The notes under the pieces are model-generated. The model made no database searches and was not told the origin of the DNA. It saw only the letters and a list, made by a program, of their open reading frames with translations. Shown piece after piece: positions 1 to 64,000 of a stretch of 64,000 bases of DNA (positions are counted from its first letter, which is position 1; each line of letters begins with the position of its first letter). A program made the translations under genes and the position numbers. The DNA lies in contig OZ025755.1 of NCBI GenBank assembly GCA_964019335.1, positions 1-64,000 on the forward strand. The letters run 5' to 3'. This stretch comes from Diplonema japonicum. Its lineage: Eukaryota; Protista; Euglenozoa: Diplonemea.

Positions 1-72
1 GGGTTTGCGGGTTTGCGGGTTTGCGGGTTTGCGGGTTTGCGGGTTTGCGGGTTTGCGGGTTTGCGGGTTTGC
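1..72 (+). repeat. (GGGTTTGC)x9 telomere-like octamer array, running off the window start
   Basis: Nine perfect copies; the same repeat recurs at 4266-4289. Confidence 0.95.
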
Positions 73-380
73 GCCCCCCGCCTTCAGCCCCCAGCACGGG
101 AGACTGCGACGGACGAGCGGGCGAAGGCTCTCTGTCCACACCGGAGGGGGCCGAATGTGCCTCCATCCCGTCCGACTCGCACAGGTCCGCGGCCATGGAC
201 ACCACGGGCGCCTCCGGGAACCTCTCGACGCCTTCCGACTGGATGGGGGACTCCTCCTCCCCGTCCGCCTCGAAGAGAACCCGCGCCACGTAAACTTCGT
301 CTGACTCTAGTTGGACTGGGAACCAGGGGCGGACCGCAGGCCCCCTGACGTCCAGCAACTTGGTATTCCCATCCGAAAAA
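73..380 (-). pseudogene. Internal coding fragment (~100 open codons, FSDGNTKLLDVRGPAVRPWFPVQLESDEVYVARVLFEAD...) fused to the octamer array
   Basis: Stop-free minus-strand frame with GC-rich, coding-like composition and no clear start or stop; product unknown. Confidence 0.45.
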
Positions 381-387
381 TTTTTTT

Positions 388-900
388 AAAAAGGGGGACT
401 TGAGAAAATAAATAAAAAGGGGGACTTGAGAAAATAAATAAAAAGGGGGACTTGAGAAAATAAATAAAAAGGGGGACTTGAGAAAATAAATAAAAAGGGG
501 GACTTGAGAAAATAAATAAAAAGGGGGACTTGAGAAAATAAATAAAAAGGGGGACTTGAGAAAATAAATAAAAAGGGGGACTTGAGAAAATAAATAAAAA
601 GGGGGACTTGAGAAAATAAATAAAAAGGGGGACTTGAGAAAATAAATAAAAAGGGGGACTTGAGAAAATAAATAAAAAGGGGGACTTGAGAAAATAAATA
701 AAAAGGGGGACTTGAGAAAATAAATAAAAAGGGGGACTTGAGAAAATAAATAAAAAGGGGGACTTGAGAAAATAAATAAAAAGGGGGACTTGAGAAAATA
801 AATAAAAAGGGGGACTTGAGAAAATAAATAAAAAGGGGGACTTGAGAAAATAAATAAAAAGGGGGACTTGAGAAAATAAATAAAAAGGGGGACTTGAGAA
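388..900. repeat. 26-bp minisatellite (AAGGGGGACTTGAGAAAATAAATAAA), ~19.7 copies
   Basis: Period of 26 read directly (units at 391, 417, ...). Confidence 0.97.
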
Positions 901-1261
901 TGTTTTTTTTTTTTTTTTTTTTTCAAAAGACACACAAGGCACGATAAACCTTAAGAGAAAATAAAAATGTTCCAAAACAGACAATCAAGTTCCAACCTGG
1001 GAGGAAGGCATGGGTTTCTCTTTTTCTTTATGGGAGGGGGAGGGGAAGAAGAAGAAGCAACTCCAAATGATAAAAATTCAAAAATAAAAATCTCAAAAAA
1101 GGCTTAAAAGAAGAAGAGGCAAATTCAAAAACATACTAGGGAGGAATGAGTGGGGCAGGGGGTAAAATTTAGGAGGGGGAAAGAGGGAGAATCAAAAAAG
1201 GGGAAAGGGGCAGAGTGACCAATGTCCATGCGAAAAAGCATAGAGCGGGGGAAGAAGAAAA

Positions 1262-1729
1262 TCAAAAACAGGAAAAACACATCACCACAAAAGAAAAAGA
1301 AGAAAAAAAAAAAATGTGCCTCCTTGTGCCGGTTGCAGCCCCAGGTGCCGGGATTCTGGGTGCCAGGGGTTGGGCTCCAGGCGTTCCCACCTCGGTCCGC
1401 TTCAGCCCCATTGCAGGGTCATCTGGCTTCTGTTCCAGGGCGGCCTCGTGTTCCTCTCTGCGGGCCCTCCTCCTCCCTTCTTTCCTCGCACGACGGTGCC
1501 TTTTCTTCTCCTGTCTGGCAGCCTCCCTCGCCCCCTCCCTCGCCTTGGTCCTCTTCTCCCGACGCCTCTGAAGGGCCGTTTCGCTCCTGTGCCTCCTCCT
1601 GTTCTTCTTCCGCTTGGGCGCTGGCTTAGGTTCCCTGCCACCCATGGCAATCCAGGGGGCTCTTTTCTGTCTTCTCACAAGGGTGTGCAGTGGTGCTCTC
1701 ACGTCGCTCGCAGCCTCCGCCCCAACCAC
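1262..1729 (-). CDS. Arg/Lys-rich basic ORF inside the element (possible downstream exon or second ORF)
   Basis: PKRKKNRRRHRSETALQRRREKR...; preceded by a pyrimidine tract and CAG near 1767; no recognisable domain. Confidence 0.35.
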   Translation of the reverse strand: MVGAEAASDVRAPLHTLVRRQKRAPWIAMGGREPKPAPKRKKNRRRHRSETALQRRREKRTKAREGAREAARQEKKRHRRARKEGRRRARREEHEAALEQKPDDPAMGLKRTEVGTPGAQPLAPRIPAPGAATGTRRHIFFFSSFSFVVMCFSCF

Positions 1730-1866
1730 ACCTTGGCGGGCGGTGGGGGTGGGTGCTGGGTCCCCCTGGTTGTTTGAAAAGAAAAAAGGTTCCTCCTTGT
1801 TTGTTTTTTTTTTTCTTTCCCTTCCACCCTCAAAAAAAGCCCCCGGCCCTTGGGGACCAGGGTGTA

Positions 1867-2330
1867 CACCTCCGTAGAGGGTCCAGAAAAAATGGGGGGC
1901 AGAGAGGGAGGGGCACTACCTTCTCTCGGGCGTGCTGTCTCTCCCTCTGCCTTTTTTTCCTCCGAAGAGGGTCTGTTTTTCACCTCCGTGGAGGGTCCCT
2001 CTGGAGAGGGCTCTATAAAAGAAAAAGGGGGGGACGAATGGGGGGGAGGAACACTACCCTCTCTCGGGAGTGCCACCTCTTCCCCTCTCTCTCTGTTTTC
2101 CTCCGAAGAGGGTCTGTTTTTTACCTCCGTGGAGGGTTCCTCTGGAGAGGGCTCTAAAAATGAAAAAGGGGGGGACAAATGGGGGGGAGGAGCACCACCC
2201 TCTCTCGGGAGTGCCACCTCTTCCCCTTTCTCTCTATTTTCCTCCGAAGAGGGTCTGTTTTCCTCCGAAGAGGGTTCTAAAAAAAAAAGGGGGGCGGGTG
2301 GGGCACTATCCTCTCTTGGGAGTGCCACCC
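1867..2330. repeat. ~141-bp imperfect tandem repeat, ~3 copies
   Basis: TCCGAAGAGGGTCTGTTTT recurs at 1961, 2102 and 2243. Confidence 0.85.
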
Positions 2331-2423
2331 CCCCTTGCCCACAAAAAAGGGGATCTAAAAAAGGGGGTTCGTCTGTTAACCCAGGGGATGGGTCTTCCTG
2401 GGGTGTGCGGGTGAGCTTGGGGC

Positions 2424-3332
2424 CTACCGCACGCAGGGTGATCGACACCCTGACACCAGTGGACATCCCGGACGGGATGTGGTGCGTCCACTGGTGTCTC
2501 GCTTCACCTTCCAACAATCCCATGAGAAGGGGGGCACCAGGTATTTCGCCACCCTGTCCCCCCTCCTCATGACCATTGTGGTCTCGGCTCCGTACGAGAG
2601 GACTAGGACAATCGGTCCCAGCCTCGCGTCGTCCTTGTGGGCGGCAATCCCACAACCAGACTTGTACTTGTTGACAAGTACCTGGTTGGGGACCACCTCG
2701 AGCCCTGCGGCGGCGGCCACCTCCCTCACCCACCCCTCCGCCCCCCCTGGGATCCCCGTGGTGGGGCGCACCTTGGCGTTCGTCCCCTCCCACCGGTACC
2801 CGTATTGGAGGGTCTCCCTCCCTGAGTTCCCAGACAGGGCCTCCCACTTTCCTGAAAGCAGGGCTTTCGGGAAGGCAGGGGCCGGGCCCGTCCTCAACCC
2901 GGGAGGGTGTTCACCATACACCAGTACCCACCCCTTTTTTTCTCCCTCTTTTCTTCCCTCTTCAACAATAGCAGGGTCGGCTGCAGGGGTCGTGGTCGCG
3001 GCGGTCGTGGCTGCGGCAGGGGCGGCTGCGGCGGTCTCAGTTGCGGCGATCAGGGCGGCAGGGTCGGCTGCGGCGTTCAGGGCGGCTGGGGCGGCCGTGG
3101 CTGTAGCAGCGGCGGTCAAAACCGCGGTCTCTGCTAGTGATTTTTTTATTTTATTTTTTTTTTCTAAAGGGGGGTGGGGGGATCTAGGGGGTGGGGGTGG
3201 GGATTCATACTGCCCAACCAGATAGTCTGGTTGGGTCGGCCCTGGCGTCGTGTGCAGCCTGGCGGCCTGTCGGGGTTCCTTCTCCCTGCGGTTTGCGCGG
3301 TCACCTCCTCTTGCGTTCCGTCTTGGATCCAT
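2424..3332 (-). pseudogene. AlkB-family 2OG-Fe(II) dioxygenase, split by a 1-nt frameshift near 2524; the second frame continues to a stop at 1699
   Basis: Frame 1: LQYGYRW...PNQVLVNKYKSGCGIAAHKD...GPIVLVLSYG. Frame 2: MGLLEGEARHQWTHHIP...RVSITLR. Together they give the full HxD...H...RxxxxxR set. Confidence 0.85.
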
Positions 3333-3504
3333 TTTTTATTTTTTTTATTTTTTTTTAAAGTGTGTGTTGGGGGAGGGGATCCTTTCGGTAAGCGGCGGGC
3401 AGGCCGACAGGCAAAACAACCCCCCCGGACGACGGCGACGACGGACGACGGACGCAGCAGCAAACCCAGGCAGAGGCGGCAGGCACCAGCAGAACACGAA
3501 CGAC

Positions 3505-3541
3505 CAATAAAGTACAGAAACTGTAGCTTTAGAATCGTTGG
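3505..3541 (-). other. Spliced-leader exon copy 1 (37 nt)
   Basis: CCAACGATTCTAAAGCTACAGTTTCTGTACTTTATTG; 3' part CAGTTTCTGTACTTTATTG is the conserved kinetoplastid/diplonemid SL core. Confidence 0.9.
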
Positions 3542-3547
3542 AACGAC

Positions 3548-3584
3548 CAATAAAGTACAGAAACTGTAGCTTTAGAATCGTTGG
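3548..3584 (-). other. Spliced-leader exon copy 2, tandem with copy 1 (43-nt unit SL+GTCGTT)
   Basis: Identical 37-mer separated from copy 1 by GTCGTT. Confidence 0.9.
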
Positions 3585-4264
3585 GCTTTCGGGAAGGCAG
3601 GGGCCGGGCCCGTCCTCAACCCGGGAGGGTGTTCACCATACACCAGTACCCACCCCTTTTTTTCTCCCTCTTTTCCTCCCTCTTCAACAATAGCAGGGGT
3701 CGGCTGCAGGGGTCGTGGTCGCGGCGGTCGTGGCTGCGGCAGGGGCGGCTGCGGCGGTCTCAGTTGCGGCGATCAGGGCGGCAGGGTCGGCTGCGGCGTT
3801 CAGGGCGGCTGGGGCGGCCGTGGCTGTAGCAGCGGCGGTCAAAACCGCGGTCTCTGCTAGTGATTTTTTTATTTTATTATTTTTTTTTCTAAAGGGGGGT
3901 GGGGGGATCTAGGGGGTGGGGATTCATACTGCCCAACCAGATTGCCTGGTTGGGTGGGTCTCGGCGCCGTGTGCTGCGGGCTGCGGGCTTGCTCCTGCGG
4001 GCTGCGGCTGCGGCTGCGGTCACCTCCTCCTGCGAGTCGTCTTGGATCCATTTTTTTTTTTTTTTTTTTTTGTTTTATAGTGTGTGTTGGGGGGGAGGGG
4101 ATCCTTTCGTTGAGCGGCGGGCAGGCCGACGGGCAAAACAACCCCCCCGGACGACGGCGACGACGGACGACGGACGCAGCGGCAAACCCAGGCAGAGGCG
4201 GCAGGCACCAGCAGAACACGAACGACCAATAAAGTACAGAAACTGTAGCTTTAGAATCGTTGGT
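3585..4264 (-). mobile_element. Second, 3'-truncated copy of the element (SL, 5' UTR, ORF start), breaking off near the start of the AlkB domain
   Basis: Near-identical to 2862-3541 except for a diverged first coding segment (MDPRRLAGGGDRSRSRS vs MDPRRNARGGDRANRR). Confidence 0.8.
4227..4264 (-). other. Spliced-leader exon copy 3 (38 nt, ACCAACG...TTATTG)
   Basis: Separated from the (GCAAACCC)n repeats by a single extra G. Confidence 0.9.
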
Positions 4265-4265
4265 C

Positions 4266-4289
4266 GCGGGTTTGCGGGTTTGCGGGTTT
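4266..4289 (+). repeat. (GCGGGTTT)x3 junction repeat
   Basis: Same octamer as 1-72; the last TTT merges into a T14 run (4287-4300). Confidence 0.9.
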
Positions 4290-4524
4290 TTTTTTTTTTT
4301 AAAAAGGGGGACTTGAGAAAATAAATAAAAAGGGGGACTTTAGAAAATAAATAAAAAGGGGGACTTGAGAAAATAAATAAAAAGGGGGACTTGAGAAAAT
4401 AAATAAAAAGGGGGACTTGAGAATGTTTTTTTTTTTTTTTTTTCCCCTTCAAAAGACACACAAGGCGCGATAAACCTTAAGAGAAAATAAAAATATTCCA
4501 AAACAGACAATCAAGTTCCAACCT
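4287..4524 (-). mobile_element. 5'-truncated 3' end of the element (A14 tail, ~4.7 copies of the 26-mer, ~100-bp shared segment)
   Basis: 4424-4524 matches 901-998, then diverges abruptly. Confidence 0.8.
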
Positions 4525-4886
4525 CTCTGTAGGGGTCGTGCTGCCCCCGTTGAAGTCGAGGCAGATGGCGTTGTGGAAGCTGGTTGCCGTGTCGCCGACT
4601 TCCCAGTTTCGTCACCACCACCATCATCCCGTCCCTCCCCAGAGGGGCCACCCCGTTCCGCCCCTCCTTCGTGATGTAGTACCACCTCCAGTCCTGCGTG
4701 AGTGATGTGGTTCGCCGTGAACTTCAGGGCCCCCTGCCCCGCCGCCGCGAGCATCCCGTCAGCACGTTCTGGTCCCCCTTCCTTGCAAGCGTAGTTCCTC
4801 GACGCTGGCGGACGCCTTCACGTAGCCGCACCCGTGAGCCATCCGGACAGCGTTGTCACGCGCACACAAGGGGCCAGCAGCATCAT
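4525..4886 (-). pseudogene. Degenerate gene relic truncated by the element
   Basis: ATG at 4886 behind an acceptor-like region; broken frames; GC-rich. Confidence 0.3.
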
Positions 4887-6487
4887 TGTGTGTGAGTGTG
4901 TGTTGGTGATCCTGTTTGCTTGTTTGTAGAAATAGAATAATACGACATTGAAGAAGAAGAAGAAAATAAATAGAAAAAGAGAGGTGGAGGAAGAGAAGAA
5001 GATGGGTGTGGAAGCGAGTGTAAAAAACTGTATTCCCCTTTTTCAACACACAAAGGGCAAAAAACACAGTTCAACACAGGAAACAAAAATACCTTTCATC
5101 GTTCATAAAAGAGGGGTGGGGAATAGAAAAAAAGAAAAGAGAAACAAAACAGGAGGGGGGGGAGGAGGAGGAGGAGGACAGGACAGTTAGATTAGAGTGC
5201 AGGTTGTATAGAGGCAAAAAAAAAGGGGGAGAAAGCGAGAAAACAATTTCTTTCAGTTACTGCGTATTGTTACTTTTCTATGTTAGAGACTACCTCGTAA
5301 CAAGAAGAAAGTACGAAAAATCTCAAGTTCAAAAAAAAAAAAGAGAGACATTTAAGGGTACCTGCGGTATGTGGCAGGACGCCTAAAAAAAGGGGGGGGG
5401 GGCTGGAGGATAAGAAAGGAGGGGATTAAAGAATCGGTTGTGGAATATTGCGAATATGAATGGACGGATCTGCACTCTGTCTTGTCTTTAAAAAAAATGA
5501 AAAATATATATTATATATGTTTCAAAAAAAAAAATAAATAAATAAAAGAGAGGGAAAGGGACAAGTTGTTAAGAAAGAAAATCCTTTATGATGAGAGAGG
5601 AGTCAAAAAGTGAGGAAGCCCCAGGACTAATAGAATCTACCGAGGTTTTCCTTATTTTTTTTTTCTTCTTCTTTTTTTCTTATTTAGCAGTGATAAATGA
5701 GGGAGGAGAGGGAAGAGAACATAAGGCATTCCAAGTCTATAAGGGAAATAAAAGAGGGGAAGCAAGCTTTACGCGCTCTGTATTCTTTTTATTTTCCTTA
5801 TGAGGAGAAAATTTTTTAAGGGCAACGGGAGGGGGAAGGGAACCAAATATTTCTTTTTTTTAAAAAAAAGGGGGTGGGTGGATTAAATCAAACGTGTTTT
5901 CCTCCGGTGATAGCGCAGACTTCTCAAGCATTTCCCTTTTTCATTTCTTTTTTCTCCCCACCACCCCTTCTTTGTTTCCCCTTAAGCCAAGCTTCTTCTT
6001 TTCTTTTCTTCTTCATGAACCCCTCAGCTCAGGGGGAGGAAGGGGTGGTGGAGGAAAAAGGAAAAAAAAAAAAGGAGGAGCAAGAAGAAGTAAACTAATT
6101 GCTAATATGTAGTCTCCCCCCCCCCTCTTCTCTTTCAAGTAAGATAGATAAGAAAGAAGGAGGGGGGGGGGGGGGGAAAGAAACCGGTTCAGCTCGTATT
6201 TATATCACCGAGTGGAGAATTATTGAGGAGAGGGCTCAAAGATAACTTTAAATACCCCTGGTTTTGGTTTTAAGAAGAAAAAAAGGGGGAAACGAAGATG
6301 TTGGGAAGGAACGGTCAAAAACAAGGAAAAGAATGAAACGACGAAGAACACAAAAAAGCTTTCTTCATCTTTCTTTTTTTTCACTCTTGCTGTTTTATTT
6401 CCGTTGTTGTTTTTCTCCTTTCCGTCCTCTTTCCTTTTCTCTCGTTTCAAAATTGGTCTTTTTTTTTCTTTTTTTTCCCCCCCTCCT

Positions 6488-9400
6488 CTAATTCCCTTGC
6501 GCGGACGCCTTGCACCCCCTCGAGGGGCTGATGGCCGCCGCCACAGGACGAGACCAGGCTCCCACCATGTCGTGGGCGGTGTTCCAGAAGAAGGCCCCAC
6601 CGTTGCAGGGGTACGCCTCCTTCAGCTCATTCATCACTCTGACAGCCTGCTGCGGGTTGCTGTTGAACTCTCCGCACCCGCTGATGCAGAAGCCGAACAC
6701 CACCTTTGTCGGGTCGTTCTCGAAGACCTCCACCACGAGGGTCGTGAGGTGCGCCAGGGCGGAGTCGAAGACGCCACCGTTGATCCCGTCCGTGTTGGGG
6801 TGCGTCACCCCGTTGTAGTACTGCGGCATGATGAAGTTCACAGTTGCGGCCACCTCCCGCATCACCTCGAAGTAGCCTGTCCCGGGCAGAAGGTCGCTGT
6901 CCAGTGGGGAGTGGGTCACGAGGCTTCCGACGGGGAGCCTCTCCCTCAGTTCCAGGGTCGTCACCCTCAGGAAGTTCCGCGCCTCCGCTCCCTTCGAGAA
7001 CGACGAGCCGCGCTGCCCGTCCTGGTAGTAGTACAGGTAGTCGATGTTGATCCCGTCGAAGCCCTGCCTGTCCGCAATGGCGGCCAGCTGCTGCGCCAGG
7101 TGCACCTCCTTCCCGAAGCAGTGCTCCCAGCAGTCGTTCAGCCCGTCCCAAGAGCCCCCCATCTCCCCCCCGCCGAAGGAGAGTATCACCTTCTTCCCGG
7201 CGGCCCTCCACCTCGCCACGAGCCCCGGCTGCGGGGAGTTGTCGCACACCGCAACAACGGGTATCAGGTCGCACTGCTCGTTGCACTGGTTCATCCCTGG
7301 AGCCCAGGTGTAGGTCACCGCAAAGGAAACCAAGACGTGTGTGTAGGCCTCCATCTGCGCGTCTGTCGGGCACGCCAGCCAGTTCCCGACGGAGGCGATG
7401 AGCCTGCTGTCCACGGCTGGAGGGGTGTGGGGGATCCCCTCTACGCCACTGCTGCACCCCTTCGAGGGGCTGATGACCTGCTCAGAGAGAGGACGAGACC
7501 AGGCGCCGTTCGCGTCGTTCTCAACGTTCCAGAAGAAGGCCCCACCGTTGCAGGGGTACGCCTCCTTCAGCTCATTCATCACTCTGACAGCCTGCTGCGG
7601 GTTGCTGTTGAACTCTCCGCACCCGCTGATGCAGAAGCCGAACACCACCTTTGTCGGGTCGTTCTCGAAGACCTCCACCACGAGGGTCGTGAGGTGCGCC
7701 AGGGCGGAGTCGAAGACGCCACCGTTGATCCCGTCCGTGTTGGGGTGCGTCACCCCGTTGTAGTACTGCGGCATGATGAAGTTCACAGTTGCGGCCACCT
7801 CCCGCATCACCTCGAAGTAGCCTGTTCCGTGCACGAGGTCGCTGTCCAGTGGGGAGTGGGTCACGAGGCTTCCGACGGGGAGCCTCTCCCTCAGTTCCAG
7901 GGTCGTCACCCTCAAGAAGGTCTGCGCCTCCGCTCCCTTCGAGAACGACGAGCCGCGCTGCCCGTCCTGGTAGTAGTACGGGTAGTCGATGTTGATCCCG
8001 TCGAAGCCCTGCCTGACCGCAATGGCGGCCAGCTGCTGCGCCAGGTGCACCCCCTTCCCGAAGCAGTGCTCCCAGCAGTCGTTCAGCCCGTCCCGAGAGC
8101 TCCCCATCCCCGCCCCGCCGAAGGAGAGTATCACCTTCTTTCCGGCGGCCCTCCACCTCGCCACGAGCTCCGGCTGCGGGGAGTTGTCGCACACCGCAAC
8201 AACGGGTATCAGGTCGCACTGCTCGTTGCACTGGTTCATCCCTGGAGCAGTCACCGCAAAGGAAACCAAGACGTGTGTGTAGGCCTCCATCTGCGCGTCT
8301 GTCGGACACGCCTGCCAGTTCCCGATGGAGGCGATGAGCCTGTTGTCGTCTTTGTGGATGGTGTTCGCACCACCACCACCACCAGTCTCGTCCCTGATAG
8401 TGATGGTCTGCGTTCTGTTGCTGCCCGAGGCGGTGGCCCCGCTGCACACCGATGTATTGAAGAAAGGGACGATGGACCACACACGGCTGACAATCCACGT
8501 GCTCGCATCACGAACCGGGTCGCTGTCCACGTAGAAGATGTCGAACTCCTGCCTGCAAGGGGAGACCCCCTCCGCTACCCCGAGCTCCATCGGGTCCGTC
8601 GACTGCTCCGTGTTCACGCGGACGTCGGCGGGGAAGGAGGAGGATACGAAAGCAGGCGGGGCCGGTTCCAAAGTTATAATCTGCGCCACCGTCTCCGAGA
8701 TCCCTCCGCACACTGGGTTGTCATGGAGCTGCCACGTCACCTCCATGAAGGTGGACCCGCATATCCTGTTCGGGAAGTCTGTCGCGGGGAGGATGCTCTG
8801 ATTCAAAAGCTTCACCTGCGCCCCTTCCGTGCACTCGGGGTCGATGAACCGAGAGAGCGGCTTCAGGCTCTCCAGGTTGATTTCCTGGTCGCAACGGAAG
8901 GTGTAGGAGGTGGCCCCTCCGAGGACTGGGGGCCTTCGCACCACCATCCCCGCCTCCGTGCTGATGTCGTTCGTGAGGCGATCCTGGTTCTCCAGCGCCT
9001 TGTCCGCCATCTTCGACACCATCCTGTTCTGCGTGTTCTCCACGCTCGCCTCGTAGCTCGCCTGGCTGCTGAAGTCGTACGGCATGTCTTCCAGCGTCAC
9101 CATCTCCTCCGAGCTGGACAGCCCGCCCCCGGTTCCCTTCCCCCCGTAGGTGCGCACCCCGCCCCTGAAGCCCGACCCCATGGCCGCCGATGCGTCCGTC
9201 CCGAACGGCACCATCACCGTCGTCGTCTCCAGAGAGGGCATCGGGACCTCCATCCCCGAGTGGACGTTCTGCAGCCCCGGGTTCTCATCCTTTGACTCGT
9301 CTACAACCCTCGTCTTCCGCGACATCTCATCCGACTTCGTCTTCACCTCCCCCGCAGCGAGGGCCACCTCCTCCATGCACTGCGGGTCCGCGTAGCTCGG

Positions 9401-12400
9401 CCCGTGCTTCGTGTGGCAGGTCCTCCCAAAGAAGCAGAACAGGTGGCACCAGCACTCCTTCCATCTATCCCGCACGAGCTTGCACCCGTACTCGTTCCTG
9501 CCCCCCGCGTCCACCACCGTTTGCCCCTCCGTGTAGAAGATCCCGATCGCGCTCCCGAAGGCCTTCGCCGCCCCCTCGAAGTCTCCCTGGAAGAGCTTCT
9601 CCGCCGCCATGATGAGGTCCCCCAGGATCGGAACCCTCCTCAGCACCTCCACCACGTTTCGGATCACCTCCGCCACGTTGTTCAGGAACTCCGTCACCTT
9701 CTCCTTGATGTAGTTCAGGGTCGTCTCGAAGACCTGCACGACATCGTTCCACAGCTGCGTCACCTTCTCCGACACGTAGTTCCACGCATCCGTCACCGCC
9801 TTCGCCACCGCCCTCACCGCCACGTTGATCCCGTCCACGATCTTCTGCCCGAGGTCCCCCAAAGACACCGACACCGCGATGTCGAACTCCGAGTCCTCGA
9901 ACCTCGAGGCCACCACCGCCCGCCCGCTCACCGTTGTCTCCACCAGCGCCAAATCCAGCGTCACCGCGAAGTCGATCACGTTCCCCTTCACCTCCACCCT
10001 CGCCTGCAGCCTGATGAACAGGACCTGGATGTCGCAGGAGAAGATGGCGTACGGGATCGGGCGGTTCGCGTCGTACATGAAGAGCACCTGCCGGATCTTC
10101 ACGACCTCCAAAAAGTTCATGTCCTGCAGCTCCATCTTGAAGAAAGTGAGGTCCCAGTTCCAGGTCACGTGAACGTGCGAGGACAGCGCCCCGTCGAAGA
10201 GGTTGATCCCCGCGCGGAAGGAGAAGATGTCCGAGTTCAGGGTCACGTTCAGGTAGCCGTACGACCTCAGCATCGGGATGTCGAAGGCTCCCCTGATGTC
10301 GATCAGGGCGCTCGGGGACGGCGCCACCTGCAAGTCCACCAAGAACTTCGCCCCGCCCACCGCCACCTTGTTCTCCAGGCGGTTCCCGATGCGGAGCCGG
10401 AAGTCCCCGATCATCAGGTCCACGGGGTCCATCCAGGCGTCGATGTAGAAGCGGGTCTTGCTCACCGCGAGATCGATCGCGATCTCCCAGCCGAGGAAGT
10501 TCAGGCGCCCCTGCAGGGCGACCCCCGCCGGGATCACCACGTCGCCGCTCCGGAAGGTCAGCCTCTGCTCCTTCGGGCTGAAGGAGAAGAAGGCGAAGCA
10601 CTCCAGGTCCAGAGTCGTCTCGTTCGCGAAGCCCCCCAGCATCCCCATGCACCTTGTCCTGTAGTCCCTGTCGAAGGGGTAGATCCCGGACTCCGCAAGC
10701 TTCTCGGGAATCACCAACCCGTCCAGCCCGGGCACGTAGTCCGACAAGACCCCGATGATCCCGCCGATGGTGAGCTCCGACACCATCGCGATGAAGAAGT
10801 TCTCCTCGGGAACCGTGCTGCTCACCCCGATGTAGGTGCGCCCCTCGATGTAGGGCTGCGTCCGCGTCTCGCAGTTTTGCACCTTCCCGAGGCACACCGC
10901 CCCGCCCAGCGTGAACCCGGTCGGGAGCGGGGACTTCAAATCCCACTCCACCCCGAGGATGATGTCCCCGATCTGCAGGAAGGGAAGCCCCAGGGCGTTG
11001 TTCCACCACCCGTCTAGCCTCAACGACCCGCGCACCAGCTGCGCCGTCGGGCTCACCACCAGCGACAGGTCCCCGATCAAGAAGAGGAAACGCCGGTCCG
11101 CGTAGTCCCCGTCGCACCGCTCCACGCAGAACTTCAGAGGGATGTTCACCCCGAGCCTCGTCATCGGGAGGCCCCCCGAGAACACGTATTCGAACTCCAC
11201 GTAGATGCTCATCCCGAGCGTCCCCTCCACGTTCACCACCGCGAAGTTGCTCTCCGAAGTGTCCGGGTCCGTCCCGATTCGCAGTTCCAGCAAGGCCGAC
11301 CCGGAGAACTGCAGCTCCGCGCTCGCCGACACCCGGAAGTTCTCCGTCACCTCCGCCACCGCCTCCAGGAAGTCCCCCTCCAGGATGTCCGGAAGCCTCG
11401 GAGACCCAATCGCGTACAGCTTCACCCCTGAGGTCGTCATCGCCAGCGCGAGCTTTGTGTCCTTGATCCCGAAGGACAGGATGGGCGACAGGGCCGTGTC
11501 CAGCACCTGCGCCACCCCTTCGTCGAAGCTGCTCGTCACCAAGTAGGCCACGTTCGCCACCGTCAGCTCGTCCACCCAAACGCTCGCCTCCACCCCGTCA
11601 CATGCGGGGGCCTGCCCGATCCGACCCGTCCCGGACACCGTCGTCGTCGGCGTTGGGGCAGCGCAGTTTCCGAGGCAGAAGGGCATCGTAATCTCACCCC
11701 TCTGCACAATCGGTCTGATGAGCTCCAAGAAGTTTCCGAGGTCTAACGAGGCATCCAGAAGCTCTCTCGTGCTGTGCTTTGTGTTGGTGTTGGTGTTGTT
11801 GTTGGTGTTGTTGGTGGTGGTGTTGGTAGTGCTGTTCATGCTGCTGCTGGTTGTCGTGTACGTGCGTGCCTTCATGTCCGCGCTCGCAGTGGAGTTCATC
11901 GGGCACTGATTAGGGTCGTAAGCCACACTCGCCCCGTCGTTCGTGTCCTCCAGCGTCACCGCCATCCCCAAGCTGAACCCGATCCCAGACCACTTGTTCC
12001 CCCTGGCGTCCGTGATGGATTTTCTCTTCTGGCTCAACCAGGATCCCGGGAGCTCTCTGACCGCGTTCCTGATCCTCCCTGCAAGTCCGTTCACCGCCTC
12101 TTCTACCACCCTGTCCGCCTCGCTTTTCTCCTCCCTGGAGATTCGCCTCCCCCACGACTTCAAGCTCACCCCAAACCCTCCGAACAGCACGTTCTCCCAC
12201 CAGGTGCTCACAGGTATGATCTCGAAGCACCTCCAGTGCGGGTGTGTGAAGACGATTGTGATCCCGTCGATCCCCACCGTCGACGAGATGATGTCAGGCA
12301 TGTCGATCCCGACCTCGAAGGCGAAACCACTGAAGGCCCCTGCGCTTGCGAACCACTCCACCGACAGCGACAGCTCGAACTGCGTGTTGGCGAAGAAGCC

Positions 12401-13609
12401 CCTCCCGCCTGTCGAGCGTTCAGTCCTCTGCCTCCGAAACCTGAGCACCTTCCCATCCCTCTCTTTCTCTTTCTCTTTCTCCTCCTCCACTGACAGAGCT
12501 TTCCCCCTGTGTCCAACGGAGGTTTCCTTCACACACACCCCGCTCACGCACTCCTCATCCAGCCCGCAGTCGTTGTCGCTGGTGCAACCATCAGCCTCAA
12601 CCGCTCGAGGGGTCAATACAGACAGCTCGGTATCGGGCTCAGGTGTGGGAACAGGTGTAGGAACAGGTGTAGGAACTGGAGTGGGAACTGGTGTAGGGAC
12701 TGGTGTAGGGACAGGTGTAGGGACTGGTGTAGGAACTGGTGTAGGAACTGGTGTAGGAACTGGTGTAGGAACTGGTGTAGGAACTGGTGTAGGAACTGGT
12801 GTAGGGACAGGAGTGGGAACTGGTGTAGGAACTGGTGTATCAGGAGTGGAAACCGGAGCATCCGTCTGCCGCTCGTAGTTAATGCCCGCACCCCATCCAA
12901 GACCCAGACCCGTGAAGATGTTTGCCCTTCCACCTGGGACAGCCTCCAACCCGATGCTCAACCCGAGCCCAACAGAGGGGGCTATCACGAAGTTCCCCCG
13001 CCTCAGCCCCTCGTACGCGACACTGAAGCCGATCGTCACCGTGAAGAGCGGGCACCCGAAGTTCCCGTTCGCTTTCGAGGCGCAGAGGTACCCGATCGCA
13101 CAGCAGTTCACCTCCTCCAGGGGCTTCACCACCCTCCTCCGCTTCTGGTGGTTCTGCTGCGCCTCGAGGAGCATCGCCGCCCTGTTCGCCGAGGCGGTCG
13201 TCGAGTTGCACTGCCCGGAGAAGGTGCGGATGTAGGGCTTCAGGCTGTTCGCGAGGTCGGGGATGTCGGCCAGGAAGGGTTCGATCGCCGCGGTGTCCTC
13301 GAAGAACTCCATCAACCCGTCTGCCGCCTCCACCGCCTTGTCCTTCAGGGTGTTCAGCTGATCGAGGACCCCCGTCACTGCCCCTATCGCCTCCTGCACC
13401 CCGAGGGCTTCCAGCACCTCGTCCGCCCTGTCCGAAAGGGTGTCCGCCACGGTCCCCCTGAAGGCGTCCACCGTGTCCGCCAGCGACGTGGCCAGTGACG
13501 TCACCGTCAGCGGCTCAGAGGTCGACGTCGTCGAGGGCGCTGTGTCCTGCGCTCCCGTCAGGAGCACGACCGCTCCCAACGTCAGCAGTGCTGTCTGCAA
13601 AATTCTCAT
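6488..13609 (-). CDS. Giant secreted protein (2373 aa): signal peptide, VPTP repeats, large beta-rich region, amphipathic helical region, two C-terminal GH18-like domains lacking catalytic Glu
   Basis: Intronless long ORF with N-terminal hydrophobic signal; KKVILSFGG and FDGINIDY(P/L)Y each occur twice. Confidence 0.9.
6510..8342. repeat. ~945-bp tandem duplication encoding the two GH18-like domains
   Basis: ~6510-7405 and ~7452-8342 are nearly identical at the DNA level. Confidence 0.92.
12643..12838. repeat. 12-bp coding repeat (Val-Pro-Thr-Pro)n
   Basis: GGAACTGGTGTA-type units, ~16 copies. Confidence 0.92.
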
Positions 13610-14043
13610 TTTCTTTTGGCCTCACACGACGGAAGGGGGTTTCTTTTCTTCTTCTTCTTCTTATTCTTCTTGTGGTTACGACCGGGATTTTTTTCTTTTG
13701 GGTTATAAACCTGTGTGTTGCTATAGTTTGTAGAAATAGAATAATACGACTTTGAATAATTGTGAACACGTTCACCGCATTTTACATTAAAGAATAGTGC
13801 ATCACAGAGCCTGCTGTTGTAGACAACATCCACAGATCATTTTAGCTAGAAATGCAAAACACAGGACACTGCAACTAAAAAGAAAAGGGGAAGAGAGGAA
13901 TCCCTCTGTCTCTCTCTTTTTCTATCTCTTTTTTTAAAATGCAAGAAAGGGAGGGTTAGTGTGTTCATAGACTGCTGCATCCACGAAACAAAAACAAAAA
14001 AAAAAAAGGAGAGGAAGGAAGGAATGGCAATGAGGTGTCGCTC

Positions 14044-14364
14044 TCAAAGGCTTTTTGCGATGACAGACGTGAACTTTCCGTCCTCGATGGTGAAAGTCTC
14101 TTCTGCTTTGATGGTGATAAGGCCGAGGGCTACCTTTGCCTTCACCCTGCGTGTGTACACCTTCCCGTCGGAGGATGCTTCCGGGGTCGTCTGTCCGTAG
14201 AACGAAGGGGGCTCGTTGCTCAACATCTTCTTCTTGCAGGCGGCCTTCCCCTTCGCCTCCCACTTCGGGTTCTTGAAATGCACGTCCTCGGAGCACATGT
14301 CAAGGATAGCGTTCACATCGTTTGTGGCCAAGAGCTTCGTGAAGGTCGCAATCATGTCCGACAT
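14044..14364 (-). CDS. Small SnoaL/NTF2-like protein (106 aa)
   Basis: DVNAILDMCSEDVHFKNP...KGKAA...FTIEDGKF pattern; A-tract before ATG. Confidence 0.75.
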   Translation of the reverse strand: MSDMIATFTKLLATNDVNAILDMCSEDVHFKNPKWEAKGKAACKKKMLSNEPPSFYGQTTPEASSDGKVYTRRVKAKVALGLITIKAEETFTIEDGKFTSVIAKSL

Positions 14365-14867
14365 TTTTCTTTTTTTTTTTTCTTTTAGAAAAGGGAAAAT
14401 AAGGTTTTCCTGTAGGGTTTTGCTTTAAACTTAGAGGGAACAAAAAAGAGAAGTAAACTACTCGATTTGCGACACAAGCTCAGCATAAGAACCACTGGCA
14501 AAGAGTGAAGGAACAAAAAAAAAAAGAGTAAACTAGAGAGGAAGAAGGAAGAAGAAAAACAGCACACAAATCGTCGGAACACAAAGTCACCCTGTGACTA
14601 AGATATCGGGCTCTGGTGTAAGCTTTATAGGTTTAAAAAAAAAAAAAGAAAAGAGGGGAGGAACCTTGAAACAAACAAAACGTTCCTGAAATCTGAGAGC
14701 TGCAAACAAAGCAGTTAAGCAAGAGCAACCGACAAGTGTCATTGCTAGCTGGGCCTCTTCAGATCCAAGAGATAAAGATTTTTTAAAACAAAAAAAGCGC
14801 TTACGAGAAGAGGTAGTTAGAGACACCCTTCCTACAAAAAAAAAAGTATATCGTAAGGTGCATTCGA

Positions 14868-16316
14868 TCAGCTACTGATCTTAACGCATTCGGGGGCATA
14901 GTTGCACACCCGAAGGCACCTTGCCCACCATTGGTTCTGCCTATAACAAGAGAGCCCTGCTTCGCAGCAATCAGGGTTGCTCAGGCACCCACCCCATGCT
15001 GAGACCCTGCGGGCGCATGAGTCAGAAGGAAGCTGACCACCAGTTGTGAGGGGTGCAGCAGGAACAGGTGTGGGAACAGGGGTAGGGACAGGAGTGGGAA
15101 CAGGAGTACTGACAGTGACAGGGTTCGAAGCTGTCTGGCTGCTGCACCCTCTAGTGGCGCGGACCACGCTCCCAACTGCTTCTGCCCATTCACCACGAGG
15201 GTCGCTGGCGGCAACCCAAAAGAAGGCCCCACCGTTGCACGGGTACTCCGTCACCAAGTCGCGCATCACACTAACGGCCTGCCCCCTGCTGGAGCTGTAC
15301 ACATTGCCGTCTGAAGGGACGCTGAACCCGAACACCACCTTTGTGGGGTCCCCCTTGAAGCAGTCCGTGACAAGGGTCGTGAAGTGGTCCAGGGCAGAGA
15401 CGAAGCTGGGACCCCCACGGAGCCCTTCGGTGCTGGGCTGCGTGACACCGTTATAATACTGCGGCATAACGAAGTCCAAAGAGCTTGCCACCTCCTTGAT
15501 GACGTTGTAGTAGCCGGTGCCCCTCACGAGGTCGATGTCCATGGGGGCGTGCGTCACCTCGCTGCCCGTCGGGAGGCTCTGACGAAGTCCAATGGTCACA
15601 TCTTTCAAGAAGGCCTGCGCTTGTGTCCCCTTCGCGAAAGAGGACCCCCTCTGCCCGTCCTCGTAGTAGTACTCGTAGTCGATGTCCACCCCGTCGAAGT
15701 TCTGGTCGCGTGCGATGTCCACCAGCTGCTGCACCACAAAGGCTTCCTTCCCGTAGCAGTATTCCCAGCAGTCGTTGAGGCCGTCCCAAGAACCGCCCAT
15801 CTGACCTCCACCGAAGGACAGGATGACTTTCTTCCCGGCAGCTTGCCACTTTGATACGAGTTCTGGCTGTGGGGCGTTGTTGCACACAGGCGTGGGGGCT
15901 GTGATCTGGCACTGCTGGTTGCATGTGTTTTTCCCCCCGTCCACCCACGTGTAGGTGATTGCAAAGGAAACGAGGATGTGTGTGTATGCGTTGACCTGCT
16001 CGTCTGTGGGGCATGTCTGCCAGTTCCCCACGTAAGCAATTAGCCTGCTGTCGTGACCAGCCTTCGCACTCGGGCCAGGGGGGACAGGGGCGGGTGCGGG
16101 AGGCACTGGGTTCGAAGGCGAAGTGCCCCCCATCGATGGGCACCAAGTCGCCTGGTTGCCCTCACACACACTTGCGCTGCCTCCCCCTTTGTAGCATGGC
16201 TCCGACCACCCCATCTTGAAACATGGGTCGCCTCTATCAATGCATCTTTGGCACTCCGCAATGGTCTGACCTGCAGCAGCCCCAGCCAGCAACAGCACTC
16301 CAAGTGCTTTCATCAT
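14868..16316 (-). CDS. Secreted GH18 chitinase with Pro/Thr linker and C-terminal CBM1-like module
   Basis: Signal MMKALGVLLLAG; intact FDGVDIDYE (DxDxE); C-terminal WGGC...CC...CYRQNQWWARCL. Confidence 0.9.
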   Translation of the reverse strand: MMKALGVLLLAGAAAGQTIAECQRCIDRGDPCFKMGWSEPCYKGGGSASVCEGNQATWCPSMGGTSPSNPVPPAPAPVPPGPSAKAGHDSRLIAYVGNWQTCPTDEQVNAYTHILVSFAITYTWVDGGKNTCNQQCQITAPTPVCNNAPQPELVSKWQAAGKKVILSFGGGQMGGSWDGLNDCWEYCYGKEAFVVQQLVDIARDQNFDGVDIDYEYYYEDGQRGSSFAKGTQAQAFLKDVTIGLRQSLPTGSEVTHAPMDIDLVRGTGYYNVIKEVASSLDFVMPQYYNGVTQPSTEGLRGGPSFVSALDHFTTLVTDCFKGDPTKVVFGFSVPSDGNVYSSSRGQAVSVMRDLVTEYPCNGGAFFWVAASDPRGEWAEAVGSVVRATRGCSSQTASNPVTVSTPVPTPVPTPVPTPVPAAPLTTGGQLPSDSCARRVSAWGGCLSNPDCCEAGLSCYRQNQWWARCLRVCNYAPECVKISS

Positions 16317-16598
16317 ATTTCTTCTTTTTTTTTTTAAATCTGCGTGAATCGGATTTCCGGTGTACTGGGGAACAACAGAATAGAAAAGCTCGAAGAAAAA
16401 AAAGGAGGGGGAGGAAAAGAAATAAAGAAAATAACGTGTTTTTTGGGAGAAGACAGAATTTTGACGATGGGGGGGGGGGGGGGGGGAAGTAGTTGTAAGC
16501 AACAATCCCATCTGGGGGGGGGGGGGGGGAAGATAAAGGGAAGGGAGTAGAACCACGGCACCACAAGCGGGGGATTAAAAGAAAAAGAGACAGGCATA

Positions 16599-16964
16599 GT
16601 ATCCAGGGTTAACCGATCACCCGCGGGTTTTTAATTACAATCGGGTTTTAAATTGACGTCAAATGAAAGGCGAGCATGCAACCATGCTTAAAACCCTTAT
16701 ATTCGTATCCCGGACCCCCCAGATACACAAAGCCGACCCCAGGGAGCATCAAAACGACTTAGAGAAGGAGTATTTTCCCGAAAAGCTGGGTTTTCCCTTT
16801 TTTAATCTTTTATTTTAAAAAAAACCGATCCGAAATTACAAAAAACCGATCAAACCGATCCGAAATTAGAAAAAAAACCCATCATTAACCCGACAGTGAT
16901 TGAAAATCTAAAATTGCTCGGGTCGGGTTTTAAAACCCGAAGGTGATCGGTTAACCCTGGATAC
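16599..16964. mobile_element. MITE, 366 bp, 23-bp perfect TIR, TA-flanked
   Basis: TA|GTATCCAGGGTTAACCGATCACC ... GGTGATCGGTTAACCCTGGATAC|TA. Confidence 0.9.
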
Positions 16965-17315
16965 TACGACAGGTAAAAAGAAGGGCCACAAACAAAAAAA
17001 AAGAAGAAGAATATCCACCGATGGGGAGAGAAGCTGTTAGCAAACGACTCCACCCAAAAGAAGAACAGAAACAAAAGACACATCACAACTAATGTCTTTT
17101 TTTTCTTTTTTTTTTTTCTTTCTTCTTCTTCCTCTTCATTTGCCGACTCCTCCTAAAAACTTTTTTCCACTCCTTTTTTTTAAAGAAAAGGAACAACCCC
17201 AAACAGCTTTAATTGCGTGGTAACGGTGGCACTGCGCATACGATAGGGGGGGGGGGGGGGGGGGGAGAGAGAGAGAGAGAGAGAGAAAAAAGAGAGAAAA
17301 TACAAAATCTGTTCA

Positions 17316-18194
17316 TCAAATGATGTACATAAAGTCACCACGGGGCAGCCCCCTACCAGGCATCATGAACCTGTCGCGTGTCCAGGCGCTCGCGTTAATC
17401 TTCGAGACGGCAGTCTGCCCGTTCTTCAACCATGGTGCAGGGCGGTTTGAGTTCATATCGTTTTCCATCTTGTCAACCACCGCGTCTATCTGCCGCTTCT
17501 CCTCCTCTTCAAGAGACTGGTACGCATGCGGTGTCTCAAGCAAATGTTTATCCACAGCCAGCGTGTGGTTGTGGTGAAAGGGAGAACAAGTTCCGTTCAG
17601 CGAGATCCCTGTCAAAAACTCCTCCTCGTACCCCAAACCCCTGTGCGTCACCAGGTTAAGGGGAGGCAACATGGGAGGGAGACGACCAGAGAGCGGGACA
17701 GTGGACAAACAGATGATATCAGCCTCCGCAGAAATCTCCGTAAAAAGCTGGTGACACCCTGTAATATCATCAATGTTGTAATTCACAAAGATGGACTGCG
17801 AGACGCATGAAGCGACGGAAAGTGCGAAACGTGTGGTTTCTGAGATATCAGTGCAGCTTGAGATGTGAGCTGTGAGTAGTAGCTTGTGAGTGCCTGTTGG
17901 GGTAACCCCTGCAAAGGAAGCGTGGAGGACTACATTGTCGTCCAGTTCTATGACCTCCGCCTCGTACTCGTCTGGCATCATGGCAGTCAGGACGGCGTGC
18001 GTTAGGCTACCTGTTGAGTTCACCTCGAAGATGCTGGCCACGTGCAGTTCATGGTGCGAGTTTTGGAGCCCTTCATCAACAAGCGGGTGGATGTTCACGC
18101 TCCCGTTGTACTCATGCTTCACCAGCAGCGGCTGCGCCACCTCGCCCGCCGCAACCCCTGCGAACAGAATCATCACAACAGCTGTTGTTGTCAT
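17316..18194 (-). CDS. Secreted hypothetical protein (~292 aa)
   Basis: Start MTTTAVVMILFAGVAAG after an A-tract; coding-like composition. Confidence 0.75.
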   Translation of the reverse strand: MTTTAVVMILFAGVAAGEVAQPLLVKHEYNGSVNIHPLVDEGLQNSHHELHVASIFEVNSTGSLTHAVLTAMMPDEYEAEVIELDDNVVLHASFAGVTPTGTHKLLLTAHISSCTDISETTRFALSVASCVSQSIFVNYNIDDITGCHQLFTEISAEADIICLSTVPLSGRLPPMLPPLNLVTHRGLGYEEEFLTGISLNGTCSPFHHNHTLAVDKHLLETPHAYQSLEEEEKRQIDAVVDKMENDMNSNRPAPWLKNGQTAVSKINASAWTRDRFMMPGRGLPRGDFMYII

Positions 18195-18513
18195 TTTTGA
18201 GCAAAAAAAAAAAAGCTGGTCGGTATTGTAACACAAGGGAGAGAGAGAGAGAGATATCAAAAAAAAATAATACACAAAGAGGGGGGGTAAAAAATAAAAT
18301 AAAACAAAAAACAAGCTATTATTTTTCAACAAAAAAAAAGAAAGAAAGAGAGAGAGGGGTGTATTGTGTTGTGTGTGTGTACCACGAAGTTTTTTTTTTT
18401 TTTTTTTTTTTTTTAAAGGGGAGAAAAAAAAAAATTAGAGAGAGATAAAAAACTAAAAATATAAACTAATCTTTTAAGGTATGCGTTTTTGCGCTCACCG
18501 GCCGAGCTGAGCT

Positions 18514-18545
<32 letters not shown>

Positions 18546-18611
18546 CAGGCTAGACTCTCTGTTACGGGACTTTCTTTTTTTTCTTTTTCTTCACTTACGG
18601 TTTTTTCCTTC

Positions 18612-19739
18612 TTACTTAACAGTCTTCCGCCTGCTTTGCCCGGATTTGCTCCGTCTAGGTGGGGAGGGCGAGTGTTGCAATTGAGGGGCGGCGGGTGCTT
18701 GTTCCTCCTGGTGGTCAATGAAACCCGGAGGAGGCGGCTTCACGTTGCTCCGCGGGGGGGGCTTATAATTCTTAAACGCCTCCTTAGAGTTTTGTATGTC
18801 CTTAATATGCGCCGCCCCTGTAGGATTGTAAGTGGTCCCTGCAGGGTCTCTGTACACAGTACGTGGCTGCTGTGGAACGCTCTGATCAGCAGGCTTGGAT
18901 GCTGCATCTTCCTCCTCATCGCTTTCATAGAGATGCCGGGGTCGGTTTGAAGGTTTTTTAACCCTGTAGGTTGAAACAGGTGTTTCCCTTGGTTTGCGTG
19001 CAGCCTCCTCAGCGGACACTCCGAGTTGTTCTAACTTTCTGTTGAATTCGATTTCTTGCCAGGTTTCCTTCTTTTTCGTGGTTTTGCTTTTTGTAACTTG
19101 TTGGGACTGTTTCACCTTCATCAGCTCCGCGGGGCCGGACGCCTTCAAAAGCTGTATGATCCCAAGATGTTTCTTCTCGCTCGCTATGTACAAACAATCC
19201 TTCCCTTCACTCGACAAATTTTTGTTCGCTTTGTTCATTAAAAGCGTGTATGCAAGGTTGAACCGATTTTGTTTACACGCGATGAAAAGCGGTGTCTCAC
19301 CGAGGTCGTTTCGACAGTTTAGATTCGCCTTGTGCGAGATAAGCAAATTGAGCATTGTGCTTAAATTGTTCCTGCAAGCTACGTGCATAGGGTAGTCACC
19401 GTAAACCCCGCCTTTGAGGTCTGTCTTTGCACCGTGTTCAAGGAGTAGTTTTGAGACCTCTATGTGATTGTTGAACACTGCTATGAAGAATGGGGTTTCG
19501 TTGTCCGCGTTCTTCAGCTCCACCGTGGCGCCGTTCTTCAGGAGGTATTTTATGAGCTCTGCGTTGTCGTTCTTCAGGGCTGCGTTGTACAGAGGCGGGC
19601 TTCCGTACTGGTCCAGCATGTCGAAGTTTGTGACCTTGCACTCTTCCACCACTTGCTTTACGTATGATGTGTGGCCCATTTGACATGCGTAGTTAAGCCT
19701 CCCTGTTACGTCGTCAGAGTCTGTTGGTGCGCACAGGGA

Positions 19740-19742
<3 letters not shown>
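18612..19742 (-). CDS. Ankyrin-repeat protein
   Basis: Multiple ankyrin motifs (GSPPLYNAA, NETPFFIAV, GDYPMHVAC, GETPLFIAC); start MSLCAPT. Confidence 0.9.
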
Positions 19743-19778
<36 letters not shown>

Positions 19779-21319
19779 CCCCTTCGATGGATTTTTTTTT
19801 ATCTGACATGAAGAGGGAAAAAAAATTTTTTTTTTTTTTTCATTATCCCACAACAGCCAAGGGGGAGAAGAAAACTTTTTTTTCTTGTTTTTAAGACAGG
19901 GGATGAAGAAACTGAAAAAAAAAAAACATTATCGTGTTTTTTTTTCCCCTCTTTTTTTTTTTCTTTCTTCATCAAAAAAAAGGTATGGAAAGGTAGGGAC
20001 ACATGAAGAAAAAAAATTGAAAAGAGGGAAGAAAAAAAAAGGGGGGGGAGGGGAGATGCAGGCAAAACATGGGTGGCAGATCCGTGTTCATAAAATTGAC
20101 CAAAAAAAAAAAAATCGTTATGACAAGAAGTGTCAAGCAAACGGCCCGTGTTGGTAGGAAAACGGGAAAACGACTCTTTCAAAACAAAAAAAAAAAAAAA
20201 AAAAGCTTGTAAATCTTGTTCATAACAATAGGGGGGGTGCAAAATAGGAAATAAGGGGTGACAGAAGTATCTCTCTGGTCCCCCCCATTCTCTCTCCCCA
20301 ATTTTTTGATTTTTTTTTCTTTGCCTCCTCTTTGCCCTCTCTCCCTCCCCCTCTTTTTTTTTTGGGTGGGGGCTCTTCATTTTTTTGTTCTTTTTTTTTT
20401 TCTTCACTCTTCAGAGTCTCCTAGTCTTTCTTGATTGTTTGATGGCGGAGTAGGGAACGAAAGCCGACGTGTTGCTTTTTACAAGCCAGTGAACCTGCCG
20501 AGAAGTGGCCACTACTCTTTTTTTTTTAGCAAAGACAAATAGTTGTTATGGCAGAAGGGGGGGGAAGGGGGACCGTAATTTGGTCGATACTCTGTGTCAT
20601 TGGCTCATTTTTTCCAAAGTACTTTAAAAACAAAATTTAAAAAAAAGAACCCCCCCCCAAGATATTGTTCAGATATTTAGACTTATGGAGAGGATCTGAT
20701 TTGACTTTTTTTTTGGTTTTTTTTTCGTTTTCGCAAAAATAGTCCATGGCACATTGCGAGAACCGACCAGGTTTGCGATTGTGGGGGGGGGGGGGGGGGG
20801 GGGGGTTTGCAAAATTAAAAAAAAAAAAACATAATAATAAAGGTGTCTTTGAAGGGAACCTGCAGTATGTGACAGGATCGCTTAACGACAGTCAACTCAC
20901 AATTAAATGTTCTTGTGCTTGACACCTTCTGTCATGGTAGTGCCTTCGGCCTAAAGCCTGTCATAGTATCTATTCAGCAGCTTGGGCGTGAAACCAACTA
21001 GCGAGTTGTTGAGGATGCATGTGTGCGATCCGGCCTTCTCCCCCCCCCCCCCCCTCCTCGGTTCCCTTTCACTACTGGTTTCCTTATCATTTCTTTCGAT
21101 TTACAAAAAAAAATACAAAAGGAAAAAGGGGATGGGCACCTCTTTTTTTTTTTTTTTTCTTTTTCCCCCATCCAACAAGGAGCTATATATATATATAGGC
21201 AGGGTGTGTGTGTGTGTGTGTGGGGTGGATAAAATAGTAAGAAGGGGGAAAAAAAAATAGTAAAAAGAGAAAAAAACAGCAAAGAATTTCTTTTTTTTTT
21301 TTTTTTTAATTTCCCCCGC

Positions 21320-21395
21320 TCACCGCACTGTATTGGCACTGTTGCTCTTTTCCAGTATGCTTGCTCTGAATGTTATGTTCGCAATGATATCGGGG

Positions 21396-21438
<43 letters not shown>

Positions 21439-22198
21439 CCTCGTTCAAATCTACATACGATTTTACCATATTTTCAAATTCGTCAAAGTCGATCAACCCA
21501 TTTCCATTAGTGTCGGCCTCCTCAAAGGTTTGCTGGACCATGGTGTTCAACCGCTCGGGAGATATGGTCACGGAACTGCTCTTCGTCTTCTGGTTGGCCT
21601 CGTTGATGCACCCTATCAAGATCGCCTTCAGCTCCTCCTGAGAGATGCTCCCATCCCGATCTATATCATAAAGGCGGAAAGCAACTTTTTTTTTTTTTTT
21701 TCTTTTTTTTTTTCCCGTTCTTCCCATACATTTCACTTTCTCGAGTTGGGTCCCCTTCTTGGAGAAGGTAGACAGCCCTCTTATAAATTCAACTAAGTCA
21801 ATCTCCCCGTTGCCGTCCCTATCAAACAGCCGGAACATCCGCTCAACAAACATATGTGGGATATTATCTATGAAGGTCTCTCCTACCTTTTTCCGGAAGG
21901 CGTCACCCCACTCCCCTTCATCGATGACACCGTCGTCGTCCCGAGAAGACGACAGCAGTTCATACTGCCTGCACAGTGCGTCCACCTCTTTCAACGAAAA
22001 GTGGGTTTCCTTCTCCAGGGTCTTTCGTTGTTCCAGCGTCACGCCGCAGATCTCCTTTCCGATGCTGTTTGTCGACCCCCCGCTTCCCCCTCTTTTCCGT
22101 CCTTTTTTACTTGGTGGTTTTTTCGTCCCTTGCCTCAAGCTTGCTTGCGCGTTCGCTTGTTTCGGGGCATCCTCCGGCTGCGAGTTGCACGCCCCCAT
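21320..22198 (-). CDS. Calcineurin B-like / NCS EF-hand calcium sensor; introns 21399-21458 and 21685-21729
   Basis: N-terminal MGAC myristoylation motif and EF hands; splicing restores EKVKFAFRLYD and MVKSHPD. Confidence 0.92.
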
Positions 22199-22293
22199 AA
22201 CCCCCCTCCCCCTTTTTTAGTTGTTTGCCTTACGAATATTTTTATGTATAAAAAAAAGATTCTAATTTTTTTTTTTTTAAAATTTTTTTTTTA

Positions 22294-23157
22294 CTACACG
22301 TCGCCGATGCCAAGAGGGGTGCCCATGTGGTTCAGCCCGACTTGTAAAACAAACTGCATCTGAACCTCCTTGTGGCTCATCGGGTAAAGGATCTCCCCCA
22401 GCTTCTCGAGGAGCGTGGCGAACGTCGCAGCTTCGTCCCAGCAACCGGCGGCACGGACAGCGTCATACCGCGGTCCCGCAGAAGAGTACACCTCCGTGCA
22501 GAACGCGGTCCACTTCTCCTTACCAGTGTTGCCAGGGGTCGGGACGAAGAGCTGTTCATAAAGCGCGGCAATTTCCGGTGAGGCAGTGGTGGTGGTGGGG
22601 GCATCTCTTGCAACGCTTTCACTTTTTTTTACAGAGCGGGCACGGGGCTCGGACACGGTGAGCACGATGGGCTCGTGAAATGCAGGCTGTTCAAGAGGGA
22701 GCGCGAGGGACCGCGAAATCCCGTTAACGTACGACGGCAACGCAGACGAGGTGCAGGATGCATCCTTCCCGTGCATGGTGAGCCATGCTTCGACAATGTC
22801 CACGATGAGGCGGTCGCTTGCATCCTCTGAGTCGGCATCGGGGTACTTGTGGATGGCTAGTATTTTCAGGCATATGTTGAAGTCGTCCCACGAGATGCCC
22901 CGGCCGCTCGGGGGGCGTGTTTTCTTCAGGACGCCCTCCACCCCCTTCACCCCCTCGCAGACTCTGCACACTCGCAGCATGTCCCTGTACTCCTCGTACT
23001 GCATCACGTCCCCTCCGTAGTACCCATGCACCTCTTTCAAGACCGCCTCTACTTCTTTTTTATGCGCCAGCTCCTCTTGTGTGTACCGTGTTCGTGTTCG
23101 TTGTGTCCTCTTCTTGTGGTTTAGACGGTCGCCTTGCTTCGTTAGTTTTGGTGGCAT
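22294..23157 (-). CDS. Hypothetical protein (287 aa), weak p25/TPPP-like segment
   Basis: Long ORF; ISWDDFNICLKILAIHKYP resembles the p25-alpha fold motif (tentative). Confidence 0.7.
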   Translation of the reverse strand: MPPKLTKQGDRLNHKKRTQRTRTRYTQEELAHKKEVEAVLKEVHGYYGGDVMQYEEYRDMLRVCRVCEGVKGVEGVLKKTRPPSGRGISWDDFNICLKILAIHKYPDADSEDASDRLIVDIVEAWLTMHGKDASCTSSALPSYVNGISRSLALPLEQPAFHEPIVLTVSEPRARSVKKSESVARDAPTTTTASPEIAALYEQLFVPTPGNTGKEKWTAFCTEVYSSAGPRYDAVRAAGCWDEAATFATLLEKLGEILYPMSHKEVQMQFVLQVGLNHMGTPLGIGDV

Positions 23158-23494
23158 CTGTTTTTTGGGGGGTTCCTCCCCCCTTCTCTCCCCCTTTTTT
23201 TTTTAAATTTAGTGTTCTGGAACAAAAAAAGAAAATGAAAAAGAAGGAGAAAAAAAAAAGAGTAGTGGTAGCATGCAGTACTTATCTCAGGATTTTTTTG
23301 TACCGTGTGCACATACTAAGTACTGACTCTTTTTTTTTTTTTCTTACGCAAACCAGAGGGGAAGGAGGAGGGGGAAGAGAGTGTACAAAAGAAGAACAAA
23401 CATGTCGAGAAGAAGTACAATATAACAAAAAAAGAAGAAAACAAAAAAAAGAATCTTGTAACAACAAAAAAAAAAAAAAAAAAAAAGAATGCAT

Positions 23495-24328
23495 TCACAG
23501 ATCGCCCATTATGTGGGCCCGTCGTTTCGGTGTAAGAAGTGTCTCCATCATATCGGAGTCCATGGACACGCGTTGATCTTGGGGTGAGTAAGGGCCCATC
23601 TCAGGCTTGCCGACGGGGACTTGTTGGGGGCGGCAGAGAGGTGATGCAGAGCGCTCCACTGGGAAAGTACGCTGCTTGCTAAGCGTCCTGATAGAAGGCT
23701 TCAAGGACCTTGCCTCCCGAAGGGCTGAGGAGGTACGGGTTACGGACTTCTTCTTTGTTGAAGGAGTGAAATGCCATTCAGAGGTACCAAGGTGCATCTT
23801 TTCAACTTCGGTGAGGAAGTTTGCAACGATCCACTTCGCCTGCTGACGGGATTTTGAAATGCTTTCGAGGATCCTCTGCAGCTCCTCGTGGCACGGTTTG
23901 AGCTTCACCAACGTTTTCTTCAACCCAGGAGTCATCATAACGTTTGTAAACTGTTGCTTGGCGATGCCCAGCTCAGTGAGGAGGTTCCACACAGCACGCA
24001 CCAGCTCCGATCTGGCAGATGAAACCGACTCCAGCTCCTCACCCATGTCGCTGATCTTCTTCCTTAAAACCGCTATGCTGGCCTCGTAGTCCCTTTGGGT
24101 GCTGTTTTTCGACACTTCAAGTAGTTTCCGCATCCTTTCCACATCCAGCTCTGCAGCCTCCCTCCCTGCTATCTCATGCCCGAGCGATGTGTTCAGAGCC
24201 ACGTTGTGCTCCAACGCAGCGTCCCTTTCGCGCCCCACTTGCTGCAGCTCCGCCTCCATAGGGTCGAACTTCGCCACTAGTTCTCCAATCTGCCTTCTCA
24301 TGTTTTCCTCCTCGTGTTCGTTCTGTGG

Positions 24329-24417
<89 letters not shown>

Positions 24418-26378
24418 GCAGAGATTTTTATCTCATGTGCATACCATCGCACGCTCGCTGCGCTCTGTCGCAAGCTGCGCTCTCAGGCTCTCCGCTTCGG
24501 CAGTCTTCCTTTCAAAATCAGCCTTTACAAAGAAAAATGGTTCAGTTAACAAAAAAAGTGTCACACCTTGCAGGTCTCCAACATCTTTGCGAGGCCTTCC
24601 CTTTCCTTTTCGATGTTGAGCAGCGGGCCTTGCTGTGCTTTGAACTGCGCCACCTCTGCGCGGGACGCTTCGAGTGCTTGGGTTAAGGTTTCGATGCTGG
24701 CCCGGGCTTCCGAAACGGTGTGCTGCAAGGCTGCTGCCTCGGTTTCAGCGGCAGCTGCACGCTCCTCGCTGCTGTTGTTCATGCTGGTCAACAGCAGCTT
24801 GTCGTTGCCGGCTGTGGCGTTGAGGTCGGCAAGCTGCTGGCGGAGGAGTGCTGCGTTCTCTTCGGACTCCTCAGTGCGCTTCTGGAACTCTTCAAGCTTT
24901 CTGCACGACGCAAGGGCCTCTGCACTGTGTCGCTTGGTAATGGCCAGCTCATCCTCAAGAAGGGCAAGCTTATCACTCTTAACCTTCACTTCTCTCCTGA
25001 GGCTTGCAACAGACTCTTGTGCTTCCTCGAGAAGCGAGGCGGCTGTGCTGCTATTCATAGTGTTGTTGGCTTCCTTCTCGTGCAGCAGGATTTGCAGGTC
25101 CGACACCGTCGTCTTGAGGATCTCGATCTCTTCTGCCGCGGTGCGGGCTCGTTCCTTCTCACGCTCGATGCGCTCGTTGAAGGTGTCCATCATCTGCTTC
25201 GCGGTGCTCTGTTGCGATGCAAGTTGGTTGTTGAGCCTCTCGATGTTGCCTTGTGCCTTCTGCGAAGCCAGTTTCGAGTCATCCAACAGAACCTCCAACC
25301 TGTGCTGCTCGTGGTAGGTGTCTGCGTTGCTGCGCGAGACCCCGTTCTTGAAGACATCGTAGTCGTTCTGCAGTGCGGTGTACTTCAGCTCCGCCTCCGC
25401 GATGGCGTCCTTGTGCTTCACTGTCGCGGCTTCAAGTGCGGCACGGTACTTCTCGGACTTGTTAGCCTCTTCTTCCAGCATGCAGCACTTCCTCTCTAGC
25501 GATGTGTTGTTGTTGTGTAGATCGCTGACAAGGAGCTTTGTCTCTGCCAGCTCCGACTCAACCGCGCTCAATGCTTGCTCCACGGTGTTCAGCTGTCCGG
25601 CTCGCTTCTCCGCCAAGGCCTCGGCGGCGTCGCCGCTGTGCTCTTTCTCGATGGCTTCCAGCTTCATGGATTTTATAGCACTCGTGAGCGCGGCGATCTC
25701 ATCATCCTTAACATTGTTCTGCGTGTGTAGCAGTGCTAGGTCCGTCTCGGACATGCCAAGTTGTTTTAGGACGTCGTCTGTTTTAATGCTTGCTTCCCTG
25801 CACTCCGCCTTCAGTTGCGATATCGTCTCTTCAGATTCCGACTCGTGCACGAGGAGTTCGTTTCGTACTTTGCTGAGCTCGGCTTCTGTGGCGGCAAGCC
25901 TTGCACTGTCCTTGTCCTTTTCTTGAATGGCCTCTTCCAGTTGTTTCAGAAATCTTGCCAGCTCGAACTCTTTCTGTTTCATGTGTATTTCCGTCGATGC
26001 GGCGTGTTTCTTGTGTGCTTCCAGTTCGGCTTCCTGCTCCCGCACCCTCCTCATAAAAGTCTCCTTTTCGACTTTGATGAATACGTTCGACGCTTCGTGC
26101 TCCGCCACTATCCGGTTGTTCACCTCCTTCTCCACCACAAGCTGCCCGTGGAGGTGGTCGAACACCTCACGGAGTTCTTCCTGCTTCGCGTCTGCGAGCG
26201 ACCGTTCCACGAGAAGCGCCTGCTTTGCCTGCGACAACTGCAGGCATGCCGTGTCTTTTTCTGCCTGCAACAGCTGTATCGAAGGGCTCTTCATGTGTAA
26301 AGGGCTCGTGCCTCTCAAAGGGGACGTGGTCATCGACCGCCACCGCAGCGTGCTTTCGTTTTCTGGGCTGTTCGCCAT
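23495..26378 (-). CDS. Long coiled-coil protein; introns 24323-24444 and 24523-24566
   Basis: Two GT-AG introns join ORFs 24561-26510 and 23495-24301 in frame through a 78-nt exon (ADFERK...ERAM). Confidence 0.85.
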
Positions 26379-26510
26379 CGCTGCCTGTGCGGTTGTGAGT
26401 ACGTAAGCTTTGGCACAAAAAGAAAAAGGGGGCAAAGTGCATAATACAATACAATAAAACATAAAAGTGTTTACAGGCGGATGTAAAAGAAAATCAAAAA
26501 AAAACCACAA

Positions 26511-27716
26511 TTATAGTAGCCTCGAGCCTTTCCTCATTTTAGGTGACTTCTCAAGCTGTGCACTGGGTGAGGGCATCGCGGCGGGCCTGGGGGTGGCGCT
26601 CGCAGAGGCCTTTGGTGTGGCAGCTGTCCCTACGGGGCCTTTCCCATAGGTCTGCCAGTATCTTTGCACTTCCAGCTTCTGCATTTCAAGAGATTCTTGC
26701 ATGGCTGACATCTCACGTTTGAAGGTTTCGCGCTCACGTTCCAGAGTCACCTCGGTGTCGGCCAGCCTGTTCTTAATGTTTAGCAGCTCTTGGTACTCTG
26801 TCTCCTTGCTGTTGGTGAGCGTGGCCATCTTCATCCTGAGGTCCTCTTCCTTCTGCGCAGCTTGATTCAGCATCGCTTCGTGTCGTGTCTTCTCCATCTC
26901 GTACGACTCTTTGACTTGGTCTATGGACCTGGCGCCGATGGCCTGCAGCTCTGCTTCGAGTTCAGTGCGCTCCCGTTCCCGCTCAGCCGCGCGTTCCTCC
27001 TCCCTTAGCTTGCTGGTCTCGAGCTGCTTCTGCACACCGTTTATGAGCGTGTCCCTTTCGTTCACCTCCTTACATGCGGTGTCAAGCTTTTCCTGCATCT
27101 CCGCCTTGTAGTCTCCCTGTTCCCGCACCACCGTTTGCAGGGACTCCAACGCTGAGGCCAGTTGTGAAGCCTGTGCTTCGCTTGTCGCTGCCTTGATCTC
27201 CATGGTGCTGAGCTTCTGCTTGTAACTTGCCTCCATCTTCAACATCCCGGAGTCGTGCGTTTCGATCAGAGCGTTGAGCTTTGCTATTTCCATGTCGCGG
27301 GTGTGGAGGAGCTCCTTCGAGGCCTCCACTTCGTGGAGGGTCGTCGTGAGACGTGCGGCTTCCGCTCGGCCGCCGAGCGCTGCTTCCGCCTGCCAGTCCT
27401 GCCTTGCTGCTTCGAGCAGCCCTGAGAACCTGCCTTGTGTAACAGCTACGTGGTGCTCCAGTTCAAGCAGTGCTGTGCGCATGAGGGAGAGCTCCCCCAC
27501 GAGCTGTTCTTCACGCTGATGTGCGGCGTGCTTTGTTGTTGTCAGCTCGTCTTTCAGTGTAATCTTTTCCTTTTCCAACAAGTTGATGCGAGCTGCTAAA
27601 AACGGGATCTGGTCCCCTCGGTCGGTACGCTCTGAAGGGCTTCTGAACATCTCCGGGGGCTCCACGGACATAGCGACTCTGCGGGGGGACCTGACAGCGC
27701 AGGAGGGCGATACCAT
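26511..27716 (-). CDS. Coiled-coil protein (~401 aa)
   Basis: Heptad-rich ORF; ATG at 27716 after pyrimidine tract and CAG. Confidence 0.8.
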   Translation of the reverse strand: MVSPSCAVRSPRRVAMSVEPPEMFRSPSERTDRGDQIPFLAARINLLEKEKITLKDELTTTKHAAHQREEQLVGELSLMRTALLELEHHVAVTQGRFSGLLEAARQDWQAEAALGGRAEAARLTTTLHEVEASKELLHTRDMEIAKLNALIETHDSGMLKMEASYKQKLSTMEIKAATSEAQASQLASALESLQTVVREQGDYKAEMQEKLDTACKEVNERDTLINGVQKQLETSKLREEERAAERERERTELEAELQAIGARSIDQVKESYEMEKTRHEAMLNQAAQKEEDLRMKMATLTNSKETEYQELLNIKNRLADTEVTLERERETFKREMSAMQESLEMQKLEVQRYWQTYGKGPVGTAATPKASASATPRPAAMPSPSAQLEKSPKMRKGSRLL

Positions 27717-27786
27717 CTGGGCCTGTGCGGATAGAGTACAGAGGAGGGACAAGTGAGAAAAGAATAGAGATGAGAGAAGAAGAACA

Positions 27787-28142
27787 TCAGTTCAAAGAAC
27801 CCTCCCCCTTCTCGGCCCGGAGCCTTTTCTTCTCCTTCACCAGACACCTCATAAGCTCCGTCTTCTCCCCAAAACAATTCACGTGCTTCAAGTGCAACGG
27901 CATCTCGTTCTCCATACCTTCCATGCACTTCCCGAAACTACTGTTTTGCATGTTGCACACGTGGTCCCCAGGCAGCTCCGGATCAAAAGGGTGGTAAGAG
28001 TGCCTTTTAAGTACCTCGGTGATGTGCAGCTCTTTTGGAATCTGTGGTGGATATTAAAAAGAATAAAGAAAACAAAAGAAACCTTTTTGTCTAACCTCGC
28101 TTCGGCCGCCTCATCCTCAGCCGACCCACCGAACCAACCCAT
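27787..28142 (-). CDS. Twin CX9C (CHCH) mitochondrial intermembrane-space protein; intron 28042-28082
   Basis: Spliced product contains CNMQNSSFGKC and CFGEKTELMRC; not present intact in the ORF track. Confidence 0.85.
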
Positions 28143-28257
28143 TGCTCACTGTGTGGTGGACTTCTTTGAAAAGCGACTCTTGAAGAAATATAAAAAAAAA
28201 AAAAAAAAAACTGCAACAGACCAAACGGAAAATAACGTCTCTCTCTCTTTTTTTTTT

Positions 28258-29595
28258 TTATTTCGCTACAAATTCTGCAGCCTTTGTTTCAAACACGCCG
28301 ATGTGGGAGAACATGTCTCCTTCGGACGAGCTGTTTTCCTTCAGCTGCTCGATCTCATCTCTGAGGCTCTGCTCCGTGTCCTGCATTTCTTTTATTCTGG
28401 CTTGCAGCATAGTGATCTCATCCACGGCCATTGTGTGCCGTTGCACCGCTGCGAGCGCGCGGGTGTTGTGCGCGCGAGACTTTTTCTGCGCGGCAATGAC
28501 GTCCATGCTCAGCTTTGTGGTGAGCTCCTCGCTTTTTTGGAGCTTGTTTGCGGAGATGGTGATCTCCCGCTCCTGCTCGCCTATCTTGTCGGCCATCGCA
28601 CGTAACTTATCTTCAAACGACCCAAAAACAGGTATCCACGAAACGTTGGGAATCAGATTGTGCATGTCCTCGTAGTACCTTTCCTCCCTTGAGGCGTAGA
28701 TCACATGGCGCCATGCTTTCAAAGTCAGCTGAAGAATATTACGTGTTGTACGTCGTTCGAGCATCGTGTCGGTTTGGCTGAGGATTCTGCAGTACCTCCT
28801 TCGACCGAGCACTACTTTACGCCAGATGGACCACGACCATAGGTACATGTGCTTCTTCGCGCGCTGCAGCTCCTCCACGACGGCGTTGTTCTCCCACGTC
28901 ACAAGCTGCGAGTTTTTAAAGTACGGGAGTTGGTTGAGGTACTGCTCAGTGTGTGACGTGATGGAGTGCCATTTGTCGCTTGGCAGCGTTGTGTAGAGAG
29001 CATTGAAGATGACGCTCCGGATAGACAGGAAGACAGACGAATATCTCCCAAGATCTGCTGCGCATCTATCGTAGATAGCACATGCTACTGCAAGTTGCAG
29101 CTCATCACATAGTTTTGTCGATTCCGGTGATTCAAGAGCAGTGCGTGATGGTATATACATATTTTGTGTTGTCACGCCGACGCGTCTCGCGTAGCTGTCC
29201 ACAGCGTACAGCATGTCTTGGCATAGATCGACGTTGTCACGGTTTGTAGGGGTGAGGGCCTCGTAGGCTGCTTCTCTTGATAGGAGCCATTCTACGTACT
29301 TCGTGCCCACCCTGTCTTTTAAGAGGGGTTGTGTGTCGTCGGTCTGTTTCATGATTATTTTCACGGATTCGGCCGTTTCCCACTCCGCCACTTGCATGGC
29401 GTGGTACGGGGATAACGTTCGGAAAGCATCGCAGACTTGAAACACCTCTCCGTCGCCGTCGTTCATTCCCAGGTCTCCCCCTACTGGTACTCTCGGAACG
29501 ACCCCCTGTAGACTCTCTAAAAGAACTCGTCTTCCTTTGCTCTTGCATCGCTTCTGTGGTTTTGGCAACGCGGGGACCGTGGGTGTGTGATACAT
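28258..29595 (-). CDS. Hypothetical protein (445 aa) with C-terminal coiled coil
   Basis: Long ORF on the cluster strand. Confidence 0.8.
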   Translation of the reverse strand: MYHTPTVPALPKPQKRCKSKGRRVLLESLQGVVPRVPVGGDLGMNDGDGEVFQVCDAFRTLSPYHAMQVAEWETAESVKIIMKQTDDTQPLLKDRVGTKYVEWLLSREAAYEALTPTNRDNVDLCQDMLYAVDSYARRVGVTTQNMYIPSRTALESPESTKLCDELQLAVACAIYDRCAADLGRYSSVFLSIRSVIFNALYTTLPSDKWHSITSHTEQYLNQLPYFKNSQLVTWENNAVVEELQRAKKHMYLWSWSIWRKVVLGRRRYCRILSQTDTMLERRTTRNILQLTLKAWRHVIYASREERYYEDMHNLIPNVSWIPVFGSFEDKLRAMADKIGEQEREITISANKLQKSEELTTKLSMDVIAAQKKSRAHNTRALAAVQRHTMAVDEITMLQARIKEMQDTEQSLRDEIEQLKENSSSEGDMFSHIGVFETKAAEFVAK

Positions 29596-29864
29596 TGTTT
29601 TCTTTTAAAAAAAAAAAAAAAAACAACAAAAAAACGCTCACATGGTTATCCTTTTTTCCCCGCTTTTCTTTGGTGGTGATTGTGAGTGGGCGGAAAGAAA
29701 AAAAAGGGGGGGGGGAACGGGGTTTTTTTTTTGGTCCATTTTCTTTTTGATTGTTGCCGTTTCTTTTTTTTTTTTTTTTTTTGAAAAGAGAGGAACAAAA
29801 AAGGTGGATAGGGGGGTGGGGTGGAAGGGAACAATATTCAATTTTCAATTGTTTTTTTTTTTTA

Positions 29865-30080
29865 TCTCACTTTTCAGAAATTTCTTCACTCTGGAAGGTA
29901 TTATCTATATTGGTTGGGGCCTCATAATTTGATTTTTTATTAGCAGAAATCCCCCCGGCCTGTCTGTGCAGCAGGTAAACTATAAAAAAATTTCATAATC
30001 GTCACTACCATAATCTGATTTTGGTGGTTTTGTCCCATTTTTTCGAGTCAACGGAGTGACACAATTTCTGAAAAGTGAGA
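29865..30080. mobile_element. MITE, 216 bp, ~27-bp imperfect TIR, TA-flanked
   Basis: TA|TCTCACTTTTCAGAAATT...CACTC ... GAGTG...AATTTCTGAAAAGTGAGA|TA. Confidence 0.85.
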
Positions 30081-30596
30081 TAAAATTACTTATTTGCAGC
30101 CAGATTATGGCCGTTCCTTTCATTCTCGAACTTTTTTTTTAAAATTTAAAGCATTGAGGAAGGTAGAAAGGGGGGGGGGGGGGGGGGGGTTAGAGGGGGG
30201 GGCAGGAGGAATCAATACCCCACCGCCGCTTTCTTTCTACTAGATTCACAAATGCTTTGCCTTTACACAATTGAAATGACTTCAGTCTCCCCTCCGTTCC
30301 TTTTTCCCTCTTCCCCCCGCCACTCTTTTTTTTATTTCTTCATTTCTTTTTTTTTTTTTCCGGGGGCCGAAAAATAAAAAGAGACATTTAAAAAAAAATA
30401 TCGACACAATTAATGCGAACAGATAAAAAAAGAACACAAAAAAATAGACAGAATAACTGGAGGGGGAGGGGAGACAAAGAACGTTTTTCTGACAGGGGGA
30501 AGAAAAAAATTTCACGAGAAAAAAAAATTACAAAAAAGAAGAAAAAAAAAACTCATTTCTCTATATCTAGTGGGTAAAAAAGAACACCCACACCAC

Positions 30597-32956
30597 TCAC
30601 GGCTCGTACCGGTCACTGATGTCATATGGGGGGCTCCAGCTGTGATTTTTTTTTTTTTTTTTTTTTTTTCCCATCGTCTCCCCTCTTCATACCTAGTTTC
30701 ATTCGTTAAATTATTGTGATAATAAGACGCACCCTCATCAGTTAGGTATTCACACCAGTCCCCTATAGTGTTGACAGCCTGATCCCCAGGGTTGTGGTCC
30801 GGACTGTCGGTGAAGCCCACTCTTTTGGTGATCTTTACAGAGGGAGGCTGTGACTGCTGCTGCTGATGTTGCAGAGCTGAGGAATGACTCCGCAGAGAGC
30901 ACGCAGGGCATTCCGGTAGCGATGCCCCTTTTCGGGACAACAACATGAAACCGTTCTCCACCTGTGGTTTTTTTTTTTTTTTTTTTTTCCTCTCCCCCAC
31001 ACTGTTTTCCCATACCAAGCAGTCATGTTCATGATCAAAAGGATCCCGCTCGATCAAAGGTTCCTTCTCAACAGGAACGTCAGGAGCTGGCATGTAATGC
31101 TTCAGATAGGTAGAGGCAGCCTTCGGAGCAAGGGTTGCGATGAGCTCCTCCCCTTCCTTGTCGTCGGGGTCAATGGAACACCCGAAGTATTTCTTGTAGT
31201 ATTGCCGACCTTGAAAGAGGGTCTGACCCTGTTCAAACGCCTCCTGTAGGTTGGCCCGTCTCCCCGAGCATGTGTCGAAGATAAGGCACAGGATGTCGGC
31301 AAAAGCCTTCACGATGAGCACGATTGTCCCAAGCACCATGAGGAAGGAGGCCCCATGATACACGCCGTTAGAAGAGTCGCGCAGGCCGAATGAAATACTG
31401 TACAACACCATCGCAAGGAGCTGGATGAAAGCAGCGAGGTTCAGAGCGTGGTTGTCAAACTTCGAAGCCCATGGACGGAACCACAGACAGGCCGCAAGAA
31501 AAACCGTTTGCAACACCGACATAACGCTGAACTGGATGATACAAGCATTCCACCCTGATATATCGATCACACCCAAAAACGACACCACAACTATGGCCGT
31601 CAGCTCGATGAGGATGAACCGGCTCCTGGTTGCAGCGTAACTTTCGAACAGCAACCCGTAGGTCTGCACGAGCCTTCGTTTTGTGGATGAGACCCATTCT
31701 CCTTTTCCCAGGAAGTATTCTCTCCGGCGAGTCTGCGGTCCTGCGTGAATGTACACTGCACCCATTCGTCTGTAATCCCATTTGCCAAGCTTCCACCACA
31801 CGAACACGATGCCTGATAAGTTGATAAAGAGTAACGTTACGACGCCGAACGCGCGTTCCGACGGGCTGCCCGTTATGATGAGCCGCCATGAACAAGTCGC
31901 GATGGCCTGGTACCCAAACAGCACGAACAACAGGCTGTAGTGTGGGTACCGAACCGTCTCTTGAAGCTGCCGGAACTCCGTCAGCGTGACGCCGCCGCAG
32001 CATTTCATCTCGTTCCGGTTTTCGGAGAGCTTCGCCCTTTTCATACCGGCTTCGTCACGTTCAAGCCCTTTGCATTGCCATTGGACAAATACGAGGGATA
32101 GATGAACCAGAACAGGAACGAACGCGAGAAGGAGGTTTGAGATCAACCCTCCAAGGTAGTGTCTGTTCGGTCCTGTTCCAATGGAGTACTGAGCAGGGTT
32201 GGTGGCGAGGTCAAGGGCGTCGTGTGTGACGCCGCATTTCATGTGCAGCAGCAAGAGGTGGCGCGAGGACGACATGACGGCAGTGTTGCTTGCGCCGAAC
32301 AGTACCGACGACACCGCCACCACCTCCAGAACATCCGCAAGAGTTTGCTGCAGGTCGTCCCGCTGCGCATCGTCGTTGATCGTGATCATGAACGGCCCCG
32401 ACGGGGTTGTCCCGCTGTGCAGCAACATGGGACCCAATGTGATCGTCAGGTGCTCGTCGCCCTGCGGGATTTTGTACCGTCTAGCCTTGGGGAACACAAT
32501 ATCGATTCTGCATGGTTCGGCGGTCGGGCAGTCTTTCGTGGACTTGAAGACGTCGAACGGGCGTGGCTGAGAGGCGTGCAGCATCCCGCCATACGATTCT
32601 GGAAAAACAACTGATGCCAGACTTGACTCGACCTTTAAATAAAGCCCCGCTGTAGGGTTGTGCAAAGAGTTGCTTGTCCCGTGCATTGTGGCCGGGTCTC
32701 GGAAATAGTTCCCTGGTGCGACGCCCAGGGTGATCGAGAAGCCGTTCTCTCGCACATCGCTCTCCCACAAGCTCGTCTTTCCTATCAAGATACCCACGGT
32801 GTCGGGGGGGCCGTCCCATACTGGGAGTGTAGGGGTTGTCGCCACGACTTGTTCAGGTGTAGCCTCCGGGACGGTGACAACGGCCGGGACCTCGATTATC
32901 TTCGAGGCACCGGCATCGATGAGGAGCACGAGGAGCAACGCCTCTTGCAGCACCAT
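30597..32956 (-). CDS. Multi-pass membrane protein (signal, ectodomain, ~8 TM) with C-terminal WW domain; introns 30640-30692 and 30962-31015
   Basis: Splicing completes the WW domain: DWCEYLTDEGASYYHNNLTNETSWSPP. Confidence 0.85.
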
Positions 32957-33060
32957 TTCTATTCCATTTGTGTGTGTTCTGTTCTTTTTTTTTTCTTCTT
33001 CTTCTTTTAGTTGGACTATTCAGCTGTAAGAGAGAGAAAAAAGAGAGAGAAAACTTTTTC

Positions 33061-34259
33061 TCACGCCTTCCATGGGCGGTAGTACTCTTCCTCCGTCATC
33101 CCTACCCTCACCACGTCTAGCAAACGGGTATTGTTGTAATCGACTACAACCGAAATGTGAGCCGCCTGTAGGAGAGGTGAGAGAGAAGAAAAAGAGAAAA
33201 AAAAAAGAGTTCGCCATACGTTTTCTACAGCTTCGTCGTCCCCGTACTCCGACATGTCGTGTCGCTTCGCGATGGATATGTAGTCTAGGCTGCCGTGTTT
33301 TATGCTCTCGTTGTATTTGCTACGCAGCATTTCCTTGATTGTCTTGGCCGGGGGGTATTTGTAGGTGGTCTCCCTGCGGTCGGAACGGACCATCTTCTTC
33401 AGCTCCTCTTTCACCTGCTTCAACCCGGCATAGATAGCAGGGGCTTCCGCACGATGCTCCGGAGAGAGGTACACATTTCGCGAACTAAAAAATAAAAATA
33501 AAAAAATCTTTTTGAAGAAAAAAAATATATATATTTATACCTCATAGCAAGTCCGTCGATTTCACGCACAACAGGGCACACCGTGAGCTGGGTGGGGATG
33601 TGCATGTCTTCGATGAGGCGGTGCAGGACAACGCACTGTAGAGCGTCCTTCTGCCCCACATAGACCATGTTCGGTTGGACTATGTTGAAAAGCTTGTTGC
33701 AGATGGTGGCGACGCCCCTGAAATGTGTCGGGCGCGATACTGCTTCAGGCAGCGTTTCTATGCCCTCGTAGTTAACGTACATCTTGTGTGATGGAGGGTA
33801 CATCAGCTCGTCGTTCGGGAGGAACACTGCATCTACACCTGCCTCGTGAAGAATTCTGAGGTCTCGCTCAAGGTTCCGCGGGTATTTCGACACATCTTCG
33901 TTTGCCCCGAACTGCGTTGGGTTCACGTAGATGCTCACCGCAGTGAAAACGCATTCCGCTTGGCTCGCCTCAATCAGCGCCATGTGCCCATCATGTAACG
34001 ACCCCATTGTCGGAACGAACCCCAACGCATATTTCCTGTTCAACCTGCTTGGTGGTGTTGTGTGCCTCAGTACTCTCGACCTCTCTATCATCTGCTTCGG
34101 CTTTCTCACCACCGCCATCTCCCCCAGCATCGTCACCGTTGCCGGGTTGAATTTCTCGGGGGTCCACAATGTCGTCTGCGGCAACCCAGACTGCCGAAGG
34201 TTCATGGGATCGCTGCCTCCCAACATGTCACCAATCCGCAGAATGCAGTTCCTCCTCAT
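33061..34259 (-). CDS. panC: Pantoate-beta-alanine ligase (pantothenate synthetase); introns 33166-33219 and 33485-33540
   Basis: GFVPTMGSLHDGH, SIYVNPTQF, RPTHFRGV, GQKD; splicing restores DGLAMSSRN. Confidence 0.95.
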
Positions 34260-34416
34260 CTCCCTGCTTGGATGGATTTTCTTCTCTTTGTTCCTCTCAT
34301 AATTAAAAAGAAGAAATGCCCAACGAGAAACAAAAAAAAAAAAGGAGGGGGCAGGAGAAACTGTAAAGTGTCTCCATATCAAAAAAAGGGGGATCGCTAC
34401 GGTGAAGGGGGGGTTT

Positions 34417-37400
34417 TTATAAGCTTGCAATTCCTAGCTTCTCAAGAGCAAGCTGTAGCGGTAGCTTGCGGGGCTCTCTCGTGCTGTTGGGGTTTGTGAT
34501 AATGACCTGTGTCCCAGTGGAAGGTGACTCCGACTCTTTCAGTTGCCGGACCAGCTGGCGGGGCTGGGGGGCTGGGCGATATAAACGTTTGCTGATTTTA
34601 ATCTTCTGTGGACCTGGGTTGACTGCCTGCTCTCTCGGGAGTTGAATATTCGGCCTTGGTGACAACCTAGGGGACGAGAAAGCCGAGACCAGCCTACCTG
34701 GAGACCTTGGACTTGCTGTGTCTAGTTTTTGCACAGCTTGTTTCTGCAAGTTCGGAGGACCTTCGAAAGAGAGTGTTTTGAAGTCCAACACAGGCAGCTG
34801 GCACGGCGACTGGTTTTTCATTTTCCCCACCTGCCTTACCGAATGTGCGCTGGAAAGTCCCTGCTTGATGATCACTGATTCCTGCTTCATGAACACTGGC
34901 GGTTCTGGTTTCTCTATTTTAGCCATCTGAAAGTGTTGCTGCTGATTCTTTAAAAGTCCTGGTTTCGAGACCGTTCTTGATCCCATGGCACCACCAGCCT
35001 GCCTGGGGGACGCTGCAGAGCCGCCCATTCGGGGCGTGTGCGACAGTGAAAGTAATCCCCCACCCATAGTCACATGTTTTGGTGTCACGATTCCCTTCTC
35101 CTTCGGGTTCTCGCTCTGAAACATTTGTGTCGGCTTCTTCACTTGCAGAGGCCCGGTCAATGTGGGGCTGTCGACCGTCTGGCTTCTGGCTGTCAAAACA
35201 GTGGTTTCCGTTACAGTCGGCTCCAAGTTGTACCTCTGCCTTGGTCCCTGACTCTTCCCTGGTTTTTTCGTTTTCGCGCCCTGAGCGTTAGCACCAATGG
35301 ACAATGGCCTGCCGGGTGCCGTCTTCCCCTGCCGCATTGCCTGAACAGGTTCCGCGCCTTTCACCGTGGGCGCTCCTTTCTGGTTGCTGATGCTGATACT
35401 GATGTTGTTGCTGTTGTTGTTGCTGTTGCTGTTGCTGTTTCTGTCGGTCTGGTAGTTGCCCCCTTGTCCTACAATGCTAAAGCCGTTGTTTACAGATTGG
35501 GGTGTTTGTCCCTGCTTGCGCTGTCTCCCCTGCCCTTTCACTAACTTTCCCTCTCCCCCTTGAATAGGTAACTTCTTGGAGTCGCCTTCCTGCAGCCTCA
35601 TTGTGCCAGGGTCCAACAGGGAGCCGAATGGGTCGAATTCGCTCGTGCCTTTGCTTTTTACCACAGGGGTGGCGACTTGAGCCTTAATATCGATCATCTT
35701 GTCATGTTGTATTCCCTGAACCTGCACTGTTAGAGCGTGTCGCTCCTGTGCTTGTGGTTGATGTGCTTGTGGTTGATGTCGTTGCTTGACAGCCTTTTCA
35801 GGAGGGGTTGGAGGCGTCTGTTTCGCATCTATGGTGCGGCTGTCCAGCAAGATGGTGGGGTTATCATGTGTGTAATTTTCCGCAGCAGGTTGGCGGGGTG
35901 GTGTCGAGTCTGGTCGTTTCGCAGTAGCAGGCGAGGAGAGGGGTGCAGAGGCCAAGGATGCGGCAGGTGCTTTTGTATTTCCTGCTAAAAATAGGTTAGT
36001 GTTGACAGTGCTGAAAAGGATAGCTGAGGCAGGCTGCGGTTTGACAGCCTCCACATTCTCGCTGGCAAGAGGGCTATCTGTTGCGCCTCGATCCGGTGCA
36101 CGAGTGTCCGTCTCGTTCATCAGGAAGAAGGCCGGCTTTGTGTCGCTCGGAACAACAGGAGAGGGCATCTCCTTCATGACTTGGTTTGTAGAAGTAGGTG
36201 GCACGGGCCTCACGGCAGCGGAAGGCTGTCGCTGCGGCTCTGGTTCAGCTTCAGAGTCAAGCACCAAAGGCTGTAAAATAGATGGGTCAACAGGAGTATC
36301 AGCTGGCGACCTTGCAACGGGCTGCTCAACAGGAGTATCAGGAAGCGCCATCCGAAAAACGACAGGCTGCGTGGGAGGTGAGATGGCTTGACTCGAAACT
36401 GGCGGAGTCACAGCCCCTGGCACGGACGGCTTAGCAGGTTGAGTGGCGATGACAAGCCTGTCGGGCACGTCTGTAATTGGTGGGCTGCTGGCTGGGAGCG
36501 GGGCAGTCGCCTTGAAATCAGGCACCGACGGCTTAGCGGACTGAGTGGTGACGTCGGGTATATCAGCTAATGGTGGGCTGCTGGTTGGGAACAACACCGT
36601 CTCTGTAAAATCCACCTCGCTAGCAGGGCTAGGGAGATCGGGGTTGCCAGGAGGGGATTCTTGCAGAATAAGGGGAGCCGGGGTGGGGGAACAGTCGCCC
36701 TGGGCAACTCGTGCGGGTAGCATGAAGACATCCTCGGTGGGAGAATCCGAAATAAAATCGGTGTTAGAGCTACAGGAAGTCACGTGCGGGACAGTGATGC
36801 AAGCTGAGGGTGGTGTACAGATGGTGTCCGTCAACACATGAAGCTCCTTGTCGGTGGGTGAGTTGGGTGCATTCTTTTTCCGTGTCTTGATATGCGAGTT
36901 CCCTGTCGCAGAACAATAGGGCGACGATGTTTGTGCCCGGTTGCAGTCTGGGCATTTGACGGCCTCAAACTTCTCGATGGCAAAGGCAAGGGCTGAGTTA
37001 GCGGCCACTTCTTGCTTGGCATTCTTGCGTTCTTGTTGCTCAAGCAGGTTCCGCAACCTGCCCAGCCCAACGGCGTCGCTTGCGTACCCCACGAAGAATG
37101 CGGAAAACTCCTCGAAAACAGGGCCTTCCAGCGCGTTGCAGAAAGCGCGGAACCGATGGCGCCGCTCGGCTCGGGACCGTGAGGACCTGTTGATCGACAT
37201 GGCCTTCCTTCCCGTGACAGGGACACAATCACTTGAGACGTTTGGGTCTGACCAGACGGGGCTTGAAAAGTCGGCGGTGGCATTGATCTTGGCTTTGTTT
37301 TTCGCGACTAGTTTTTTGAACGTGTTTCTCGGTTGCGGGCTTGCCGGGGAGGAGGCCGTGTGAGTTAGAGTCTTCGATGCCTCAAGAGTTTTCTCTTCTG

Positions 37401-39675
37401 GAGTGGGCTGGGCATCTCTGTTTGCATCTGTTGCAGTCTCGGGCGCGCCCTTGCTGTCTTTCCCCTTCTTATCAGGAAGTGTGGCTGCTTCTTTCACGTG
37501 TGCTCGTATTTTTGCGAGCGCGTTGACATTCGCTTTGTGGATAAAGTCGTAGTACTTCGCGATCGCAACCTCGTCCTCCGCTAGCAGCTGCGTAATGTAC
37601 TCGAACTTCTTCACCTCCGTGTCCATCTTTTCAGCCTTCGGTTTTTTCTTCTGCTGCGGGATGGCGTATTCCGGTACTTGCAGGTCCTCCCCCAGCTTCC
37701 TCAGCACCCTGAAGATGGTATGGTGCAGGGATATCGCTTGGTTCTCCATCATTTTGTTTTTCGCGCGGATGAACGCCTCCAACCCCTCTGCCTTAGTCTG
37801 CATCTCTTCCATCTTCGCCTGCGACGAGTTCGACTGCGCGCCCGCCTTTGCAACCCTAACCCTCGCTTTCATCGTGATCTTTTTCAGTTCCTTGTCAAGA
37901 CGGGATTCTTGTTCCGCTATGATTTCCTTCACCCGATTCTGTATCTCTTCTTCAAGAACATCAGCAGGTATATCTGATACCACACCGGCTGCATCAGGTT
38001 GGGTCTCAAGCTTCCCGCATTGAGTGCACTTCCCTTCGCGAAACTTCACAGGAGGTGCAGATTTGAAGTCAGGTAACTTTGCTGGAGGTGTGATGGGCTC
38101 TGGTTTGTCAGTCTGGGTTTCTTCATCACACATTTGGGGAGGGCAGGGCAAGGGCGGTGGTGTGGCCGGCCTCATCTCAGCGAGGGTGTCTCGGATCTTT
38201 GTGCACTGGCTCCGCACCAAGCTGAACAGTTTTGATTTATCCTCGATTGTTTTGTTGTGGAACTTCCTGCAGACCTCGCTGTATTCATCCTTGCGGCACC
38301 GCCGCATCTCCTCCATCCCTGCCTCGCGGGACTGGTCGATTGCTGCAACGGTTGACAAGGTCTTTGCGATCATCTGTTGGATGGGCTGTGCGACGTCTGC
38401 CTTGCTTTGTTTGAGAAGCTTTGTAATGTCCTCCAAAACGGTTTCGCTGGGGTCGGCTCGCTTCCAGTCACCGTCACCCGTGAGGAGATTTTGTTGGCTG
38501 GGCTTTCCTGACAACGCGCTCAGCTGCTTTATGTTCAAGCGCCCGGGGGTCGGAGGAATTGAGTCTGAAGAATCGCTTCCCGCAGCGGAATGCGATGCCT
38601 GGCGGGCAGAAGGGGAACGGTTTTTCCGGAAACCCTTCTTCGGGCGTTTTGAAGGGACGCCGTCGAAGTCGTTGTGCTGCATGATCATCGCTTCGTTGCA
38701 CTTCATCTTGTGCTTCAAATCGCCGATTTGCTTCTTGTGCCACACTGCCTCCGAGCGCAGCAGTTTGATCGTTTTAAGGAACGTTCGTTTTTCGGCGTCG
38801 TTCTTGTTGTCTTTCGGTTGCGACGACTTGGCCTTGTCATGCCTGTAAGCCGCCCCACCTTGGTGGTCGTCCCTGTCTGTTTTTTCCATGTCGCAGCCGA
38901 AGACCTTGCTGTACAGATACTGGCGTTCCTTCTCGTAGAAAACGATGTCTGCTTGTAGCGCGCCGACATCGACGAGCTGTTGCTTCTCGAACATCTCTTC
39001 GAGGGGCTTGACGTCGGTTCTGACCTGCCGCATTTTTTCGAGGGTTTTTGTGGTCTTCCCGATGCTGCACTCCACTTCCTTCGCCTGCCGTTTGATCTGC
39101 CCCCGTAAGATCTTGTTCTCCCTTTCAAGCTTGAGAACCTGCTGGACGTGGTCGGCCGTATTATTGTGCGAGTTATGCTTCCTGGTTTGTATATCAAACT
39201 GTCCTGATGTGTCCATCACCGAACATCGTCTGTCAGCGGGTACGTCGGCTTTTAAGGTATTATTTGAAACGGACAGTTGCGGGAAAGAAGGGTTGGACAG
39301 CTCTTGTGTTCCAAGTGTGGAGGAGAGTTGTATTGACGAATCTTCGAAGCCGTCTGACCCCAACGCAGTTAGAATGGGGGATCCGGCGGTTGCTTTGCTG
39401 GCGGTTTGCAGTACTGCGTTTAGAATGTCCAGGTTGCTTCTGAACCTGTCGCCTTGCAGCGATCTGAGCTCGCCGGTGCCCATCATGCAAAGCGTTTTCA
39501 GTTCCTTTCTGAACTGCTTCACGGACCGTACTTGGTGGTCCTCGCCTGTCGCCACGCCCAGAAGCTCCTCGTGCAGCCCCTTCGCCTTGCTCAGAAGCAT
39601 CTCTTTCCATTCATACACATCGTCCACCTCACGGTTGATAACGGCTATCGCATCCTCCCCCTCGGGTATTCCCAT
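34417..39675 (-). CDS. Large low-complexity/coiled-coil protein (~1750 aa) with a CxxC...C..TG..H zinc-ribbon-like motif
   Basis: Long ORF; start MGIPEGED; CPDCNRAQTSSPYCSATGNSH. Confidence 0.8.
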   Translation of the reverse strand: MGIPEGEDAIAVINREVDDVYEWKEMLLSKAKGLHEELLGVATGEDHQVRSVKQFRKELKTLCMMGTGELRSLQGDRFRSNLDILNAVLQTASKATAGSPILTALGSDGFEDSSIQLSSTLGTQELSNPSFPQLSVSNNTLKADVPADRRCSVMDTSGQFDIQTRKHNSHNNTADHVQQVLKLERENKILRGQIKRQAKEVECSIGKTTKTLEKMRQVRTDVKPLEEMFEKQQLVDVGALQADIVFYEKERQYLYSKVFGCDMEKTDRDDHQGGAAYRHDKAKSSQPKDNKNDAEKRTFLKTIKLLRSEAVWHKKQIGDLKHKMKCNEAMIMQHNDFDGVPSKRPKKGFRKNRSPSARQASHSAAGSDSSDSIPPTPGRLNIKQLSALSGKPSQQNLLTGDGDWKRADPSETVLEDITKLLKQSKADVAQPIQQMIAKTLSTVAAIDQSREAGMEEMRRCRKDEYSEVCRKFHNKTIEDKSKLFSLVRSQCTKIRDTLAEMRPATPPPLPCPPQMCDEETQTDKPEPITPPAKLPDFKSAPPVKFREGKCTQCGKLETQPDAAGVVSDIPADVLEEEIQNRVKEIIAEQESRLDKELKKITMKARVRVAKAGAQSNSSQAKMEEMQTKAEGLEAFIRAKNKMMENQAISLHHTIFRVLRKLGEDLQVPEYAIPQQKKKPKAEKMDTEVKKFEYITQLLAEDEVAIAKYYDFIHKANVNALAKIRAHVKEAATLPDKKGKDSKGAPETATDANRDAQPTPEEKTLEASKTLTHTASSPASPQPRNTFKKLVAKNKAKINATADFSSPVWSDPNVSSDCVPVTGRKAMSINRSSRSRAERRHRFRAFCNALEGPVFEEFSAFFVGYASDAVGLGRLRNLLEQQERKNAKQEVAANSALAFAIEKFEAVKCPDCNRAQTSSPYCSATGNSHIKTRKKNAPNSPTDKELHVLTDTICTPPSACITVPHVTSCSSNTDFISDSPTEDVFMLPARVAQGDCSPTPAPLILQESPPGNPDLPSPASEVDFTETVLFPTSSPPLADIPDVTTQSAKPSVPDFKATAPLPASSPPITDVPDRLVIATQPAKPSVPGAVTPPVSSQAISPPTQPVVFRMALPDTPVEQPVARSPADTPVDPSILQPLVLDSEAEPEPQRQPSAAVRPVPPTSTNQVMKEMPSPVVPSDTKPAFFLMNETDTRAPDRGATDSPLASENVEAVKPQPASAILFSTVNTNLFLAGNTKAPAASLASAPLSSPATAKRPDSTPPRQPAAENYTHDNPTILLDSRTIDAKQTPPTPPEKAVKQRHQPQAHQPQAQERHALTVQVQGIQHDKMIDIKAQVATPVVKSKGTSEFDPFGSLLDPGTMRLQEGDSKKLPIQGGEGKLVKGQGRQRKQGQTPQSVNNGFSIVGQGGNYQTDRNSNSNSNNNSNNISISISNQKGAPTVKGAEPVQAMRQGKTAPGRPLSIGANAQGAKTKKPGKSQGPRQRYNLEPTVTETTVLTARSQTVDSPTLTGPLQVKKPTQMFQSENPKEKGIVTPKHVTMGGGLLSLSHTPRMGGSAASPRQAGGAMGSRTVSKPGLLKNQQQHFQMAKIEKPEPPVFMKQESVIIKQGLSSAHSVRQVGKMKNQSPCQLPVLDFKTLSFEGPPNLQKQAVQKLDTASPRSPGRLVSAFSSPRLSPRPNIQLPREQAVNPGPQKIKISKRLYRPAPQPRQLVRQLKESESPSTGTQVIITNPNSTREPRKLPLQLALEKLGIASL

Positions 39676-39868
39676 CCTCCCCACCCCCTTTTTTTTTTTG
39701 CTAAATTCGATGGTATAGATTTTGCCACAATATATATATATATAAGTATACTGATATGGTGATGCAAAAAAAAAAGGGGGGGTGAGGGGGATAATAAAAA
39801 AAAAAAAACAAAAACAAAAACAAAAAAAAGAAAGGATAGACAAAAAAAAATATTTGGGTCAACAAACC

Positions 39869-41425
39869 CTAAAAGTCGGCGGGGTGCGTGGGGATGTAGC
39901 CCCCGACGTCGCTCACGTGGTCTGCGATCCTGCCGAGGTTGGAGTCCAGCGTCTTGAAGATGTTCTCGATGTCGTTCAAGAGGGTGTTGAGGGACACCGT
40001 GCAGTGACGCACCCATGTCGTTGCGAGCACGATCTCATGCTGGGACGAGTCGCAGGATGTGGAAGCGGACTTCGATGCACGCGACAAAACAGCCACCATA
40101 CTATACAGCAAGGTGGTGACCTCCGCCACCTTCGACACCACAATCTGCTCGTCAGTGATCTTCTTCCCGAACTTGATCAGAACCGCCTCCAACGCAGCGT
40201 TTGTCTTCACAAGCATTTTGTCAACAATACCAGCAGCCTGCTTCAACGAAGGATGATGCCCCGCGTGGATCGAAACCAGCCCAAGCGACCTCTTCGTCCT
40301 TCCCGCCATGATCGACAGGGTACCCTTTGTTCTAAGATGCGCTCCGGCAACTTCAAGACCTGTCAATGCGAGGAATAAACTGTTAATCTCCTCTGTTCCA
40401 CCGACTGAGCGGAACCCGTTGATGTCTCTGAAAAGCTGTTCAGCAGTATCTGTTGTGAGGTACCCCCTACCGCCAAGAACCTGTAAACCGTCGTCGAGAG
40501 AGTCCAGCGCGGATCGAACGGAAAATATTTTCACCATGGCAGCCTCGCAGGTAACGTCCAGTCCTGCATCGATGTCGTGTGCTAGGAGGTACAGCATTGA
40601 CTCTGTTGCGTAGACCCTCATGGTGGACATGGCGAGGCGTTGCTTGATGAGCGACAGGTCGCGAAGTCGACGGCCGAATGCCTTTCGGTTGTTGCAGTGT
40701 TCCGTCATGTAAGATAGAAGTCTTTTATGCCCGCCGAGAACGGCTGCGGAAAGACGATGCTGCGTCCCCGTGCGGAGCGCAAGCGCGAGCTTGTGTCCTC
40801 CCCCGACACCATCAATGACGTTCTCCTTGGGAACCTTCACGTTTTTGAATTCGACGTCGTGAACAGGGCAGCTTTTAAGCCCGCTTGTTGGGTATGGCGG
40901 ACCGTTGGTCACTCCGCCAACCTTGCGGTCTACTAGGAAGCACGTTAGGCGTTTTGAAGTCTCGTTGACTTGTGTCATGGCAAGCACAAGGAGGTACTCT
41001 GCTGCTGCTCCGTTTGCTACCCAGGTTTTCTTGCCGTTTAGAATGTAGTGTGTTTCGTCGTTGGAGAGGGTTGCGGTCGTTTGGATACCTGAGGGGTCGG
41101 TGCCGCAGGATTCTTCTGTTAGGCAGTATGCTGCGGCCTTTCCTTTTTCCTCGATGTCCTTCAGGATTTCGTTGTGGGTTTCCGTGATCTTGCTTGCTGA
41201 CATGTCGTGGGTTACGGATTTTAATGCGAGTCCTAGGTCTTGCCTGCCCATTTCCTCCATGTCCCTGCATCCCTTTACCGCTCCCTGTTTGCTGCCGTCT
41301 GGGTACGGGTACACCCTGCTCTCTAGGGTGCCTTTGAACAAACTCTTTGCTATGCTCGCCTGCTGTCTCCTTGCCCCGAACACGGCGCGCTGTACAAGCG
41401 GCAGACGCATCGCTGATGTTGACAT
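39869..41425 (-). CDS. Mitochondrial acyl-CoA dehydrogenase-like protein (ACAD9/VLCAD type)
   Basis: AYCLTEESCGTD, LNGKKTWVAN, RKAFG, QVLGGRGY; C-terminal extension; presequence-like N-terminus. Confidence 0.9.
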   Translation of the reverse strand: MSTSAMRLPLVQRAVFGARRQQASIAKSLFKGTLESRVYPYPDGSKQGAVKGCRDMEEMGRQDLGLALKSVTHDMSASKITETHNEILKDIEEKGKAAAYCLTEESCGTDPSGIQTTATLSNDETHYILNGKKTWVANGAAAEYLLVLAMTQVNETSKRLTCFLVDRKVGGVTNGPPYPTSGLKSCPVHDVEFKNVKVPKENVIDGVGGGHKLALALRTGTQHRLSAAVLGGHKRLLSYMTEHCNNRKAFGRRLRDLSLIKQRLAMSTMRVYATESMLYLLAHDIDAGLDVTCEAAMVKIFSVRSALDSLDDGLQVLGGRGYLTTDTAEQLFRDINGFRSVGGTEEINSLFLALTGLEVAGAHLRTKGTLSIMAGRTKRSLGLVSIHAGHHPSLKQAAGIVDKMLVKTNAALEAVLIKFGKKITDEQIVVSKVAEVTTLLYSMVAVLSRASKSASTSCDSSQHEIVLATTWVRHCTVSLNTLLNDIENIFKTLDSNLGRIADHVSDVGGYIPTHPADF

Positions 41426-42100
41426 TTTTTTTTTTTTAAATTCGCTTTTATTACTCTCCCCCCCCTTTTTTTTAAAAAAAAATTTGTTCGTGTTGAATGA
41501 GGGAGGGGGGGATAAAACATAGGAAAAAGAGAGAAGGGGGAAAAAAAAGTGGGTAAAAAAAAAAAAGGGAGGATGGGGGGGTGTTGGTTATTGTAGTGAA
41601 TAAATGAAAGGGAAAAGGGAAGGACAAAAAATCTAAGGGGTGGGGGGGGGGGGCAAAGAAAAGGAGAGGGAATAAGAAATATTTAGAAGAGGGAGGGGGG
41701 GACTCACAAATCCCCAAAGAAAAAAATAGAAACTTTTGACATGCCTATACTAGCAGCTTTTTAAAAAGAAAATAGAATTTTCATTCAAAAGAATGTCGTT
41801 CTTAAAGGGGGGGGGGGGGGGATGGGAAGGAGAAAAATCGCTGTTAGTCTATGGTAAAAATAAAAACATGGGGGGGGGAGAAAAAAGAGTTTAAAATTTT
41901 CTTTTGTTATTTTTTTGATGTTTTTTTTTTAAATCCCTCAACTAGACCCCCTCCACAGTGGGTCTAGAGAACCGTTAAAAAGAAAAAGAAATAAAAGAAG
42001 GGGGGGGGGAAAAAAACAAAAGAAAATAAAATCGTGCGTACAAGGAGAAACATGAACACCCATAGGGACGTGGGGACAAAATCATGACTTTTTCGCTGCA

Positions 42101-42135
<35 letters not shown>

Positions 42136-42667
42136 AAGTTCATACAATCAGCACACATGACTTACGAACAGGAGAAAAATAAAAAACAAGGTGAGAAAAT
42201 ATGGGGGAGAAAAGAAAAGGAGGGAGATGAAAATCTAAGTGGGGGAGAAGACCATCCTAGGGTATATTCTTTTTTTTTTAATTTATTTTTATTTACATAA
42301 GCCATACCTTTCCCAAGTAGGAAACCGTGGGAAAAGCTGTGCTCATGCTTGCTTTGAAGGGAAAACAGTTTTTTTTTTCTCTTTTTTCATTTTTCTTTTT
42401 TTTTTGCACGAAGCACAGATTCAGGGGGGGAAGTCTATGGGGGGTTGGTGGGAAAAGAAAAAAAAGTGGTGCAGGCAGAGAGGGGGGGAACAAAAAAAAG
42501 GTGTCTTTGAAGGGAGCCTGCAGTACGTGACAGGATCGCCTGGAAAAAAGGGGGTGGAGGGAAAAAAAAAAAGTCTAGATCAAAATCTCATATATCATTT
42601 TAATAAAAATGAGGAAAAATTATAAAGAAAGAAAACAGTATGGCTAGAAACCTGCATGAGTTTGTGA

Positions 42668-42704
<37 letters not shown>

Positions 42705-43042
42705 CATATATGCAGTTTGTTACGAAAGGCACGAAGCTCAACAGGGTTTCTTACGTTGTCATCTCGAAGCGAAAAAAAAAAAGAAATAAAAAACAATGAA
42801 AGTTAAAACACCCCCCCCTGCCACCTACCACTTTTGTTTCAATAGAAACAGAGAGAAGGAAACATAAAAAATAAAAAAGATTACAAAGCATGGAAATAAA
42901 AAAGTTTTTTGAGAACGAAAAAAAAGTAAAAAATCCCTTTTTTTTTTTTCTTCTTTTTTTTTTTTTAGGAAGAAAAAAAAAGGGGTTTCGACAATCTAAT
43001 ACATTTTTTTTTTTTTTTTTTCAAAATATAAAACTCCCTACA

Positions 43043-45793
43043 TTAGCAGCAGAGGTGTAGGTATATTTCGGCATCCCTCCCCATCAAAGACCACTCAGAG
43101 GAACCGATTTTCGCCCAAGTGAGATTACCCGCCGCAAGGACTTCCGTCACATAAATGGTGTCCCCGTCAGCAAGATGGCGGCACTCTGTTGCCGTGTAGC
43201 TGGGCTCTTTGAGAACCTAATTTTTTTTTTTTTTTTTTAAATTTCCCCCCCAAAAAAACACTTACCGGGTGAGTACGGCCATCGATGCTCTTGTAGCTGA
43301 AAGCAGTGGGCTCATCAAACTTGCTCGTCTGATGTTCCTCCGTTTGCAGAGGTGTCACCGCCTTAGGGGTCGAAATCTCAGGCACGGACACCGGCGACAG
43401 AACACCATGCTTGCCTTCGCTAACAACGGGGGACTATATAAATAAATAAATAAGGTGAGTGGGGGGGGGAAGGATAACATACTTGCGAGCTACCACCAGG
43501 CGTGAAAGGTGTTGCGTTGACGTTGAGCCTCTTCTGCTGTTGCTGCTGCTGCTGAGGCGGCGGGGGGGGAGCCTGCACCTGAACCACGGGGACCTTTCCG
43601 CTCATCGGCACGTAATTGCTAACAGGCATCTTTGCGGTCTGGTGGTTTGTCTGTGGCTGATGCTGTGCCATGTGGTGGTGGTGGTGGTGGTGGGGCAGGT
43701 TCTGCACAGAAGGGTTGTGCACCACAGGCACTTCATATGCAGCCTGCTTCCCGTACCCGTTCAGCTCCTTCTGCGGCGACTTCGCGTAGGGGTCGTAGCT
43801 CACACCACGGGTGCTCTTTTTTTTTTGTTTTTGTTTTTTTTTGTTTATAGTGTCATACCCCCACTTCCCTGATCCTAGTGGCGTTGCCCCACATGTTCTC
43901 CAGCTCTTCGTCGGTCTAAAAAAAAGTTTTTGAAAAAAAATTGTCGTGTCATACGCAAGTGGTGGCGGCGACTCTGTCCAGGTCGGTCTGCACACCCTCC
44001 ACCTTCTCGCACATCTCCTTCAGCCTCATCACGATCACCCTCAGACCTTTCCACCTCAGTTCCAGCCTCGCCCCACCGACGATGAGCTCTGGGCCCGTGA
44101 CAGACAGACGGAGGGTAAGCTTGTGCACGACGGTGTGCCCCACCTTGTCGCCGTTCCAAACCAGCAGCGAGGTGTCCTTCCCCGTCTGCATCGTGTTGAA
44201 GGTCGTCATGGTGCCATGGCGGTCCGTTACGTTCAAGGGCATCACAGACGCAACGTGGCACAGGGGTGCCTGCGACTGTGATGGAACCTGCGGCGGGGGC
44301 GATGCAGCAGCAGCAGCAGCCGTCTCAGCAAGGATGGGAGAGAGCGGGAGGTGCTGGTTCTGCTGCTGCATCCTAATAACACCCGCTTGGGTCATAAGCT
44401 CGGACAGCTTGTTGCTGGTCACAGGGGGCTGCGCCTGCGGCATCATGTCAAAAAGAGGAGGAAGGCCCACCTCCTCCATCCTACGGTCCTCAACAGAAGC
44501 CTCAGACACGTTAGAAGACAGCGGTGTGAGATCGGGCATGGGTGGCAGCGCCTTGTTCACGGGCACATGGTTCTTCACCGCTTGGTTAGGGTTGTTCATA
44601 ATGTTGAGGTTCATAGGCTTGATGGTCCCAAGGGGTGCACGGCGGGGGGCGGCACCAGACGACATGGGTTGCGTCCTTTGAGCAACGGCAGACCTGGTTT
44701 CATGAAGAAGGGTCGTCCCAGTGTGCCCTAAGATGTGTGCGGAAGAAGGCGATTCCGTGATGGTGGCGAGCTGCCCGCAAACCCTGATCACCCTCTTTGC
44801 TCGTTCCAACGCTTCGACAGAGCAGAACTCGATGATGGCGTGGTCAGCCTCCACACTCCACCGCACGATGTTGCCGCACTGGCGGGTGACGTCGATGAAC
44901 ATGGCAAGCTGCGTGCCGATGATGTCCGCAACAGAGAACCCAACAGGCGAAGCAATCTTCTGAGGAACAGGGGTGAGGGAGGCGGTCCTTCTGGAAGGTG
45001 GGGTGTACAACGAGCTCTTCATGATGCTGGAATGAAACAGGGCACAAAGCCCCTCCGGGGTTGTCGATTTTGCGAGGATTTCGGTATCCTTCAAAGCACT
45101 GACAACGTGCTCAACAGGGATTGTAAGGAAGGAGTGGATCAGCTCCAGGGTGATGAACGAGTGCACATCGTTGACGTCCAGCTCACTGTGCGCGATAACG
45201 CTGTTTAAACAGTCGCGAATTTCATGGGGGATGTACTTAAAGTATTCATTCTCCTCCCTCGGCAGCTGTGGTGTGGGGGTCTTCGCAGGAGAGTCGTACA
45301 CCACCGAAATGGTCTCAATACCGATGTTGGAGAGCAGTTCGAGGTTGTCCCTCTGTGGGGATACAGATGGGCTGCCCTCTTGGTTGCTGCAGTTGATGAT
45401 GATCAAGACTTTCCTATGCTTGTAGAATGCCTTCTTGAAGGAAGTGGCAAGCTGATGCCTTGTGTTTGTCGTCATCACAGTGTTTGTAGTGGGGAGGGTG
45501 AATGTGAACCTGGCTCCCTTGCTGTCCTTGATGACCTCGCAGGATACCTGTGTGGGTGCTGTTACTCCTAAGGCGCGTAGGCCGGACTCGTTAATGTCCC
45601 AGAACTGCTTCAAGGCTACCTCGTTGCTCACATCCAGGTCGTCTCTCTGTGGGGTCCCGGGGCTGCTGACCATCTTTTCCTTCACCACCTTGCACTTTTG
45701 CCCTTGTTCGCTGGCCCAGCCCCAGGACTGCGGCGATCCTGAGTGCATCCTCCCCCTACCCCTGTTCTTCTGGCCAGAGACACCACTTGGCAT
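43043..45793 (-). CDS. Five-exon protein with PAM2 motif and C-terminal SH3b-like domain; introns 43217-43265, 43434-43482, 43816-43858, 43916-43954
   Basis: All four GT-AG introns keep the frame; RLNVNATPFTP; ends ...WAKIGSSEW...YLHLCC*. Confidence 0.8.
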
Positions 45794-45850
45794 TTTTTTC
45801 TTTTTTTTTTTTTCTTTCTCTGTTCCTTTGTTATTGTTTGTTTACTGGTG

Positions 45851-45881
<31 letters not shown>

Positions 45882-46371
45882 AGAAGAAATATTAGAAATT
45901 CAGTATCATTTGAGCACGCGGTACAAATCCTGAGATAAGTACTGCATGCTGCAACTACAGGGGGAGAAAAAAAACTGTCATCGCCATACGCATTTTTTTT
46001 TTTTTCTTTTTTTTTTTTCGGGGCATCGAATGATACCCCTCCCAAGACACATTGAGGAGTCGTGGTGCGGTGGGGGCAAAAATGCTCGGTTTATGTCAGT
46101 GAGGAAAACCTTATCAATCTGCCGCTTTTTCCAATTGGGGGAAAGGTCTTTTTTTATTCTTTTTTTTTTTTCCCCCTTCTTCTATTCCCCTTATTATTTT
46201 TTTCTTTTCACTTTTTCTCAGACTTCGGTTGCATGTAAGCAACACAATGTCACAGCGAAAAGAGGAGGCAAAAGAAAGAAAGAAAAAAAAAAAAAAAAAC
46301 TTATTTTCAAAAAAAAAAAAGAACAAAAGAAAAAAGCTCATATCCGATTTTTTTTGGAGGCAGCACGAAAG

Positions 46372-46403
<32 letters not shown>

Positions 46404-46528
46404 AAAAACAAAGGCGATGTTAAAGGGCAAATCCCTCTTGAGGACCACCCTCTAACATAAAACAAAAGCAATGGTGAGCTTTTGGTAGAAGCTGTCACCT
46501 GTTGAAAGGGGGGAAAAACCCCGTGAGT

Positions 46529-46936
46529 CTAGTAACGAGTAATTTCGTAAGAGCAGATTCCAAGTGCGATGTATCTGGTAAGGCCACCAAGCACACGAAG
46601 TGGGGTGGGGCCGGTGGAACCCTTGGGGGTGGTGGTAACGCCCAAGATGAAGCAAAGCGACCCAAAAAGGCTAAGGCACATGCCAACTATGGAGTTTGCC
46701 CTAAGGGCCCCACCGGCAGCCTTTACAGCAAAGTGAATCCCCACACACAGCGCAATGAACAAGGGCGTGTACTCTGATGTAACGAGCTGAGAAGTGTGCC
46801 ACAACTTAAAGGTGCTGCTGTCCTGCGGCACCTTGGTAACGCGCAGCGAGGTCATCTTCACACCCATTATCAACGCCAGCATGCCATGTGCGCCGGCAAC
46901 AAGAAGCCCAAGGTTCTCAGGTACAGTGACTGACAT
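46529..46936 (-). CDS. MAPEG-like small membrane protein, paralog 1
   Basis: Four hydrophobic segments; WHTSQLVTSEYTPLF. Confidence 0.7.
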   Translation of the reverse strand: MSVTVPENLGLLVAGAHGMLALIMGVKMTSLRVTKVPQDSSTFKLWHTSQLVTSEYTPLFIALCVGIHFAVKAAGGALRANSIVGMCLSLFGSLCFILGVTTTPKGSTGPTPLRVLGGLTRYIALGICSYEITRY

Positions 46937-47421
46937 TTTTTATTTTTATTTTTATTTTTTTTTTTTCCCCCCACCTTTCCGTGAGTTGAATGTGCCATGT
47001 TGTAAATTTAAAAAAAGGAAGAAAAAAAAATTCTCGGAAAGGAAAAAAAAAAAAAATAAAAATAAAAAAAAAAATCACCAATAGATAAAAGGAAGAAGAT
47101 GTCCGCAACTCCGACTTCAACCACAGTGAAGAAACAAAAAAAAAAAAGGCAAAAGCAGCAAAAATATGAGGGTCTTCATATGTTTTCTCTCTTTTTTTTT
47201 TTTCTTGTCGGGAGAGAAAAATTAAAAAAAAGAGAAGAGGTGTGGGAAAAAAAAAAAAAGGGTGGGGGGAAAAAAATTGTGTCAGCGGGTGTTTCTTTCC
47301 CCCCCCATCCCCTTTTTTTTCCCATTTACCCTTCCCTTCCTTCTTTAAAAAAAAGGGGGGGATACGTGGGTGGTTACAAGTTGTTTCTTGCAAAAAAAAA
47401 AAAAAAAAATTCCCGCGATTA

Positions 47422-47841
47422 TCAGTACTGGGTAATTTCGTAGGAGCACATTCCAAGTGCCACGTACCTGAGAACGGCGCCACAGGCACGGAGGAGGGGA
47501 GGGGAGGTCACGGGACCATCACCCATAGTGACTACACCAAGGACGAACATGACCGAGCTGACGAAGCCCAAGGCAATGGCAATCTCGGAGTTGAATCGCA
47601 GGGGGGAGTTGGCCGCCTTCGCTGCAAAATGGATCCCCACGAACAGAGCAATGAACAAAGGGTTGTACTCTGCCTGAACCAGCTGAGCCGTGTGCCACTT
47701 CTTGAAGGCCGGGCTTTCGGTTTTCGCCTTGGCCTTCATCTGAGACACCCTAAGCTGGGTCATCCTGATGCCCAGCAGCAGTGCGAACATACCCTGCGCA
47801 CCTGCGGCAAGAATACCAAAGTTTTCGGGGAAACCAGACAT
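47422..47841 (-). CDS. MAPEG-like small membrane protein, paralog 2
   Basis: Clear paralog of 46529-46936 (WHTAQLVQAEYNPLF ... YEITQY). Confidence 0.7.
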   Translation of the reverse strand: MSGFPENFGILAAGAQGMFALLLGIRMTQLRVSQMKAKAKTESPAFKKWHTAQLVQAEYNPLFIALFVGIHFAAKAANSPLRFNSEIAIALGFVSSVMFVLGVVTMGDGPVTSPPLLRACGAVLRYVALGMCSYEITQY

Positions 47842-48575
47842 TTTTTTTTTTTTGCTTTGTGTGTGCTGTGTGGTTTTTTTTGTAGGTAGTTCGTGCTTCA
47901 TTGCACGCTTAACGCCACCTAGTGTTGCAATCAAAGCCCCATTTTTTTTTTTAAATGAAGGTGGGGGGGAAAAATAGAAAAAAATAAAAATAGAAAATAC
48001 AGGGGACGGGGGGGGGGGGGGGGAGACGGGAAGGGGGGAGTGTTATCTAAATAAAAAAAGGAGGGAAAAAAAGAAACGAATGGTGAAAAAAGAAAAAAAA
48101 AATGAACGGGGAAAAAAAGTGTTTCTTTTTTTTTGAGTGAGAAAAAAAAGGGGGAAAGGGGGGAAACTAGAATGGGGGGGGGGGGGGTAGAGGAGTGGGG
48201 GGGAAAAAAAAAGGAGGGGGAGGCTGAATATATCTAAAATAATTTAATAAAAGAAAGAAAAAAAGAAAAAGGAGGGACACACACACTCTCTCTCTTTCTC
48301 TCCAAAAAAAAAAAGAAAAAAAAAAGAGGGAATTGGCCGTTGTACGTTCGTGTACTGGTAGAAAACCTGGAGGGAAAAAGTTTACATTACTTATTTTTAC
48401 ACGTTGCCAACAATTTTTCCCCGCCTTTTTTTTGTTTTCTTTAGACAAGAAAAAAAAAAAAAAAAACGAAAAAAAGAACCTTGCTATTACAACAGCAGAA
48501 GATAAAAGGAAAATACGAAAAAAAAATCTACGTCCCCCCCCCCCCCCCTTCCCCCCCAATCTAACTCAATCTAAC

Positions 48576-49160
48576 CTAGAACCTTCGAATAGTGCTAGGA
48601 CCCCTCCCACATGATATAGATCTTGGTGTGCCCCTCTCCTCCTGTTGATGTTTCCAAGAAGAAGTCAGAGCTGCTGCCTGCGACTCGCGCTCCGCTTTCA
48701 AGGCCTGTTTCTGAGCTCTGATGTAATCTGTTTCTTGGAGAATTCGTCTCGCATCTGAGGCTTGTTCGATTTTGTTGCGGTGCTCTCTTGCCTCTTTCAC
48801 CTGCCGGGACCTCTCGAGGTTGTAGGTTTCTATCAGTACAGCTCTCTGCCTCGCAGCAAGAATTTTTTTTTGGTCCTCCTCTGCCACGAAGGGGTTGTAG
48901 TACCTCGTAGCGGTTTGCTTTTGAGGGAAGATTTTCTCCGGGGTGGCAGCGACCTCGTCTTCCTCTTCTTCATCATTGAAACCCTCCTCTTCATCCTCTT
49001 CATTCACTTTTTCTACAGGGTCGATATGATGCCTCGTACTCCGTGTTACGGCCCTTGGGCTACCTGGGTAAAGAGAACCCTCCTCAGCAACCTCTACACA
49101 ATCTAATCCATCAGATTTCACCATAATATCCTTGAGGTATTCATCTCTTTCCTGCCGTTC

Positions 49161-49233
<73 letters not shown>

Positions 49234-50198
49234 GGTTGTGTTTGGGCCTCCCGGAGAGCACAGAGTTCCTCGAAGGTAGGCGGTTTTCCCCTCTTTGTTT
49301 GATGTGTTGTGGGGTTAACCACCTTTGGGATCCTGTACTTCGCAGCAGCAATCGAATCAAAGGTACGTCCCTTCACAGAATTCGACGAACAAAAGGGAGC
49401 TAGCTGTTGTTGTTGTTGTTGTTGTTGTTGTTTTACAGGCACAGAAGACGACCTGGTTTGAACGGGTTTTCTTGCAGGGGAGGGTTCTCGTTGTGGTGTC
49501 GCCGACCGTCTTTGCGAGATGGGGATGTACTCCCTTTGGGATAACATGATACGTTTGCCTTGCCAGCCTTTTGAGTACTGTCTGCAACGGTCCAACAGGG
49601 TCGACGAAGACCCCCCCGCAGCGGCAAGCGTGAAGAACGACCTCCGCTCACGCGAACGACGGCGTTCGTTAAAATCACCGAGCTGCTTTTGAAACCCTGG
49701 GGAGAAGCTTGACAACGGCTCCGAATTCCTGTTGAGATGAAGTTTGCAGAAGCCCCATTCTATATCATAACAACAGCCTTGGTACAAACCCTCTCCTAGA
49801 TACGCTATTAGCGATCGGAGTATTTGCCTCATATGGTCAACACCGAGACCCAGCTCCTCTGCAACTACGGTGCAAGGTAAAACGACGATCGGGCAGTGTG
49901 TTGGGGTGTTCGACGTGGACCGTCGGAGCCCGTACTTTTCTTGGAACCTTCTGTCCATTCTGATCACTGGGAGGAGGGTGTGGCTCAGCTTGTCCTCGAC
50001 CAGTTTGAACGTGCACAACTGCCCGTTCCCGCAGCCTACCTGCACGCCTCTCCCTCCCTCCATCATTGTCTGAACGTACTCACACACGGCGTCCCACACC
50101 AATAGGATCTTCTTTCTTTTCTCCGCATCACCGCTTGCCACTCCCATGGCCACATCCTCCATCGTCATGGAGCCCCTTCTACCCCATACCCGCTCCAT
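48576..50198 (-). CDS. CCDC81-like (N-terminal HU-type domains) protein with poly-Gln
   Basis: VWDAVCEYVQTMMEGGRGVQV...F pattern; (CAA)n tract at ~49161-49232. Confidence 0.6.
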
Positions 50199-50273
50199 TC
50201 CTGTGATGATTATAAATGTGTGAAATGATGGGGAGAGGGGGAAATATATATATATATATTTTTAAAAGTTTTT

Positions 50274-50771
50274 TTAAAGCTCAGCTTTCCCGTCATCCAT
50301 GTAGATGTTGTGTCCATCGGGGCCCACCTCTTGTGGGGTCTCGTCGGTGACGCCTTCGCAAGCGCGGTCCAATTCGTTGCAGAGGTATTCTTGTCGGTTG
50401 GTGACTTTACCGGTGTAGGCAAAGCTGTAGAGGTTTTCGATCGTCTCTTCGTGGTTTGCCATGAATGCTTCACAGCCTACACGCATTTTCGGTGGAGGGA
50501 GGTCGAAGGATCTGAGGTTTTTCATGTCGCATAGGGAGTCCATTGCGTCTATTACAACGGCTTCTCGTCTCCCTTTTCCGAAGTTCTTCGCTTTTTCCTT
50601 CGCCTCGTCCATTGTTTTTACAATCGCCTTGCAGCCCGCACAATACAGGTGGTTAGGGGTGCCAAACGGCCTCTCGGTGTCGTTGTTCGTCTTTACCTTC
50701 TTCTTTTTCTTCTTCCCTTCGCATGTTGTAACCAGCATGCACACTACTAACAATGCTGCGATCTTCATCAT
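50274..50771 (-). CDS. ER saposin-like (Canopy/DUF3456-type) protein
   Basis: Signal peptide, six-Cys pattern (CAGC...C...C...C...C), C-terminal KAEL. Confidence 0.8.
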   Translation of the reverse strand: MMKIAALLVVCMLVTTCEGKKKKKKVKTNNDTERPFGTPNHLYCAGCKAIVKTMDEAKEKAKNFGKGRREAVVIDAMDSLCDMKNLRSFDLPPPKMRVGCEAFMANHEETIENLYSFAYTGKVTNRQEYLCNELDRACEGVTDETPQEVGPDGHNIYMDDGKAEL

Positions 50772-51132
50772 TTTTTTTTTTTAATATTTCCCCCTCCTCT
50801 CTTTGCAAAGACGGTTTTGTTGGTTTAGTAGAAATTGCAAGAAAAAAAAAAGAAGGGGTAACAAAAAAAAAATAATAAGGAAGAAGAAAGAAGGACATCA
50901 ACAACAACAACACTTCATGGGTCATGAAGGGGGGGGGGGGGGGGCTCCGTGATCAGTTGGACCACCTTTCTTTATTTCTTCGAATATAATAGTTTGCATC
51001 AACGGGGAACGAAAAAAAAAATGGAGGGGGGGAAGAAAGTACAAACCTCAAAAATAATACTAAATAATGAAAAATGGGGGGGGAGGGGAAAAAAAATGGC
51101 AAGAAAAAAAAAAAGTAAACAAAAAAAAAATC

Positions 51133-52551
51133 TCAAGCTGACAAGAGTTTTGCTAGCAAATCGTCATCCTGTGCCCTGTCCCCGTAAATGTGCCGACAAA
51201 ACATGTAAGATTGCGTCTCGTCAGAAAACACAACAGACGCTGCTGCCCGCCAAGAATCCCTGATGAGAAGCGATAGAACATGTACCTTTATACTCATCCT
51301 GCACAGGGCACCGGGTGTGAGACCTATATACTCCGGAATACACGGCAACGAGGCCGTGCAGTCTGTGTAATCGAAATTTTCAGGAATGGAGTCGGGGAGA
51401 ACCCCGACCATGAACCGCAAGGGTAGGACCTTTTCCTCCAAGGTAGTCTTCACCGGCTCAGCATCCAGATCACCAACTTCATTAAAATCTGATGAGCCGT
51501 GAATATATGAATCCTCAATAGGGATTGAAAACCGACTCTTCCCCTCTATAAGGTATTCGCACACCGATCTCAACGCCGTCGATTTCATGAGAGAGTGAAC
51601 GGAGTCTAGAATCCACCCGAGAATCTCGCCTCCTTGTTGTTTAACGGTCCAGTCGTGGAGAATGTCTTCACAGAAATCTAATATCTGCTTGACTTCCGGC
51701 GTGGTAATGGAATCTACGTCAACATAGCATTTGTTGTAGATAAGCATCGCCACGAGCGTGTCGAACAGCTTCCCGTACCGACCCGAATTTCTCTGCCGCA
51801 GCGCGAACAAATCTCTTATTTTAATCAGCTCGGCGCACCCGCTCTGGGTTGTCAAAACGCAAAGCAACATCAGCGAGCTGCACGACACCTTTTGTTCTTC
51901 TCTCAGCATATCATCTACAAGACACTTCACGATTTTTGGCGAGTCGATTTTTGCGAGTATGGTGCTGTTCCGCATGAGGTGGAGGAGGATGAACTCCGAC
52001 GCCCCCGGTATCATATTTGAAACAAGCGTGTTGAAAACACCCGGGAAACGGGAGAGATGTTTGATCTGATCGCCTAAAAAATTCCGGTGCGGGTCGTTGG
52101 AAACATGCTCTTTAATGGAATACAGGGTAGCCAACGCAGGGCTGATTCGAAACTGGTTTGAGGACACGATGGGTGGTGTTGCAAACATGATTTCCTTAAC
52201 GCAATACAGAATCTTTTTGATGTTGTCGCGGGATCGGGAGTTGGATAGGTTCAGCGCGTACCCGGCAAACACCACGGTGTACATCTCTCCCATTAACTCT
52301 TCTGCGCTGTCGTAGTCCTTGTCCAGCTGGTCAATTACCATCTCGAAGAGCATTCCTGCGGGGCCCGCCACTTTCTCCGCCCAGCCCGTTCCGTAGTACC
52401 CGGCAGCTGCGGCTTGTATGAAATACGTTTTCGCCACGTTGACCTTCTCCGCCCACACCGTGCTCCCGCTTCCCCGCTCCCCTATTTCCCCGCACGGGAA
52501 CCGTCCCAGAGCAAAGTTCCGCTGGACTTCATCCTGGTGCAAGGGGTCCAT
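51133..52551 (-). CDS. Hypothetical helical protein (472 aa)
   Basis: Long ORF with A-tract before ATG. Confidence 0.8.
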   Translation of the reverse strand: MDPLHQDEVQRNFALGRFPCGEIGERGSGSTVWAEKVNVAKTYFIQAAAAGYYGTGWAEKVAGPAGMLFEMVIDQLDKDYDSAEELMGEMYTVVFAGYALNLSNSRSRDNIKKILYCVKEIMFATPPIVSSNQFRISPALATLYSIKEHVSNDPHRNFLGDQIKHLSRFPGVFNTLVSNMIPGASEFILLHLMRNSTILAKIDSPKIVKCLVDDMLREEQKVSCSSLMLLCVLTTQSGCAELIKIRDLFALRQRNSGRYGKLFDTLVAMLIYNKCYVDVDSITTPEVKQILDFCEDILHDWTVKQQGGEILGWILDSVHSLMKSTALRSVCEYLIEGKSRFSIPIEDSYIHGSSDFNEVGDLDAEPVKTTLEEKVLPLRFMVGVLPDSIPENFDYTDCTASLPCIPEYIGLTPGALCRMSIKVHVLSLLIRDSWRAAASVVFSDETQSYMFCRHIYGDRAQDDDLLAKLLSA

Positions 52552-52927
52552 TTTTTTTTTTTTGCCTTTCCCTTCTCTCTCCCTTTTTTTTTTTTATTTG
52601 AATAGAATTTTTTTTTTTTTCAAAGGTAAGAGTTTAAAAAAAAAAAAAAGAAGAAGAAAGGGGGGAACGGGGACAATGGGATGGGAAAGTAAAAAAAAAA
52701 AAAATAATAATAATAAAAAAAAAGAGTGTGTCGCATTTCTCTTTTTTTTTTGTTCTCATAAGAAACTTGAGCAATACTTGTTTAAAAAAAAAAAAACAAC
52801 AACAACAAAAAAAAAAAAAACGGGCTTCAGTTTTTTTTTTTTTCCTCTTTTTTTTTTTCTTTTTCTTTTAATAAGGGTGTGGGGAAAGAGAACGGGGGGG
52901 GGGAAAAAAAATGTAATGTTACCCACC

Positions 52928-53737
52928 TCACAGCTCTTCGCTCTTCGCACCGGTCTTCCTATAAATCCCGGATTTCTTACCCTTCTTCTTGATCCCCTCC
53001 TTGGCAATGGAAGCCAGGACGTCCGTCTGAAGGGTTTTGAGGTCAGGGGTGCTCCCGGACACAACGGGAATCCCAGACGTGCTCGATCCAGAGAATAGAC
53101 GCACACTTGGGATACCTTCCTCCATCACACCAATTTCAGTGGCAAGGGTCATAACCCACGAGTCGTCAATGCTAAGGGTGGCTGTTTTAACGGGTGGGGA
53201 GGAGGAGGAGTAGGCAGTCCAGGTGGGGGAGAACTCCTTGCAAGACCCGCACATCTTGCTGTAGAATTCTACAGCGAAAACCTCCTTGGATTCGATTACC
53301 TCCTTGGTGAATTGTTCCAGCGAAGAAATTTCAACAGGCTTGGTTTTTTTCGACTTCTTTTTTTTCCTCTCGGTTTTTTTCACACCCCCTGCACCGTCTC
53401 TCTCCACCACCTTGATCAAGTGGTGACCGAATTGTGTCTTCACTGGTCCGTAAACCTCGCCTACAATAGTTTCTTCAGAAAACACAACTTCGTCGAATTC
53501 CTTGACCATGGAACCTCTTCCGAATTTTCCCAGGTCGCCTCCTTTTTTCCCGCTGGGGCAGGTGCTGTGTTTTTCAGCCATCTTGCCGAAGTCTGCCCCT
53601 TCTTGAATCTCCTTCTGCACTTTCTTCAGTTCTTCTTCGTCCTTCATCAAAATGTGGACCGCCTGTGCCTTCACGTCCCCAGCCGCTGCCCCGCAGAACA
53701 TGCCCACAACACACAGCACGATTGTGGGAAACCTCAT
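52928..53737 (-). CDS. ER parvulin (PpiC-type PPIase)-thioredoxin fusion
   Basis: Signal peptide; HILMK...HSTCPSGKKGGDLGKFGRGSMVKEFD...KTQFGHHLI; VEFYSKMCGSCK; C-terminal SEEL. Confidence 0.9.
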   Translation of the reverse strand: MRFPTIVLCVVGMFCGAAAGDVKAQAVHILMKDEEELKKVQKEIQEGADFGKMAEKHSTCPSGKKGGDLGKFGRGSMVKEFDEVVFSEETIVGEVYGPVKTQFGHHLIKVVERDGAGGVKKTERKKKKSKKTKPVEISSLEQFTKEVIESKEVFAVEFYSKMCGSCKEFSPTWTAYSSSSPPVKTATLSIDDSWVMTLATEIGVMEEGIPSVRLFSGSSTSGIPVVSGSTPDLKTLQTDVLASIAKEGIKKKGKKSGIYRKTGAKSEEL

Positions 53738-54117
53738 TTTTTTTTTTTTTTTTTTTTTTTCCCTTTTTTTTTTTCTCTTCCAGTGTTGAGTTTTTAGTAC
53801 ACGGGTGAGCATTGGAAGGCGAAGCAAAAAAAAAAAAAAAAAAGATTTTTTTCTGGTAACAGAGGAAAAACATTGCTGGAAAGAGGGAGGGGGGGGAATA
53901 GAAAATAAAAAGGGGGTTTTTTTTTTGTATGCGTGAGTTTCTTTCTTCATTCCCTCCCCTTCTCGTCGACTTTTTGTTTTTTTTTTCGAAAACCACGCAA
54001 AAGAAAGAAAGAAAAACTCTTGTTTACTCGCGAGAAAGAAGAAGAAAAAAAAACAACAACACTTTGTACTGCACAGAAAGAAAACAAACAAAGAATGAAC
54101 AAGGGAGGGCGAGGGGG

Positions 54118-54169
<52 letters not shown>

Positions 54170-54895
54170 ATAAAAAAGTAACATAAGAAATATACAGTAA
54201 ACCTTTTACCATATTGCGGCTTTTTTTTTGCCTGCATCCCCCCCCCCGTTATTTCTCATTCAGCATCTCGACATTAACACCCCCCAGGTCCCAGGGAGAG
54301 TTTTCAAAAATGAATACCACTTCTCTTAAAGACGCTGTGCCTATCCAATGGTGGGGGAATGGCGGCAGCCAGGCTCAGTCAGGTGTCCTAAGGCAAGCTC
54401 GGGGGGGTACAATTCCATTTATAGTAAGACTTGAGAACTCAAAAAAAAAAAAACTCTTTTTTTTTTTTATTATTGTTGAACGGTATCATCCAGGTGTTTT
54501 ACTTGACCAAAAAAACCTGGAATGCGTCGTCGGGGTGAAAAAAAAAAATGGAAGTCAGAAGAACGAAAAACAAAAAAAAAAGGAAGCAAAAGGAGGCAAG
54601 CAACAGAAATGGAAGAAGAAAAAAAAAATCTCACTGAAAAAAAAGGGGGGGAGGGGTCAATGCGCAGTATAATATAAATGCTATTTCACTTGAAAATCGA
54701 CTTCTTTTTCTTTTTTCTTTTTTTTTTTTATTACCTCAGTTCATATTTTACACTTCTTTTCCATTTTTTTCCCCCGGAAAAAAAAAAAAAAAGAGAAAAG
54801 ATGAGATAAAGGAGGTTTCTGTTGAAACGTCCCCCCTTTCTCTACTCTTCTACCCCCCCCCCCCCCCCCCCGCCCCCTTTTCTTTTTTTTTCATC

Positions 54896-56549
54896 TTAAT
54901 CAATAACACCGCCACCGCAAGGATTGCTAAAGGTAACAGGGTTAACCTTCCTTCTAGACATAAAGGCCGATTGTCTAGACCGCATAGCAAGGAAAGGGTG
55001 GTGAATGAGAACAGAAGCAGGGGAACGGGCAGCGTGGTCGCTTTGTAGAATTTTCGAAACAAAATCATGAAGCAACCTGTGCCGGGTGTGCGTGGGCTGC
55101 GGTGGCGGCGACGAAATAATTGTGTACAGAACCTTAATCTGCGAAAGATGGATGTTCGGCGGCTCACCATCGACAAGCTCCAGCAATAAAATCCCAAGCG
55201 ACCAAATATCTGCTTTGTCATCGTACGGCTCACCACGAATAACCTCCGGGGCCATCCAGTAAGGTGTGCCTACAACCGTCTCTCGCTTCTTCCTACCGTC
55301 CGCCATGTCAGCCCCGAACCCAAAATCTGCCAGAACAAGCTTCCCACTAGGGTCCACCAAAACATTGTCACTCTTGATATCCCTGTGGAGAAGGCCATGG
55401 TTGTGAAGGTACCCCAGCACATCCACCAACACATGGCTTACATACGCAACGTCCTCGTCATTATACAAATTGTCCAAACCGATCATATCTGTGAGCTTTC
55501 CCCCAGCCATGTATTCCATCGCAATCCACAAAGTCCCTGGAACCGGTTGAAAACAGTTGAAAAAATTTATGATGTTCTTGTGGTTTGAACCCTTCATGAT
55601 GCGGATCTCGTTCTCAAGCGCGGGTATTTCTTTTCTGGAATATTTTTTTTTTTTTTTTTTTTTTGAAAGAAAAATTTTCATACTCTGGTTTTCTTATAAA
55701 TATTTTTTTCAACGCTACCGTCAGCCCGTCCGAGATTCTGACTGCTTTGTACACCTCTCCTTGGCTGCCTGCGTCAACTTTTAACAAATTCGTGAAGAGT
55801 CGAAGCGGGTCACCTGGAGATACCAATTCTTTCAAAGGCAGCTTTGAATACTGCCCGCTCATGACTTTCCCAGACACGTGAGACACCGGAGCTTGCGTTC
55901 GTGTGTTGCTGCTGAAATTGACTATTAGGCGAAGGGTGTTTCGATGCGCTGTGAAGTCATCTGCCGTAAAGCCTTCGTCTATGAACATGGCCTCCCAGTG
56001 AGCGGGGAGACCGTGAAGTCCCAAAGCAGTTGTTCCAGAAGTGTCGGTTGTAACATTGATGACATTAGTGAGGGGTTCCGGGTCGCCAACGGTGTATGAT
56101 GGGTAGAATGGTTTAAAGTAACTTTCCCATTCTGTTACTTCTGCTCTGGTACGGCCGGCGATAACGAGTTCTTTCCATTTGTCGCCGGGTCTTCTGGGGG
56201 TTGTGAATGTCACTCTTAAACAGTAGTTTTTTTTACCTCGGGTTTCCATAACGGTGGCAAGGCCGGGAAGGAAGTAGCACCCCAAGGATCTGCTTGTAGC
56301 GTCTGTGCTGGGAAACCACAGCAAAAATTTTCCCATGATCACAAACCATCTTTTGTTCCAAGGGTTAATTGGGTTTGGGCCTAGTTTTTCCGCGCAGAAT
56401 CTTCTGCCTTCAACTTCTCCGAAGGCCCTTGGCTCGAGCAGTAGCAGCTTCCATTCTACACAATCTGATTCGTCTTCAGGTTGGTCAACCCGCACTACCG
56501 GGGTGCATAGGTCGAAGGCCACACGCTTTGCGGCAGCCCGGTGATTCAT
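54896..56549 (-). CDS. PH-domain STE20/PAK-like Ser/Thr kinase; intron 55635-55683
   Basis: PH (WNKRWFV...EW); HRDIKSDN, DFG, VVGTPYWMAPE; splicing joins the two ORFs (IRKPEKEIPAL). Confidence 0.92.
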
Positions 56550-57624
56550 AATTACGACAATGAAACGTGAGCGAGAGAAGAAGAGAAAAGAGAGAAGGAA
56601 AAAAAAAAAAAAGAAAAAAATTATCGTAGATTCCTTCTATTTAGCATTTTTTTTTTTTTGTGTTGTGTTTTTTTTTTTTTTTTTTTGGTCCCTTTTTTTT
56701 TTTTTTTTTTGTTTGTAAATGGTGAGTATGTAAGAATGAAGAATATAAGAAGAAAAAAAAAAGAATAATAATAAGAAGAAAAAAAAAAAAAAAAAAAAAA
56801 AAAGGTTGAGTCTTGGCCATATAAACATGCTCGGTGCTGCACGTGAAGGACTTAAGATACTAAAAAAAGAAAATAAATATATGTATTCAAGCGATTGTTG
56901 CTTCCACAGCCGGAAATAAAATAGAAAAAAAAAGAGAGAAAAAAAAAAGGAGGAAAAAAAAATGATTCATGATTCTTATGACTTTGCTGTCTAGCAAAAT
57001 ATTGAGAAAAAAGCCACTAAGAAAAAAACAAAAACAAAGCTTCTTTTTCGGGGTACAAGTAGCATAGAAAATCACTTTTTTTTTCTTCTTCCTCTTTTTT
57101 TTTTTTTTTTCTCTTTTTTTTTTTCCTTCCCTTTCTTTTGTTGAAAAAAAGATTTAACAAAAAAAATTTTTTTTTGTAACGAAAAAGAGTGGGGGGGAAG
57201 GGGGGAAATAACACACAAAGCAAGGGTGTGGGGTGCCGGGATGTGGGGGGGAGGTAACTTTTTTTTTTTTAAAATTCCTTGACTGAGTACAGCCAAAGCA
57301 CCTTTTCCCCCCCCCCCTCACCATTCCTGCGGTATTCTGATCACTACAAAAACAAAATAATATCATCCAGAAGCACAACGGCGCAAAACAGCGCGAGTGT
57401 GAGGGGGTCAAGCACAGGGAATAATAATAAAAAATAAAAAAATAAAAAATAAAAAAAAAAAAACCCACAAGCAATCCCGGGCATTTTGGATTGAAAAGAA
57501 GGGGAAGGAAAGAAACGTAACGTATCGAGGGGGCCAACGGCGTGTCAGACCGTTGAGCAGAAAGTGACAAGGAATAAAAAAAAATAAAATAAAAAAGAAG
57601 GGACAGAAAGAGTGAAAGGTGGGT

Positions 57625-57668
<44 letters not shown>

Positions 57669-57919
57669 CCTTGCTGGGATCGATATTGTGCCGAAATACA
57701 AGTTATATATATTTTTTTTTACTGGAGAAGAAGAGGACTGGGGGAGGGGGATCCTAAATAATAGCAAAAAAAAAGAAAAAAAAAAAGCTTTCTTTTTTTT
57801 CTTTTCCCCTCCCACTCCCGCCCCCCTTCCTCAATTCATAACTTATTTTCGGGACATTTATGTTTGCGAAAAAAAAAAAATAATAATCAATTCCCACAAT
57901 TGCAAGAGCATGTAATAAT

Positions 57920-57956
<37 letters not shown>

Positions 57957-58114
57957 TGATTTACAAGCCTTATTCTCCCCCACCCCCACCCTTTCTAGCA
58001 AGATTCCCCTTCACAGATTTGCAAGAAAGTTATATTTCTTTTTAGTTTTTTTTAGTTTTTTTTTTTTTTCCAACAAAACAATACAATTTCAATTTTTTTT
58101 TTTCTTCCTCTTTC

Positions 58115-58531
58115 TCATTGTCTGAGTTCCTGTGTTCCCCCACTGGTGTTGACGTGAACAAACATTGTGTAGATCGTGCCTGCAAAGTAAGAGCACTTGT
58201 TGAGGGTTTGGTTGCTGCTTTGGTAAGGTGTGTCGGTGCAGTTGCCCCCTTTGTGTGTTTGTTTTTACCTTTTTTTTTTCCCCCCCTCAACCAATACCTG
58301 CAAAGTAGCTGAACACGGCCTGCTGGAGATCTATTTTAACTGTTTCACTGACCCTGAAAGGGGGCTGGTTTCCTACACCCACACAAACGTCCACTTTCCA
58401 CTCATTGCTGACTGACCCTCCACTACTGCAGTCTTGGCTTTCATAACTCAGCTCCTTCACAACACTAACACTGCTGACGAACAGCACGCTGCATAATAAA
58501 ACAAGAAGAGACAGAGAAAAGGAAACCTTCA

Positions 58532-58532
<1 letters not shown>
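58115..58532 (-). CDS. Small secreted Cys-containing protein; intron 58249-58297
   Basis: Signal MKVSFSLSLLVLLC; spliced exon 2 reads GGNCTDTPYQSSNQTLNKCSYFAG...LRQ*. Confidence 0.7.
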
Positions 58533-58563
<31 letters not shown>

Positions 58564-58850
58564 TGGGGTCGTGAACCTGTTTTTTTTTTTTTTTTTTTTT
58601 TTTTTGAAAAACCAAAAAAAAAAAAAGGTGGAAAAATAATAAAGGAGACAATAAAAAAAAACCCCTCCTTTCCCACTCCCCCCCCCTTTTTTTTCTGGCA
58701 CGTTTACAAGAAGATAGAAAAAAAAAGAAGAAAAAAAAAATAGATATTGTATTTACCGACAAAATTATGAGCCGTTAATTTAACCAGAGTTTTTCGGGGG
58801 GGGGGGGGATCCTGTAAATGAGGGTTAAACCACTACGGATCACTTCTGAC

Positions 58851-58894
<44 letters not shown>

Positions 58895-59652
58895 CCTTCC
58901 TAAAGCCTTTCGTCATTGTAAGTGGAGGGAATAAAAAAAAAAGAAATTAAATCTTGCTCCCCAATTACCATGGAGACTCCAAGCGGTAGGACTCCACGAT
59001 CGATATGCCGCCAAACGGGAAGCGTTGGCACTAAGCTTAGAAAAAGAGAAGAAAAAGGGGGGACCCATGAGCAGAAAAAAAAACCCCCCCCATGCACACA
59101 ATTTAATATGGTAGAAAAAACAAAATACCACACACAGGAAGAAGGGAAGAAAAGAGATGAGATAGAGAGAACATTGTGCATAGAAAGAATGGGAAAAGAA
59201 AAAGAAAAAAACCTCGGCTATTCAGAGCTCTTTTTTTTTTGTTCCCTTTTGTATTTTTTTTTTTATTTCCCACCCGAAGGAATCTTAAGGTCATCAATTA
59301 AGATTTCTATTCCCCATCTTCCTGGATAAAAAAAAAAGGGGGGAAAAAAAAAAGGGGGGAAAAAAAAAAGAAGTCGGTTTGATTGCTGTTTGTGCACAGC
59401 CTGGATAAACCCGTATAAGAAGGATAACCCACCCAACAATGCGTACCACTTTTTTTTTTTTTTTTTTCTTTTTGTTGTTGTTCAAGTAGAAAAAAAAACT
59501 TTTTTTTAAAAAATAATTTAAAAAAAAAACGTGTCCAAAACATGATTTCTTCGTTCTTCTTTTTTTTTTTTTCTTTTTTTTTTTTTTGGAGGGAGGCGCC
59601 CGGACATATTCTTCTGTGTTCAAAAAAAAAAATAATAATAATAATAATAATT

Positions 59653-60510
59653 TTACACCGTTGTTGTTGCTGTCCTTCTTTTACAACTCCGCAGGTCGGC
59701 TGCAGCGAAATGCAAACCCCGTTCAAGTTCCTTATTTGCATCGATGTGCGCAGACAGCCTGAGAGATGCCCTTAAATTCTGCCTTATTAATTCTTCGGAC
59801 CTCATCGAGGTCTCCTCCAGCTGGATGGTTTTCAGCGCTGCATCGTCCATCAAAGACTGGTTTAAATCCGTAAGTTCCGCGATTTTTTCCGTTGCCTCTT
59901 TGGTTTTTTTAAGGGTGGCGTTGTACGTGAGCAAGGGAGCCGAGGCAGCAGTTTCCAGTTTTTTGATTTTGTGCTGAAGATTATTCAGCTTTGTTTGCTG
60001 CCGAAGCAATTCTGATTCGTGTTCTTTCTGAACTCTGTCCGCTTCCGCTTCCGCTGTGTTCAGAGCATTGTGCTGTTCGGAGCAGGCCTGTAGTTCGGCC
60101 TTTTCCTTCTCAATGGATTTTACGATTTTCTGGTGTTTTTTTTTCGCTTCGTTGATTTTCATTCTCCATTGCTGTGCTTCGGCGGTGGGGGGGTTTTTGC
60201 TGACACCGACGCCGGGAGGGCGTATTTCTGTGCAGAATTCTACCTTGTCTGTTGTGTTTTCACTCTTCGCCCGGGTTCCCTTAAGTGCAGAGCGAAGACC
60301 AGTGCATTTTTCCACAACAATTTCAGGAGCAGGTTCCTCTCTGTGGCCTTGTCTCGTCGTCCCCCAGCCAACCTTCCCAGTCACGAATAACACCGACCAG
60401 ACCACATTTACAACTGCCACCGGGCACCAATCCCTCATTTCCCCGGGCGAGACCAAGAAATATCCAATAGCCAAAATTAGCCATGCGAGGAATAGCCATT
60501 TCAAAGGCAT
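59653..60510 (-). CDS. N-terminally membrane-anchored coiled-coil protein
   Basis: Two hydrophobic segments followed by heptad repeats. Confidence 0.75.
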   Translation of the reverse strand: MPLKWLFLAWLILAIGYFLVSPGEMRDWCPVAVVNVVWSVLFVTGKVGWGTTRQGHREEPAPEIVVEKCTGLRSALKGTRAKSENTTDKVEFCTEIRPPGVGVSKNPPTAEAQQWRMKINEAKKKHQKIVKSIEKEKAELQACSEQHNALNTAEAEADRVQKEHESELLRQQTKLNNLQHKIKKLETAASAPLLTYNATLKKTKEATEKIAELTDLNQSLMDDAALKTIQLEETSMRSEELIRQNLRASLRLSAHIDANKELERGLHFAAADLRSCKRRTATTTV

Positions 60511-61226
60511 TTTTTTTTTTTTTTTTTTTTTTTTTTTGCCCCTCGCTTTTTTTTTTTTTTTTAATTTTTTTTTTTTGTGGAATTAGAAAAAAAAATAAAA
60601 AAAAAATAAAAGAAAAATTGACAATGGGGATAAATAATAAATTGGGGATAAAATAAAAGAGATCGGAATAAAAAAAAAATGGACAAAACACGTACAGGGT
60701 AGGCAAGGGGGGGGGGGAGGGGGGGACAGAAAAAAAAAGAAAAAGGAAAAAAAAAAAAGGAGTGTGTCGAAGAAAGAAAGCAATATTTTTTTTTTTTAAT
60801 CTTCACAAAAAATTCTTCTTTTTTTTATATAAAAAAATTTGGCTTTTAAAGAATGAAACAACAATTTCTTATTCTCCTCTTTTTTTTCTTTTTTCTTTTT
60901 TTTTTCTCCTCTCCTCTCGAAACTCCCCCTCCCCTTTATTTCTTTTTTTTTTCTTTCTTCAATTTAAAAAAAAAAATATTTGGAACAAATACAAAGGAGG
61001 CAAAAAAAAAGGGGGGTCCACCCCCACATATTTGGTAAAATATCTACAAGAAGAACAAAAAAAAAAAAAAAAAAACGGTTTCCTTTCTTTCTTTCTTTCT
61101 TTCTTTTTTAAAAACACCTAGTTTCGCTTTAGCCGATTGGTTTTCTTTCATTTCCCTTAGATAAGAAAAAAGAAAAGGGGAAAGGGAAGTGGGAGGGGGG
61201 CAGAAACAGTTGAGTTAAGATTTGCA

Positions 61227-61257
<31 letters not shown>

Positions 61258-61490
61258 CCGAGTAACTGTACAAGTTGTGGGAAAAAAAAATGAGGGGGAA
61301 AGAAAAGACCAACAGGGGGAGATTCCGAGAAGGAAAAAAAAAAAGAGGGAAGGGTTATCAAAAAAAATAAAACACCCCCCCCTTTTGAATCACATAGAAA
61401 AAAAATAAAAATTACCCCCCCCTCATCTTTTCCCTCCCCCATAAAAAAAAACTTAACAAATGAAAACGCAGAGATTTTCCTACAATACAT

Positions 61491-62959
61491 ACCGGATTTG
61501 TATTTATATTGTTCAGCTTTAATAATGGTCTGGGGATTTAGTGTACTGTATAAATTATGTACCTTTTTCGGATTTTGGACCCAACTTGGGACTATTTACA
61601 GAACAATACAAAAGATTATTTTTTATTATTTTTGGCCTGATCCCCCCCCCCCCCCCCCCCCAGGACAAAGGCCCACAAAAATCAAAGTCACGTTTTCCTA
61701 CTTATTTACCACCTTAAAGCAGTTCCAACATAAATAATCATTTAAAAAAATCCAACCCTATACCCTGAATAAAAAACATGTCGCTCCATGGCTTCTTGAC
61801 TGCCCGTGACCGGTACGCGCCCATTGCAGGGGCTTCAACAGGCCTCTCCCCCCCAGCCGCCAGGCAGGCAGTGGAGGAAGAGATGTCCCGCTTGGAGGAA
61901 CCCCAGCCTGCCCGGAAGAACAAGAAGTGGACCGAGGCAGAGAAGGAGGAGCTGGGTGAACTGGTCCGGCAATTCGGCCTTTCAGCCGGAACGCGGAGTG
62001 GAACGAGAAGCACCCAACAAGACTGCCTCAAAGCCGGTTGCTGACCGGGTGAAACAGGACGTCATAGCTAAGCTACGCAAGCGATCCCGCGAGATTGCCC
62101 ATGGTGGGGGTGGGGAGGAAGAACCTGCAGATTATGCGTCCTTTTATTCTTGCCTGAAGTGTCGAGGCTTACCGCAAGCTAACAGAAATCACAATCCGGG
62201 CCAGGGTTCGCTTACCTTTTTAACGATCCCCCACCCGGGTCTGCAACCGTGCCCCCGCCCACTGAGGACGTTCCTGCGCCCTCGCCTGGCCCTCCGCTCC
62301 CGCCTTCCGAGGTCGGGCTGGTTCGAGAAGTGGTGCAAGAGTTGACCCGATGGAGATTGATCCATTGGGGCCATTGGGACTGTCAGTCGGCCCAGAACCA
62401 GCACCCAAAGACCCGGACATTGAGATCAATGAGATGTTCAGCAGGCTGGGCATCGACATTTCTGATGCACCTTCTGACGAAGAAGAAGAAGAAATGCCTG
62501 ACCAAGAAGCCTCAGCCCCAAGCCAAGCAGCGGCACCAAGCCAGGTGACCCCAAGCCAACGAACGAACAACGTGATGAGGGTGCCCTGCCCCAACTGCAG
62601 CGCAACCCTCAAGCAGGTTAGAAAGGAGACCAGTGTGGGAGTGCACGGAATGCTCTGGTGAGCATGACATGAGCACCCGCGGGAGGGTCTGCCCGTCCTG
62701 CGACTATGTGGTGTGCTTTACGTGCAGGACTGGGCAATAGTGAACTAGAATTGCGGTAATACCACCCCCCCTCCCCGGCTGGGGGGTATTTTGTTTTTGT
62801 CTTGGGATTTTTTATTTTTAGAGATATTTTCTGGGATTTTTTTTATTTTTGTAATTTTTATGTGCTGTCTTAATGGTGTTCTGTAAATATTATGTGCCTT
62901 TTTCGAATTTTTTGCCCAATTTGGGACTTTTCACATAACAATATAAGTACAAATCGGGT
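61491..62959 (+). mobile_element. ~1.47-kb TIR element with degenerate plus-strand Myb/SANT-like and Cys-motif coding relics
   Basis: 23-bp TIR with 2 mismatches (61491-61513 / 62937-62959); ~50-bp subterminal direct repeats; KKWTEAEKEELGELVRQFG; CPNC. Confidence 0.7.
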
Positions 62960-62990
62960 CAAAAAAAAAAAAAATAATAATAATAAAAAA

Positions 62991-64000
62991 TCACGGTTTT
63001 GCAGCATGTTCCCTGGCCTCACGAGCTGCCTCCCTTGCAGCATCACGGGCTTCACGGGCGGCTAGCTGTTTGTGTGTAACAAGCTGTGGAGTCCCGCCCC
63101 GTTTAGGGATGAAAAGCCGGAGTTTTTGCAGCATGGTGAATGCTTCGAACTCACGGTTGCCGTACGCGTGGATCGAAAGCTCCACCACAATGTTGATGAA
63201 CTCGAAGAAGGTAAGCCCGGTCTGACCCTCTTTGCTGTTCTTGTTTTTCTTGAGGAAGAGAAGCTCGAGCTCAGGCTGCGTCAGAGTGCGAATCTTATCG
63301 ACCAGGTTGGCTGGAACATCGATATTGAATGTTTTAAGCCCGTACTTGGGCTCGTAACCTTCGGGCATTCGGTACTCGTCCGCGTCGTGTCCAGTATGGT
63401 CTTCTCGTTTCCCGTCAGCTGTCATTTTTTTGCGGAGTTCGAACGCCTTGTTAGAGGCATAACCGGTGGTGGGTCTTTCAATGGATTCTTCCACCCTCAG
63501 GACGGCAGGTTTTTTCTCAGATGCGCCGAGCTGTCTGAACGATCTCACCACCCCGCACTCTCTAAAAAACTTGCAGAACCTTGTTGCAGACATTTCCCCC
63601 TTCTTCAACCCGCAAGCCTTGTCAAAACACTCCCGCAGCTCCTTGTTGAACAAAACTAAATGCTCGTGCTCATGAGAATCCGTACAGGGGTAAACTTGGA
63701 CATACTGACCCTTATGCGAGGACTCGTAGGATTTTCTGAGAGACGGTCGATGACGAGGGAGCAAACCGTAGGTTCCTAGTTTTAGCGCGGATGCGACCAA
63801 TGGTTCTTTGATGGATTGATCCAAGGGAGAGCTTGCTTCTAATGACGGACCGGCGTTGACTTCTAGAAGCCAGGGTTTCAATTTTTCGTCGAACATAACG
63901 TCAAAACCGAGAATTTGGAAGCATTTGTAAGCGTCGTCAGCGGGTTTAGAAATAGCCTCTAGGTTGATCTGAAGCGAGGGTTGCAACGCAAGCATTGTGT
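62991..64000 (-). CDS. Tubulin-tyrosine-ligase-like (TTLL) protein, C-terminal part; gene starts beyond the window
   Basis: CFQILGFDVMFDEKLKPWLLEVNAGPSL. Confidence 0.92.
   Translation of the reverse strand, partial: TMLALQPSLQINLEAISKPADDAYKCFQILGFDVMFDEKLKPWLLEVNAGPSLEASSPLDQSIKEPLVASALKLGTYGLLPRHRPSLRKSYESSHKGQYVQVYPCTDSHEHEHLVLFNKELRECFDKACGLKKGEMSATRFCKFFRECGVVRSFRQLGASEKKPAVLRVEESIERPTTGYASNKAFELRKKMTADGKREDHTGHDADEYRMPEGYEPKYGLKTFNIDVPANLVDKIRTLTQPELELLFLKKNKNSKEGQTGLTFFEFINIVVELSIHAYGNREFEAFTMLQKLRLFIPKRGGTPQLVTHKQLAAREARDAAREAAREAREHAAKP

Follow-up and report, generated by a model that had tools for sequence, protein, structure and literature searches.

Dead copies of a probable telomere-repeat-specific LINE with AlkB-like and OTU domains at a contig end of a diplonemid-type euglenozoan

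Introduction

How does a chain of retro-copies, several of them headed by a spliced leader (SL) that is written into the DNA, come to lie at the end of a contig? The window analysed here is a stretch of 64,000 nucleotides (contig 108, positions 1-64000) whose start is the contig end, and its positions 1-4524, the left end of the contig, hold such a chain. A first-pass annotation had described co-oriented copies with DNA-encoded SLs, punctuated by a telomere-like repeat, and this description stands; the copies lie head to tail, and the repeat is the terminal octamer of the genome. The annotation had also called the copies AlkB-encoding, with neither reverse transcriptase nor endonuclease, and had likened the chain to Athena/Terminon Penelope-like elements, ideas that we abandon below. 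Our findings indicate instead that this end of the window is probably made up of dead members of an autonomous family of non-LTR (LINE-type) retrotransposons that is specific for telomeric repeats, in a diplonemid-type euglenozoan.

Results

Architecture of the chain

The octamers, SLs, 43-nt unit, T14 run, 26-mers and AlkB open reading frame (ORF) reported before were all found in place, and the chain resolves into the following features.

1..73, plus strand: terminal octamer array (GGGTTTGC)9.1; the strand running 5' to 3' toward the terminus reads GCAAACCC
71..359, minus strand: 3' ORF fragment of subfamily 'B' (C24-type), two joined pieces (359-225 and 224-71)
387..900, minus strand: 26-mer array of 19.8 units, sense TTTATTTTCTCAAGTCCCCCTTTTTA; the main copy's variable tail repeat at its 3' terminus
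855..1316, minus strand: 3'UTR of the main copy, equal to full-length 8768-9231; 98.3% identical to the full-length copy on C31
1303..1317, minus strand: internal deletion junction joining full-length 1953 to 8768; T12 run on the sense strand
1316..3381, minus strand: main copy, 5' coding part; 99.7% identical to the copy on C62
1906-2261, minus strand: region with 141-bp repeats, downstream of the AlkB-like ORF
2424-3332, minus strand: AlkB-like ORF; PF13532 (2OG-Fe(II) oxygenase, AlkB-like), E 8e-10
3382..3504, minus strand: 'leader' of 123 nt between SL and ORF region; GT start, AG end, pyrimidine-rich
3505..3540, minus strand: SL (nt 4-39) heading the main copy; shares its first bases with the 43-nt duplication
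3541..3584, minus strand: additional unit made up of the SL and 7 leader nt; exact tandem duplicate (period 43, 2.0 copies, 100%)
3585..4264, minus strand: second copy, 5' part only, to full-length ~547; 96.4% identity to the C31 element 39-547
4266..4289, plus strand: interstitial octamers (GCGGGTTT)3, flanked by the SL end of the second copy and the poly(A) of the adjoining copy
4287..4524, minus strand: third, most proximal copy, strongly 5'-truncated; 96.6% identity to full-length 9088-9231

The octamer 16-mer occurs nine times versus 0.01 expected. The outermost array is the end repeat of the contig and probably that of the chromosome. It directly caps the 3' end of the fragment at 71..359, a piece with 5' as well as 3' truncation, whose two parts (one 100% identical to L051rc 8401-8535, the other 99.4% identical to L051rc 9115-9268) map to B 8076-8210 and 8790-8943. 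What had been noted here as a coding fragment is indeed present, and it is the 3' ORF part of a second subfamily of the same element, 99-100% identical to C24 copies.

By sequence alignment, the main 3.2-kb copy comprises full-length 39-1953 and 8768-9231; about 6.8 kb with OTU, reverse transcriptase (RT), endonuclease and C-terminal region are missing from it. Its AlkB domain is disrupted, because one nucleotide is missing after 2518 and the frame shifts ahead of the second His and the RxSxTxR motif; all Logan contigs of three runs have an extra G after 2518, and the deletion is also apparent in an alignment with three copies. On the sense strand the 26-mer array is followed by T5-A7 (386-375), and the same 26-mer module ends other copies, with 2-8 units each. 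An oligo(T) had been recorded ahead of the main copy: the T21 run is there (plus strand, 903-923), but comparison of tails identifies it as an A21 run inside the 3'UTR of the main copy and not as a poly(A) tail.

Minus-strand matches to the SL core ACAGTTTCTGTACTTTATTG lie at 3505-3524, 3548-3567 and 4227-4246 (three versus none in 100 shuffles). Duplication of the 43-nt SL unit is exact across 3498-3584, and the extra unit is a product of template jump or slippage. In the second copy, an SL at 4226-4264 with G as its variable first base is followed by leader and N-terminal coding region; the copy is 3'-truncated and shares a CC microhomology at its join to the next SL. Of the third copy there remain the final ~150 nt of 3'UTR sequence, an A18 run, 4.8 units of the 26-mer (4300-4423) and an A14 tail (T14 on the plus strand, 4287-4300); the copy adjoins unique DNA at 4524-4531. 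Short Logan contigs from two studies have loose ends at 4531, with different sequence left of the breakpoint. Window 1-4524 holds three or four dead copies, all of them deletion or frameshift derivatives, and a functional AlkB-encoding unit is not among them.

Distribution and orientation in the genome

SL-to-poly(A) units joined in series look like cDNA concatemers, and cDNA or chimeric reads might have been joined onto the contig end while the chain is absent from the chromosome. We consider such an assembly artefact very improbable. The same architecture and the same strict orientation rule recur at roughly 80 contig ends, intact 9-11-kb elements and tandem arrays included; runs from three separate studies of the same organism contain 63-88% of the words of window positions 1-6000; and the patterns of truncation plus capping are biological, unlike library products.

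Roughly 144 AlkB-domain matches exist in the assembly, nearly all within ~10 kb of contig ends, and of the 63 found at most 20 kb from a left end, 62 lie on the minus strand, with the sense strand toward the terminus. The 214 SL 23-mers likewise cluster near contig ends, on the minus strand at left ends and on the plus strand at right ends. A processed retrocopy of a cellular AlkB mRNA was rejected as an origin, because the strong genomic matches to the window's AlkB ORF all fall in copies of the element close to contig ends, and many of these matches are in frame with OTU-RT.

Most contigs have the octamer as their terminal repeat; its array begins 16 of 20 sampled left ends, and such arrays begin C1 and C4 and end C3. 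The sense strand of the element is continuous with (AAACCCGC)n and directed to the chromosome end. In the terminal arrays the G-rich strand has its 5' end at the terminus; telomere polarity is inverted, an unorthodox arrangement. At a handful of clean junctions, intact 3' ends adjoin AAACCCGC, and the 5'-truncated C100 copy has octamers on both sides, which may point to a sequence-specific target; many copies adjoin other copies or unique DNA. Truncation at the 5' side is seen in the window (4300-4524), on C100 and on C10, and the poly(A) on C31 is A61. Distal copies that are 3'-truncated are capped by arrays in all registers (C1, C10, C16, C21, C36, C97).

Intact relatives encode a LINE-type RT and a predicted R2-type endonuclease

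Longer copies with an RT ORF, for which the first-pass annotation had suggested a search, were found at other contig ends. They measure 9.4-10.7 kb and encode a single polyprotein, in ORFs of 2,742-2,990 aa (rounded, 2,750-3,000 aa), with AlkB-like, OTU and RVT_1 domains, followed by CCHC and endonuclease. The longest open frame among AlkB-matching loci has 3,005 aa, and several ORFs of at least 2,800 aa are intact. In three full-length ORFs, Pfam detects 2OG-FeII_Oxy_2, OTU and RVT_1 (the last at E 1e-16 to 1e-18). The earlier statement that neither RT nor endonuclease is visible holds for the copies in the window but not for the family, whose full-length relatives encode both within the AlkB ORF. 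Similarly, the window copies would need both activities in trans if they move, whereas the family appears autonomous.

The top PDB sequence matches of the RT are R2 proteins (E 1.5e-8). An AlphaFold model (pLDDT 92.6) gave R2 proteins as the top seven Foldseek matches (E 2.7e-23), followed by LINE-1 ORF2p, with telomerase chains from rank 34 down (TM about 0.23). According to VIA, model residues 41-908 align to R2 chains through the C-terminal endonuclease domain (chain to 1104-1161; Z 21-23). On sequence and predicted fold, the RT is of LINE type. C-terminal to it, both subfamilies share the motifs C-x2-C...H-x3-C, RHDRV, PADV, DV.VVHP and K..KY. The columns for CCHC, RH(D/N), E, PAD and D are either conserved or invariant across 41 homologues (C722, C727, C742, H750, E771 and D801 invariant, P783 and D785 nearly so). 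The same kinds of evidence identify this region as a CCHC motif and a predicted R2-type, restriction-like (PD-(D/E)XK-type) endonuclease. When the ORF was scanned against Pfam in five slices of 600 aa, none showed an AP/EEP endonuclease domain, and neither these scans nor those of full-length ORFs gave a match to GIY-YIG.

These results bear on the proposed Penelope-like nature of the chain. A telomeric site, repeat-punctuated chains, giant size and an OTU domain are reminiscent of Terminons. Nevertheless, R2 and LINE-1 are what the RT resembles, both by sequence and by full-length fold, with TERT far lower; the endonuclease is of the CCHC/restriction-like and not the GIY-YIG kind; and the 3' end carries poly(A). 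A telomeric element of the Athena/Terminon type is thus hardly credible.

The AlkB-like domain of full-length copies (PF13532, E 3.5e-13; best PDB match ALKBH8, E 2e-9) contains H-K/T-D, WTHH and RVSITLR, corresponding to the HxD...H iron triad and the RxSxTxR 2OG-binding motif, and at the domain level is identified by sequence as an AlkB-family 2OG-Fe(II) dioxygenase. It could plausibly strip base methylations that block the RT on element RNA. The OTU domain is a predicted cysteine protease. The stretch from AlkB to OTU (residues 140-1220) had no match among database proteins of 1,550-4,900 aa. Among named database proteins, the nearest is a Diplonema papillatum entry with the annotation 'SLACS 132 kDa protein' (44-46% identity), a hint that the RT might group with the CRE clade; a related match has a Ulp1 protease N-terminal to the RT.

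The spliced leader at the element head

How does the element come by its SL? A complete 39-nt SL heads element copies, on their 5' side only; poly(A), octamers or unique DNA lie upstream, and poly(A) plus octamers downstream. The 5' ends stop exactly at SL nt 1-2, the first base varies and the upstream flanks differ. Nowhere in the assembly does an AG acceptor precede the leader: all exact leader starts (65/65) follow the TG of the SL, and no leader start of any subfamily follows AG. Conceivably, trans-splicing does not renew the SL, and SL and leader are inherited together as a 5' module that was taken from an SL RNA gene or mimics one. In it, the SL and the GT...AG, intron-like leader would act as internal promoter and as a signal for acquiring the cap. 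On this view the copies would not derive from trans-spliced mRNA as had been assumed. The missing acceptor speaks for such a module, and the leader bounds agree with it: no AG besides the terminal one occurs within 3382..3504, and precisely this stretch is missing from the C31 and C49 copies (SL|GATCCCC), an intact full-length one included. Internal 5'UTR promoters are, moreover, common in LINEs. Against an inherited module speaks the copying of other SL-joined RNAs by the RT, as at the SL|GACACTATGC junction on C32, and we hold it to be rather unlikely. By the arithmetic of coordinates, C20 may hold a copy with an SL plus a 16-nt SL relic; this would likewise count against the module, and the relic would fit re-splicing at the internal AG of the SL.

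Discussion

How might the chain have been built? Assuming the telomere-repeat-specific LINE that we favour, we envision a nick, made by the element endonuclease in the G-rich strand of a GGGTTTGC array, a step to which about five junctions point; the GGGTTT-3'OH would then anneal to the poly(A) tail and serve as primer for the cDNA. Such a GGGTTT-3' end agrees with the (GCGGGTTT)3-T14 junction, in keeping with the priming on the TTT of the repeat proposed before. The RT would proceed to the capped SL 5' end, often adding or misreading one base, and could switch to another RNA to yield poly(A)|SL and SL|SL junctions; the variable first base of the SL and the poly(A)|SL junctions agree with this earlier idea of copying to the cap with template jumps. 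Finally, the cDNA end would be ligated to proximal repeats or unique DNA. The single orientation shared by all copies would follow from this mode of insertion, i.e. nicking of the array and poly(A) priming. Later, ends may erode into the distal copy and be re-capped with octamers, which would account for the 3'-truncated fragment at 71..359. Deletion derivatives such as the 3.2-kb copy may arise from template switching or recombination, and would spread, if at all, via the proteins of intact copies or by subtelomere exchange. The inverted polarity of the terminal arrays and the lack of any locus with an AG acceptor ahead of the leader, from which an SL-headed RNA could be made anew, speak against this account.

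Alternatively, retrotransposition may have made the chain first, whereas subtelomeric recombination (unequal exchange, break-induced replication, gene conversion) would account for most of its present form and of its spread from one chromosome end to another; junctions within the window would then be recombination or repair joints and not RT template jumps. On C24, tandem units of 10,659 bp carry one identical poly(A)|SL junction, and therefore at least part of the spread is recombination. The 99-100% identity of fragments on different contig ends, the chimeric 5' ends that combine both subfamilies on C9 and C16, and the loose ends at 4531 point the same way. However, 5' ends lying exactly at SL nt 1-2 with differing first bases and flanks, octamer-flanked 5'-truncated copies and several long intact ORFs show independent retrotransposition events. 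As the main author of the present chain, recombination seems to us somewhat unlikely; the two processes are not mutually exclusive.

From a broader perspective, the findings may be joined into a chromosome-end organisation of a diplonemid-type organism that has not been described before: the C/A-rich strand would be the 3'-terminal strand of telomeric arrays and run on into the sense strand of an AlkB-OTU-RT-endonuclease LINE, each copy of which would be headed by a full SL without an acceptor-bearing master. We regard this joint reading as doubtful. If true, the element mimics SL RNA to gain a cap, removes RT-blocking cap-adjacent methylations with its own AlkB, and helps to build or heal ends alongside or in place of telomerase.

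How does the element compare with known systems? A literature search found no published description of such an AlkB-OTU-RT-endonuclease, telomere-repeat-specific element, nor an AlkB-OTU pair in any LINE. AlkB adjoins OTU in flexivirus replicases, again within an RNA-templated replicon, although these are RNA viruses and not LINEs. An AlkB-type dioxygenase is also built into the polyprotein of orchid Ty3/Gypsy (LTR) elements (PMC9289625).

Retroposed genes of dinoflagellates carry a DNA-encoded SL that likewise proves reverse transcription, and the partial second SL of one possible copy here parallels their 'relict SL' recycling; those cases are cellular mRNAs copied in trans, whereas here it is the retrotransposon itself that carries the SL at its head, in all copies. 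The GilM/GilT elements of Giardia (Genie) and HeT-A/TART of Drosophila also form head-to-tail non-LTR arrays at chromosome ends, with truncated terminal copies that are capped or extended. Their 5' ends point outward and they are 5'-truncated at the chromosome end; here 3' ends point outward and terminal copies are 3'-truncated. Athena/Terminon elements of bdelloid rotifers share the telomeric site, the chains separated by telomere repeats, the large size and the accessory domains, but differ from the LINE/R2-like RT, restriction-like endonuclease and poly(A) tail found here.

Closer are two groups of LINEs. TRAS1 and SART1 of Bombyx mori (R1 clade) are likewise non-LTR elements that insert into the host's own telomeric repeat in fixed orientation, with poly(A) adjoining the repeat and co-oriented arrays near chromosome ends. 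TRAS/SART elements have two ORFs and an N-terminal AP-type endonuclease, in contrast to the one giant ORF, C-terminal R2-type endonuclease, AlkB and OTU domains, SL and euglenozoan host described here. SLACS, CZAR and CRE1-2 of trypanosomatids and the NeSL/R2 elements share the core of LINE RT, CCHC and restriction-like endonuclease, and insert site-specifically, as the element described here may do; poly(A) tail and frequent 5' truncation are further features in common with R2/CRE/NeSL, and NeSL has a Ulp1 protease ahead of the RT, as does the related database match. CRE elements lie inside SL RNA genes and carry first SL bases only, whereas here the probable target is the octamer, the SL is the full 39 nt, and AlkB and OTU are added; membership of the CRE clade proper by insertion was rejected, the split SL on both sides not being seen. 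Altogether, the likeness of the element is to TRAS/SART and to elements of the CRE/NeSL/R2 type and not to Penelope-like elements.

A telomeric LINE with AlkB and OTU domains

The AlkB-like ORF of the window (PF13532) has about 144 matches genome-wide, almost all of them at most about 10 kb from contig ends. Up to 20 kb from a left end, all but one of the 63 matches (62) are in minus orientation, and near right ends they are on the plus strand, so that the sense strand of the element is always directed to the terminus; 214 copies of the spliced leader (SL) obey the same strand rule (minus at left ends, plus at right). The first-pass annotation had seen no reverse transcriptase (RT) and had proposed a search for longer copies with an RT ORF. 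Such copies were found. Many AlkB matches fall within open frames of 2,300-3,005 aa, and intact relatives at other contig ends carry RVT_1 together with 2OG-FeII_Oxy_2 and OTU in three ORFs of 2,990, 2,819 and 2,742 aa.

What kind of element is this? The top PDB matches of the RT region are R2 retrotransposon proteins (E 1.5e-8), LINE-1 ORF2p being weaker. The two subfamilies, main and 'B' (the C24 type), are 40% identical overall, and both have C-x2-C...H-x3-C, RHDRV, PADV, DV.VVHP, K..KY and ETFGGFG downstream of the RT; across an alignment extended by 39 database homologues, the Cys/His, RH, E and both D positions vary little or not at all. For the RT-endonuclease part (915 aa) as modelled by AlphaFold (pLDDT 92.6), Foldseek ranked seven R2 structures on top (E 2.7e-23 to 1e-17), and VIA-align matched model residues 41-908 to R2 chains, reaching the C-terminal endonuclease domain (Z 20-23); telomerase chains stand far below R2 in the structure ranking. 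Because of these RT matches, downstream motifs and fold alignments we class the element, as predicted from its sequence and model, as an R2/CRE/NeSL-type LINE. The Penelope-like class suggested initially is contradicted by the R2-type RT, the CCHC and endonuclease motifs and the modelled R2 fold.

The family of the RT-endonuclease module is very large (18,653 representatives at E<=0.001 in a database search), one relative having a Ulp1 protease N-terminal to the RT. A search of database proteins of 1,550-4,900 aa gave no match to the AlkB-to-OTU stretch (residues 140-1220). In intact copies the AlkB domain retains HxD...H and RxSxTxR, with ALKBH8 as the closest PDB entry, and the OTU domain retains the GNC...H motifs, with OTUD5 and OTUD3 closest.

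Dead copies at the left end of the window

The window corresponds to C108:1-64000, its first position being a contig end. The features first described in the window proved accurate: an SL 20-mer occurs 3 times there versus 0 in shuffles, and a 16-mer of the octamer, the terminal telomere-like repeat, 9 times versus 0.01 expected.

Features at the contig end
1-73, plus-strand reading: terminal octamer array, (GGGTTTGC)9.1
After the terminal array and before the 26-mers, plus-strand reading: coding-like fragment, 290 bp
387-900, plus-strand reading: array of the 26-mer tail repeat, x19.8
903-923, plus-strand reading: T21
Stretch of about 2.6 kb terminating in antisense SL, the SL at 3505-3540
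3541-3584: exact duplicate of 43 nt, SL + 7 nt
Second 5' copy, 680 bp, terminating in SL, the SL at 4226-4264
4266-4289, plus-strand reading: interstitial octamers, (GCGGGTTT)3, then T14
Up to 4524, plus-strand reading: 26-mer x4.8, T18, then about 80 nt of 3'UTR

Element copies (E1-E3) and their joints in sense order
1. 4524-4287: E1, only the final ~150 nt of 3'UTR, 26-mers, A14
2. Between E1 and E2: (AAACCCGC)3
3. 4264-3585: E2, SL, leader and N-terminal coding part to element position ~547
4. Between E2 and E3: SL+7-nt unit
5. 3540-375: E3, element positions 39-1953 fused to 8768-9231
6. 359-225 and 224-71: two fragments from the 3' coding region, other subfamily
7. Outermost: terminal array

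E1 is heavily 5'-truncated and adjoins unique DNA. E3, whose identity to a C62 copy is 99.7%, has lost about 6.8 kb internally, including OTU, RT and endonuclease, and has one additional 141-bp repeat; its AlkB domain is frameshifted by a 1-nt deletion after 2518, the deleted base being present in three other copies and in all contigs of three runs. The fragments at 359-225 and 224-71 are 99-100% identical to copies on C24. All copies in the window are dead, none being functional; the biological interest lies in the family.

Of the sampled words of window positions 1-6000, datasets from three independent studies on this organism contain 63-88%, and those of two other organisms 40-45%. The Logan contigs matched to the chromosome end are short and of multicopy DNA, and their joints are mostly paralogue mappings. 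In two studies there are loose ends, at 4531, with sequence left of the breakpoint that differs from the window; the end structure at 4524-4532 could thus vary between strains or alleles, or a paralogue could be involved. Contigs from two studies (X1, X3) have the unique sequence from 4532 preceded by a differing ...GGGGTGGGGAGGG(T/G)TGTCGGGAC. Run X7 has SL-containing bins 100-1000 times deeper than the flanks, with the element body at flank depth; it may be RNA, in which case the element 3'UTR is moderately represented.

Of the 16 ORFs with 350 aa or more between positions 6404 and 54184, the minus strand holds 14, and the two plus-strand ones overlap these. Given this orientation of the long ORFs, the terminal gene array would be transcribed toward the chromosome end, co-directionally with the element copies, and read-through from it could transcribe them. 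Very long homopolymers lie between genes (T83 at 24334-24416, T37 at 19742-19778, T39 at 21400-21438). An Rfam search of the window gave no match at gathering score, and just noise around the SL and leader.

The terminal repeat and its polarity

A 24-mer of the octamer has 3,580 forward and 2,322 reverse occurrences in the assembly (62.5 Mb, 132 contigs), on the plus strand at contig starts and on the minus strand at contig ends, and 16 of 20 sampled left ends open with octamer arrays of 50-1,400 bp. The octamer is the genome's terminal repeat; TTAGGG as the 'real' telomere was rejected, since a genome search found no such arrays. Contigs open with 5'-(GGGTTTGC)n at the left and close with (GCAAACCC)n-3' at the right (window 1-73 and the contig stretches L031-L050 and L053-L057). 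It is the C/A-rich strand, (GCAAACCC)n, whose 3' end lies at the terminus, the reverse of the canonical rule. Reverse-complementing the contigs leaves this polarity unchanged, and healing-like junctions lie on the C/A-rich strand. Arrays begin in all eight registers, at C4, C7 and C8 also on unique DNA, a pattern resembling de novo repeat addition. A TERT-like gene lies on C41 (a Telomerase_RBD match inside a 1,086-aa open frame). Should the telomerase RNA template prove to be of the GGGUUUGC type, this would favour C/A-rich strand synthesis.

Variant repeats form long runs (L032 = C2:1-2900, L050, L044), as the 9-mers GGGGTTTGC and GGGTTTTGC or, on C36, a 10-mer, either proximal to the canonical 8-mer or substituting for it. 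A short module ...GAGAAATAAAGCAATCACTT... is repeated among short octamer stretches (L042 = C21:1450-1530; L036 = C6:1780-1825) and may be another small retro-unit. Literature searches returned primer noise only for the octamer in any rotation, and no description of diplonemid telomeres or telomeric elements.

How is the spliced leader acquired?

Read from 20 copies, the SL is the 39-nt xACCAACGATTCTAAAGCTACAGTTTCTGTACTTTATTG. Its head AACCAACGATT differs from the kinetoplastid AACTAACGCTA. The entry 'Euglenozoa 14' is, we presume, the Diplonema SL. That entry (AACCAACGATTTAAAAGC...) differs from ours at two positions (PMC3795323). Because of this resemblance, and because, among named proteins, the closest comes from Diplonema papillatum (44-46% identity only), the host would be a diplonemid-type euglenozoan.

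Between the SL and the ORF region lies a leader of 123 nt, pyrimidine-rich, which starts with GT, ends with AG and has no internal AG. All 65 exact leader starts genome-wide (in the window, copies 3382-3504 and 4104-4226) are preceded by TG, the end of the SL, and a leader preceded by AG is found nowhere in the assembly. A master copy with a leader acceptor was rejected, as the AG-preceded leader is absent in every subfamily; no locus of the assembly, therefore, yields SL joined to GTCGT through canonical trans-splicing. Copies on C31 (intact 2,819-aa ORF) and C49 have the SL directly followed by GATCCCC, exactly without the leader. Either SL and leader are inherited together as a 5' module, acting as internal promoter or SL-RNA mimic, or renewal of the SL takes another route. 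At C20:399031-399088, pattern coordinates imply a full SL, a second ...TTATTG 16 nt on, and then the leader; going by these coordinates, one copy may keep 16 nt of SL as a relic after the complete SL, which would be the expected trace of re-trans-splicing at the SL-internal site after CTACAG. On C32, the junction of SL and GACACTATGC shows that the RT copies ordinary trans-spliced RNAs as well.

A role as telomerase-like template was considered for the one GGGTTTGC that the 5' leader contains, and rejected, as this octamer is missing in the B subfamily and the C31 copy. At 57 dispersed and mostly chromosome-internal sites (e.g. C2:150572, C1:890271) the SL runs on into GTA or GTG; these sites probably represent the true SL RNA genes, which would be scattered and not grouped in a single tandem array.

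Proposed insertion and erosion, and recombination

Intact 3' ends read poly(A)-AAACCCGC (window, C9), and on C100 octamers flank both sides of a 5'-truncated copy; the DNA upstream of the SL differs by copy, being the preceding copy's poly(A), octamers in various registers, or unrelated DNA. The SL starts with a variable base (G, C, A or T), after which ACCAACG is constant. Such variation agrees with independent cDNAs that stopped at the capped 5' end with an untemplated or misread base. End-to-end template jumps, which are established for R2-type RTs, would likewise be compatible with these junctions. We envision that the G-rich strand of the octamer is nicked after GGGTTT and that the poly(A) tail of the element serves for priming there. 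Of the new retroelement system first proposed, a chain primed on telomere repeats stands, its priming inferred from the poly(A)-octamer junctions; the class and the presumed lack of an RT proved wrong.

In the window, as on C1, C10, C16, C21, C36 and C97, the outermost copy is 3'-truncated and capped directly by the terminal array, as if the chromosome end had eroded or broken and repeats had then been added de novo. Recombination contributes too, because head-to-tail tandem units of exactly 10,659 bp on C24 (L051/L052 = C24:1-18200; C24:7178, 17837, 28496, 39079), two with 3,005-aa open frames, share an identical poly(A)-SL junction, and because copies on C9 and C16 have 5' parts that are chimeric between both subfamilies. 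Convergent SL/element copies, chromosome-internal or near-end, on C30 (333173 plus, 335340 minus) and C15 (777133 plus, 779080 minus) could be ancient end-to-end fusions or assembly joins.

Relation to known systems

The family is a euglenozoan telomere-specific retrotransposon with an R2/CRE-type core, with two predicted accessory enzymes, AlkB and OTU, and an RNA that, to judge from the DNA copies, would begin with the host SL. It marks more than 100 chromosome ends of a near-complete assembly, which expose an octamer telomere with a strand polarity against the usual rule. Telomere-specific retrotransposons occur in insects, Giardia, rotifers and green algae, and each case has informed ideas on the relation of retroelements and telomerase.

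The AlkB-OTU pairing is reminiscent of flexivirus replicases, the two domains otherwise occurring together in replicases of plant RNA viruses. A literature search for a LINE with AlkB and OTU domains found no description; for an AlkB domain in a retroelement, orchid Ty3/Gypsy elements set a precedent (PMC9289625). The family offers a natural system to ask whether an RNA demethylase aids reverse transcription across modified RNA.

In mode of working, TRAS and SART are closest, both being telomere-repeat-specific LINEs; in enzymes, the CRE, NeSL and R2 elements are. By Pfam scans of its ORF the element lacks the AP endonuclease that defines the R1 clade, and its copies, unlike those of the CRE clade, are not inserted inside SL RNA genes.
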